From positions 74,462,001 to 74,526,000 of the forward strand of contig OY740783.1 in assembly GCA_963514005.1 (NCBI GenBank): 64,000 bases of DNA. Direction: 5' to 3'. The position numbers and the translations under genes are program-made. The notes beneath the pieces were generated by a model. It had not been told where the DNA came from. It saw only the letters and a program-made list of their open reading frames with translations, and made no database searches. Each line of letters starts with the position of its first letter. Position 1 is the first letter of the stretch. Positions 1 to 64,000 of the stretch are shown here, in pieces. Source of the DNA: Raja brachyura. Taxonomy: Eukaryota.

Positions 1-274
1 GACCACTGAACTTGCTACTGTGTTTCACCACAGCTCTGAAACATTGAACGAGGAGCCTGTTGCATTTTGCATCCGAGTCCTCAATTTTACAGCAGTCGTG
101 ACTGGGGATCAAGCAACAGACAATAGGGGCAGGAGTAGACCATTCGGCCCTTCATAGCAATAAATTCTTTAGAAATGGGTCACCAAATGCGTCCCTATTT
201 TTTAGAAATGGATCACCAAATGCGTCACAAAGCGACGATTTTGTAGTTTATGGCCCCTTTTTTTTAAACAGGCG

Positions 275-470
275 GCAGGATGTACATAGTTTGTATGTTC
301 TCCCTGAGGCCACGTGGGTTTTCACCGGGTGCTCTGGTTTCCTCCCACACTTCAAAGACGTACAGGTTTGTAGGTTAATTGGCTAGTGTATATACGAGCA
401 TCGCTGGTCAGCGTGGACGTGGTGAGCAGAAGGCCCTGGTTCCACGCTGTGTATCTGAACAAAACTAAAA
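275..470 (+). mobile_element. HE1/V-SINE-like SINE, 5'-truncated
   Basis: V-domain-like core (tgttctccctg..cgtgggttt..ccgggtgctctggtttcctcccacac..caaagacgtacaggtttgtaggttaattggc) followed by a CR1-type 3' tail ending in aaactaaa; the same sequence recurs many times in the window. Confidence 0.8.
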
Positions 471-2245
471 TTTGTTATTTTCATTCTTTGCTTTTAATTG
501 AAATCATACCATGTTTTTAACAACATTCATTTTATCTCTTTAGATTTCCAGCATTTTTTTCACTTATTTCAATTCTGGCCTGTTTAAAATGTTTTAAACA
601 TCTCTGAATATAATGCTGATAAGCCCCTTTGATAGCAATGAGCAGTCAAGGTCCATGCGGCAGGTACTGGTAGGATCAGTGTTGGATTCTGCTGCCTGAG
701 TTCAAGTTGCTGCACAGGCCACTCAAGTTCAGGAGCAACACACGCATGGCCCACACAGAAGGTGTGGCCACAGCATTGGTGTTGGGCCTTTAGCAGGCAG
801 TGGGTTGGATTTAATTGATCCAAACTGTGCCAATCTTCTGAACAAAATATCCATTTGACCCTAACGCATTGTTTTCACTATAAGTTTCTCCTTCAAATAT
901 TATTGACCTTTTTATTCAATTTGTTAGCAGTTCTTTGATTTACAGTATATCATACAATTTGGCAACAATCAGGATAAAACATTATGATTAATATTTAGGG
1001 TACGCCCGATGACTGATTTTAGACCTAAAGAATCAAGATATGTCATGTGTGTAAAATTTGAGTTTTTCTCATAAAATTGGAACATCTTTTGCATGGGATT
1101 TTATCTGGGATCTTTGACTCCCAGAACTATGTAATATGAAACCCCTTCTATCGTTCAGGAATGAAATGGAACTCCCTGATATTTATTATATTCATAGCAA
1201 TATAGAATAGTATTTCTTAAAGGACTATAGTATTTTATTGAGAAAAATTATTAAGATCCACCTTATCTGGACATCCACCAAAGTATCAACTTTAAAGATT
1301 GAATTCGAGTGCAAATAAAGCAAAACATGTTTTTAAAGAAAACTTCATGAATTCAGCCTTTATCTTCTTAAAAAGCAATGCCAATTACTCTTTAATGTGC
1401 TTCAACAAATGCTGGAATAATTCAGGCAATATTTTGATCTGTTTTCCCACAGGAAAAACATTAAATCAGCTTTAACAAATCCACAGTATGCTAAGGAATG
1501 TAATTTATACAACTATCTTGGTTCAGTGAACATGACTGATATTTTGCACAATATGTTTAGAAATGCAGATTATCTAGATAGCTGATCAGCCTCACAATTT
1601 TCTGACTTCATGTATTCGCTTAATTGTCACGTTTTCGCTTCCCTCATATTTCACTAGTAAACATGACAATACCTTCAATTAAACTTGAGACGTCTGAGAG
1701 GAAACTGGGAGATTGTGCAATTTATAGTGTTGTAGTTATTGTGTTTTGGTAAATTTCTTTTAAGTACAATGTAGATTCATCTGTAAAATTGTGCTATTTA
1801 TAGTATCATTTCATTACGTCATGTTACTAGCTTCCTTTTTTGAGAACAGTGTGTATTTCTCTGTGCATGCCCTACATTTCAGCTCCAACAATAAATCAGT
1901 CATTGTTTTCTGAAATCCCAAAAAAATCTGGTTGCCAGAGATCCGAAGTAAAAAAGAAAAGATGCTGTAAACAGCCAATAGATATTTGCATTGCAAAATC
2001 TGTAGAAAGAGTTAGTATTTCAAGTTTAAAATTTTGCATTAGAACTGGGGAAATGTTGATTTGATTTGCAGCCTTTGGGACTCAAACAATTTCAGATATA
2101 ACGTTTTTTTTGTATCAGATCTGCTCAGTAAGGTTACCAATCTGTAATATCATTTACGTTTTCCCATTGTTAGAGTCATACAACACAGCAACAGACCCTT
2201 CAGCCCAACCCGTCAACATGGGGATCTGCTGGGCGTTTATCATGT

Positions 2246-2434
2246 NNNNNNNNNNNNNNNNNNNNNNNNNNNNNNNNNNNNNNNNNNNNNNNNNNNNNNN
2301 NNNNNNNNNNNNNNNNNNNNNNNNNNNNNNNNNNNNNNNNNNNNNNNNNNNNNNNNNNNNNNNNNNNNNNNNNNNNNNNNNNNNNNNNNNNNNNNNNNNN
2401 NNNNNNNNNNNNNNNNNNNNNNNNNNNNNNNNNN
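2246..2434. other. assembly gap (189 N)
   Basis: Run of N. Confidence 0.99.
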
Positions 2435-4169
2435 GTAAGATGGCAGCCCTGACATTGTCTTATTATTTTATCTCTCACTTCCCCCATCCTCTGCAAAGTA
2501 AAATAAATGTGTTTTCTTACCTTCCCAGTTCTGTTGAAGGATCTTTGAAGACAAATGTCGTCTTGTTCTACAGACGATGCCTGATGTATGAATATTTTTA
2601 GACATTGCTTTGTTATGCTCAGGAGTGAATTCATCATTAATGAAATATACAAGAGCTAACGATAGTAGTTAGGTGCCCAATATTGAAAGCATCTACATAA
2701 GGTGGTGGCATTCATCATCAACGATCGCCACCCACCAATCCAATTCTATAATTTATGCATGTGCATTATCCGCTGACAGATATCTCAAAAACATTCATTG
2801 AGCAACTCCTGAAGGCCAAAGCCCCCAAATTCACTTTATTGCAATTACTGAGCAATTGTACATGTGGGATAAGTCTATTTGGCAACTTTCTTACCTATCG
2901 ACCTTTCCAGATGCATCTATCAATAACAGTATTCATAAGAATACCAGCCATGCCCTGTCCTTACCCAGGGGCCAGCCGTCCTCATTCTGTATGGCACTGA
3001 GATCATTCTGATTCAGAGCAGATCTGATGGCTTAAAACTGGGCACCCATGTGCTATAACTGATCAGTAGCAGCTACAGAAATGTGCATCTCCATAATTTG
3101 TAACCCTGCCATGTATATCCTCACTCAATCATCACAATCAAACCAGGGGATCATCCCTGGTCCTACAAGGCATTTCCAACATCAAAAGAACTGAACAGGA
3201 GTGTATGAGTGCACCTGCAAAGGCAGGGACATGGTAGCCATCTTCATGCATGCCCTATTTGCTTCCTCCACTCACACATCATGTTATCTTATCCATAAAT
3301 GCACTGAAATGCCTTGCTTAAGTTACTCTCTCAACTCTGTCCTAACCCACAATTTTCATTAAGTGTGCAAGAACAGCAGCTGTATTAGGACATCATCACC
3401 ATCTGTGGGCCCTCCACAATTTGCACACAAGCCTGTATTGGAGATATATTTTGTTGTTTCTTCATGGCTGGGTCTAACTTTGAGTTGTCCCAACCAAATG
3501 TAATAGGAGTATCTTCACAGTAGGAGTGCAGCGGTTGAAACATGTGGCTGGACATTGCTTTAGCAAGGACAGTCGGGCAGGAATAAATATTGGCCTTGCC
3601 AGTAATTCGTACATCCCAAAAACTAATTAAATATAGAAGTAGAATTAAAATGTTTCATCAGTAATTGGTGGACCATGTGTACTGTATATCATATGACTGT
3701 TCAAAGTGCTTAATCATCAACAAAGCTTTATCAACAAAGTATATTTTTGAATATTTAAAATAATTACTGGCTATAGTTATGGTGGATTTATATAGTATTC
3801 TATAACAAACACCCAGGTCCCATCACTGCTTAGTGCAGAGTTACTTGTACCCAATGTATTTTAACTTGTCAACATTAAGTTCTTAATTTGGCTTACAAAA
3901 TAGAGTACTGATCATGGTCTCAGTTCCGCTGTCAGAGCCATAGGGAAAGGCAGAGGGTAATAATGATGGATAAAATGAATAACTTAAGGCTTAAACCTGC
4001 TAGAAAGGTTTCTCAGAAACAAACTGCTATCATTTGTTCTCTTTGTTGATTCAGGCAGAGCATTCAGTTTTCAAATGCCGAGTTGGTATTCTATGACAAC
4101 GGTACTTATGCATAACATGAATTTATAGTTTTCTTGGGCATCTCTCAAATTTATAAAATGTAACGTTTC

Positions 4170-4340
4170 AAGAGAGAGTTAGCTTTAGCTCGTAGGGCTA
4201 AAGGAATCAAGGGATACGAGGGGAAAAGCAGGAACGAGGTACTGATTTTAGATCAGCCATGATCATATTGAATGGATGCGCTGGCTTGACGGGGCCGAAT
4301 GGCCTACTCCTGCACCTATTTTTCTGTATGTCTGTTTCCA
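4170..4340 (+). mobile_element. CR1 LINE 3' terminal fragment
   Basis: ttcaagagagagttag...gatcagccatgatcatattgaatgg...ggccgaatggcctactcctgcacctatt matches the 3' ends of the longer CR1 copies in this window. Confidence 0.75.
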
Positions 4341-5633
4341 TGATGTGTTGGAGAAATATACAGGCCAATTTTTTTTTTTTCTCTCGTTTGTTTCTAACCC
4401 AACTTTGGAGACCTTCTAATATAGTCTAATATACTGTAGTTCAATGAAGCACATTGCAAAGATACAGTATGTTAGAACAGTAATTTTGATAATGCTGGAC
4501 ATGATTATGCTATTTAATCATTTAATTACATTTAGCATTAGGTCTAGTTATCTCATAATGTTTCACTTGTCAAATTGTTCCTATCCAATTTAGATTTGTA
4601 ATATAGCCTTCCCCACCGCATAGCCCCATTTTTCATTAAATTTAAATTTAGATTGACTGTTTTTCAAGTAAAAATAGAGATAATTGTTATTGAAGGAGGC
4701 TGTTCATCCTGTAATCGACTTCTTGTGTAAATACTCAGTCATACATTACAGAAACATGCCCTTTGGTGCAACTTGTCCATGCCAAACAAGATGCCAAGAT
4801 GCCAATGTAAGCAATACTTGACAGTATTATCTTTGACAATAAAGGAAACTGAACAAGATTCAAATTTGTTCTAAGCCCCAGAGCTGGCCTGACACAGTCC
4901 AGATTCTATAGGATAAGGCTCTATAGGATGTGGCTCTTGCCTAATGAGACCTGTGTCTACTGGGAGGTTTTATTCCATTCAGAACAAAACACTGAGGTGG
5001 AATTTCATTATTCCATTTTTAAAAATCAAATAATTTCATGTGAACAAATTGGAAAATCTTTTTCCCTCTTGTGACATAATTGTCGCTTACATTCTTGCTC
5101 AAATTAAAATGAAGATGAATCTTAGATTAAAACCACTGCCTTCAAATGTCAATGCCCAAAGTTCTGAACTCTTTCCCTAAACCTCTCCTCCTCACTATCT
5201 TTCCTTCCTGCTTTAATATATCTGCACAAAAAACTAAAAATACATCTGTACAAAAAACTAAAACAATATGAACTTAATCTATGAAAAATAGGTGACTATG
5301 TTTTAAAGCTAGCTCTCCTCAAGCTTTTGGTCATCTCCACCCAATATATCCTAATATCTATTATATTAATTTAACTGAATTGAATAAATTGTCATGGTTC
5401 AAAACTAAGGTGATATGAAGACATGTTTATCAGGCTGGGAATCTAGTTTGTTTTGTCTGTCTCACAGGAATAATTTTGAATCAATCCATTAGTTTTAGAA
5501 CCGGAATTAACCTGAAACTAAAGCATACAGTATAAATGATAAACCTGACCAATTAAGGTAGTAAGTGACCGCCTAAATCGAGATCCAAATTTTGATGGAT
5601 CACCCTGCTAAACATAATCTGTTATATTACCTT

Positions 5634-6219
5634 TGTTACGAAATATAAGCAAGTTTCAAGGATTCGATGAATGAATGGAGAAACAAGATTTAGGAGTACA
5701 AACAACTAACTAGATTTATTGTCAAAATACTGAAAGATTATCAATAAAGTAACGTTGCACATCTCTCTGTGCATCTGAGGCTCCTGTCTACGATCACTGG
5801 CCTGCAGGCATTGAGAGTCCTGACAGTGGCACACACCATGGTCCAAGCTCTCCCCCTCCCCCACAGCACAGTCCTTCAGTCTCTCCACAAAGGTAAAGTT
5901 CCAAACAGCTCGGTTGAAGCATTTACTTATATAATAGCATAAGCTTGCGTTTCTACCTTAATCTAAGAAAAATAAGTGATTATGTTTTCAAACTAGCTAT
6001 CTTCCTTAGTGGCAAACAAGTAAGTTAATTGTCGTATCACATGCCGAGCTAGTCTCTCAGAAGGCAAATCTTATCTTGCAGGTGGCCTCATGACCGGTCC
6101 TAAGTTAGCCTAAGCATCTTTCCAAAACATCTAATTGTTTACCTAACTAAGGCTTGACAAGTGGTGCTGTTAATTTAGCAGGCAACTCCTTTTAGCTGAC
6201 AGTCTGTTTAACCCTTACA
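5634..6219 (-). repeat. 3' LTR of the ERV
   Basis: TGTTACG...CTTACA termini; aligns by eye with 11017-12066 (e.g. the shared block taagttagcctaagcatcYttccaaaacatctaattgttt); purine tract AAAGGGTGGAA just upstream on the - strand (6225-6235). Confidence 0.85.
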
Positions 6220-6439
6220 TTATATTCCACCCTTTGAAGTTGTCAGTCTAAAGCTTTTGTCTAGCGACATGTTACTGTGTATACAAGTACAAGCAGGAAT
6301 AGTCGAAAGTTGAGAAATATGTCCATTCCAGAAGAGTGATAGTCTTTGTGTGTTGATCTTCTCTCTTCGCATTCATTACAATCTTGTCCTGGTACAGTCA
6401 TCTGATTCAGTTGTCACTCCAGAACAGTCACAAACACTT

Positions 6440-6572
6440 GTAGGATGGAACTGCAGATGCTGGTTTAAACCGAAGATAGACACAAAATGCTGGAGTAACT
6501 CAGCGGGACAGGCACCATCTCTGGAGAGAATTAATGGGTGATGTTTCGGTGCGAGACCCTTCTTCACTCTGA
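6440..6572 (-). mobile_element. Penelope-like element 3' tail with degenerate hammerhead motif
   Basis: gaactgcagatgctggtttaaac...tgctggagtaactcagcgggacaggca is the reverse complement of the tail of the PLE at 57230-58495. Confidence 0.75.
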
Positions 6573-6840
6573 TGTCCACAGTCTAACATCCATGGTTTAT
6601 CTGTAAAAAAAAAAGTAACAACTGCTCTTATACTCTGTAAAATGTATTTTACTTGCATTGTGTATGTTTTCCCGATTCTAAACAAACTGATACTGACTGT
6701 CCCTATATTAAAATTGAAAATGCATTATCTTGCCCATCTGCAAAAATGTCAGCAATTTGCAGAGGGTAATTTGGGTAGTGTACCCAAAACCTCACACCAA
6801 TGGCATTTTGGAAGCTGGGGCATGAGCGGGAATAGGCGTG

Positions 6841-7842
6841 AAGTTGTTGTTGGTGTTCATCACCTTCTGTATCGCTGATCTGCTGATTGGGGCGATAGTT
6901 CAGGTTGTAAAAAAGCCTGAGGCAAAACAGTCATCATTCTAATGTAGAGGTAGCAATAGATAATAGGTACAGGAGCAGGCCATTTGGCCCTTCAAGCCAT
7001 CACTGCCATTCAATGTGATCATGGCTGATAATCCCCAATCAGTATCCCTTTCTTGCCTTCTCCCCCATATCCCCTGACTCTGCTATTTTTAAGAACCCTA
7101 TCTTGCTCTCTCTTAAAAGCATCCAGAGAACCTGCCTCCACTGCCTTCTGAGGCAGAGAATTCCACAGACTCGCCACTCTCTGTGAGAAAAGGTGTTTCC
7201 TTGTCTCCGTTCTAAATGGCTTACTCCTTATTCTTAAACTGTGGCCCCTGGTTCTGGACTCCCCCAACATCGGGAACATGTTTCCTGCCTCTAGTGTGTC
7301 CAAGCCCTTAACAACCTTATGTTTCATTGAGATCCCATCCTTCTAAACTCCAGAGTGTACAAGCCCAGCTGCTCCATTCTCTCAGCATATGACAGTCCCG
7401 CCACCCCGGGAATTAACCTTGTAACCTACGCTGTATTCCCTCAATAGCAAGAATGTCCTTCCTCAAATTAGGGCACACAATACACCTAGTCTCACTAGGG
7501 CTCTGTACAACTGCAGAAGGACCTCTTTGCCCCTATATTTGAATCCTCTTGTTATAAAGGCCGACATGCCATTCGCTTTCTTCACTGCCTGATGTACAAG
7601 GACCCCCTGATCCCGTTGTACTTCCCCTTTTCCCAACTTGACACCATTTAGATAGTAATCTGCCTTCCTGTTTTTGCTACCAAAGTGGATAACCTCACAT
7701 TTATCCGCATTAAACTTCATCTGCCATGCATCTGCCCATTCCCCCAACCTGTCCAAGTCACCCTGCATTCTCAGAGCATCCTCCTCACAGTTCACAATGC
7801 CACCCAGCTTTGTGTCATCTGCAAATTTGCTAATGTTACTTT
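6841..7842 (-). mobile_element. CR1 LINE, 5'-truncated, with an extra ~115 bp 3' extension, inserted into the ERV integrase
   Basis: ORFs 7463-7795 and 7019-7327 (LQGDLDRLGEWADAWQMKFNADKCEVIHFG; SRTRGHSLRI..FSQRV.SLWNSLP) are the CR1 ORF2 C-terminus. Confidence 0.9.
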
Positions 7843-7844
7843 GA

Positions 7845-8345
7845 GCGTAGGCGTAAGATGCTTAATCTGTTCCTTAATCAGGTCATTCACCCTCTCAATC
7901 AGGCCTGATGCTTGGAGTTAGTAGGGGATGTGTAACAGCCAATACACACCATTACCAGACGCTCATCCTCGCACCCTCTGTCTTCACAAGTGGGATCCGT
8001 TATCACACTGTATTTCAAGAGGGTCGCTTGTGGTCAGCTAAAAGCTGTTGTATTGTCCTGGTCATCTTTGACAGAAGAAATAACCATCAAAAGCCCAGTA
8101 AGTGGCCACCATCTTTAAAAGATATTGGTTACTTTGCTGCAGGAGAAGTGGACCAATGTAGTCAATCTGCCAAAACTGTGCAGGGCTGCTCCCTTGCTTA
8201 ATGTGTGCCATATGTCATTTAAACACACACACACACTCATTTGTGTCCACAAATGGCACACACACTTTAAATCTGGCAAAAGAGAGTGGTGTTTACCCCA
8301 TTCTACAGTATCTTGAATTCCTAAATATCTGGACATGTCATCTGC
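7845..8345 (-). pseudogene. ERV integrase remnant
   Basis: Manual - strand translation across frameshifts gives FWQIDYIGPL, PLEIQCDNGSH and WLLHIPY*LQASGLIERVNDLIKEQIK, i.e. the D,D,E core. Confidence 0.88.
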
Positions 8346-8357
8346 CCTTACACAAGG

Positions 8358-8388
<31 letters not shown>

Positions 8389-8419
8389 CGTCTGTTCTTC
8401 ATTTATGGTTTTGCCCGAT

Positions 8420-9240
8420 GGGCTTTCCAGCGATGTTCATGTCATTCTCTTCTACTTCGCTAACCAAATAGCCACGCTCTTGGCAACAGCCCAGACATCA
8501 GTGGAGATATGAGCATCTTCTTCCAGTATCAGTTGGACTGTGGCCATTTCTGCACATTGGCTGGCTCCTGCAGAGTCCTTTTGCTGTATAATAGTCTGAG
8601 TATCAGGGTTAAAAGCTGCTGCCTTCCAGCATTGCCTTCCGCTCTTGTACACAGCAGAGAAATCCATGAAGCATGCACGTCCTTGCTGAGCAGGCGATAG
8701 TCTGCTCAGTAGCACCCCCAATGTAATTGGCAAAACTGGCAAGGTAGGCAGTTTCAGAAACCAGCTCATGTCATTCGCTGACACCGTTCATGCCTTGGGC
8801 AGGTCTTTCAGCAATGTACCAATTCCATTTAACAACATCAGGCACTGCAGCTGTTAAAAATGGTTCTTGCTTATTCAACTGCCAATAGTAGTTGGTGAAT
8901 GACAATCGACTATCAGATTTCTTAACTGCTCAGACTGGGCTATTGTCGCAGAAACAGCAGGTTAGATGATCCCTGCCTAGAAGTCGGTCTGTACGTTCTC
9001 CAATTTCTTTCTGACCACTCAGTGTGGAATATTGTTTTAAGCACATGACACAATGTGAGTTAGGACCAGGACATGTTCCCGTTTAGCATTGCCCACCACC
9101 ACTGTCACGCTCCGTATTCCACAAGAGAAATTTCCCAAAGTGGTCTGTGGAGTTGATCCCTTTAACAGATCCAAGCCCAGAAAGTTTTACACAGACAGTC
9201 TGTGGAACACTTATCAATTGACAATCTAATAACTGTCCAT
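8420..9240 (-). pseudogene. ERV protease C-terminus, RT N-terminus, tether and RNase H remnants
   Basis: LGLDLLKG (protease end); KQYSTLSGQKEI..AGII*PAVS..NSPV*AVKKSD..LNKQEPFLTAAVPDVV (RT start) joined directly to KWNWYIAERPAQG (tether); ORF 8452-8784 ACFMDFSA..WKAAAFNP..ASQCAEM..ISTDVWAVAKSVAIWL (RNase H). Confidence 0.88.
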
Positions 9241-9423
9241 ACTGCATGAATGAGCACCCCCCCCCCCCCCCCCCCCCCAGGGTTTATTCCCTTGGATCTA
9301 ACAATGCCATTTCCCTCTGAACATTTCCCCCTTTCCGATAAGGTTATCTGTTCATGTAGCCTCAGGTCTCCATGTGATACTGTGGGGGTTGCTCCTCGTA
9401 ATTGAGCCTTGGAGCCCTAGACC

Positions 9424-9454
<31 letters not shown>

Positions 9455-9529
9455 ACCTCCACCCCCAGTCCCAGTCTAATGGGCGGCTGAGGCACCATGA
9501 TCGAAGAAGCTGTTCCAGGTCAGGATCAA

Positions 9530-10984
9530 GCTATATCATGGGAGGCACAAAGGATATCAATGCCTCTTCCTCCACCCCCTCCCCCTTTGTGATTTTTCCT
9601 GCCTGTGTCTGCCTTCTCTCACAATGCTGTCTCCAAAGGTCATAGAGTACCACAATGGGAAGACCATCAATCTTGTTTCTTTCCATCCCGGCTTTTAACA
9701 TTTCTTTTCTTGTAAGCCTCTGCTTATTCTTCCTTGTCCCCATGCTTCCTTTACTTGCAGTCACGTGTTGTCCCAGATTTACCTTGGCTGCTTTAGTTTT
9801 AACCTGCTTCACCTCCACTTCCTCCAGTTCTGCAAGCATATTAGCAACCTCTGCTACAGTCTTCCCTTTTGCCGGCCCAAGCATAACCAACAAAATGCTA
9901 CACAAATAGGCAGGCACTGTTCTAATCAGACGGCTACACATGCCGCTGGTGAACCTTTCAGCCTCAGGACCTGCAAAATGCTGCCCTTTGAGAAGCCATG
10001 TCCTGTAACATTGAAATTGCTTCTCGAGCTGTGCGCCAGGGCTGGGGTTCTGATTCCCAGTCCATGGGATAGCGGTCCTTTAGGGCCTGGGTGATCCAGT
10101 ATGAGAGATAATGTGGCCCTGCATCGGCACGCATTGCTGCCACAATAAGTGGATCTGTACTTCATGTACCCATGCATCTTACTGCTGTCTCTTTTAAATG
10201 CATCTGGCCAACAGCCTGATCTCACAGCCAGGTGAGCCAAGTAGCCAGATGCTCACTGGGTTGCTGTTTCATCCTGGCTCCGAACACTTGTAATTCTGTG
10301 GCACTATAATTCTCGACAGTAGTTAATGTGGTTTCAACCTCTGAATCCAGTTACTTATTTCCCTCCGTTCAGCCTTAACTTTGGTTTGGACTGTGGAACT
10401 GGCTCATACTATCAGTGTATTGTCCTCTTCTTCCCCCTCTGTCCATTCTCTGTGTGACTCATCTGAGTGCCATACATCCCACCCCTGTTGTCAGGGTCCC
10501 AGTCATCTTGTGATAACAGAGCATGCACTTTTGCTGCTCCCACCTGCCACTCCTTATTTAATTGATTTTGCTGTTTAACCATAGTTAATTTACTGGTGGT
10601 ATCAATTTGTTTCAATTCCTCCTTCTCTGCCCGTTCCTGTGCTGCCTTTGCTGTCTCAGTCAGGGTCAAGCAGTGTCTTTCCAAGGCTTTCCGACTCTTT
10701 CCTTAATCTTTCAATTTCAATTTCATATTTTTCCAATAACGACACTCTGCTGCCATTCCAATTGTGGGAGATCCTCTTTCTTTTTGGGCAAATCTATTCT
10801 CTCCAAACATTTAATAATCAAGTATGGTAGTTTTGCTGGTTTATCCTTTAACTCTCTCTCCCAATACTTAGGAAGTCCCCATTCAGCTAGCACATTGGCC
10901 AAAATACCATAAGCTTCAGAATTATCTATCCATCCCAGCACCCAAAAGGTCTCGGGATGTGTATCTTCAATCCTCTTTCTCCAT
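9530..10984 (-). pseudogene. ERV gag remnant
   Basis: Frameshifted pieces: GILANVLAEWGLPKYW, a coiled-coil segment, KVHALLSQDDWDPDN (cf. ERV-L/MaLR KVRALIGKEWDP), LTRKEMLKAGMERNKIDGLPIVVLYDLWRQ (cf. ERV-L gag C-terminus). Confidence 0.8.
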
Positions 10985-10995
10985 GTTTTCACCGA

Positions 10996-11013
10996 ATCCT
11001 GTTGGCTACACCA
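10996..11013 (-). promoter_or_regulatory. Primer binding site, tRNA-Ser type
   Basis: - strand TGGTGTAGCCAACAGGAT, 3 nt from the LTR end. The + strand (cga)atcctgttggctacacca matches a vertebrate tRNA-Ser 3' end as recalled (CGAATCCTGTCGGCTACGCCA), with both differences at CpG sites. Confidence 0.85.
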
Positions 11014-11016
11014 AAA

Positions 11017-12066
11017 TGTAACGAAATACAAGCAGGTTTCAAGGATTCGGATCATTGACTGGAGAATTGTCATTTTGAATAGCACAAACAACTATATTTA
11101 TTAAAACAAAATACTGGAAAATTATAAATTAAGTAAGTTTATTGGCCAAGTATTCACATACAAGGAATTTGCCTTGGTGCTCCGCCCACAAGTAATAACA
11201 TGACATACAGTGACAGTTACGAATGACTCCGAAAACACTAAACATTAATAATAATAAAACATTAATGATAAAACACCATTGATCAAGCATGTGAACCAAC
11301 AAAATACCAGATCTAAGATCAAAGGGAGGCTACAGATTTTTGGCTGTTGCGTAGAGCAACTACTCGTGGATAAAAACTGTTTTTATATCTGGCTGTGGCA
11401 GCTTCAACAATCCGGAGTCGCCTTCCAGAGGGAAGTGATTCAAAGAGTTTGTGGTGAGAGGGGTCAGAGATTATCTTGGCCGCTCGCTTCCTGGCCCTTG
11501 CAGTGTACAGTTCATCAATGGAGGGAAGAAAGTAACAAGCAATAAAGTCTCACGCCCCTTTGCACATCCGAGTCTCCAGAATGTGATGGCTGGCCTGAAG
11601 ACCTCAAGAGTCCTGACACCGTCTCCCCCTCTCTCCCTCTCTCCCTCTCTCCCTCCCCCAAAGGTGAGGTCCTTCTTTCTCTCCCCCGAAGGCGAAGTTC
11701 CCAGCAGCTCGGTCAAAGCATGCGCTTACATCACAAAATAAGTTTTGTTTTACCCAAATCTAAGAACAATAAATGACTATGCTTAATAAGTGACTATGCT
11801 CTATCCTCCTTTGTGCCAAAATCATGATTTATTTGTCATATCATTCGCTGAGCTAATCTCTGATGATTCTGGGAAAGGAAAAAAATATATCTTGGTGACC
11901 TTGTAAGAGGCCTCGTGGTTCACTGGTCCTTCTAAGTTAGCCTAAGCATCCTTCCAAAACATCTAATTGTTTTCCCAGCTAAGGCTTGACATGTGGTGCT
12001 GTTAATTTAGCTGACAACTCCATGTCTGTATAAAATGGAACTGACACTGTCTGTTCAACTCTTACA
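11017..12066 (-). repeat. 5' LTR of the ERV (contains a ~390 bp LINE-tail insertion)
   Basis: TGTAACG...CTTACA termini; adjacent to the PBS; homologous to 5634-6219 apart from the insert at ~11137-11529. Confidence 0.85.
11137..11529 (-). mobile_element. LINE 3' fragment (Rex1/L2-like) inserted in the 5' LTR
   Basis: Absent from the other LTR; flanked by aagtaa on both sides; AATAAA-containing tail on the - strand. Confidence 0.6.
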
Positions 12067-12639
12067 TTTCTACCCTTCGTATAAGTTTGTAACTTCAATC
12101 CAAAATTTGGTTTTAAATCCTGTTTCTCCTATTTCTTATGAAATGGTAGGTTATGTTCCTCAGGTTGTTTGGAATCAGTAGAAAAACATGGCATGTTTTC
12201 CTTCCTGGGATTAGTTCACCTTCTGTGCCAGCGCACATCCAAAGTCAAATTATTGATTCTGGGTGAAGCTTGGTTATGGAGCTGAGCAGAACTGGAGATG
12301 CGTTGTCCTTCCCCATTAATTCCAAATATAAGTAAAAGTTATCTTATTATTATTATAACTCTTCTTTTCTTCTATTCCCTGGAAGGATTTGTAAGGCAGG
12401 ACAATAATTTTGAAGTTAATTCACTCCTGGAGTTGGAATCCAGATAGATCAGTGACTATAGGGGAATGGAAATCATTTCACGCTGGGAAATGGCTGTGGA
12501 TGTTTGGATGAACTCAATGTTGCAATGAAGGCCGGGTGCGAAGTGGACATGTACAGCACTGGGGTGGGCAAAATTTAATGTAGCAATGGACAAATATTGT
12601 TTTTTAACAGAAAAATGAATGAAGAATGGTTGTGGATGG

Positions 12640-12915
12640 CACAGAGTAGCGTAGCTGGAGGAGATAGTACCTCACAGTGCCAGAGACCCAGATCGAATCC
12701 CGACAGTGAGTGCTGTCTGAGTTTTCATATTCTCCCTGTGACCTCATCCCAAAGACGTGCGGGTTTCTAGGTTAATCGGCCTCAGTAAAACTTGCCCCAA
12801 AATGTGTAGGGACTGGATGAGAAGGTGGGATAACATAGGGATGGTGTGAACAGGTGATCGATGGTCAGCATGGAATTAGTGGGCCAAAGAGCCTGTCCAT
12901 ACTGTATTTCTATAC
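12640..12915 (+). mobile_element. HE1/V-SINE-like SINE (internally deleted)
   Basis: tRNA-like head (ggcacagagtagcgtagctgg..cctcacagtgccagagaccca), V core and CR1-type tail. Confidence 0.75.
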
Positions 12916-14604
12916 TAATGTTATTACTGTGCAGAATTAAAGCATGTCATTACATTTGTCAATTCACACTTTACAGAGATATTGCATTGGTCTGCAGAAC
13001 TCGATGTTAAGAAAATTGACAACTAATTATCAAAATTCTGGCCGCTAATAAAATCAATGGTAAAATAAAATGTGTTGACTAACTACTGTGATTATTACAG
13101 AATGGTCCTTGTGGACCATTAGTTTGCTGATTTATTCAATAAATCTAATTAAAATCGTACGGTTCATTTAAGTAGCTAGGTAAATATTTTGACAACCAGA
13201 CCTGTTCTGCTATTACCCAAGTATTACTGCCACATATTTTGCAGTAGAAATGATAGCAAAGCTGTTATAACACTGACTAAATCTAAGGAATTTTTGTGCG
13301 TACATGGGGTTAATTGAAGTCCCTGTAACACTTCCCCAGGCTGTGTTATTTTGCAGCCATTTATAATGGATACAAAATAAATCTATTGCACTGATGTGAA
13401 CTTAAGGTATTTTCAGACACCTTGAGTATGCTATGAATTTTAGCATGAGGTCCAAGTGGATTTTTAATGGAGTGTGCCATCGTTACAGTTTAGCAAACTG
13501 ATTCTCCAAATATAATGCACGAGGATAGACATTTTTTTTTCGTTAGGCCTACCTGATTGCACAATTGAATATCAACTCATTGTTGGATAACTTTCAATTA
13601 TGCTGTCAGAACAATTATCCTATGCATTGTGAGAAGTTAAAACAATGTGAGCCAAGCCAATGTTCCTTCATCATTTTTATTTCTCACTTTCCATGGGCTG
13701 TAAAGGTCACAGAAGACATTTTCCTCAACAGTTCAAAGCACTTCCCTTTTTGACACTATACCGTCCTCCTTCAGAACCCTTTCCAATACCCTCTTGTCCT
13801 GTTAATATAGGACAAGATGGGAGAGAAAGGTGCTGTAATAAAACTGAGCATCTGTGATGAGAGAAACAGTTTTCAGCTCAATCAGCGTTCATCAAAATTA
13901 AACCTGAAATCTCATTGTGTTTCTCTCTGAGATCTGAGAAAATCAGGAATTGTGCAATGGTTCAGGCTCAAGTGTGAAAAGAGAAATAGAGTACCATTTC
14001 AGTTAACAACCTTTCATCAGAACGACAAGTTAGAAGACAAGTTGCAGAAAACTTGGTCAGGGTGGAGAGAGCAAAGGAAATGTCTGCGAAGATCAGGAAA
14101 AACTGATGATATGATCGGTGGTGGTGCCAGTTGAGAGAAAGTCATGAAGGCTCGTTGATGTCCATCTGCAGGAGGTGTAAATGAATGGAGATAAATGAGG
14201 TGCTGAGCTATAATTCGTTTCTCTTGCTGGGTTTATCCTCACAGCTGTTCAACGATGCGCAACACAGCACACAGAGTCTAAACTCTCACTGTAGTGTATA
14301 TCGAAGAGATGTCTTATGTCATAGGTGCACCACACCTGCTCATCACTGTCAGAAAAGCACCTTCAGCAAGCTAAGTGGTTGCTCAATGTCACAGGACCAG
14401 TACTGATATGGTTAGGTTGGACAAGTCCTGGGTGTCCCTTCTCATACACCAATATGATGGCATCAGCCAAGTTTGAAAGGGGCATGTTTGAGTAGACAGC
14501 TGGTTACTCTGCTCTCTAATGTGGGCACATCAGGGAGGTAAGACTAATGAAAGACTAAAGCATTGTAACTGCTTCCTAAGAGAGGTCTTCCTGGGGAGAC
14601 TTTA

Positions 14605-17600
14605 AACTAGAACAGTTGGGGGGAGGTACTTAAATAAAGAAAGCTAGTAGACAGTGTGTGAGGCAGAGAGGGAAAGCACTCAGACCCAACATGTAGGGGA
14701 GAAAGAAGAAAAAGATAATAAACAGAGAATAAGAGGTGGTGGGTTTCTTAAATGAGTATATTTTAATGCTAGGAGCACTGCAAGAAATGTGGATCAGCTT
14801 AGAGCCTGGATTGTCACCTGGAAGTATGATGTTGTGGCAATTAGTGAAACATGGTTGCAGTAGGGCTGTGATTGGAAACTAAATATTCCAGGATTTTGTT
14901 GCTTCAGGTGTGATAGAATTGGAGGGGCAAGAGGTGGAGGTGTTGCATTGCTTGTCAGGGAAGATATTACAGCAGTGCTTTGGCAGGACAGATTAGAGGG
15001 ATTGTTTAGGGAGGCTATTTGGGTGAAACTGGAAAATTGAAAAGGTGTAGCAACACTTATAGGGGTGTATTATAGACCGCCTAATGGGGAGCGAGAATTG
15101 GAAGAGCAAATATGAAAGGGGATAGCAGATATTAGTGGTAAGCACAAGGTAGTGATTGTGGGAGATTTCAATTTTCCAAACATAGACTGGGAAACACATT
15201 CTGTAAAAGGGCTGGATGGTTTGGAGTTTGTAAAATGTGTGCAGGATAGTTTTTTTGCAGCAATACATGGAGGTACCTACTAGAGAAGGGTCAGTGCTGG
15301 ACCTCCTGTTAGGAAATGAGACAGGTCAGATGGCGGAGGTATGTGTTGGGGAGCACTTCGGGTCCAGTGATCACAATACCATTAGTTTCAATATAATTAT
15401 GGCGAAGGTCAGAAATAGACCAAGGGTTGAGATTTTTGATTGGAGAAAGGCTAACTTTGAGGAGATGCAAAAGGATATAAAGGAGTGAATTGGGCTTTGT
15501 TTTATGGGAAGGATGTAGAAGAGAAATGGAGGACATTTAAAGGTGACATTGTAAGAGTACAGAATCTTTATGTCCATGTTCGGTTGAAAGGAAAGAGTAA
15601 TAATTGGAAAGAGCCATGGTTTTCAAGGAAAATCGGACACTTGGTTCGGAAAAAGAGAGATCTACAATAATTATAGGCCACATGGAGTAAATGAGGTGCT
15701 TGAGGAGTATAAAAAATGTAAAAAGAATCTTAAGAAATAAATTAGAAAAGCTAAAAGATATGAGGTTGCTTTGGCAAGTAAGGTGAAAGTAAATCCAAAG
15801 GGTTTCTACAGCTATTTAAATAGCAAAAGGATAACAAGGGATAAAATTGGTCCATTAGGGTCAGAGTGAACAGCTATCTGCAGAGCCAAAAGAGATGGGG
15901 GAGATATTGAACAATTTATTTTCTTCGGTATTCACCAAGGAGAAGGATATTGAATTATGTGAGGTAAGGGAAACAAGTAGAGTAGTTATGGAAACTATGA
16001 GGATCAAAGAAGAGGAAGTACTGACCCTTTTGAAAAATATAAAAGTGGATAAGTCTCCAGGTCCAGACAGGATATTCCCTAGGACATTGAGGGAAGTTAG
16101 TGTAGAAATAGCAGGGGCTATGACAGAAATATTTCAAATGTCATTAGAAATGGGAATGGTGCCGGAGGATTGCCGTACTGCGCATGTTGTAACATTGTTT
16201 AAAAAGGGTTCTAAGAGTAAACCTAGCAATTATAGACCTGTTAGTTTGACGTCAATGGTGAGCAAATTAATGGAAAGGATACTGAGAGATAATATATATA
16301 AGCATCTGGATAAACAGGTTCTGATTTGGAACAGTCAACATGGATTTGTGCCTGGAAGGTCAAGTTTAACTAATCTTCTTGAATTGTTTGAAGAGGTTAC
16401 TAGGGAAATTGATGAGGGTAAAGTGGTGGATGTTGTATATATGGACTTCAGTAAGGCCTTTGACAAGGTTTCACATGGAAGGTTGGTTAAGAAGGTTCAA
16501 TTGTTGGGTATTAATGGTGGAGTAGCAAGATGGATTCAACAGTAGCTGAATGGGAGATGCCAGAGAGTAATGGTGGATGGCTATTTGTCAGGTTGGAGGC
16601 CAGTGACTAGTGGGGTTCCTCAGGGATCTGTGTTGGTTCCACTGTTGTTTGTCATATACATCAATGATCTGGATGATGGTGTGGTAAATTGGATTAGTAA
16701 GTATGCAGATGATACTAAGATATGTGGTGTTGTGGATAGAAGTAGATTTTCTACGTCTACAGAGAGATTTATTCCATTTGGAAGAATGGGCTGAAAGGTG
16801 GCAGATGGAGTTTAATGCTGATAAGTGTGAGATGCTACATCTTGGCAGGACAAATCAAAACAGGACGTACATGGTAAATGGTAGCGAATTGAGGAATGCA
16901 GTTGAACAGAGGGATATAGGAATAACTGTGCATAGTTCCCTGACGGTGGAATCTCATGTAGATAGGGTGGTAAAGAAAGCTTTTGGTGTGCTGGCCTTGA
17001 TAAATCAGAGCATTGAGTATAGACTTTGGGATGTAATGTTAAAATTGTACAAGGCATTGGTGAGGCCAATTCTGGAGTATGGTGTACAATTTTGGTCGCC
17101 AAAATATAGGAAAGATGTCAACAAAATAGAGAGAGTACAGAGGAGATTTACTAGAATGTTGCCTTGGTTTCAGCACCTAAGTTACAGAGAAAGGTTGAAC
17201 AAGTTAGGTCTTTATTCTTTGGAGCACAGAAGGTTAAGGGGGACTTGATAGAGGTCTTCAAAATGATGAGAGGGATAGACAGAGTTGACGTGGATAAGCT
17301 TTTTCCATTGAGAGTATGGACGATTCAAACAAGAGGACACAATTTGAGAATTAAGGGACAGAGGTTTAGGGGGAACATGAGGGGGAACTTCTTTACTCAG
17401 AGAGTGGTAGCTGTGTGGAATGAGCTTCCAGTGGAAGTGGTAGAGGCATGTTCGATTTTATCATTTAAAAATAAATTGGATAGGTATACGGACGGGAAAG
17501 GAATGGAGTGTTATGGTCTGAATGCAGATAGATAGGACTAGGTGAGAGTAAGTGTTCGGAACAGACTCGAAGGGCTGAGATGGCCTGTTTCCGTGGTGTA

Positions 17601-17626
17601 ATTTTTATATGGTTATAAGGTTATAA
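14605..17626 (+). mobile_element. CR1/HER1-type LINE with nearly complete but disrupted ORF2 (APE endonuclease + RT)
   Basis: Endonuclease motifs (FNARS, ISETW, GDFNFP, LDLLL..SDHN) and RT motifs (KSPGPDRI, NYRPVSLTS, DFSKAFDKV, GVPQGSVL, YADDTK) in ORFs 15237-17535; several stops and frameshifts; ggttata-type tail. Confidence 0.95.
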
Positions 17627-17661
17627 GACACCTGAGGAAAGGTGTCCAAAATACCTGAACA

Positions 17662-19583
17662 CTTTGACGGAATACAAGTCTTTGATAAATATTTCTGGGT
17701 TGCCTGGCGGTGTTAGTTTGCTGACTGATCACAATCAGTGATGCCCTGAATCTTGGAAAACCAGCCAGGGAAAATACTCAAGTACAATGGCGTAAACACA
17801 GGAGAATTTCACATCAGATGGCTTTGGCAAACTGGGTATCAGCAATGTGCCTTAAAGGTAATATCCCCAGCAAACCCTTGGTAGGGTGCTGAGGCATCAA
17901 AGCTGGTCAAAAATGACCAGGACAGCCGTAGGTACCGAATGGCAGCTGGTCTTGTTTCAACAGAGTTTCATGGACATAGATCAACACAGGAATAGGCCCT
18001 TCACTCACATCTGTGCCAAAGATGATGCCAAGACCAACTCTTGTCTGCCTGCACATAATCCATATTCCTCCATTTCCTGCATATCCATATGTCTAAAGGT
18101 CTCTCAAATGCCATTATCGTATCTGCCTCCATCACCCCGCCTAGCAGCACGTTCCAGGCACTCACCACCCTCGGTGTAAAAATACTTGCCCCACACACTT
18201 GCGTTAAATTTTGCCGGTGGTCTGCACCAAACCATGAGATGGGCCGAGCTAGAGGCACTGCCACAATCTTGACACATTCATCAAGCTGGTAAACCTCTGA
18301 TTTACCTGTCACTGCTTCTCCCTTCTCATCCCTCTGTCTCCCTGCCATCCGCTGCTCTATCTCATCGCTTCAGGTCTTTAGTTGCTGGATATTTACGTCC
18401 TCAGTGGAGGTATATCCAAAGTAATCAAACTGAACAGATAGATCACATGTCGAAACAAAGAACTGCAGATGTTGGTTTGTACCAAAGATAGACACAATGT
18501 ACTGGAATACCTTAGCAGGTCAGGCAGAGAAAAAGGATAGGTGACTTTTTGGGTTGTGGCCCTTCTTAAGTCACTTCAGACTCCAGCGCTTTATCTCTGA
18601 TAGATCACATCTTCTGGATGTGAAAAGTCAACCATCAGCAAAATTCTCCACAAATATTATTTCCCAGTTATGTGTATGAACTGTCAATACTTTGTTGCTA
18701 TTTTCCTGTGATCGATTAATCCAGTCAATCAGTCTAGAATACATCCATGTTTTTGCTATTCAGCATCAGCAAGACTGTGAAACCCATGGTCGACAGGTTA
18801 AGACGATAAATTTGTCATGTTGCTTTAGCAGTCATTAACATAATTTCCAATATTCTTCTCCTGAGGGTGTTGGTTATACACAGCCCAGTATTCTGCAGTG
18901 AGACACAGTGAGTTTGATGAGGCTATACTGAGGCTATTAGTATGCAGCGTTACAAATTGTGCCCTTACTTGGATTCCAAATATGTTTGCATAGCCTCCAA
19001 TTTCCACTCATTTTTATAATTGTATTTCATTTGTCCTACTGATGATTCACAGTTCCAATCCATATCTGCCCATAAATTAAAAGTTAAACATAAGTTCACA
19101 GACACATCATTTCCATTTAACATGCTGCAATTGTATTAAATAAAAAGACAAAATGAACAAAGGCATAATCAATACCAGGGAATAATGAAGCTACCAGTAT
19201 TGTTCGCCATTTTCCCCCCATCCTCTGAATATTAATGATGAGCCATTCAATTCATTACAGTTCTTAGTGTCACCTGGTTAATTACAACGAATAACTTCCA
19301 TAAATGACAAGAGCTAAAAGTTGTATGCTGGAAATACACATATTTTCCAGCTCTGTCGTAGCTGTTGACACTTGATTCCAGGAACAGCTAAGCATCCTGT
19401 TTTAAAATCCTAATATCTGCTCCTCTGCTGATTTATTTTTATATTATCAACAACATTCTGGATTGAAGTATTTTCCCTGGCTGGTTTTCCAAAATTCAGG
19501 GCATCACTGATTGTGATCAGTCAGCAAACTAACACCGCCAGGCAACCCAGAAATATTTATCAAAGACTTGTATTCCGTCAAAG
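17662..19583. repeat. 117-bp inverted repeat pair (17662-17778 / 19467-19583)
   Basis: The arms are reverse complements with one mismatch (aatcttgg vs aattttgg); spacer 1688 bp. Confidence 0.92.
18449..18598 (-). mobile_element. Short Penelope-tail-derived insertion with 12-bp TSD
   Basis: GATAGATCACAT at 18437-18448 and 18599-18610 flanks a PLE tail with a decayed hammerhead motif. Confidence 0.8.
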
Positions 19584-19779
19584 AAGTAAGGATATGTATA
19601 AGTGCACGTCACTTCTGAAATGAATATAAACTCTCTCTCTCCCTGTTCCTTTTCTCTGATTTTATAATCTTTCTCGCTGAATATGGAAGAAAATGTAAAC
19701 CTGCTTGAATCAGGAACAACTGGTTCTGTTACCCGACATGCATACAGTCTTTTATGACTGCAAATGCTGTCACCTGGAG

Positions 19780-19960
19780 CAAAAAACAAACTGCTGGAGG
19801 AACTCAGGTCAAGCAGTATCTGTGGAATGAAAGGTAGTCGACGTTTCAGATTGAGACACTTCTTCTGGACTGAGAAAGGCTCTCAACCAGAACTATGGAC
19901 TGTCCTTTTCCATCCACGGAAGCTACTTGACCAGCTGAGTTCGTCCAGCATTTGTCTTTT
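19780..19960. mobile_element. Palindromic (head-to-head) Penelope-tail element
   Basis: tgctggaggaactcag..tcaagcag..tctgtgga at the left end and its reverse complement tccacggaagctacttgaccagctgagttcgtccagca at the right end. Confidence 0.65.
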
Positions 19961-21679
19961 ACTCTGTATATTTATGTCTATCTGAGATTTATGTCTCTGA
20001 AAATGCAAGCAGCATTTATGGAGAGAAAATTAGAAAGTTCACCTATTTGGTTGATGGCCTATCATTAGAATGGTCTAATGGGCACAGTATGTTCTTTTTG
20101 TAATACAAATGAACAGAAAATATGCTCAAAATCTGAAAAAACTGAAAATATACTGAAGATGAGTTGGCAGCATCCATAATAAAGAAAAATTGGGTGAAGG
20201 ATTACTCAACTAAAACATCACTACGTTTTGCTCTTCACATAGCTATGTTTGCAGAATTTGGAACATTTTCTAGTTTTATTTTAGTAGAAGAAAAAATGAT
20301 TTAAAGTACCTTGCAGTCATAAGATAATGGAGCTGTTTATTGTGAAATCTGCAAAATATGTGTATGGACAAGGAACAAATTAGACAGCGTATGGTTCCTG
20401 ATACAGAAGGGATATAATATCTCTGCAGTAGAAGGTAAAGTGCAATAGATGATGGGTATTCCATTAGATTGCACAGTGGCAAAACCGACGGGTGCCTAGT
20501 TCTGAATAGAGGTAGCATCAAAGTCCTAACATGCTTTGGCAAGCTATGTTTAAAACACTGTTAGCACACTACGAAACTAACACTGTACCAGTGATGTATT
20601 AGTATCAGAAATCGATAGTTGGCATAATAAGATTATAGAAAACATAACATCAAAAGTGGCAGGTTTGTTTAGTATATTAGTAAAGTAAAGGTGACAGGAG
20701 TAGAAATTGTACACCCTTTCACAGATCTGATCTGAGCTTCTGTTTTGAATTACATGGTATGGATCTCAAAATCTTTTTTTTTAAATCACATTATTGTGAA
20801 AAGGTATATCAATCATTTAACAATTAAAATTATATTTGACCTTTACCTCAGTTTTCTTATAACCATTATAGTCAAGGAGGTTTTGCAGGCAACTGGGCAA
20901 TTAATGACAAAGATAAACCTGATCCTAAATTCTGAACCTGACTCTGAGCACTTTGGCTAACTGCCAATTTTAGTTTGGTCTGCTTTTTAAAAAGAAACAG
21001 TGCTTAAGACAATACTTCATTGTCCAAGCTGTTTAATTGCATGTTTTGGAGCACAACTAAACCTCCAGAAGGACAAGAAGGCTACACCTCTACGAATAGT
21101 GTATGGTTCCATCTTGGTGAATCTTTTCTATACTCCCTTCATTTACTGCTCCAGTTAAAAATAGCCAGTTTCATTTCTACACTGCTAATGGATGGCTGAA
21201 GGACGAGCGGTTCAGTTAACTTCCCGTCACCCTCCCAAGACTAAATTATAGCTCTTCAAAAGCAGCTTACACACTATTATTTTTATACCTCAACCAGTGC
21301 TGTTGACTACAGTGAGTGACTAGCCAACCATAGAGGCTAGATATATATATAAAGGTTCTGTCATCAAATGGTTTTACTTCATAAACTTAAAATCCCAACA
21401 ATGCAGCCTCTTAATTTTTAGTTTTTGTGGTGATTACAATTTTCAGGCAGTTGATGTAAAAGTAAAAGTTAATAATAAAAATACAACAACCTCTCCTGTG
21501 CATTTCACATAGCTCAAATACAACACGTTACATTGTCATTTGGGAGTAATAAGATTAATATAAAAGATATTCTTTGTTCATCTGCCTGGATGGAAGTAGA
21601 TCACACTCCAATAGTTCCGATAACACCAAAGAAGAATATCCCAAACTTGAAACTTTTGAAATAAAAAACAAAAATCCTG

Positions 21680-21945
21680 GGAATCCACGTTCGATCCTGA
21701 CCTCGGCCGCAATCTGTGTGGAGTTTGCACGTTCTCCCTGTGACCGTGAGGGTTTCCTCCAGGTGCTCTAGTTTCCTCCCACATCCTAAAGACGTGTGGG
21801 TTTGTAGATTAATTAGCCTTTGAAAATTGCCTCTAGTGTGCAAGGAGTGGATGCAAAAGTGGGAAACATAAAACTAGTGCGAACGGGTGATCAATGGATG
21901 GCTTGGTGAGCCAAAGAGTCTGTTTCAATGCTGTACCTTTCAATT
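21680..21945 (+). mobile_element. HE1/V-SINE-like SINE
   Basis: B-box-like gttcgatcc, V core, CR1-like tail. Confidence 0.8.
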
Positions 21946-22319
21946 CATTCATCAAGGGAATAATGGCAAAACGATACCTATCATATGCAGAAGAACCATC
22001 TGGATAGGAAAACTAAGGCTTGAAAACACTAAGTAAAGTCATTGAAAGGCCTTTCTGCATTTGTTCTATTTAATTCCTGTGCGATTTGCTCAATAATAAG
22101 TTCCTGGAGATCAGTTACAAGGATACGCTCAAAGCCTCCTTCATGAAATGTGACTTCCTGAAAGATCTCACCCAAAGAGTTTATGGGAAACAAGAGTGCA
22201 TGAAATGAGTAAAAATTGTATTTTGTGTTCCTGTATTTTGAGGGGAGTGAGCACACATACCATTGACCTTGAAGAAAGTTGTACATGAGCCTTCAAAGGC
22301 ATCTGTAATTAATTATCCC

Positions 22320-23612
22320 TGGCACAAAATGCTGGTGTAAACTCAGCGGGTCAGGCAGCATCTCTGGAAAAAAGGAATAGGTGACATTTCAGGTCGAGAC
22401 ACTTCATCAGATTGAGAGTCAGGGAGGGGCAAACTAAAGGTAAGGGAAGGTACAGAATAAAGCGGAGCCTGCATCGATGACTCAGAAAAGGTGGAGCCTT
22501 TGTTGGCTTGGGATGAGTTGATAACGAAGGAATACAAACGGTGAAACTAGCAAGAAGACTCGGGTGGGTTTTCCTCTTTTGTGATGGCAGTTCAATGGGA
22601 TCCTCAGCATCCACCACAGTAATGACATCAGCGACCTGAGCACCGTATCATATTCAAAGATAGTCAGAGATCATATCAAGGTGAAAGCACAATTTTTAGC
22701 TAATATTTTATACACGTTGCAGAGTGCAAAGAAAGCACCGAGAAGAAACCCTCGCTGTCTAGTTTAGTTTTGCTTAGAGGTACAAGGCGGAAACAGGCCC
22801 TTCAGCCCACTGGTCCACATCAACCAGCGATTCCCGCACATTAAAACTATTCTACACACACAGGGACAATTTTTACATGTACCAAGCCAATTAACCTACA
22901 AACCTGTACGTCTTCGGAGTGTGGGAGGAAACCAAAGGTCTCGGAGAAACCCCACACAGGTCACGGGGAGAATGTACAAACTCCGTACAGACAGCACCCG
23001 TAGTCAGGATCGAACTCTGGTCTCCGGCGCTGCAATCGGAGAACCTGGTGAAAACCCACGCAGTCATAGGGAGAACGTATAAACTCCGTACACACGGCAC
23101 CCGTAGGCAGGATCAAACCCAGGTCCCTAGCAACTCTACCACTGCGCCACATACAGATGTAGCATTTTGACCAAGTAGAGATGGAGTCCACAATGGTCCA
23201 TTGTTGGTTGTGGAAGAGGTGATAAAGAAGGGATATATGTATGTGAACAGTGGAACTAGTAGGATGACTAGGATGGGGAAGGGACAGAAAGAGGGGGAAT
23301 GCAAGGGTGATTTGAAATTAGAGAAATCAACAGTCATACCATTGGGTTGTATGCTGCCCCTGCGAAATACGAGGTGCTGTGCTCCAAGTTGCGTGTGACT
23401 TCACCCTGGCAGTGGTGGAAATGGAGGTCAGAATGATCAGTATGGGATTCCCTTCCCATTACTATTCCCAGACTCTCAGTCTGAAGAAAGGTTTCGACCC
23501 TAAATGTCACCTATTGCTTTTCTCCAGAGATGCTGCCTGACCCGCTGAGTTACTCCAGCATTTTTGTATCTATCTTCAGTGTAAACCAGCATCTGCCTTT
23601 CCTTCCTACACA
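22320..23612. mobile_element. Penelope-like element remnant with inverted ends, interrupted by a SINE
   Basis: - strand tail 22320-22560, - strand GIY-YIG C-terminal sequence 23160-23440, + strand tail 23465-23612. Confidence 0.65.
22760..23155 (-). mobile_element. HE1/V-SINE-like SINE with duplicated head segment
   Basis: Reverse complement of the SINE; the block aaaccca..caggtca..gggagaa..aaactccgtaca..gcacccgtag occurs twice. Confidence 0.8.
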
Positions 23613-23789
23613 TCTATCGAAGGCTGGGTCGAGCTGAGCAGAACAGGGAGCGCTGAGCAGACCCACTCGCTCACTCATTGACTCTTCCCATGCCTGATTG
23701 TTCTCCAGTCACAGGGGCACTGCGATTCCCCTGCACGCACCGTTTTTGGTCACTTCTGACATGATAAATTCAGGTTATAAACAGTTAGA

Positions 23790-24072
23790 TTGATTGAAAG
23801 ATACAACATGGAAACAGATCCTCAGCCCACCTAATCCACACCGACCTTCGACATCCGTTCACACTAGTTCTATCTTATCCAACTTTTGCATCTGCTCCCT
23901 GCACAATTTACAGACGACAATTAACCTACAAACCTACACGTCTTTGGAATGTGGGAGGAGACCGGAGCACCTGGAGAAAACCCACATGGTCACAGGGAGA
24001 CAGCATCCAAATTCAAGGTTGAACACAAATTTGTGGCACTGTGAGGCAGCAGCTCTACCAAATGTGTCACCA
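23790..24072 (-). mobile_element. HE1/V-SINE-like SINE
   Basis: caattaacctacaaacct..gtctttggaatgtgggaggagaccggagcacctggag core. Confidence 0.78.
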
Positions 24073-25576
24073 GAAAGTATTTCGTAACCAGAGGACTGCC
24101 TCGTATAGTATGGTTTATAGTCGCATATGAATCACACAGAAACTACCCAATTTCCATGGTGAATATGTAACTGCGAAAATTTCAAATGTGCTGCCGCTTG
24201 CAAGATGAAAAACACTGACGTTTTACTGTTATACTAACCATAATTCCAGGCTAAAAAGTCATATCATTGTAACACATAATACTTTTGTGATATTGAAATT
24301 AGGTCTTATTATTGATCAGGATAAGAGATTATACCCAATAAGTTCTAATACCCAAATTCAATGTCAAAGAAAGTAGAGTTTTCGGCAGTCATATATAATA
24401 TATTAGTTTTAAAAATCTACCTAAAAAAAAAAGAATTTAAAGAAATGATCATGGGCTGGCTTGAGTCTGAACAGCAGTATGTAACTAACAAAAGCCTGCT
24501 GACCAAAGGACTCACGAGGATAAATAAAATCAGGAACTATTAATACCAACTAAATACCAACTTCAAAGGTCCAGGCCACAGTAAACAACTCAGCTTTACA
24601 GAACAACCATGCTAAGATTTAACACTTTAGATGCTGTCATGTAGTTACACACCATCATCATGAACATCATCAAATAATATGAATAAGGATAACTTTTAGA
24701 ATGGCAACAGCAACAATATTAAAAATGACAGACTGTATCCAATACAGTGCTGCACTCAATGATGAAACTGTTAAAAATATTGAGAACATATTTGTATTAT
24801 TTGGCTTTTGAAATCAACAGTTGACTTTGCATATCGTAGGTTCCAACTCTCAGAAAGTGAATGGGCTGTTGCACAAAGAGCTGAAGTTACCAATCTTCAG
24901 GAATGTCTTTTATTTGCCCTAGTCAAACATTCATTTTAAGACCAACCTTTTACAAACGTGGGGTTATGTGACTTGACTGGCGATTGTTATTTTTAGGGCT
25001 GGTCAGCTGAGAATATGAGAATATCATAGTTGATTCACTGATGCTTTCCACTAGTTTACACAATACGTTCAAATGACCTATGACAGAAATTGTAACAAGA
25101 CTCTTTTCACACACTGTTAAAAAATACCAATGACAATCAAACAGAAAGAATAAATCACCTTTCACTGGGTGTATTTTATCTTCCAAGGCTGTTACATTTT
25201 TAATGAGACATTGGATTGTTTTCTCCTAATTTGTTCTCTGTTGTGACCTCTTCCTCATCCATTCCCTGAGGCAAAGCAAACAATCTTCTGGGTATAGAAA
25301 ATTCATCCAAAAAGTCTCCTCACTGTCCAAGTGAAGGTTTTAAATTAATAATAACTAATCATTTCAAATTCCTCAACCAGAGGAAATATTCTTTCCTTCG
25401 TCACTCTATCAAATCTTTCCCAGTTTAACATCCGCCTACTCCAATAACCCTCTATAACCTTCGTAATAGTCCCAATATCTCAAGCATCTCTTGCAATTAT
25501 CCTTAGTGACAACTTTATGAACCTAAAACTGAAATTCCTTAAGGCTTTCATTTATTTTCTGCAACACAAACCCTTA

Positions 25577-26254
25577 TGGGCCTGTCCCACTTCGGCGATT
25601 TTTCAGGCAACTGGAATGGTTACTGTCAGAGCAGAACACACACACACATCGCTTTCTTCGCCAACCCATTATGCAGGCGGAGTTCAGGGCAAGCGGGAGG
25701 AGCGCTGTCTAAGTGAAATTCACACGGTGCAAAGTCAATGTGATACAGACACACACCATGAAGAACAGAAAGGTTGGCACTGTAATTAAGATGGTGAAAG
25801 CACAGTGTACGGGAAGGGTCACTTAATTTATTTAAAAGAGGGGAGGGAGAATGGGGAGACGGGGTGGGGATAAGGAGTGGAAACAACTTTTAAGAAGCCA
25901 GAGATACATGGCTGTGAAGCTCGGCGGACATTAACAATATCGGTCAGTTATCCTTGGTTCTGAAAACTACTGTTTACGTATATTTTCCCAGTGCGCCAAT
26001 GAAATTCACCGGTCAGCACCGGCGACAACCTACGAGAACCTACGACCACCTGGCGACCCACTACCGCTGCACCCACGGCACGAGATTTCTCGCTACTCTC
26101 CATGGTGGCGTCATTCTGGTCGTCGCTAATTTATCAACATGTTGAAAAATTTACGGCGACTCCCCGGCAACCGCCCGTGAACATGTGGCGACCATGTGGC
26201 AACCGCATAGTCTCCTGTAGTAGCCTAAAAAGTCACCTAAGTGGGACAGGCCCA
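25577..26254. mobile_element. PIF/Harbinger-type non-autonomous DNA transposon
   Basis: TIRs TGGGCCTGTCCCACTT / AAGTGGGACAGGCCCA (extending imperfectly to ~30 bp); TTA duplication at 25574-25576 and 26255-26257. Confidence 0.85.
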
Positions 26255-27554
26255 TTATTTTATGAACCAATGCTTTGTATGGATTCATTGTTTGTTTTTG
26301 CTTTTGGATTGTTAAGGTCCTAATTATAAAAGCTAACTGCCCAGAAATTAATCTCCAGTCCATAGCACTAAACATGCTAATATAATAATGTCAATGCACT
26401 GAACTCTAACTGTAAGTCAATTCTATTCTCTTCAATGGAATGAATGGCAGAGACAGTACATTGTATTAATGTACCCATAGTAAAACACTGTTAATGCAGC
26501 AATTACATGACTTTGATGGTGCCAGACTGGTAAATTTTAAGGATTATTGGAAGTTAAAATCCCAACACACCTGGGATTTTTGTTTTAAAGAAATTGTACT
26601 GTAGTATTTTAAATGTTCCAGTGAACCCAGTCAGTTTAAAGGAGGAATGAGAAAATAGGCACTGATAAGTCTCAGGTGATTGTTGGAAATAGGGGGCGGG
26701 TACGTTTCAAGGGAGCACAGGAAAGGGGCCCTAATGATTTTAAGCGGATTGTGGGAAACGTGGCCACTTTGAAGTTAAAAGAGGCATAGACTAGATTGGT
26801 TCAGAAAATGTGCGGCTTGGTGGATGGGTGGTCGGATCTGATTTGTGCGCTTTGGGGTTTCTGGTTGACTATTGCAGAGAACTGGCCTTTGGGTTAGGTT
26901 CCCAAAGGAGAGTCAGGGAATCAAACTGCCGAAAGGGGTCCACTCCTGAATCAGGTTGCCACCGATATCATGGAACCTTCTCAGGGAGGTCTGCTTTAAC
27001 TTGTACAGCAGCAGGACTTAAAGAGACACTGGAATCTTGCTTCTATACAAGTGACCTGTGAACCATGCTACTCACATACTTACTGCAACAAACGCACAGA
27101 TGGTATCCAGGCACAGACTTGCCTGTCATTAGAAGTCAGTCGACATGTCTGGGATCCTCCATGATTTATTTATAGGATGCATGGAGGGCCCTAGAAAAAT
27201 ATTTGCTAACTTCACAATCTCAGCAGTAAGTCCTTGATTTCCATTAATATTTAACTTTTTATTTAAAGTGGGTCACATAGCACACAAAAACAAGGTGCTG
27301 TGTAATCGAACTTCTAAGCAACTGTGTGAGGTGACTAGCAGGCATGGGAACAAAAGCATGCTGGTCATTACTTTACTTGCCACAAAGTTCAATCTTTTGA
27401 TAACATATTTGTAATTAATAATGTAATGATAATGTTTTAGTGTTCTGATGAGAGAGCAAGAATTTTCCATGCCAGTTGTTGCTCTGTCAAGTGAGGGGAA
27501 AATGGTATCCTGGTAACTTATGTGCAAACATGTGGGCATCAAAGTTGCTACAGA

Positions 27555-27800
27555 AGTTTGAAAACGCATACCTCCAGATTCAGGAGCAGTTTCTTCCCAG
27601 CTGTTAGCAAGCAACTGAAGTCCTCTCATTAGCCAGAGTGCGGTCCTGCCCTCCCATCTACCTCATTGGAGACCTTTGAACTATATTTGAACGTTTTCAT
27701 AATTGCATTCATGTATGTTCTTCTCTCTGACTGGATAACACGCAAACTCTTTTTACTGCACCTCGGTACACGCGAAAATAATAAACTAAACAAAACTGAA
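27555..27800 (+). mobile_element. Rex1/Babar-like LINE 3' fragment
   Basis: ccagattcagg..cagtttcttccc and the tail ctgcacctcggtacacgcgaaaataataaactaaac match the 3' end of the element at 40751-42295. Confidence 0.65.
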
Positions 27801-28474
27801 CACCAGTAAATTGGTCTGATGGTTGTATGCTCAGTCTAAGTAATAAAAGAAACAGCTGTTTATCTAACACATGGCACTTTTCTGGCTGGCTTCCAGTGAG
27901 TGATCTGGCATTCAATTGCATGTCATAAAATAATTGAATCTATCAGCAAAGAGGGAAATTCAGTCTATTACGCCCGTGAGAGTTCTTTGTTGGGACCAAT
28001 AAACTAGGACTTCTCTCCTTATTCTTTGTCCATGGTCCAACAAGTTCACAGCCAGCAGATAAACGGTTGTTCCGGTTGATATTATTGCTGCCACCAGGAC
28101 GTCATCTGAGGCGAAACATTTAAGTTCACTCAAATAAATCTTTAAACACAACATCTCTTTAAATGCAACTCAGTATCAAGTGGCTATATTATTGGGATGG
28201 TCCATGATCATCAGACCTTAAATCTAGTGAAAAATAAGATAACATAACTTTGTACTGATTATTTGTGTTATCAAAAGGATTTGCTCAAATGTAGTTCTAT
28301 TTTTTTTTAATTGTTATCTTGTACAGTAGCAATAAACATGCTAATTTAAGACGGTAAACTCTTGTTATAACTGACCATGGGGGGGGGAAGGAGGGGAAAT
28401 AGTATCCATTATTGCTGATTGCCCGCTCTAACCGTGTGAGGGATTACCGAGTAATAGAGTGTCATTGTATCAGT

Positions 28475-28610
28475 TGTGGAAATAAATAAATGCAGATGCT
28501 GGTTAATACACAAAAGGACACAAAGTGCTGGAGTAACTTAGCAGGTCAGGCAGCATCTCTGGAGACCATGGATAGGTGCTGTTCCGTTTCATGACCCTTC
28601 TTCAGACTCT
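28475..28610 (-). mobile_element. Penelope-like element 3' tail
   Basis: tgcagatgctggtt..gtgctggagtaacttagcaggtcaggcagcatctctggag..cccttcttcagac. Confidence 0.7.
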
Positions 28611-29126
28611 TGGTCCATAACTGGGGCTGGAATCCAGGTCAGTTGACGGCCCCGGCCTACTGGTAGCCGGGGGAGAGGTGAGGATCGACGCAGTCACTGG
28701 TTGCAGCCGGAGGGCCGGAGTGCAGGTAAGGGTCGGGCATGGTGATGGCAGGCAGGGCCTGGAAGCTGCCGGGGTAGAAGAGCAGGCCATCGTAGGCCAG
28801 TGGTCGGTAGGTCCATCTGCTGTAACCGAGCATTATTTATTCCTCTAGTTGCTAAATGTCTTTAACATCTTAATTTAGTACACACGTGGATAAAAGGGAT
28901 GAAAGATGAGGTGAAACTTTTACGGAACAAGGCATTGCCAATCCACTTGATCACATGTTTCTTGTCCTGTGTGAAGGAGCGGGGGGGGGGGGCAGGAGTG
29001 GATGGGGCAGTGGATTTGGTCATGTGCAGGATATTTTCTAACAGTGAAGGATCTATGTAAATGCAAAATTATATTATTTGCATTGTTGTTTACAGGGGTA
29101 GCTGATACATCGATACATAGAAAATT

Positions 29127-32100
29127 TGTTGTTGTTGTTGAAGTTGTTGTTGTTGTTGGTGTTCATCACATTCTGTATCACTGATCTACCGATCGGGGCG
29201 ATTGTTCAGGTTGTAAAAAAACCTGAGGCAAAACAGTCATCGTTCTAATGTAGAGGTAGCAATAGGCAATAGGTATACGAGCAGGCCATTCAGCCCTGAT
29301 CATCCACAATCAGTACCCCGTTCCTGCCTTCTCCCCATATCCCTTGATTTTGCTAGTCCTAAGAGCTCTATCTAACTCTCTTTTAAATGCATCCAGTGAG
29401 GCAGAGAATTCCACAAATTCGCAAATCTCTGTGTGAAAAAGTTTTTCCTCATCTCAGTTCTAAATGGCCTATCTTTTATTCTTAAACTGGTGCCCCGGTT
29501 CTGGACTCCCCCAACATCAGGAACATGTTTCCTGCATCTACCATGTCCGATCCCTTAATAATGTTGTATGTTTCTATAAGATCCCCTCATACTTCTAAAT
29601 TCCAGTGAATACAAGTCCAGTCGTTCCATTCTTTTATCATATGACAGTCCATCCATCCCGGGAATTAATCTTGTGAACCTACGCTGCACTGCCTGAATAA
29701 CAAGAAAGTCCTTCCTCAAATTAGGAGACCAAAACTGCACACAATACTCCAGGTGTGGTCTCACCAGGGCCCTGTACAACTGCAGAAGGACCTCTTTACA
29801 CCTATACTCAAATCCTCTTGTTATGAAGGCCAACATGCCATTAGCTTTCTTCACTGCCTGCTGTACCTGCATGCTTACTTTCAGTGACTGATGTACAAGG
29901 ACATCCAGGTCTTGTTGCACTTCCCCTTTACCTAACCTGACACCATTCAGATAATAATCTGCTTTCCTGTTCTTGCCACCAAAGTGGATAATCTCACATT
30001 TATCCACATTATACTGCATCTTCCCTGCATTTGGCCACTCACCTAACCTATCCGTCACCCTGCATCTTCAAAGCATCCTCTTCACAGTTCACACTGCCAC
30101 CCAGCTTTGTGTCATCTGCCAATTTTCTAATGTTACTTTTAATACCTTAATCTAAATAATTTCTATTGTAAATAGCTGCAGTCCCAGCACCGAACCTTGC
30201 GTCATCGCACTAGTCACTTCCTGCCATTCTGAAAGGAACCCGTTAAGTCCAACTCTTTGTTTCCTGTTTGCCAACCAATTTTCTATCTATGTCAATGCCC
30301 TACCCCCAACACCATGTGCTCTAATTTTGCCCAGTAATCTCCTGTGTGGGACCTTATCAAAGGATTTCTGAAAGTCCAGATACACTACATCCACTGGCTC
30401 TCCCTTATCCATTTTCCCAGTTACATCTTCAAAAAATTCCAGAATGTTAGTCAAGCAAAATTTCCCTTTCATAAATCCATACTAACTTGGACCGATCCTG
30501 TTACTGCTATCAAAATGCACCACTATTACATGTTTAATAATTGACTCCAGCATCTTCCCCACCACCAATGTCAGGCTAACTGGTCTATAATTCCTTTCTT
30601 TCTCTCTCCCTCGTTTCTTAAAAAGTGGGATAACATTAGCTACCCTCCAATCCACAGGAACTGATCCAGAACCTATAGAACATTGGAAAATGATCACCAA
30701 TGCATCCACGATTTCTAGAGCCACCTCCTTGAGTACCCTGGGATGCAGACCATCAGGCCCTGGGGGTTCATCAGCCTTCAGTCCCATCAATCTACCCAAC
30801 ACCATTTACTAACTAATGTAAATTTTCTTCAGTTCTTCCATCATCCTAGATCCTCTGTCCCCTAGTACATCTGGGAGATTTTTTTCTGTCTTCCTCAGTG
30901 AAGACAGAACCAAAGTACCTGTTCAACTTATCTGCCATTTCCTTGTTCCCCATAATAAATTCACCTGTTTCTGCCTTCAAGGGACCCACATTTGTCTTAA
31001 CTAATCTTTTTCTTTTCACATACCTAAAGAAGCTTTTTCTATCCTCCTTTATATTAGCTTACCTTCACACCGGGGAGATGGCAGCCCTGCCGGCAGTCTG
31101 TTTGTTTGTTTGAATGTTCTTCGGTGTGTTTTATGTGGGGGGATCGGGGGGAAACTTTGTTTTTACAAGTTCTTACCTTGCCGGAGATGTGATTATTTTT
31201 TCGGATCACATTCTCCGGACTCTGTGGCCTACCATCGATGGAGCTGGAAGCCTCCTCGGACTGTCGTGAGCCCCACTGCGGGGCGTGGACTTAACATCGG
31301 AGTAGATCGCTTGCCTAGGATCGCTCCCACCGCGAACTTACCATCTAGGACTCACAGTCTCGGGATAGGCTAGTCGGGAGCTCCAACATCGCGGAAGGTT
31401 CGACCAGCCCCGACGCGAGGTTCGATCGCCCGGCGCGGGGGAGCTGACATTCCCCCAGTGCAGGAGCAGATCGCATCAATGCAGGAGCAAATCGCCTCGA
31501 TGCGGAGGACCCGAATGCCGCCGGCTACGGGAGTCAAGACCATCCCGTCAACGGAGGGCTCGAGGCCCCCGACCGAGGAAGAACAAAAGGAAGGACTTAA
31601 ACTTTATTTCGCCTTCCATCACAGTGAGGAATGTGTAGGAGTCACTGTGGTGGATGTTCATGTTAGAATTTGTTTTTGAGTGATTTGTTGCTTATAATTG
31701 TATGACTGACCTGGTCAATGAAATTCCTCATATGTTGTAAAACATACTTGGCGAATAAAGTGTGATTCTGATTCTGATTTTTCTTTTTAGTTACCTTCCG
31801 TTGTTCTTTTCCAATCCTCTGGCTTTCGCCTCATCTTTGCTACGTTGTACTTTTTCTTTTTTAGTTTTACACCATCCTTGACTTCCCTTGTCAGCCATAC
31901 ATGCCTCTTACTCCCCTTAGAATTTTTCCTCATTTTTGGAATGAAATGATCCTGCATCTTCTGGATTATTCCCAGAAATTCCTGCCATTGTTGTTCCACC
32001 ATTATCCCTGCTAGGGTCCCTTTCCAGTCAACTTTGGCCAGCTCTTCTCTCATGCCTCCATAGTCCCCTTTGTTGAACTGCAATACTGACCCTTCTGATT

Positions 32101-32490
32101 TTACCTTCGCCCTCTCAAATTACAGATTTCAACATCATATAATGGTTCCTTTACCTTGAGTTCCCTTATCAAATCCAGTTCATTACTCAACACTAAATCC
32201 AGAATTGCCTTCCCCTGGTAGGCTCCAGTATAAGCTGCTCTAAGAATCCATCTCGGAGGCCCTCTACAAACTCCCTTTCATGGGGTCGATTACCAACATG
32301 ATTGTCCCAATCTACCTGCATATTAACCACTGTAGCATTACCTTTGTTACATGCCAATTTTAACTCCTGATGCAACTTGCACCCTATATGCAGGCTACTG
32401 TTTGGGAGCCTGTAGATAACTCCCATTAGGGTCTTTTTGCCCTTACAATGTCTCAGTTCTATCCACATTGACTCTACATCATCCACATTG
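29127..32490 (-). mobile_element. CR1 LINE with nearly complete disrupted ORF2, the same 3' extension as the 6841-7842 copy, and a nested insertion
   Basis: ORFs 32193-32486 (ESMWIEL..GVIYR), 30482-30805 (PGPDGLHPRVLKE..NYRPVSLT), 30287-30472 (YLDFQKSFDKVPH) and 29555-30058. Confidence 0.93.
31068..31778 (+). mobile_element. GC/CpG-rich non-autonomous retroposon (LINE-dependent, unclassified)
   Basis: Interrupts the CR1; begins ggggagatggcagccc; ends with AATAAA and (CTGATT)n; no coding signature; homologous to 51570-52352. Confidence 0.65.
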
Positions 32491-34693
32491 GAGCTGTGCC
32501 AAGTGTTGATGATGTCTCTTCCACTCTGACAGAAGAAGGCAGGGCTGGCAAGCTTCCATGATTGCTCCCACCGCTCCCACTCATTCTGCTATGAATGTAT
32601 TGAGCAATGCCAGCTTATCATGCTCGATAGAGTACAGCAGCAGACATGTGGACCAAAGGGAGGTTCTGGCTCTCTTTTACAACGTATGTACATTTGGGAG
32701 CCAAATCTAATGATGCCGAGGATACTAATTCCAAGCTGGAAGCGATGCTGGAATCAGGCTCTCGGGTCTACTATGGTTCCCGGTTCTGCACAGTTATGGT
32801 TTAGAGCTGAATCCTAGATTGTCAGCTTGTTTCTGAGTTATAAACACCTTCCATGGGGACCTCTAAATATGAATGACCTCTCATAATATTATTAGATTCA
32901 AAGGTCTGCTGCATGTATACATTTGTTCCTATGAACAGCAGAACTAGTTTCTTCTTATAGTAACTGCTCTTTTTATCAGTCTTATGTGATGTTGATGCCA
33001 TTCATTACAAAATTGTGCAGGTATTATTACCATATTGAGTGATTTTTGTCAATCCCCAAGATCATTTTCCAACTTCAGGATAAAATCGGACTTATGGACA
33101 TCTATATTAATGAAACCCATTCACGTATTCCAACATTTAATACACTAGAACATAGGCAGTGTCATATTCATCATTCTTCTTCTTATTGTTTCCTTTACTA
33201 CCCTTCATGTAATCCTCACTTTTGTTTGCCCTACAATTTACCTTGTCAAACTCTCCATGCCATAATTTATTACTTTAAACTGATTTTTCCATTTGCTAAT
33301 ATATTGACTTCTGTCTCAAATGCCCTAAGACTTGTTAATTCCCGTTACCTCTTTCATACCCATGTATAACTATTTCATACATAGTCTTGATGATCCTGCA
33401 AATAGCAAGCAGCTCCCACCTATCAATTGAAGCAATATTACTGAACAAATTGGCTACACAATCAATTCTTCAGAGCATTATAGCCCAAAGGGTTTAAGAT
33501 ACTTCTCCTTCCAAAGTTGTGTATTGTTCTTTGGCTTAGCCATGATCAGCCCAGTCACTTCAAGGGTAGTGTTGATTCTACTGCTCAGTTCTTTCCGGTG
33601 GTCAGATAACAACAAACAATTACATAGCTATGAAACAGCTGGAAGTCTTGCTTGCAAGTACAGTTATGATAGATCCTATCTCACATCTCACATTATTCAG
33701 GTCACTGAAAGTCCCACTCTCTAAATGGATGGCACCCATCTCTAATCCTTTCCTCATCATCCCCCTCCAGTTCCCTTAGGATCAAACTCTCAAATTCTCA
33801 AAATGGCCATAAATTCTGAATCCCTGAGGGCTTTCACCCACCAATTTCCTGAAGGGGGCCGCACTCTCAGAATGCCCTAAGAACCCTGTCAGATATGTAT
33901 ATAATCTCACTCTCTAACCCACCATTGGTGTTAATGATTCCCCAATAGCTCCCACCATCTGATCTCTTGGAGTCTTGATCCCTTGATGACCAACTCCCTA
34001 AATCCCCAAGGCTGTGGTCTACTGACGGGAGAGAGGCCGCAGCAAGGATTTGCCAGATTACGTCCTGGGACGGTGACTTTGTTGAATAAAGAGAAATTAA
34101 GGAAACTGGGCTGAAACTTTCTTGGGTTTAAAGACGATAATCTCATTGAGAGGTGCAAATTAAGTTTTGCCTGTCAGGTTTATGCTAAATGGGCATTTGG
34201 ACTAGTAAGAAAATACAGGCATGTGGTGCCAGATTTTCTATGCATTTATCAATACTTTTGTCTCAGAGGTCCTTATAAATATAGACTGGTGATCTTCTTG
34301 ATGCACAGTTACGGTCTGGCTGACAGAGCAACCCTCTCCCTGAAATCTATTGCTAGCTTATGGTATAAGTATTACTTGCTACGTTACCACCAGCCTCCCC
34401 CACACATCCACGTCTGCTGCCATGGCAGTACCTGAATCACAAGCACTGTTACTATACCAAACCCAACGCTGCAATCCCTCTGTTTATTCAGTCCAACTCT
34501 GCAGCCTTTTCTTCAACCCAGTTTGAAAGTTATTACAACCAGAGTCAAAATTGGGTTGAAATTATTTGAGCAATGCTTTTGGGCTGTCTCTACAATAATT
34601 GGACAGCTTGGCTCTGACAGCTTTCCCATTTATCCAACCCGTTATCTATCTCATTCGCCGTGCATGTCCTAGCCTCATTAGTGCTCCCAAAAT

Positions 34694-35715
34694 GGAAGCT
34701 CTCTCAGCATCCGGTGGGCCTATACCAACAGTTACTGTTGCAGATGTCAGATCGGCCTTCCTGAGAGAGAACCTGTGGAAAGTAACTGGTCCGGATGGAG
34801 TTCCTGGCCCTGTCCTCATGACCTGTGGTATCCACTGTAGTGGCCTGGACGAGGTCAGGAAAAGGCCGGACGCCAGGCAGGTTCAGAAGTCGTTTAACGA
34901 ATCCATGCAAACACACAGAACGCCCCTTGGTAGCTACTGGGAAACCCCGTGGGCAGACAATAGTCCCTGTCCCTCAAGAGCTGAGGGGAATGACCCAAGG
35001 AGTGGCCTAATCCCCAGGGACCACCACACCGCAAACATTTTTAACCGCTCACTTCTTCTTTCTGACCTTCCCATTTGCTTTATGGAGAAACTTTCATATC
35101 ACCAGAGTGACATACATCCTGTGGTCACAGCAAACAGGTTGTGGGTGCCGACTTTCCTGTCGACAAATATAGTTACGAAGAAGCAGTTCCTCAGAACTGG
35201 ACAGCATTCCTTTGGGGTCGCAAGCTTTTACAGCACTGATGTAACTGCAAGATTCTCCACTGAGATGTTATAGTGTTCTGTTAAAGGGCACAGCCTCTGG
35301 CAAGTGAGTTCATTGGAACATGAAGATCAAGGTCAAAACCATTTATACCTCACGCTGCCTCGGCAAGGCCAGCTGCATAATCAAGGTTGAGTTGCCTCCT
35401 GGCCACTCCCTCTTCTCCCCTCTCCCATCAGGCAAAATGTATAGAAGTGTGCAACCCCACACATCCAGATTCAGGGACAGCCGAATCATCCTATTACATC
35501 CGGAGAGCACCTCTTTGGTGACCGTCGGACTATCCATGATCGGACATTGCTGGCTTTACCTTGCACTAAACGTTATTCCCTTATCATGCATTTATGCCTT
35601 GTAAATGGGTCGATTATAATCATGTATTGTCTTTCTGCTGACTGGTTAGCATGCAACAAAAGCTTTTCACTGTACCTCAGTACACGTGACAATAAACTAA
35701 ACTGACCTGAACTGA
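34694..35715 (+). mobile_element. Rex1/Babar-like LINE, internally deleted and rearranged
   Basis: VTVADVRSAFLRENLWKVTGPDGVPG..IFNRSLLLS matches the 40751 copy; 3' UTR 35335-35715 with ttcactgtacctcagtacacgtgacaataaac tail. Confidence 0.75.
34836..35028. mobile_element. Short solo LTR (193 bp)
   Basis: TGTAGTGG...CCACCACA termini; 4-bp flanks CCAC/CCGC (CpG-type difference); interrupts the Rex1-like RT sequence. Confidence 0.7.
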
Positions 35716-36139
35716 AAATGAAACAAATTGACCTAATGCCTAAATAAAAGGCCACGACTCAACACACACCTCAAATATTGAGACAAATTATCGCAAAAAA
35801 GTTAAGATGGACAGCTTTGATTGCTATTTGTGGGCTTGTAGGAATGTGCTCTGTTCTAACTTTAGCATAGCTGCGGGATTATTCATGTGATGCTTTCATA
35901 ATAGAATGCCACGTAGAGGACAGGCTTATGATACAATTACGCACCCATTCAGAAATCTCAAGAACAAATCTGGAGCCGAGAGGTAAAAGTGCTGGTGTTA
36001 AATTGACTCCATGCTTTCAGCCATTCCTTGGTTTTTCTTTGCAATTTTTGTTTCTGTTGATTTTAGTCCTGAATACCCAGAAAGAAGTAGTTCAGACAAT
36101 TTACAATAAGCATGCGATATCTGACTTAAATACCTGACT

Positions 36140-37425
36140 TAAACTTAAGTGAGGTGCTACATCTTGGCAGGACAAATCAAAATAGGACGTACACGGTAAA
36201 TGGTAGGGAATTGAGGAATGCTGTGGAACAGAGGGATCTAGGAATAACTGTGCATAGTTCCCTGAAGGTGGAATCATAGAAACATAGAACATAGAAAATA
36301 GGTGCAGGAGTAGGCCATTCGGCCCTTCGAGCCTGCACCGCCATTCAATGTGATCATGGCTGATCATCCAACTCAGTATCCCGTACCTGCCTTCTCTCCA
36401 TACCCCCTGATCCCTTTAGCCACAAGTGCCACATCTAACGCCCTCTTAAATATAGCCAATGAACTGGCCTCAACTACCTTCTGTGGCAGAGAATTCCAGA
36501 GACTCACCACTCTCTGTGTAAAGAATGTTTTCCTCATTTCGGTCCTAAAGGAATTCCCCCTTATCCTTAGACTGTGACCCCTTGTTCTGGACTCCCCCAA
36601 CATCGGGAACAATCTTCCAGCATCTAGCTTGTCCAACCCCTTAAGAATTTTGTAGGTTTCTATAAGATCCCCCCTCAATCTTCTAAATTCCATCGAGTAC
36701 AAACCGAGTCTATCCAATCTTTCCTCATATGAAAGTCCTGACATCCCAGGAATCGCATGTAGATAGGGTGGTAAAGAAAGCTTTTGGTGTGCTGGCCTTT
36801 ATAAATCAGAGCATTGAATATAGGAGTAGGGAAGTAATGTTAAAATTGTACAAGGCATTGGTAAGACCAATTCTGGAGTATGGTGTACAATTTTGGTCAC
36901 CTAATTATAGGAAGGATGTCAACAAAATAGAGAGAGTACAGAGGAGATTTACTAGAATGTTGCCTGGGTTCCAGCAACTAAGTTACAGAGAAAGGCTGAA
37001 CAAGTTAGGTCTTTATTCTTTGGAGCGCGGAAGATTAAGGGGGGACTTGATTGAGGTCTTTAAAATGATGAAAGGGATAGAGTTGATGTGGATAAGCTTT
37101 TCCCATTGAGGGTAGGAAAGATTCAAACAAGAGGGCATGACATGAGAATGAAGGGACAGAAGTTTAGGGGTAACATGAGGGGGAACGTCTTTACTCAGAG
37201 AGTGGTGGCTGTGTGGAATGATCTTCCTGCAGAAGTGGTGGAGGCAGGATCGATTTTAACATTTAAAAGTAAAGTGGATAGGTATATGGACGGGAAGAGA
37301 ATGGAGGGGTATGGTCTGAGTGCAAGTAGATGGGACTAGGGGAAAATAAATGGTCGGCACGGACTAGAAGGGCCGAGAAGGCCTGTTTCCGTGCTGTAAT
37401 TGTTATATGGTTATATGGTTTATAT
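36140..37425 (+). mobile_element. CR1 LINE 3' part (same subfamily as 14605-17626)
   Basis: ORFs 36729-37109 and 37088-37339 are close to ORFs 16703-17535; (GGTTATAT)n tail. Confidence 0.92.
36276..36748 (-). mobile_element. CR1 3' fragment nested in the opposite orientation
   Basis: ORF 36373-36744 (LSYEERLDRLGLYSMEFRRLRGDLIETYKIL); GGAATC at 36270-36275 and 36749-36754. Confidence 0.9.
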
Positions 37426-37799
37426 GGTAAACTCAACAACTGGAACACTGTGGCCAAAAAGTCTCCACTGGTTCCTGTTGATCCTCCTGTTGCCTCCACT
37501 GACAAATGAATTTGCATTTTATGTACGCAGTGCAATGCCAATAGTTAACCTTGAATTGGTTTCAAAGCTGCGTTATCATTGACCTTATGTGAAATCAGTC
37601 CAAATGAATTTAGCAAGTTTACACTGGGACTTGTCCTGTATGCATTAGACCTTTGGTGCTGATATCCAGTGATACAAACATCTCTCGACAATCATTATAA
37701 AGACAGTTTAAAACTTACCCATGAGTGAATGTGAATAAAGAGGTGATACTGATGACTTTCTGAGAGTCCAGAACGTATTGAAATGTGGATAATGCTCCT

Positions 37800-38733
37800 T
37801 TATACACCTCATATCACCCCTAAAACCCTTCCCCCTAATCTTAAACCTTCCAGAGCAGCCTACCATGCGGAATCTTGTCGAATGCCTCACTGAAGTCCAT
37901 GTACACAACATTTACAGCTACATCAACCTTTTAGGTCACGTCTTCAAAAAAATCTATCAGATTTGTGAGATACGACCTCCCACATACAAAACCATGCTGA
38001 CTATCCCTAATCAGCCCTTACCCATCCAAATGCCTGTGTAACCTATCCCTCCGGATACTCTCCAGTAACTTACCAACTACAGATGTTAAGCTCACCGCCC
38101 TATAGTTCCTAGCATTTTCCCTGCAGCCCTTCTTGAAACGAGGCACAAATTTGCTACCCTCCAGTCTTCCGGCACCTCCCCTATATTTAAGGACGACTCG
38201 TAAATTTCAACCAGGGCTCCCCCAATTTCCTCTCTCGTTTTCCGCAATGTCCTCGGATATATCTGATCCTGCCCTGGAAATTTGTCTACCTTCAAACACG
38301 ACAGTACCTTCAGTACAGTAACCCTGACTGATCTCAAGACACTTCCAGTGACTTCTCCAATTTCCTCCACCCTGCTGTCTTTCTCCCCGGTAAATACAGA
38401 GGAAAAATACTCATTTAGTACCTTGCCCATCTTCTGTGGCTCCACACAGAGGTGACCGCTTTGATTCTTGAGAGGTCCCACTCTCTCTCTAGTTACCCTT
38501 TTCCCCCTTATGTATTTATAATATTTTGGGTATTGTCCTTAATGCTAACGGCCAGAGCTACTGTATCTCCTGGCCCCTTTTCGCCCTTCTGATTTTTTAG
38601 TTTACTCCTTAGTACCCGACGTTCCTCCAGGGATGCAGTTGATGCCAGCTGCCTTTGCCTGTTCCATGCATCCTTCTTGTTTTTGACTAATGTCTCAATT
38701 TCCCTCATCAGCTAAAGCTTCCTTACGTTTGCC
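37800..38733 (-). mobile_element. CR1 LINE ORF2 internal fragment
   Basis: ORF 38092-38481 (LNEYFSSVFT..KFPGQDQIYPRTL..EVPEDWRVAN). Confidence 0.85.
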
Positions 38734-39433
38734 CAGGGGCAGATCGACTATGAAACTAATGGAGCTTAAACTTCAGGGCCCCTAATCCCGGAGGGGCCCC
38801 AAAAGCGACTTTAGTCCAGATATTCTTCCGATTTAAATCGGAATTCCGATATTTTTGTTTTCCTAGAAATTAATCTGATTTTTCATCTCGACTAACCCCC
38901 TCGCCTCGACTAAATTTCACCTCACACTTAAACCTCAACTCACTAAACCTCGCCTCGACTAAACCTCCCACCTCAAACATAATCCCCGCCTCGACTATTC
39001 GCTGCCTCTCTCCCGCTCCCGCGGGGTGGATCTGCGGCTGCTGCGGGACTTGGGCTTGACATCTACGTCAGCAAGCGTGCGCCCCTCCCCTCCCACCGGC
39101 TCTCTCGGGCAATGCGCCTGCGCCACTTACGCGCCACTCTCCGCACTCGGCCCCACCCCCTGGTTGGAGCCGCTCCGCTCACGAGGTACCGCCAACGGCG
39201 GGGGGGGCGGGGCTATAAATAGCGGGAGCAGGAGAGAGGTGGAGTTTAGTCATGAGGGGGAGATTTAGTTAAGTTGAGGTGGGGTTAAGGTGTGAGGTGA
39301 GGAGTGAGGTTTATTTGAGGGGCGATGTTTAGTGAGGTAAGGGTTAGTCAAGGCGAGGTTTAAGTGTGAGGAGAAGTTTGGTAGCGAGGTATTGTCGAGG
39401 CGAGGAGTTTAGTGAGGCGGAGGGATTAGTCGA
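38734..39433. mobile_element. Foldback-like element with inverted arrays of short repeats and a GC-rich core
   Basis: Left arm of cctcgcctcgactaaacctc-like units (~38885-39000), right arm of the complementary gaggtttagtcgaggcgagg-like units (~39235-39433); begins caggggcagatcg; lies between two pieces of a - strand CR1. Confidence 0.6.
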
Positions 39434-40285
39434 TTCCCTATTCTGTCCACTACCCTTTCTCACTCTCCATACCAACTTCACGTGCCTCTGTCCTGCACAA
39501 GATCCCACCCCCTGCCAATGTAGTTTAAACCCTCCCGTGTAGCATTAGCAAACCTTCTTGCTAGGATGTTAGTCCCCCTCCAGTTCAGGTGCAACCCATC
39601 CCTTTTATACAGGTCACCCCGCCCCAGAAGAGATCCCAATTATCCAGAAATTTGAATCCCTACACCCTGCACCAACTCCTCAGCCACACATTCATTTCCC
39701 CAATCTTCCTATTCTTACCTCCACTAGCACAAGGTACTGGAAACAATCCTGAGATCACTGCCCTGCTTTTCAGTCTTCTACCCAATTCCGTAAATTCTTG
39801 TTGCAGAACCAACGTGCAACGTGCACTCTTGAGGATGCCGTGCAGCCGCTCCGAGACATCCTGGGAGGCAACACACCATCCTGGAGTCTCGCCTGCTGCC
39901 GCAGAATCTCCTGTCGGCACCTCTGGAGTCTCCCACCACTATGGCTCTGCCTGGCGTCACTCTTCCCCGTTGTGCCTCAGCACCAGGCTGGAATGACAGC
40001 CCTGGCTACCAGTCAATCTTGTCGTGCCGTCCGCTCCCAAGAGGGTGTACCTGTTTTCATTAGGTACAACCTCCGGTGTCTCCTGCACTCCACGTTTACT
40101 CCATTTTCTCATAGTCACCCACCTTCACTCTTCCGGTGTCCTTGGTGTGACAACCTCACTCTAGGTCCTGTCCAGGAAACTCCCATTTTCCCGGATGGTC
40201 CTGAGCTTATCCTGTTGCTGCTCCAGTTCCCCAACACGTTCATTCAGGAGCTGCACCTGGACACAGTTTCTGCAGGTGTAGTTGT
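39434..40285 (-). mobile_element. CR1 ORF1 remnant (Cys/leucine-zipper region + SGNH esterase)
   Basis: YTCRNCVQVQLLNERVGELEQQ; RAIVVGDS..RRFCG..RDSRMVCCLPG; VISGLFPVP..NVWLRSWC. Confidence 0.85.
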
Positions 40286-40289
40286 CTAA

Positions 40290-42470
40290 GGGATGGGGAA
40301 GTTTCCTGCAGACTAATCTACCGATATACTTCATAATTTTATATACATTAATCATGTCACCTCATAACCGCCTCTGGTCCAAGGAGAACAGACCTGGCCT
40401 CTCCAATCTCTCCGCATTACTAAACTTCTCCATCACAAACAACCTTGGCAAATTTCCTTTGTATGTGCTCCAGCACGATCACATCCTTCCCAGAGCAAGG
40501 TGACCAGAACTGCATGCAGTTCTCCAGATGAAGTCTTAATAAGATTATATAATGTTGCAGCATCACTTCCATCTTTCTGTATTTTGTGGCCTGACTAAAA
40601 ATAGCCAGTACCCCATATCCCTTCCTAGTCGTGTGTTATCAACCTGTGTTGCCAACTTCAAGGATCAATGGAATTATACCCCAAGAACAGTACTCAATAA
40701 GACTCTCCCATTCATGATATATGTCCTAGCTTCATTAGTGCTCCCAAAATTGGAGGTCCCTCAACCCACAGTTACTGTCACAGATGTCAAATCAGCCTTC
40801 CTGAGAGTGAACTTGTGGAAAGGAACTGGTCTGGACGGAGTCCCTGGCTGTGTCTTCACAACCTGTGTGGACTGGCTGGCTGTGGACACCACAGATATCT
40901 TTAACCTCTCACTTCTCCTTTCTGAACTTTCCGCCTGCTTTAAGAAGACCACTTTCATTCCCGTGCCAAAAAGAAGCAAGGTAGCGTGCCTCAATGACCA
41001 ACCTCCAGTGGCTCATGAAGTGCATCAAGAGGCTGGTCATGACTCACATTTCCAGCCTCCCAAACAGCCTAGATCCACTGCAGTTTGCCTATTGCTGCAA
41101 CAGATCCAAGCAGACGTCATCTTCCTGGTGCTACACTCATCACTGGAACATCTACATAGCAAGCACACTTCCATCAGACTCTTATTTCTTGACTATAGGT
41201 CCACCTTCAACATCAAAATCCCAACCAAACTCATCTCCAAACTCCTGGACCTATGAGTCCGCACTCGCTTCTGCCACTGGATCGATTTTCTGATCTATAG
41301 ACAACAATCAATGAGAATAGGCGGCACAACATCCTCCATGATAATTCTCAACATTGATGGCCCATATGGATACATTCTCAGCTCCTTACTGTACACTCAT
41401 CGCTATGCAGCCAAATTCTGCGCTAACTCCATTTACATGTTTGCAGCTAACACCATTGTAGTGGGCCAGATTTCAAACAAGGATGAGACAAAGTAAAGGA
41501 AGGAAATAAAGAGCTTAGTGACATGATATCAAGACAATAGCCTCTCCTTCAATGTGAGCAAGATTAAGGAGCTAGTTACCAACTTCAGGGAGTGAGGTGA
41601 ACATGCCCCGATCAGCATCAATGGTGCCAAAGTTCCTCGGTGTAAGTATCATGAACAATTATACTGGACTGATCACATTGAAACTGCAGCCAAGAAAGCA
41701 AACCAATGTCTCTCCGTCCTCAGTAGACCAAGAAGGTTTAGCATGTCTCCAACATCTACAGATGTACCGTAGAAAGCATACTATCAGGATGCAACATTGT
41801 TTGGTTTGGCAACAGCTTTGCCCAGGTCTGCAAGAAATTGCAAAAAGTTGTTGATGTAGCTCAATCCATCATACATACCAGCCTCCCCACCATAGACCCA
41901 TTCTACACATCACGCTGGATTGGGAAAGCAGCCAATATAATCAAGGATCTTTTTCACCCCAGTCATTATTTCTTCTCCCCTCTCATGATGGGCAGAAGAT
42001 ACAACGTTTGAAAGCGCATACTGCCAGATTCAGGAACAGCTTTTTCCCTACTTTTATCTGACTACTAAACAGACCTCCCATAAGCTAGGGTGTTCCGATC
42101 TTCCAACCTACCTCAGTACAGACATTGCACTTTTTCTCTGTAACTGTAGCACTATAATTCTGCAAGACTATATTCTACCCTCTGGTAATTATGGCTTGAT
42201 TATGCTCATGTTTAGTATGTTTTCACTGGATAGCATGCAAACAAAGTGTTTCACTGTATCTTGCAACACATCACAATAATAAACCAATTGCAATACCAAA
42301 ATGTATCACCTTATTACCAATAACTCCGCCAATCTTTTGCGTCATCTGTGAACTTATTGATCTTGCCTCCTACATTGACATCCAAGTTAATGGTGTATTT
42401 TTTCAAATAGCAAGGGTCCCAGCACCGAATCTTGTGGGACACCAGTTGTCACAGGCATCCAATTGCAAGA
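40290..42470 (-). mobile_element. Old CR1 fragment split by a Rex1-like insertion
   Basis: CR1 antisense sequence at 40290-40750 resumes at ~42295 (ccaaaatgtatcacctt..gtcatctg..aagggtcccagcaccga). Confidence 0.65.
40751..42295 (+). mobile_element. Rex1/Babar-like LINE, 5'-truncated and decayed
   Basis: [56 protein letters not shown]; CCAAAAT duplicated at both ends. Confidence 0.82.
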
Positions 42471-43143
42471 TCAGGACAACACAAAGTACAGGCCTGCACA
42501 TAGGATTTCCAAGCCAGTGGATTTGTGTGTTCCCTTTCATATTAATCCACACCTTCCTTTGCAGGGTTTTGGTATGAGAATGGATCAGTGATAGAAATCT
42601 CCAATATTTTCTCCATTCTTAGCAGAGCGCATATATATTGCTTTATTTTCCGATGTAAACTTCCAAAGTTCTGGTCAGCAGAAGTCCCACAAATACCAAA
42701 TTCATATTTGTAGTTTTACCCTAGTAGATGGATATACTTAACTCACAGAGTTGCACTCCACAAAAACAGGTCCTTTGGCCCAACTTGTACACGCCAACCA
42801 CGATGCCTATTCCATTCGCCCATATTGGGACCTATCCATTGACACATTTATTTTCTAACTACCAGTCCAAATGCCTTTTAAACACTGCCTCTATCGCTTC
42901 TTCTGGCAGCATTGCTACATAATCACCACCCCTGTGTGGACCACTTGCCCCTCAGATCGCCTTTAAATATCTCCCTCTCACCTTAAGCCTGTGCCTTCTA
43001 GTTTTATACTACACTAGGAAAAAGATCCTCACTATCTATACCATATCAATGCCTTTCATAAGGTCAGCCCCAGCCTTCTGCATTCCAGTGAGAATAAACC
43101 AGGCCGATCCAGTCTACTTTATAAGTAAAGCTCTCCATTACAG

Positions 43144-44175
43144 TAGCAATGTTACAAAATTTTGAGATTTAAAAAAATCAAGTATGCAATTTATCCCATC
43201 AGATAAAGCATAAAAAGAAGTTTAATTTGACACCTAATTCACTTTCATATCTTCAGTATTAAGAAAGCTATGACCATTTTCATACTCGGAAATTAGCATC
43301 TTGTTCCCCATTGCCTTTCAATTGACTTAACTCAAAAGCTGTGATCTAGAACCGTTAAAAGCCCATAACTTTCTTAAAAATTAAGAGAACTCAATGAAAT
43401 TTTCAGTTATTATAGATTGAAGCATTCTGAAACAAATATGAAACAATCTTACTTGGATGACCTGAAATTAAAGCATATAATTAGTTAGTTATCTAATTGT
43501 AGCTAATTACAAAATTCAATGAGTAGATCTAAACATCTATCCATTTCTTAAGTAAAGATAAACTTTTTTTAAATTGCCTGTGTCCAAATAACATTCACAC
43601 AGTAATCCACAATATAACATAATTTTTATATCTCATTTTCATGAATTTCTGGGCCAAATGGAAGGAATTTAGTGTTTAATGCCTGTAAATTAATGGCCAT
43701 TTAAGTCAACTAGCGAGTGGGTTTTAGTGGAATGCGGTGGATTGGAACGTTGCGGTTTGCGGTGAAGTCAGGATAAAAAATACTGTTGGTTCATACATTT
43801 TTTTGGACCCCATTTCGCAACATGAAAATATTATTAAAGCCTCCATAAAAAACAACTTTTAATATAAAAATAAACTGTGTACCTTTTTTTCTCCCCTACG
43901 CAAAATCCTTCCCGTTGTCGGCGCTCACGGCTTTTGAAGGTGATTTTTAAATTACTCTAGATAATAAATAATCTAGCGTAATTTAAAAATACCTTCATTA
44001 ATGAAATGTCGGAGCGATTTTTCTTCCGCAACGAAATCGCCCGACATGGATCGATTTGCCCAGTCTGAAGAAAAACGGCACTTTAAGCCGCCCCCCTCTG
44101 AAAGGCGCCAAAGTCACGCACACGGGGAGCGGCAGAATTGCAGTGCTGCTCGAGGTAAGTTTTGTAACATACCTA
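43144..44175. mobile_element. Non-autonomous DNA transposon with TAG...CTA termini (superfamily uncertain)
   Basis: TIRs TAGcaATGTTACAAAA / TTTTGTAACATacCTA; flanks ATTACAG / AATACAG; interrupts a - strand CR1 fragment (42740-43143, resuming at 44176). Confidence 0.7.
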
Positions 44176-44419
44176 AATACAGGCATTATACTGCCAAATG
44201 TCCTCAGCATTCTTTCTGCCACCACAACATCTTTCCTGTGGTATACTAATCAATAAGAGCCACCAGACTGATTACTAATACAATCAAACAGCTAATAAAA
44301 TATTTGCTTGTGTCGGGGAAAAGGATGGATCAGGAAGTTATTGTGCTATGGAGATCCAGTCATCTTCATTTGAAGTTTGGTAATGTGTTCTAGACACAAA
44401 CAAATTGCAAATAGCTGAC

Positions 44420-44626
44420 AATGGCTTGTTTCTTTTATCACCATTACTTTTTTGCATATCTTTCATTCATTTGTTCTATATCTCTCTACATCACTGTCCA
44501 AATCTCTGGTTTCCCTTTCCCCTGACTCTAGTCTGAAGAAGGGTCTCGACCCAAAACGTCACCCATTCCTTCTCTCCACAGATGCTGCCAGTCCCGCTGA
44601 GTTACTCCAGCATTTTGTGTCCATCT
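44420..44626 (+). mobile_element. Penelope-like element 3' tail with hammerhead motif
   Basis: gtCTGAAGAagggtctcgacccAAAAcgtcaccc followed by the conserved gatgctgcc..cccgctgagttactccagca tail. Confidence 0.75.
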
Positions 44627-45149
44627 AAGAGATATAGAGTACTGTTTCAAATATTGTGACCTTAATACCGAAACTCACCAAGATACAAAATTAGAAAATT
44701 AGTGTGAAAGGTTCCTTTGTTCAGTGTAGGCCAGTGAAATGCAAAATAAACAAATAAGGTTGCTAACCCATTTTTATTGATGGAATAAGGTGGATTCTGT
44801 ACTTTAAGAACGTTTCAAACCCTTGGGAAAGTGTAGGCACAATTAAATGTAATGGTAACAATGATGAATTGTTACTTGGAGTGGTTGGAGTGGTTAGAAT
44901 AGATAAGAAATGTATGGCATTTAAACTTCTGAATAGTTTTGATTGGGCATTGAAGAAAAAAATATTTCCAGCGGCAGGTGGTTAATAACTAGAGGAAAAA
45001 GACCTAATGTAATTGCTAAAGAGGATATAAGCTGCTATGTTCTGAGTTTTCATGGTTTGGACAACATCGAGTGTGTATATTTATAATACCCTTCAATGGA
45101 AAATAAAATCAATACAGCAAGTAGAAAATATGCTTTACATTGGGTGAAG

Positions 45150-45930
45150 AGAACACCTCTGCTCTCACTTTCCTTCTCCCACAAAGAACATGAATATGCT
45201 CACCCTTATCTTTGCATTAAATCCCACCAGCTGCATATCCAATAAATTATTCTCCACAATTTCTGCCAATTTCAAAGTGATTCTGTCAGCTGACGTCTTC
45301 TCTTTTGCCCTCCTTCACCAACCACTTCCCTTCTCACAGCACCTTCCGACAGGGTAAGCAACACCTACCCTTCTCAATGTATGGGCACCCAAATATCTTT
45401 CCAGGTGAATCAACCATTCACTTTCATTTCTTCCAGTTTAGAGTACAGCACTCAGTGCTCACAACACATGATCCACTTCACTGAAGAAACCAGACAGATT
45501 GGGTGCCTGACCCCGTGGGTATTTCCAATATTCTGCTTTATTTCAGGTTTTCAGCAAATGCTGTTTTGTATCTCACATTTCCTACATATTATTTCTGTAA
45601 TATCCCTCTATCATTAATTTCCTTCTATTTACAGCTCCTTCTGGACAAGCCACCTGCTGATTATAAGCCTTCACCACCCTCTCTCAGCCACGAGTACCAC
45701 TGTGTACATTATTCTATCTCACCTGGTCCACATCATGTCAGAGACATTTCTTGTGTTCCCTTTACCCCTCCCTCTCTTTGGAACTTAAAACATATTTATC
45801 TTGAAATGCCATCTACATGTGAGGTTAACCCCATTTCTCTCTCAACGGACAACACCTGACCTGCTGAGTATTTCCAGCATTTGGTGCTTTTAGTTCAGAT
45901 ATCCATCACCTGCACTTTCTTGTGCATTTC
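45150..45930 (+). mobile_element. Old Penelope-like element fragment
   Basis: Decayed similarity to 57690-58050 (cccttatctttgca..cccacc, ttccaggtg..ttcact..ttcttcc) plus tail remnants. Confidence 0.55.
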
Positions 45931-46914
45931 AATTGCAATTTAACAGAACTGAGATAAACGTACATAGAAATGTGTCAATCTACAGTCATTGCGGGACACA
46001 TTTGAGCATGGGAGGTAATATGAACAGAAGTCACAATGCTGTATTCATGATGTGTGTTCTTAAGAAATACTATCAAAACCTAAGCCTTTCTTTTTGGAAA
46101 GGAGATGGCTGATATTATGAGATCCATGTGCTCTTCAAGAGAGTGGATAAAGTAAATTTGGAATATTTCTAGGTAAAGACAAAAAAACAAAGACACAATG
46201 AACAAGTGAAGTATATTTAGGGATATTACCATGAAGTCTTTCTTCACTACATCAACAATCACAGCATGCAAGATGTATCCGGATATCATTAATTCTTGCT
46301 GAAGAACTGCTGCCATAACAAATTCTAAATTATTTATTATAGTCTTGAAGTTTTATGTCTCTTCGTGAAGGGTTTTTAAGTCAGATCTTCAAAATTAAGT
46401 GTACTACACCAGATTTTATGGAAGTTGCACACCAGAACTTCGGTAGACATTAAATGCATGAATCAAAATGGCATTTATTGGGGGATCTTTGTCAATTTCT
46501 TCCTGTGCTGATCATGCATGATTTTCAATTGCACTTTCTGCAAGCATGTGTACTTTGGAGATGCTGATACTTTCCACATTGTGCTTGTTAAATGCAGGAG
46601 TCTGTTCGGAGTAGTTTTCCTACTGAAATTGACCATCACTGTTGAGCAGTGATTGCAGTCTATAGCATTCATACTGCAAGACAGACTACAAAAACTCAGC
46701 CATGTAGAACACCAAACACATGGAGGACATGGATAGGCGATGTTACGATGTCCTCCAGAGTTGTCCTTTAGAGAAGCTGCTTGACCTGCTGAGTTACTCC
46801 AGCACTTTGCGTTCAACACCAAATTCCAGCATCAGCAGTTCTTTATGTCTCCAACAACTCACTAATGTTTCTTCACATAACCCACATGTTCTACCACCTG
46901 GGCCAGAGTAAGAG

Positions 46915-47282
46915 GGCGACCCTTTTCTCCCCTCTCCCATTGGGCAAAACATATATGTGTGAAACCCCACACCTCCAGATTCAGGGACAGTTTCTTCACA
47001 ACTTTTATCAGGCAACTGAACCATCCTACCAACAACTAGAGAGCAGTCCTGAGCTACTATCTACCTTTTTGGAGACCGTCGGACTATCTTTGATCGGACG
47101 TTACTGGACTTTATCTTGCACTAAACATTATTCACATTATTCCCTTTATTGTGTATCTGTACACTGTGGGTGGCTCGATTGTGAACATATATTGTCCTTC
47201 CACTGACTGGTTAGCCCCAACAAATGCTTTTCACTGTGCCTCGATGCACGTGGCAATAAACTAAACTAAACTCAAACTCAAG
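46915..47282 (+). mobile_element. Rex1/Babar-like LINE 3' fragment
   Basis: Closely matches 35400-35715. Confidence 0.7.
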
Positions 47283-47929
47283 AGGAACAGAACTCTTCAT
47301 AATTTCACACTCTAGCTTGTTCATACATCCCTTCTGAGTAACACACAATCGTGACTTAGAAATTCATTGCTGTTCCTCCATCATCGGTGTTTCAAAATAC
47401 AGGACTTTTGCTATGGAATGGCCATCATCTCACGCACACTGCAACAGATCAAGAAGATGGGTATCTCCCTCCCCTCGCGCAATTAAATATTCATAAGTGA
47501 TAGGAGCAGAACTAGGCCATTCGGCCCATCAAGTCTACTCCACCATTCAATCATGGCTAATCTAGCTCTCCTTCTCAACCCCATTCTCCTGCCTTCTCCC
47601 CATAACCCCCGCTGCCACCCGCACCATGGACAATGGACAACACACTGCTTTGTTCATGATGGATCCACCCTGGATAACTCTTGACTTACTATAAGGAGGC
47701 GAGTTCCTCTTGGCCTAACCTATAAATATTGGAATACGAATTAACTTTTCACTTGCACCTACCTGCCCGCTATGGAAAATCAGAACCGTGAGGTAAAACT
47801 GTACATTGAAACTCCTTCGCAAATACGGTACAAATTGGCAGTAAGAGCGATTAACCAACAAGAGGGGAGTGTTCAGCAAAATCAATCATAATTAGTCGGT
47901 TTCCAGGCAGCAGTATCGACAGGTCTGGA

Positions 47930-48195
47930 TTTGCCATGCAGTTATTTAACAATGTAATTAGATTAGGAGGCACACACCGACCAACCAGTTGTTTCAGAGA
48001 GCAGAGGGAATGCATTCGGGCTGATATAAGAGCACGTCCCTGCGTCATTCTGGCGTGTCCGTCTATCTTCGGTTTGCTGAGAGCGAGTGAGCGAGAGAGC
48101 GAGCAGGGACAGAGGGGAAAAAAAAGCCCACCTAATATTTCACTCCTTACGATACGAGAACAAGGATTAGCTTTCGCCAGCGGGAAGGCGGCGAG
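47930..48195 (+). promoter_or_regulatory. vldlr: Putative vldlr promoter / 5' UTR
   Basis: Non-repetitive, CpG-retaining sequence directly before the signal-peptide exon; CRE-like TGCGTCA near 48041; (GAGC)-type repeats. TSS not determinable. Confidence 0.55.
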
Positions 48196-48262
48196 ATGAT
48201 TCCTATCCGTGTGATTTTGTTGCTGTTAGCGGCATGTTTCTATCGGTGCAGACATGTAAATG
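48196..48262 (+). CDS. vldlr: VLDL receptor exon 1 (signal peptide MIPIRVILLLLAACFYRCRHVN/G)
   Basis: ATG with purine at -3, hydrophobic core, phase-1 donor G|GTTAGT compatible with exon 2. Too short for the ORF track. Confidence 0.82.
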
Positions 48263-49579
48263 GTTAGTAATGTGACTCCATTATCTTGAGCGGAGCTGAT
48301 GGTTACTGTAAAAAAAAAAGCAGGTGGCAATGTAAGATCTACGGACGAAGGGAAGAATGCAATCTTTAGAAATTGGCATGAAACGAGTGACTTTGAACCG
48401 CTGCTGTTTCCTGCTGTGTTTTTTTTTTGTTTTATCCTCCCTTTAGACGCTGTAACGTTGAGTGATCTGTGATTCGTGCCGGACTGCATGTCTGAAATGG
48501 GCTTTGTTGTGACAATCTTGAGGGCTTGTACTAATTTCCTTGTGATCGTTCGCTCTTGGCAAGCAGTCGGCAGATACTTTTAAAAGCTGCAGTTAATTGT
48601 GTGTGTGAGGGATGGTAATGGGATTCTAAATCCTTCAGTTTAAAACTGCCCTATTAAAATAAGCAGTGGATATGCCAATAACAAATGTTTATTTTTACAA
48701 ACTTGTAAAACTCATTGCTCTTTAGTGAATGCTGGAAGTCGGCGAATGTTTAAGATTCCCGAATTTAAATGTGCACTTGGCGGTAGTATGCAGTTGGCTT
48801 TTGATTTTCTCTTTTAATTTGGGCTAGGATTGTGTATCCTGGTAATTCAGGAAACTCATTCAGCCCCTGAGGTGTGTCTGCTCCATTAACTGAGCAGCGT
48901 GATGCAAGTCCTCGGCAGCGTTGCGATGACCAATGAATAGATTGGGTTCCGAATTAGTCGCAGGTATAAGACGTGAATGAATCGGTCCACATGTTCGAAG
49001 GAAAGTGGAACATGCAAGTGTCCCTACTAGTCAAGTTCTAAATCTGCCTGCAGCATAGGGGGCAAATACATTAATTGATTTATTTTAAAGTTAATTTGGC
49101 CCTCGACTTGCCTCCACTCAGCCACTTCTGATTGTAGCTCGACTCGGGAAATGGCACAATTGAGGTGTTAGACTTTAACCATTTGTCCAGAATTTGGAGC
49201 TTATCTTGTATTTGACCTTGGTATGGTAGTTTCACGTCCGCGGGGTCTATCTATTTAAAAGGGTCAAGGCCCCACATTTGTTGGCATGTGCGCATTTGTT
49301 GAATATGGGTCAACATGGCATCGCCCGCAAGGCTGGAGGCGGGAGCGGCGGCTGTGGTGTGGTGCGCTGCCCCAGTCTGCGGCGGCAGCGCTCGCTGCAC
49401 CGTGAAGGTTACAGCGTTGGACTCGTGTCCTGCTCCTGTTATTTGATACCTTGAACCACGGACCCGCCTCAGCAAGAGATTGGTCAGCGGCTTGTACCAA
49501 CTCTCCAATGCCAACCCTCGTCGCCGCGCTTCCTCCAGGGAGTCTTATTGCAGTGTGACCAGTGCATTAACTTCAGATG

Positions 49580-49712
49580 GACGCAAAGCTGGAGTGACTC
49601 CGCGGGTCAGACAGCCTCTCTGGAGAGGTGACGTTTCGGGTCGAGACCCTTTTTCAGACTAGTCGAGGGCTGACACGATTTAAACCAGCATCTGCAGTTC
49701 TTTCCTACGCAT
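49580..49712. mobile_element. Penelope-tail element with inverted ends and hammerhead motif
   Basis: - strand gtCTGAAAAagggtctcgacccGAAAcgtcacc at 49630-49657, followed by a + strand tail end (tttaaaccagcatctgcagttctttccta). Confidence 0.7.
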
Positions 49713-49749
49713 TAATTTCAGATATGCGTTACCATTTTTCGCCTTTCAT

Positions 49750-50390
49750 GTGAAACGCACAGCACGGACACTGGCCCTTTGGCCTCCCTTGTTCACGCTG
49801 ACCAGGATACACCATCTATGTTTATACCCCTTGCTCATTTCGATCCGCGTCCCTCGACACATTTCCTATCCATGTACCAGTTCAACTGTCTTAAATATTA
49901 TTGCACCTGCCTCAACTACCTCCTCTGGCAGCTAGTTCCACCCTCTGGGGGGGAAAAAAAAACATCTTGTGCATCTGTAACATAACTTCACAATATTCAT
50001 GCTCTGTTCCCTGACTGAAGGCTGGTGTGCCAACACCCATCCACTACCTTATTTACCTTTGACACTGTACTTGTAGATCCCTGTACTCTACAACCCTCCC
50101 ATGTTCTACTGTCCATGGAGGTCCTGCCACAGTTTGACCTCCCCAGAATGCATCACCTTGCACATGTCAAATTTAAACCCCATTTGCCATATCTCAGCTC
50201 ACTCGCAGCTGACTAAGGTCCCACTAATTCCTGATAACCATTTTCACTGTCTATTCTACCACCTACTTTATTGCCACCTGCAAACTTACTAAACATGCCT
50301 TGTATAACCTCATCCAAATTGATATAGATGTTAAACAGCAATGGGGCCCAGCATTATCCTTGAGGCACACCATTAGTCATAGGCCTCCTT
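49750..50390 (-). mobile_element. Old CR1 fragments
   Basis: acctgcctcaactacctcctctggcagc, cccagaatgcatcaccttgcac, cctgcaaacttactaa, ggcccagca..tccttgaggcacacc. Confidence 0.65.
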
Positions 50391-50577
50391 CAGTCAAACC
50401 ACACTTGGAAATGTTGCATTGCAATGATAGTTAATTACCCTCCAACGTAGTTGCATTTTTAGTACAAATCTGGTACAGTTTTGTTGCAAAATACAATGGC
50501 CCGTAGTTGAGTCGAGGTAAAGTACATGTCATTAATTCCCAGTTCAGTGCATGTTATAAGGAGCAGGTATTTAACCC

Positions 50578-51562
50578 AGGGTACACAAAATGCTGGTGAA
50601 ACTCAGCGGGTGCAGCAGCATCTGTGGAGCGAAGGAGATGGGCAACGTTTTGGACCGAAAACCTTCAGGCGGGTGGGGGGGAAGAAAGGAAAGAGGAGGC
50701 GCCTGCGGGCTGAGAGAGGTAGGAAGGGGAGGAGACAACAAGGGTTAGCAGAATTGAGAGAATTCGATGTTCATGCCAAGAGGATGCAGACTTCCCAAGC
50801 AGAATATGAGGCGCTGTTCCTCCAATTTGCGGTGTTGCTCACTCTGGCCGTGGAGGAGGCCCAGGACAGAGGTCGGATACAGAATGGGAGGGGGAGTTGA
50901 AGTGCTGAGCCACCGGGAGGTCGGGTTGATTAATGCGGACCGAGCGGAGGTGTTCGGCGAAACTATCGCCAAGCCTCCGCTTGGTCTCACCGATGTAGAT
51001 CAACTGACATCTAGAGCAGCGGATGCAATAGATGAGGTTGGAGGAGGTCAGGAGTCTATCACCTGTGATGGAGATAGTGAGGTCAAGGAATGGAAGGGAA
51101 GTGTCGGAAATGGTCCAGGTGTATTTGAGTGCCGGATGAAAATTGGTGGTGAAACGGATGAAGTCAGTCAGTTGTGTGTGGGTGCAGGAGGTGACACCAA
51201 AGCAGTCATCGATGTAGAGGTCGGGGATGGGCCCTGGTACGCCTCGAACAAGGATTGTTCGACGTACCCGACAAAGAGGCCGGAGTTGATGAATTTGGTT
51301 ATGGTGCTCGAGATGGTGGCCTGGTGCTTGTCAGTGGGGTCGTGGTCCAGGGGTAAGTAGGAGGAGGTGTCCGAGAGTTGGTGCGTGGCCTCAGCTTTGT
51401 AGAGATTGACGCGCTAGACTACCATGGCACCACCCTTGTGGGCGGCTTTGATAACCTAGTCTGGGTTGTTGCGGAGTGAGTCGATGGCAGTACGTTGGGG
51501 GGGGGGGGGGGGGGGGGGAGGAGAGAGATTGGAGTGAGACGGGAGTGGAGAAGTTGAGGGGG
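50578..51562 (-). mobile_element. Penelope-like element (RT and GIY-YIG remnants, internally deleted)
   Basis: - strand RKLEEQRLIFCLGSLHPLGMNIEFS, YIGETKRRLGD and IKAAHKGGAMVV motifs, plus tail; resumes at ~52353-52430 after an insertion. Confidence 0.82.
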
Positions 51563-51569
51563 TGCCGTC

Positions 51570-52352
51570 CTGTATGGTATGGCTGCCCAGCCTGCAGCTG
51601 TATGTTTTTCACCCTTTTCTTTTTTTTTAGTGTGTTAAAGAGTTTTGTTTTTGGAGCCTATTCTCTTTTATGTGGTGGGGGGGAAGGGGGAAACTGCTTT
51701 ACCTGGTCGGAGAGGCAGCTTTTCTCCGGGCTGCATCTTCGACCCGTCCACGCAGCCTACCAGCGAGCCTGGAGCGGCGTTTCCTGAGGGGACCGCCCAG
51801 AACCTCTGCTTCGACAGCGGCGGAGCGCTGGAGCGCCATCGCGAGATGGAGCGGGTGATGCCTTGCCTGGGTCGCCGCGCTGGAACTCCGGTGAGCTGAG
51901 ACCGCCGAGACAAACATCGCGGGTCTGTGGAGCGGCGGGCGGCGGCGCTGAACTTTAACATCGGGAGCCAGTGGGGGAGCTCCATTCAGCGCGGCCTTGT
52001 CGGCTTCGAAAGCCGCGGACTCCAGTAGGAAGCGGCCATTCCGGGTGTCCCAAGCCGCTGAGAGGATTCTCCCGACGCCGGAGCACCGTCACCCGGTGAG
52101 AACGGCCTGGAACATCGGGCCTCTGTGAAAGCATCGATGGAGGCCTCAATATGCCTGACTATGGGTGGACATGGGTTGGGGACTGAACATTGTGCCTTCC
52201 CTCATAATGGGAACCATTGTGGGGGGGGATGGTTTTTATGTTTGAATCTCTTTATTAGTGTTGTGTCTGTATTTATTTTATGTGCTGCATGGCAAGAAGT
52301 ATTTCACTACACCAATTGGTGTATGCGACAAATAAACTAACCTTGAACCTTG
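51570..52352 (+). mobile_element. GC/CpG-rich non-autonomous retroposon nested in the PLE
   Basis: Homologous to 31068-31778; 3' stem-loop (tacacc-aatt-ggtgta), AATAAA and (AACCTTG)n tail. Confidence 0.65.
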
Positions 52353-52844
52353 ATGTCACGACGGCTGTTTTGGATGAAAAATTCTAAAGCCGGAGGGCCA
52401 CGAAGAGGGGTCCAAGAGTTTTTATTTTGGTGGTCATCGTGTGGCATTAACCAGATTCCATTGTGATAGACAACAGACAAAACCTGGCTATTTGAAACTG
52501 AATCGAATCGTAATGACTGTTCAAAAACAGTGCTTTTATTGGAACAGTGCCAACAGCCCAATGACAATGGGATAAGGATTAGCAAAAGACAACTGGATGC
52601 TTTTCCTTGTTTGTGGATAAAATGGGTAATAACGTTGTAGGATCTGATTCTCCATGTACTATATTGGAATACAGGTGAGATGCTGGTTCACCTGCCAGAA
52701 ATGTTTTCCATCCCCATGTGTAAAAGGGTGGATTGCATGAAGCAGTGGGAGTGACAGAAGGAAAACATGAGTGTTGAAGATGAAAATGTGAGCCAAATGT
52801 TGTAGAGGTAATGGTCCCATGTAAAGTTGGGATAGGAGCAATAG

Positions 52845-53122
52845 TTTCTAGTTTAGAGATAGTGGGCTGAAGGGTCCTTTTCCCACACTGACCAATGATC
52901 ACCTGTGCACTCATTCTATCCTACACACCAGGAACGATTTGGAAGTCAATTTATCTACAAACCTGCATGTCTTTGGAATGTGGGAGGAAACCAGATCTTC
53001 CAGGAAACAAACCCAATGTTATAGAGAAAACATACAAACTCCCTATAGACAGCACATGAAGTCTGTATTGAACTCTGGTCTCTTCTATAAGGCAACGGCT
53101 CTACTGCTGCACCACTGCACTT
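52845..53122 (-). mobile_element. HE1/V-SINE-like SINE
   Basis: ctacaaacctgcatgtctttggaatgtgggaggaaacc core. Confidence 0.72.
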
Positions 53123-53664
53123 TCAACTGATTACCCAACTTGAACATCTAGTGTTCATCTGACTTCCATCTATGTTTTATCTCTGTTCCAGTTCTTTTGC
53201 AGCTCTTGATAATTGATAGTCTTCACTAATCTGCAACAATCGTCTACTAATTCATTTTCCTTCCATCACCATAAGGGGCTTGAACCTGAGGAACTTATTT
53301 GCAGCCTGGCCTGATCATGTGGGACTTGGCTGTTGCCATGTTATGTTTTTGCACAATGCTGGCAGTGGCACACTTTGGGAGCTGCTAGCTGCAAAGCCCT
53401 GTCAGTCTTGCTCGTGAAATTGAGTAACTAGCGAGCTATGACCAAGCTGCTCATGATGGCAAACTAACCCCACTGTCCTGATGGCTTGCTATTTCCATTA
53501 TTTGTCTTGATAGTCAGAGCTATACAGAATGGAAACTGACCTTCTGGTCTGCCTTCTCTATGCTTACCAAGTTGGCATTCTAGTCTAGTCCTATTTAGGT
53601 CGCATCTCTGGACTCTACCTATCCATATCTGTCCAAATGTCCTTTGAAAGTTGTAATTGTATCA

Positions 53665-53970
53665 GTTTAGTTTATTGTCACATACTGAAGTACAGTGAAG
53701 TGCTTTTTGCATGCTATCAGCAGAAAGACTATAGATGATTACAATGAAGCTGTCCAGAGTGTACAGACACAGGATAAAGGGAATAACATTTATTGCAAGA
53801 TGAAGTCTGATAAAAGATAGCGCAATGCTCTCCAATGACAAGAGATGGTAGGTCAGGGTAGTTCTGTAGTTGGTGCTGGGATGGTTCAGTTGTCTGATAA
53901 CAGCTGGGAAGAAACTTTGAATCTGGTGGTGTTTTCAAAAGAAGCATTTTCAAACTTCTGTGCTGTTGGC
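53665..53970 (-). mobile_element. Rex1/Babar-like LINE 3' fragment
   Basis: gtttagtttattgtcacatactgaagtacagtgaa is the reverse complement of the Rex1-like tail. Confidence 0.65.
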
Positions 53971-54029
53971 CTTGCCAAGACAGTATGAAGTGTGTATGTC
54001 AATGGAAGGAAGGTTTGTTTACATGACAG

Positions 54030-55290
54030 TCTATAGACAATAAGTGCAGGAGTAGGCCATTTAGCCTTTTGTGCCAGCACTGTCATCACTGTGATCATGG
54101 CTGATCATCCACACTCAATACCCTGTTCCTGCCTTTTCCCCATATCGCCTGACTCCGCTATCTTTAAGAGCTCTATCCAACTCTCTCTTCAAAGCATGCA
54201 GAGAATTGGCCTCCACTGCCTTCAGAGGCAGATAATTCCATACGGAATACAGAGTAGGGATTAACAGGTCCCGTTCAGAATGGCAACCAATTTTCTATCC
54301 ATGTTAGTACCCTACCCCCAATACAATGTGCTCTAATTTTGCCCACTAATCTCCTATGTGGGACCTCATTAAATGTATTCTGTAAGTCTAGGTACACTAC
54401 AATGACTGGCTCTCCCTTGTCCATTTTCCTAGGTGCATCTTCAAAAAATTCCAGAAGATTAGTCTAGCATGATTTCCCATTTGTAATTTGGCCATTTCAT
54501 AATTCCCTACAATTTCTTGTGGTCTTGGTTGGAGCTGATCACAAATAATATTGTGATGCATCCTGATAAAATGCTTTCTACAGTGTATCTGTAGAGGTTG
54601 GTGAGCATTCTAACTCTAGTTTCCGCTGGCTCTCATTGTAGCTACAGATTATCTTCTGAGTAGAAATTGTTGCCCCTGAGGTTCCACTTAAATTTCTCCC
54701 CATGCCTTTGCCCTATAGTTTTAATTCTGTACCATAGGAAAAAATAGCACTTTCTTTATCCATGCCCTCATGAATTTATATACTTCAGCCTCCTGCACTA
54801 ACGTCTCGATGTATTGCGCTTCTCCCTATGACTTGAGCCCACAAGTCGAGTTAACATCCTGATGAATCTCTTTTGTACCTTTGCATCTTGACATCCTTCC
54901 TATAGCTAGGAAACCAGAACAGCACATAACACTCCAAGTGTGGTCTCACCAACAACTTGTGCAGTTGCATCATGATGTTCCAAGTTTTGCACTTGATACC
55001 CTTCCCAACAAAGCCAAACATGCCAAATGTCGTCTTCGCAACCCTGTCAACCAGTCTAGCTGCTGTTGGGGAACCATGCACCTGTACTTGGATCTGTTCT
55101 GCAACAATCTCCAGGGCTCCACCATTCACTAAGTCCTGCCCTTGCTTGACATATCGAAGTGCAACAACTCTAGTCAGAGGTGAAGCCATTTGCCGTACCT
55201 CAACTTGTTTTCCTAAATGATCTTGCTCCTGTTGTATACTTGGATATCTGTACTCGCTGTCCTCTGTAACAAAATATTTGGTATAATCTG
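54030..55290 (-). mobile_element. CR1 fragments (two or more copies)
   Basis: CR1 3' end at 54030-54240, RT piece to 54480, older copy with ORF 54851-55348 (LVRPHLECYVLFWFPSYRKD). Confidence 0.75.
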
Positions 55291-55940
55291 CAATTGTTTT
55301 CTGTTGGCTATTAGTAACAATTGAGATGACAAACGGTGGATTTAACACTAACCAATGCAGGACATCAATGCTGTTAAGTGGAAACTGGTTTAGAATTAAA
55401 TTAATTACTACTAGTAAAATTGGCTAGTAAAAGTTGAATTGCATTCAAATGGAGACTCTGCTAATGACATGGATCATGGGTGACCTGCAGGGTAAAGAAT
55501 GGGGTGCAAGTGTTGCTATACCCTATGTGTACTGAACTGATGCCTAATCCATTGGCAGAACTGTAGTTTGGATGTATTGAATAACTGGTGTAATATGTGC
55601 ACTCAGTAACTGGGGCTATTAGCTGTCAGCATGTTCTAGCTCAATCTTAATCAAAACTCCAGTTGATCTACATTGCCCATTTGAACCCAGCCACTGTATT
55701 TCATGGGGCTCATTTTGTTTTCTCTGCTTGCATTTGAATAGTTTGCTTCAGCATACCCAAATGGGAATTAACTCTTGGAACAAGATTTGTACCCACAACC
55801 TTGCAAATAAACGTACTTGTTATGAAACCATCTAGGAGACTAAAGAAGTTATCAAATGGAATGCTGCACAAATTAATGCCAAGATCAGCACTTTTCAACT
55901 TTGGTTATTAAATTTCATTTCAACATTTCTTTCTTCCAAG

Positions 55941-56060
55941 GCTCTAGAGTATCTTGTGAGGCATCGCAATTTCAGTGCAGAAATGGCCGTTGCATCCCAT
56001 CTGTGTGGAAATGTGATGGTGATGATGATTGTTCTGATGGAAGTGATGAAAGTTCCTGTG
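55941..56060 (+). CDS. vldlr: VLDL receptor exon 2 (LA1)
   Basis: ttccaag|...|gtaagt, 120 nt; [40 protein letters not shown]. Confidence 0.96.
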
Positions 56061-56727
56061 GTAAGTCTTTTGAACAAGTGGTTCTTTGTTTAGTACTGGC
56101 AGTAGTGTTGCACGTTGTAGTAGTTAACTTGTATTATTTGAAACATTTAATCACTTTCTTGTAATTTTTACCCATGGAATAAAGTGTAAACTGACCCATT
56201 ACTGTAATACTGACTTAACAAATTGCTTGCAGAACCCAAGTGGGATTGTATTGCAGATTGTTTAATTTTGATCTTAAACCTCGTGGTTGGTTGCACTAAT
56301 TGAATTGATAATTTAAAAATGTAGATTCTGCAGCCAGGAGTTTGTGAATTTCAACCAGAATTGAAGGTGGCTCTAAAGCTTATGGAGTCGAGTGTTTTAT
56401 TGCCATATGAACTGAAACAATGACATTTTCACTTGCAGCAGCACAACTGATAAGCATAGTTCTCTGTAAACACCATAATGAAGTTCAAAATATAAAAAAC
56501 AAACAATAGCACTGCAAGCTAACTTGTTGCAGTGAAGGATAATATGAAGTTGTAGAAATTGTTTTATAGCATGAAATGTGGTAAACTGATCAAATGACCC
56601 ATGTTTGTTGACTGGGAGAGCAAATTGGTCTGTTTCAAGTAGGTGACCATGCCTGTTGCTACAACGGCCCCATCTGTATGTCCAAGTTTACCTCTGCCCA
56701 GTATAGCAGAACTAAAACTTAATATTA

Positions 56728-56820
56728 TCTGAAGAAGGGTTTTGGCCTGAAACGTTGCCTATCTCCTTCGCTCCTTAGATGCTGCTGCACCTGCTGAGTT
56801 TCTCCAGCCTTTTGTGTACC
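56728..56820 (+). mobile_element. 93-bp hammerhead-headed Penelope-derived insert with 16-bp TSD
   Basis: CTAAAACTTARTATTA at 56712-56727 and 56821-56836; insert starts tCTGAAGAagggttttggcctGAAAcgtt. Confidence 0.82.
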
Positions 56821-57229
56821 CTAAAACTTAGTATTAACTAGAGTAACTTCTCCATGCTTCATTTCGCTTGCTGAGTTTGGATATCTAACCCTGATCAATT
56901 TTTCAATCTCCCACAAATCTTTTCAGAACTTTATCTTTAATCTCATGAATGCAACCATGATTATTTAGAATTAGTGATTTGATTGCAGACTACAACACGA
57001 GTGTTGCTATTCATCTGTTAAACCTGGGTTGTAATTGCCCAAAATCAATGTATACGTTTCTGGACAAACACTATAATGCCTTGTGATGGATGCAGTTCAT
57101 TAAGACATTTGTAGACCGTTAACTGTATTGCATTGGCAACTAACTCCTTAAATGTGGTTGGAGTGAGCTGACATCATATTTGGATAAGATCTAAATGACT
57201 AGTTTACTTTTCTTTAACTTTTTACTTTC

Positions 57230-58495
57230 CCTTAACTCTTCTTTCGACTCGCACTTCCCCCAAATCCAAAGCGTAGCTATGGGTCCCAGCTATGCCTGCC
57301 TCTTTGTAGGGTACGTCGAAGAATCACTGTTCCAGGCATACATTGGCCCTATCGTCAGTGCTACCTCCTGCACCCATGCAGATTTTGTTGACCATTAACT
57401 TCATGACTAATTTCCACCATGCACTCGAATTCACTTGGACCAACTCTGACATCTTACAATTTCTAGATCTCACCATCTCCATCACAGGAGACAGCCTATC
57501 AACTGACATCCATTTTAAGCCCACTGAATCCCATAGCTATCTAGACTACACTTATTCCACCCTGCTTCCTGTAAAAACTCTATCCCCCTACTCCCAATTT
57601 CTCTGTCTATACCACATCTGCACCCAAGATGAGGTGTTCCATACCAGGTGATCGGAGATGTCCTCATTTCTCTCCCCCCCCCCCCCCCCCAAATTCGTAA
57701 CAAGGACAGAGTCCCCCTTGTCCTTGCCTTCCACCATATCGGCCATCACATACAGCACATAATCCTCCAACATTTTCACCATCTCCGACGGGATCCACAG
57801 AGACCATTCCCTCTGCAACTACCTGGTCAACTTGTCCCTTCCCACCCAAACCACCCCCTCCCCAGGTACTTTCCCCAACAACTGCAAGAGATGCAGCACC
57901 TGTCCCTATAACTTCCCCTCAACTCTGTCCAAGGACCCCAACATTCTTTTCAGGTGTGGTTGAGGTTCACTTGCACCTCCTTCAAACTCATCTACTATAT
58001 CCACTGTTCCAGTTGTGGACTCCTGTATATTGGCGAGACCAAGCGCAGACTCGGCGATTGTTTTGCTAAACACCTCTGCTCAGTCAGCCTAAACCTACCT
58101 GATCTCCTGGTTTTTAAAAACACTAACTCCCCTCCCATTCCCACACTGACCTTACTGTCCTGGGCCTCTTTCACTGTCTGAGTGAGGCCCAGCACAAATT
58201 GGAGGAACAGCACCTCATATTTTGCTTGGGTAGCTTGCACCCCAATGGTATGAATGTTTACTTCCCTAACATCAAGTAGCCCTTGCTTTCCCTCCCCCTC
58301 CATCGCTTTCCCAGTTCTCCGACCAGTCTTGCTGTATCCAACTACATTCATCTCTACTCCCCCCTCTCCTGACAGTCTGGTCTCGACTCGAAACATCACC
58401 CATTCTCTCCAGAGAGGCTGCCTGTCCCGCTGAGCTACTCCAGCTTTTTGTGTCTATCTTCAACTTAAACCAGCATCTGCAGTTCTTTCCTACGG
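57230..58495 (+). mobile_element. Penelope-like element (Neptune-type), 5'-truncated and decayed
   Basis: RT AMGPSYACLFVGYVE and FLDLTISI..HFKPTESHSYLDY; Cys linker (CKRCSTCPY); GIY-YIG LIYYIHCSSCGLLYIGETKRRLGD; conserved tail. Confidence 0.88.
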
Positions 58496-58949
58496 TTATT
58501 TTTCCTGTTCCATACTTTATGAATTTTCCCATACTTAGTCAAGAGATACTTTGGTGGAATGTCGCCTATTGTTACCACATGGGGCTGTAGTGAGCGGAGT
58601 TTTAAAATGTGGAAATTGACTGCAGTGAAATATTTTCAAGCTATCTACTGGTCTTCACAGTTCTCCTTTCCACATTGTGTAGGGGGATCTAATGAAATGC
58701 TCCTAGTGAAGATGTTTGCATTTATAAATGTACAGGTCAATATAAGTCACAAAAGATTCACTGGAGCACATTTATGACTTTAGCTTCTTGCCAATCAGAA
58801 ACATTGAGTTTCACCAAGCTTCAATAGATTTTCTAATGTACAAATCTAAATGACTTTGGCATAACTTGACTATTGCTTGAAAAATAATTGCCATTTTAAT
58901 CTACCCAGAGTGTTGCACTAATCTAATAAATTGGCACTTATTTTCTCAG

Positions 58950-59072
58950 CTCAGAAAACATGTGGTGATACTGACTTTACTTGCCATGATGGTCATTGTG
59001 TGCCTGGAAGGTGGCAATGTGATGGCGATGCTGACTGTGAAGATGCTTCAGACGAAAGCCCAGAAGTTTGTC
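58950..59072 (+). CDS. vldlr: VLDL receptor exon 3 (LA2)
   Basis: ttctcag|...|gtaagt, 123 nt; [41 protein letters not shown]. Confidence 0.96.
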
Positions 59073-60176
59073 GTAAGTATCATTAAGTATGAGCACAATG
59101 TTATTAAGATGTATCTGGATGTATTCGTAATCAAATCCAAAGCTGTTGTTGGCTCAACAAACTATTTGTTTTTGAAATCTGAACTGCATCAGATGACATT
59201 TCTGCTGCAAGTTGAGACGAGTTTAAATGCTAATTGGGAATTCTCAATTGGAATTGGTTAGTTGTTGCAGTAGCCCGTGTTAGACAATGCAATGTCTTCT
59301 ACTTGCACATCTATCTTTATGGGAACTTGCAGTTGGATAAGTGGGCTTCTGCAGCAAAGCTAATGGCTGGCTTCTGTATACTATTATTCTGAGGTTTTTT
59401 AAACTACCCAGATCTCATTAAATTACTTCCACCCACATGATGGGGAAATGCCCTGTATTGCAGTCCTGAAAACTTTCAGCACTGCCAATGAAAATAAAAA
59501 TGTACCAGCTGCAAACTGAACAGGTCAAGCAGCACATGGGGCGTTAACTTTTCAGATCAGATGGTGGCACAACTAGCAACCAGTGATCAGTCAGACCTCT
59601 GCTGAGTTTTCACAAACATGTGATCATGTTTCTCCCTTAATCTCAATATGATTTGGGAGTTTAATTCACTAAATTGTTCACGTGAGGAAGAGAATTGGGC
59701 CATTGAGCCCATCAAGTCTATCCTGCCATTCAATCATGGCTGATCTACCTCTCCCTCTCAAACTCATTCTCCGGTCTCCTCCCCATAACCCCTGACATCC
59801 ATAATAAACGAGAATCTGTCAATCTCCACCTTAAATCTGTCCATTGACTTTGCCTCCACAGCTGTCGGTGGCAATGAATTAATGTGCTGTGTATACAAGT
59901 GTGCAGTCCAGGGAGAGAATAGAAATGTGTGGAGAAGGAAGTTAAGTAGGATTAGTATAGAAATGTCTGCCTGATAATAGACATGGGCTGACAACTGTAA
60001 TGGGCTCTATAGGATCCTATACCTGAAATTACAAACATCCTTTAATTATACCTGACAATATTCAGATTTTAATTAGAATTTTTTTAATGACATTTTTTAA
60101 TGAGAATTCAGTTGCAGTGCATTAATATTTTTTCTTTCCCATTAAATTTCTTAACTTAACTCTTTTTATCCTCCAG

Positions 60177-60299
60177 ACATGAGAACCTGCCGTGTCAATG
60201 AAGTCAGCTGCAGCCCTGCATCTACTCAGTGCATCCCTGTGACCTGGAGATGTGATGGTGAACGTGACTGTGATAATGGTGGAGATGAAGAAAACTGTG
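60177..60299 (+). CDS. vldlr: VLDL receptor exon 4 (LA3)
   Basis: ctccag|...|gtaggt, 123 nt; [41 protein letters not shown]. The HMRTCR..STQCIPV.WRCDGE pattern is VLDLR-specific. Confidence 0.97.
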
Positions 60300-60379
60300 G
60301 TAGGTTAAGTTATCATTGGCTCACTTGGTCAAAATACCTGAGGTGGTGGAGCAACTTGTGCTGCTGCCCCGCTGTTCCA

Positions 60380-60678
60380 CAGGCAGCATGGTGCAGCAGT
60401 AGAGATGCTGCCTCGCAGTGCCAGCGATTCGGGTTCAATTCTGACTATGGGTGCAAACAGTGCAGTGTTTGTACGCTCTCGTGTAACCTATGTGGATTTT
60501 CTCCAGAAGCTCTGATTTCCTCCCACGCTCAAGACTTGCAGGTTTGTAGATTAATTTGCTTTAGTTAAATTTTCCCTAGTGTGTAGGATAGTATTAGTAT
60601 GCAGGGATCGCTAGTTGGCATGGACTCAGTGGGGCAAAGGACCTATTTCCGTGCTGATCTCTAAAACTAAAGCTAAAA
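60380..60678 (+). mobile_element. HE1/V-SINE-like SINE, near full length
   Basis: A-box-like tggtgcagcagtaga, B-box-like ggttcaattc, V core, aaactaaa tail. Confidence 0.8.
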
Positions 60679-60713
60679 AACCAAGCGATGGGAGTCATCC
60701 TGATCCAGATGCT

Positions 60714-61115
60714 TAGAAACATAGAAATTAGGTGCAGGAGTAGGCCATTCGAGCCTGCACCACCATTCAATATGATCATGGCTGATCATCCAGCTCAGTA
60801 TCCTGTACCTGCCTTCTCTCCATACCTTCTGATCCCCTTAACCACAAGGGCCACATCTAACTCCCTCTTAAATATAGCCAATGAACTGGCCTCAACTACC
60901 CTCTGTGGCAGAGAGTTCCAGAGACCCACCACTCTCTGTGTGGAAAAAAGTCCTTCTCATCTCGGTCCTAAAGGATGTCCCCCTTATCCTTAAGCTGTGA
61001 CCCCCTTGTCCTGGACCTCCCCAACATCGGGAACAATCTTCCTGCATCTAGCCTGTTCAACCCCTTAAGAATTTTGTAAGTTTCTATAAGATCCCCTCTC
61101 AATCTCCTAACGTCT
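60714..61115 (-). mobile_element. CR1 3' fragment
   Basis: Very similar to 36276-36690 (RRLRGDLIETYKILKGL). Confidence 0.88.
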
Positions 61116-62028
61116 AGGGAGTATATAGACAGCTTGTGTCTAGGTTCCGGATCCCTTCTGGCCATGTGGTATTTCACCCATGCCCCACAGTCTTGTAGAT
61201 TAATTGGCTACTGTAACCTACCCTTAATGACAAAAGCAATTGAGGAGTTGATGGGTATGTGAGAATAAGTTGCAGAATCTTAGGAAATGGGTGTAATGGG
61301 TTGGCTCCCTTGGGACACAACAAGGTCTGACATCTCCATTATGTTGGTACTGACCAATTGGTGCCTTGTGGTGATACTGACATAAACCAGATGCAAATGC
61401 CAATTTTATGCATTCTATATGAAGCTTTTACCAGCTTCTATGAGCCAGGTTACCATCTTGGACAAATGTATGGTTTCTACTGGCTATTTCTTGGATTGTC
61501 TAAAGACATTTTACTTTTATTTCCATATAAAGTTAAAAGGGGTGATGTTTGTCAGAGGTGGAGTTGGATAGAGCTCCAGGGGCTAGTGGAGTCAAGGGAT
61601 ATGGTGAGAAGGCAGGCACGGGTTATTGATAGGGGACGATCAGCCATGATCACAATGAATGGTGCTGGCTCAAAGGGCCGAATGGCCCCTACCCCTATTT
61701 TCTATGTTTCTATGGAATCTTCCACTTGAAATGTGGTCGGGGTCTTTTCATTAATGATAATGCTCAATGTATTAAGCAAACGTTTGAAGTAGAAAGCCTT
61801 TATTGTTGCCCAAAACCCAGATATCATTGGACTTGTCGTTGATCCAGATGCTTGTGAAATGGGCCTTTCAAATGCAGCTCTAGTCTGGGCAGCAATAATT
61901 GCTTGTATCAGCCATTCATTTGATACTCTTTGTGTTGCATCCAGTAGGGGTGGTGGAGGGAGAGTTGAAGGGAAGCCTTGGTTCTCCTATTGTGCTGCAG
62001 CGAACCGAATATTGTAACTCTTTTTCAG

Positions 62029-62400
62029 GTGCTCTGACTTGCAGTGTCCAGGAATTTACTTGCTCCAGTGGTCGATGCATTTCCAAGACATTTGTGTGCA
62101 ATGGTGAAGATGACTGTGGCGATGGAAGTGATGAAAGGGATTGTGCTCCACCCACCTGTGGCTCGCATGAGTTTCAGTGCAATAGTTCCGAATGTATCCC
62201 CTTCCAGTGGGTGTGCGACAGTGATGTTGACTGCGCTGATCACTCTGATGAATCTACAGAACGCTGCGGTCGTACTCTTCCTCCCCTCGTGAAATGCTCC
62301 GCTGCTGAAATCCAGTGTGACTCTGGTGAATGCATTCACCGCAGATGGTACTGTGATGGTGATGCTGACTGCAGGGATGGAAGTGATGAAACCGACTGCC
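62029..62400 (+). CDS. vldlr: VLDL receptor exon 5 (LA4-LA5-linker-LA6)
   Basis: ttttcag|...|gtgagt, 372 nt; [17 protein letters not shown]...[12 protein letters not shown]...[45 protein letters not shown]. Confidence 0.97.
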
Positions 62401-62714
62401 GTGAGTATAATTTTAGAATTGGCATTTAAATTATAATATCACCAATTCTAAGAACATCCAATTGTACGAAACTTCACATTGTGCTGCATTGTGGATTCAT
62501 CCCCCTCCCTATGGTTACTTGCATTTGCTTAAATGGGTACATCAAAGTTGACTAAAGACTCTATACTTGCCTGGATTCCTGTTGTGGTGTTAGGCCAATC
62601 TATTTCTCTTCCCCACCCACCAAATCCAGTCTTTTCCACGTTGCGGAAATATATGTAAAAAACCTTGCAAAAGATCCTCTTTCTCCCCTAAATATTCCCA
62701 GATTAGCCACACTT

Positions 62715-63082
62715 GTTCAGTTTGGAGATACTGCATAGAAACCGGCCCTTCAGCCCATGCCCACACCAGCCAGCAATCACCCTATACACTAGGAACCATT
62801 GCCAATTAACCTACAAACCTGTATGTCTTTGGAGGGTAGAAGGAACCAGAGCACCTGGTGAACATACAAACTCTATACAGACAGCATCCATAGTTGGGAT
62901 CGAACCCAGGTCTCTGGCACTCCAAGGCAGCAACTCTACCATGCCTACATTTCAGGTTTGGCTTTTGTAGATAAACCTACAATTAAGTTACAAACTCAGG
63001 AGTGGGGGAAATCGGAGCACCCAGGGGAAAACGCACACAGCCATGGGAGAACATGCAAACTCTGTACAGACAGCACCCTAGT
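62715..63082 (-). mobile_element. HE1/V-SINE-like SINE plus a second partial copy
   Basis: gccaattaacctacaaacctgtatgtctttggag core; partial repeat at 62970-63082. Confidence 0.72.
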
Positions 63083-63180
63083 TGTAACTCATAAATATTA
63101 AAGCAACCTCCAGTTTGCTTCAACTTAACCATTGATAACAAATGGTGCTCTTGCCTCCAATGTACACTTTGGTTTTTCAG

Positions 63181-63303
63181 CTCCTCACACTTGCAGACCA
63201 GACAACTTCAGATGTGGTGATGGCAACTGTATCCATGGAAGCAGACAATGTAATGGGTTCAGAGACTGTCCTGATGGCACTGATGAGCTTAACTGCAGGA
63301 ATG
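63181..63303 (+). CDS. vldlr: VLDL receptor exon 6 (LA7)
   Basis: tttttcag|...|gtaagt, 123 nt; [41 protein letters not shown]. Confidence 0.96.
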
Positions 63304-63376
63304 GTAAGTAGTTAAATTATTTGCCTACAATAACCAATTTGGCAAATTTAATCCGGCTTAATATTTGCCTTTACAG

Positions 63377-63499
63377 TTTCAGATTGTACAGGCCCCACCA
63401 ATTTCAAGTGCCACAGTGGAGAATGCATTGACATGACTCAAGTGTGTAATCAACAGCAGAATTGCATAGACTGGAGTGATGAACCCCTGAAAGAATGTG
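63377..63499 (+). CDS. vldlr: VLDL receptor exon 7 (LA8)
   Basis: ttacag|...|gtaagt, 123 nt; [41 protein letters not shown]; the preceding intron is 73 nt. Confidence 0.96.
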
Positions 63500-63713
63500 G
63501 TAAGTAACTCCAAAGATCTAACTGATCCTCACTCAGCTGTTTACTTTGAGCTGGATATTGTCATTCTTCAATGTCTATATTGCAGATCCTTGTTATTGTG
63601 GGCTTCAATCGCATTGGGCCACCATGTTTTTATTTCAAACTATGAAAAACCATGGTACAATGATGTGGAACAAATCCATAAATGTTCTTGCAATTGTGTT
63701 GTATCCACTAAAT

Positions 63714-63934
63714 CAAGGGTTCCCAACGTGGGGTAACCTGGGGATAAATTTCACCTACCCAGGGGGTAAATTTGTTGATTCTGGATTTGTACATTTTTCT
63801 CATTGACTGACTGTGCTTGGTTCTTGTATATTGGTATCTGTTCATCATTAGTTCATAAATAAGTGAAATAACATTGTTATGTGCTACAAAAGTTGCCAGG
63901 AGTAAACAAGATGGAAAAAGGTTGGGAACCCCTA
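63714..63934. mobile_element. hAT (Charlie-type) MITE
   Basis: TIRs CAAGGGTTCCCAAC / GTTGGGAACCCCTA; perfect 8-bp TSD CACTAAAT (63706-63713, 63935-63942). Confidence 0.88.
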
Positions 63935-64000
63935 CACTAAATAAACAAGTGACTCAACTTTAGGTCAATAGGATTTTCCTGAAAGACTACATTCATTAAA

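Follow-up and report, generated by a model that had tools for sequence, protein, structure and literature searches.

Organization of the provirus

The window (the whole analysed stretch of 64,000 nucleotides) contains a real, decayed provirus of the ERV-L/ERV-S group, which lies on the minus strand and has lost the core of its reverse transcriptase (RT). Read in the direction of the element, its features are:

12072..12076, minus strand: 5-bp target-site duplication, 5' copy (agrees with the 3' copy at 4/5 positions; the orthologues in organisms E and F show a perfect duplication)
11017..12071, minus strand: 5' LTR with a later insertion of ~400 nt (placed by LTR alignment and family LTR ends; the E and F orthologues begin with TG at 12071)
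11140..11545, minus strand: high-copy LINE-like 3' fragment in the 5' LTR, with no counterpart in the 3' LTR or in solo LTRs L098-L101
10993..11013, minus strand: primer binding site (PBS), tRNA-Ser(AGA), TGG-type; 17/21 letters match the 3' end of the genome's own tRNA-Ser(AGA) plus CCA
9500..10984, minus strand: gag remnant with several frameshifts and stops, collinear with stingray gag-pol and a stingray Fv1-like gag
9065..9420, minus strand: protease remnant with poly-G expansions (residues 633-710 of P0324 match 9180-8950; 33% of the domain recovered)
8831..9064, minus strand: N-terminal part of RT, stopping at a ~960-nt deletion with 6-nt microhomology between its two sides
8420..8836, minus strand: RNase H remnant preceded by the last part of the connection (tether), from P0004/P0324 alignments
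7844..8350, minus strand: integrase, N-terminal remnant plus core (44% identity to P0324; Pfam rve at E 0.0047, short of the curated cut-off)
6952..7843, minus strand: 5'-truncated CR1-type LINE within integrase (RVT_1, E 0.002; the CR1 label comes from the preliminary description)
6660..6951, minus strand: short linker plus the C-terminal tail of integrase, without dUTPase (defined with CR1-free paralogues L160, L165 and L170)
6439..6572, no strand assigned: SINE-like high-copy insertion within the 3' untranslated part, repeated many times in the window and the loci
6225..6235, minus strand: polypurine tract (PPT), identical to the tract 5' of the 3' LTRs in L013, L099, L160, L162 and L174
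5634..6224, minus strand: 3' LTR, 591 nt (placed by LTR alignment and family LTR ends)
5629..5633, minus strand: 3' copy of the target-site duplication, compared with the 5' copy

This layout (LTR-PBS-gag-pro-RT-RNase H-IN-PPT-LTR plus target duplication) is of the retroviral type, and the intact stingray gag-pol protein P0324 is collinear with it from residue 5 (position 10977) to residue 1473 (7846). The preliminary description had listed gag, pro, RT, RNase H and integrase fragments on the minus strand, and the named motifs do follow one another in that order in broken frames. Frameshifts, to which the hidden coding had been attributed, are only part of the damage, since RT has also suffered the ~960-nt deletion. 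At about 8831-8836 the RT core and thumb are missing together with most of the connection, which is seen as a jump in aligned residues from 379 to 700 in P0004 and from 762 to 1073 in P0324. What is left of the tether, followed by RNase H, is in keeping with the degraded tether and second RNase H of Retroviridae, and the relatives carry both domains. Pfam analysis of 15 window ORFs detected no retroviral family (the sole RT match was the CR1 piece), and the provirus encodes nothing intact now.

Two TG..CA LTRs had been reported. Both are present, but their true start lies 5 nt further out: the family LTR starts with TGTAATGTAAG, so that the window LTRs start at 12071 and 6224 with a decayed first dinucleotide, and the TG noted earlier is a second, internal one. 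Aligned with each other, the LTRs span 574 columns (79%, K2P 0.24). A 5-bp target duplication is a mark of ERV-L, and a length of 5 was the one recovered here: identity reached 68% as against 31% in shuffles, none of the 2000 shuffles attained it, and lengths of 3, 4, 6 and 7 were at chance. This duplication also bears on whether the two LTRs could derive from different proviruses joined by recombination, in which case their divergence would not date the insertion. A K2P of 0.33 between the window LTRs, similar to the distance to three solo LTRs located elsewhere (0.30-0.37), would fit such an event. The 4/5 duplication in the window, perfect in E and F, largely refutes it, and we regard it as scarcely credible. 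Gene conversion between the two LTRs is possible.

The tRNA-Ser primer site was confirmed. The four mismatches of the PBS to tRNA-Ser(AGA) are all transitions, and the PBS of paralogue L060 matches this tRNA at 17/18 positions; the search pattern was built from the PBS itself, for which reason other tRNAs carry no score against it. ERV-L is primed by tRNA-Leu; the skate element has tRNA-Ser(AGA) instead, as is typical of ERV-S and XtERV-S. The previously noted purine tract (6235-6225) indeed adjoins the 3' LTR and is shared with the five loci listed above.

Window gag matched a stingray gag annotated as 'Friend virus susceptibility protein 1-like' (E 2e-14), and its ERV-L/Fv1 type is thereby established through a RefSeq name given to the stingray protein, not through Fv1 directly. 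A homologous-protein search by a weak word-based method yielded no match for window gag or for a paralogue thumb, and a search for related loci with the class I RT yielded no relatives among 6 stretches. No RNA record carrying the element was listed, a result that has no bearing on expression; rows X16-X20 (share 0.05) do not enter the analysis. Comparison of the gag ORF with the Atlas gave no usable match, which indicates neither novelty nor absence.

Phylogenetic position

As the RT core is missing from the window, paralogues L011 and L015 represent the family in the RT tree (IQ-TREE, 46 rows). All three family fragments fell inside a clade supported at 100/99, together with Pol proteins of mouse, bird, turtle, amphibian, lungfish, bichir, killifish and shark; the foamy, snakehead-like, class I, class II and gypsy rows lay outside it. 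RNase H of the window itself grouped with the ERV-L/S-like clade at 98/98, and integrase of the window did so at only 83/83. AU tests on integrase rejected a grouping with class I (p 0.0014), with foamy viruses (p 0.007) and with gypsy (p 0.037), and the test with the snakehead-like reference was borderline (p 0.05); foamy viruses and snakehead retrovirus were both separate in the RT and RNase H trees. None of the rows is HERV-L, HERV-S or XtERV-S by name, and the mouse row is probably MuERV-L, judging from its Mus cluster and the dUTPase after integrase.

Finer placement was unstable, as the thumb joined stingray P0324 (98/85) and the palm had no supported partner, while gag appeared by eye closer to whale-shark Rh_ty_ERV3 than to stingray. 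The motifs put forward as ERV-L/S-like fared unevenly. Scored on the patterns as worded in this analysis and among the tree references, the four other pol motifs tested were found only in ERV-L/S-clade references, but DYIGPL, which also occurs in 4/4 foamy references and in L072, is not diagnostic alone.

Were the motifs convergent and the element in fact gypsy (Metaviridae) or class I (gamma/epsilon), RNase H would likewise lie 5' of integrase, an order common to both groups. Moreover, the window fragments are short, none reaches the Pfam cut-off, and the thumb matches foamy and MLV RT about equally in the PDB. Such an origin is nevertheless refuted by the integrase AU tests against both groups, by the RT clade and by the RNase H tree. 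Identity was 45-52% to ERV-L/S-clade Pol and 20-35% to other elements of the same genome; the probability left to this reading is negligible. The class III, ERV-L/ERV-S-like assignment made earlier stands on (i) the three trees, set against foamy, gypsy and class I references, (ii) the AU tests, (iii) domain order, (iv) the Fv1-like stingray gag, (v) the tRNA-Ser primer and (vi) the 5-bp duplication. The cartilaginous-fish host proposed earlier is borne out as well, and it is skate-like.

Paralogues, later insertions and the missing genes

Every family copy examined in the genome was decayed. Only L011, of 23 loci, is near-continuous from PR to integrase, yet it is broken too, and no intact copy was seen among the best-scoring candidates. 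Internal deletions occur in many copies, and L013, like the window, has no RT core and has kept both LTRs, PBS and PPT, which might indicate a non-autonomous, MaLR-like subfamily that lacked RT and relied on a helper element for its copying. However, the breakpoints of L013 differ from those of the window, five paralogues (L011, L014, L017, L021, L026) continue into RT beyond the window's break, and the window's junction was present in none of the 18 other matches examined. An RT deletion common to independent insertions, as in MaLR, was thus rejected, and membership in such a subfamily is very unlikely.

The preliminary description saw no trace of env and considered the region to be disrupted by a CR1. 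There is indeed no env, but the CR1 sits elsewhere, between the integrase core and its C-terminal tail. Window positions 6798-6667 match related Pol proteins over their final ~45 residues (E 4e-5), and the core-to-tail distance is ~110-120 nt in L160 and L165. In the contig of organism F, position 7844 is joined directly to 6951, and the CR1 removed no sequence. Neither env nor dUTPase was found in the CR1-free paralogues (L160, L165, L170) and one orthologue, so that an env hidden under the CR1 was rejected. The pol tail is separated from the LTR/PPT by about 300 nt net, and equally short tail-to-PPT spacing was observed in the window, L013, L020, L160, L162, L165 and L174. As regards the other insertions, the LINE-like fragment of the 5' LTR shows a summed contig depth of about 1e4-1e6 in relatives, and the SINE-like one is missing at the matching place in L013, L160 and L165.

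The element thus shares absence of env with ERV-L proper, although it has no dUTPase after the integrase core, and it carries no env gene such as is found in ERV-S and XtERV-S. It could be asked whether the family was an infectious ERV-S-like virus whose env was lost in, or is hidden from, the copies seen. The Ser primer and the missing dUTPase are ERV-S traits, ERV-S and XtERV-S carry env according to PMC8278194, and the scatter of the clade over fish, amphibians and birds fits host jumps. Against this, the short spacing is common to the window and six paralogues, and the CR1 took nothing away. We consider an infectious virus improbable as the source of these copies; as the latter are decayed, the family may possibly have had an env-bearing progenitor.

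We conclude with high confidence that the locus holds a single provirus, fixed and decayed, from a tRNA-Ser-primed family without env or dUTPase in an ERV-L/ERV-S-like class III branch. The family probably multiplied within the germ line of an early ancestor of skates through retrotransposition, not through infection; the intracellular mode is suggested by the missing env. In such a cycle LTR-driven RNA would give rise to Gag and Gag-Pol particles, tRNA-Ser(AGA) would prime the minus strand and the PPT the plus strand, and integration would create the 5-bp duplication. The RT core was lost after integration through a microhomology deletion predating the split from organisms B and F, and the CR1 in integrase was gained after the split from F. 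The LINE piece in the 5' LTR and the SINE are also later gains.

Known relatives and age of the insertion

The suggestion of an undescribed chondrichthyan lineage in a group best known from tetrapods was for the most part not upheld. Whale-shark Rh_ty_ERV3 is listed beside No_fu_ERV1, HERVL, Murine_ERVL and HERVS in clade Huo by Xu et al. 2018 (PMC6001957, S2 Fig, S2 Data). A 2024 screen of 6 chondrichthyan genomes recorded 2843 RT loci of clade III, to which most chondrichthyan ERV RTs belong (PMC11089739), and relatives are also present in bichir, killifish, lungfish and white shark. Since shark members of the ERV-L/S group are already published, novelty is limited and the host range is not extended to cartilaginous fish. 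The provirus adds a family to the group, not a new kind. The skate family itself appears to be undescribed; the literature searched contained no report of an ERV-L/S family from skates or rays.

Like the skate element, Rh_ty_ERV3 has an elasmobranch host, but of another order. In three stretches compared by eye its gag agrees with the window at 18/43, 27/56 and 15/25 residues, and stingray gag at fewer (14/43, 20/56 and 9/25). None of the little-skate elements le_er_ERV1-5 looks ERV-L-like in the parts compared (PMC6001957). The Hemitrygon akajei gag-pol models XP_072893665.1 and XP_072891825.1, with Fv1-like gags, are collinear over the whole element, have no dUTPase, like the skate family, and are sister to the family's RT thumb (98/85), but differ in their ORFs (1500-1580 aa as annotated), identity (27-57%) and shorter integrase tail. 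MuERV-L and HERV-L belong to the same RT clade, are env-less and have the PR-RT-RNase H-IN order, and an Fv1-like gag occurs in the stingray relative; unlike the skate family, ERV-L has a dUTPase 3' of the integrase core (P0180). XtERV-S of Xenopus tropicalis (primer Ser AGA/TGA) and mammalian ERV-S (without dUTPase) share class III gag and pol and the tRNA-Ser primer, but have env (PMC8278194). The skate family is thus a documented member of the ERV-L/S clade with mixed traits (Ser primer, no dUTPase, no env).

The same insertion was found at the same place in five other organisms (B, C, D, E and F), up to about 7% diverged, which, together with an LTR divergence of K2P 0.24-0.33, indicates that it is old. 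Dating with the epaulette-shark rate of 7e-10 per generation (PMC10587355) gave implausibly old values at multi-year generations and was not used. It is conceivable, though doubtful, that a Ser-primed sub-lineage of the ERV-L/S clade without env or dUTPase is peculiar to skates and rays; dead in skates but with open gag-pol in a stingray, it would parallel MuERV-L independently. On the same doubtful reading the window insertion, with an age 3-5 times that of the split from the most divergent orthologue observed, could predate the skate-ray split and be one of the oldest proviruses in which both LTRs and the target duplication can still be read. The locus, orthologous and datable in a lineage that evolves slowly, bears on the timing of ERV-L/S entry into jawed vertebrates and on how frequently env and dUTPase were gained or lost.

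Ends of the provirus and its primer

A provirus-shaped element was identified on the minus strand of the window:

12071-5634, minus strand: provirus
12071-11017, minus strand: 5' LTR
7843-6952: CR1 within the provirus
6224-5634, minus strand: 3' LTR

The LTR-like repeats showed 79% identity over 574 aligned columns (K2P 0.24), with an insertion of ~400 nt present in the 5' copy. Other LTRs of the family open with TGTAATGTAAG, immediately following the purine tract or flank, and the true starts of the window LTRs are therefore 12071 and 6224; the LTR pair of the preliminary description stands, but its limits had been placed 5 nt too far inwards. A 48-nt segment (5273-5320), 300 nt beyond the provirus, shows 85% similarity to a portion of the 3' LTR.

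Of 27 loci examined for target duplications, 11 passed filters requiring both ends and the absence of a PPT or PBS; the window and paralogue L013 were added by hand, giving 13 rows, including one duplicate locus and one with a misplaced 5' end. In this set the 5-base flanks matched at 68%, versus 31% in 2000 shuffles, none of which came as high as 68%, while the match for lengths of 3, 4, 6 and 7 was at chance level. The window retains 4 of 5 matching letters; in organisms E and F, which carry the orthologous insertion, the duplication is perfect and the LTR begins with TG.

A genome search with a pattern derived from the window primer site itself revealed 14 places, eight of which were analyzed with ARAGORN: seven were tRNA-Ser(AGA), the tRNA used for comparison, and one received no assignment. 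The window site is identical to the end of this tRNA plus CCA at 17 of 21 letters, and that of paralogue L060 at 17 of 18, in agreement with the tRNA-Ser primer proposed earlier.

Coding remnants, RT deletion and CR1

Three-frame translation recovered the previously named protein motifs in the expected order, in broken frames. Collinearity between the window and the gag-pol protein of the stingray Hemitrygon akajei (P0324) extends from residue 5 in gag to residue 1473 in integrase. Four gag-sized members of the P0324 cluster bear the RefSeq name "Friend virus susceptibility protein 1-like"; Fv1 originated from MERV-L gag, according to PMC4977317. When the RT thumb of a paralogue (P0001, stops entered as X) was used as a query, 204 library proteins were matched with E < 1e-10, the best named being those of red stingray, caecilian, white shark, bichir and turtle; the caecilian RT as query added frogs, lungfish, killifish, birds and the mouse cluster.

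Approximately 310-320 residues of the RT core, thumb and connection are absent at 8831-8836, where the junction shows 6-nt microhomology. Five loci (L011, L014, L017, L021, L026) continue beyond this break and the deletion of L013 differs; the loss is thus private to the window locus.

The region 6798-6667 aligns with the C-terminal tail of related Pol proteins. In an organism F contig, 7844 is joined to 6951 without the CR1, and paralogues L160, L165 and L170 show equally short spacing; thus, the CR1 lies inside integrase and removed nothing, contrary to the earlier view that it disrupts an env region. The core-to-tail distance is ~50 codons in L160 versus ~155 in the dUTPase-bearing protein P0181, searches of the window and of the examined loci gave no dUTPase match, and the tail-to-PPT gap is ~300 nt with a SINE subtracted. 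The provirus thus has neither env nor dUTPase.

A second CR1 (29149-30139, minus strand) reaches further 5' than that in the provirus, the two bodies sharing ~81-89% identity per block. Its 3' end bears ~108 nt of provirus post-integrase sequence (93% identity), followed by an AAC-repeat tail, which looks like 3' transduction or local conversion.

Phylogenetic position

Natural proteins served as tree references together with unnamed IMG/VR contigs, and every family fragment entered as a single natural frame in a separate row. Two labels were verified, foamy (reference L112, against PDB) and class I (L082); those of the gamma, delta, beta, alpha, gypsy and snakehead references rest on motifs, domains and genome length. 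By inference, the mouse row represents MuERV-L.

The careful RT tree comprised 46 rows, after omission of 9 redundant or partial references and then 2 long rows. All three family rows, which come from paralogues, grouped with Pol proteins of mouse, bird, turtle, amphibian and fish in a clade supported at 100/99. The tool cautioned that in this tree the long branches of foamy and gypsy come together. Both thumb rows were sister to P0324 (98/85), within a group (99/92) formed by stingray and sister skate elements; the palm row had no settled position inside the clade, and white shark paired with killifish, not with this group. The window's own RNase H (98/98, bootstrap not fully settled) and integrase (83/83) joined the same ERV-L/S-like clade. 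AU tests of integrase gave p values of 0.0014, 0.007, 0.037 and 0.05 for union with class I, foamy, gypsy and the snakehead-like row, respectively. The class III assignment of the preliminary description is therefore upheld, none of the three domains being placed in gypsy or class I: the provirus is a real, old, dead class III element of the ERV-L/S-like branch.

The provirus works like an env-less ERV-L, yet falls outside ERV-L proper in membership tests; it has an ERV-S-type primer, yet falls outside ERV-S as well. According to PMC8278194, ERV-S lacks dUTPase, ERV-L lacks env, and XtERV-S is Ser-primed and has env.

Concerning novelty, our searches, confined to papers and chiefly to open-access ones, listed none that describes such a family in skates or rays, and the skate family itself appears to be new to the literature. 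The undescribed chondrichthyan lineage proposed earlier is mostly not supported: a screen of elephant shark, whale shark and little skate (PMC6001957) includes the whale-shark Rh_ty_ERV3, which adjoins No_fu_ERV1, HERVL, Murine_ERVL and HERVS in the tip order of its S2 Fig (label order, not drawn branches), and PMC11089739 reports 2843 clade III RT loci, the majority of ERV RTs in 6 chondrichthyan genomes, with a clade III wider than the ERV-L/S branch. By eye, within published sequence runs of at most 400 letters, Rh_ty_ERV3 gag is nearer to the window gag than stingray gag is.

Some library proteins also deserve mention. Of the owl Pol proteins P0165 and P0178, noted together with lungfish P0168, only P0165 was in the tree, where it grouped with lungfish and amphibian rows (97/86), apart from other bird rows, possibly reflecting a host jump. 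P0071 (a Logan contig) is a class III-like Pol in which thymidylate kinase separates RT from RNase H, thymidine kinase and dUTPase follow RNase H, and no integrase match was obtained; either nucleotide-metabolism domains were captured in an unusual event or the assembly is chimeric.

Family copies, age and other elements

The LTR search yielded 196 candidates; among the best 40, which were scored, the best non-self matches had 65-83% identity. Of 23 family loci checked, some spanning only part of an element, only L011, itself broken, was near-continuous between protease and integrase. L160 and L170 (~25 kb apart on C2) share an inverted junction of LTR end against integrase core, which suggests local duplication of a rearranged provirus; L152 and L153 on C14 are also paired.

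The 3' junction is spanned in contigs of four organisms (B, C, D, F) and the 5' junction in contigs of these and of E; in B and F, contigs also extend across the RT deletion. The window differs from organisms E and F by ~6-7% (30/424 and 48/835 letters), compared with an LTR-LTR K2P of 0.24-0.33, which points to an insertion roughly 3-5 times older than the splits from E and F. At 0.5-1.5e-9 substitutions per site per year, a weak calibration, this would correspond to ~80-330 million years, an estimate inflated by alignment noise and CpG decay.

The same genome (2.7 Gb) carries at least one more decayed ERV-L/S-clade family (L083, L084, L085, L094, L095, L096), which does not match the window provirus at the DNA level; two of these loci, L085 and L096, cluster with stingray P0003. 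L082 (G000:C4:73873001-73881000) is a class I (epsilon-like) ERV whose gag, pol (1176 aa) and env (616 aa, TLV_coat) frames are all open, and equally long pol frames occur at several other places. The L072 family (G000:C22:35047552-35052318), which has open pol frames of 1415 aa at several places, groups loosely with the snakehead-like reference (88/88). Compared by eye with the little-skate sequences in PMC6001957, L082 resembles le_er_ERV3 and L072 is nearly identical, residue for residue, to le_er_ERV4, which makes a skate the likely host. Finally, a 117-nt inverted repeat in the window (17662-17778 and 19467-19583, 99% complementary, 1688 nt apart) probably represents the ends of a young DNA transposon.
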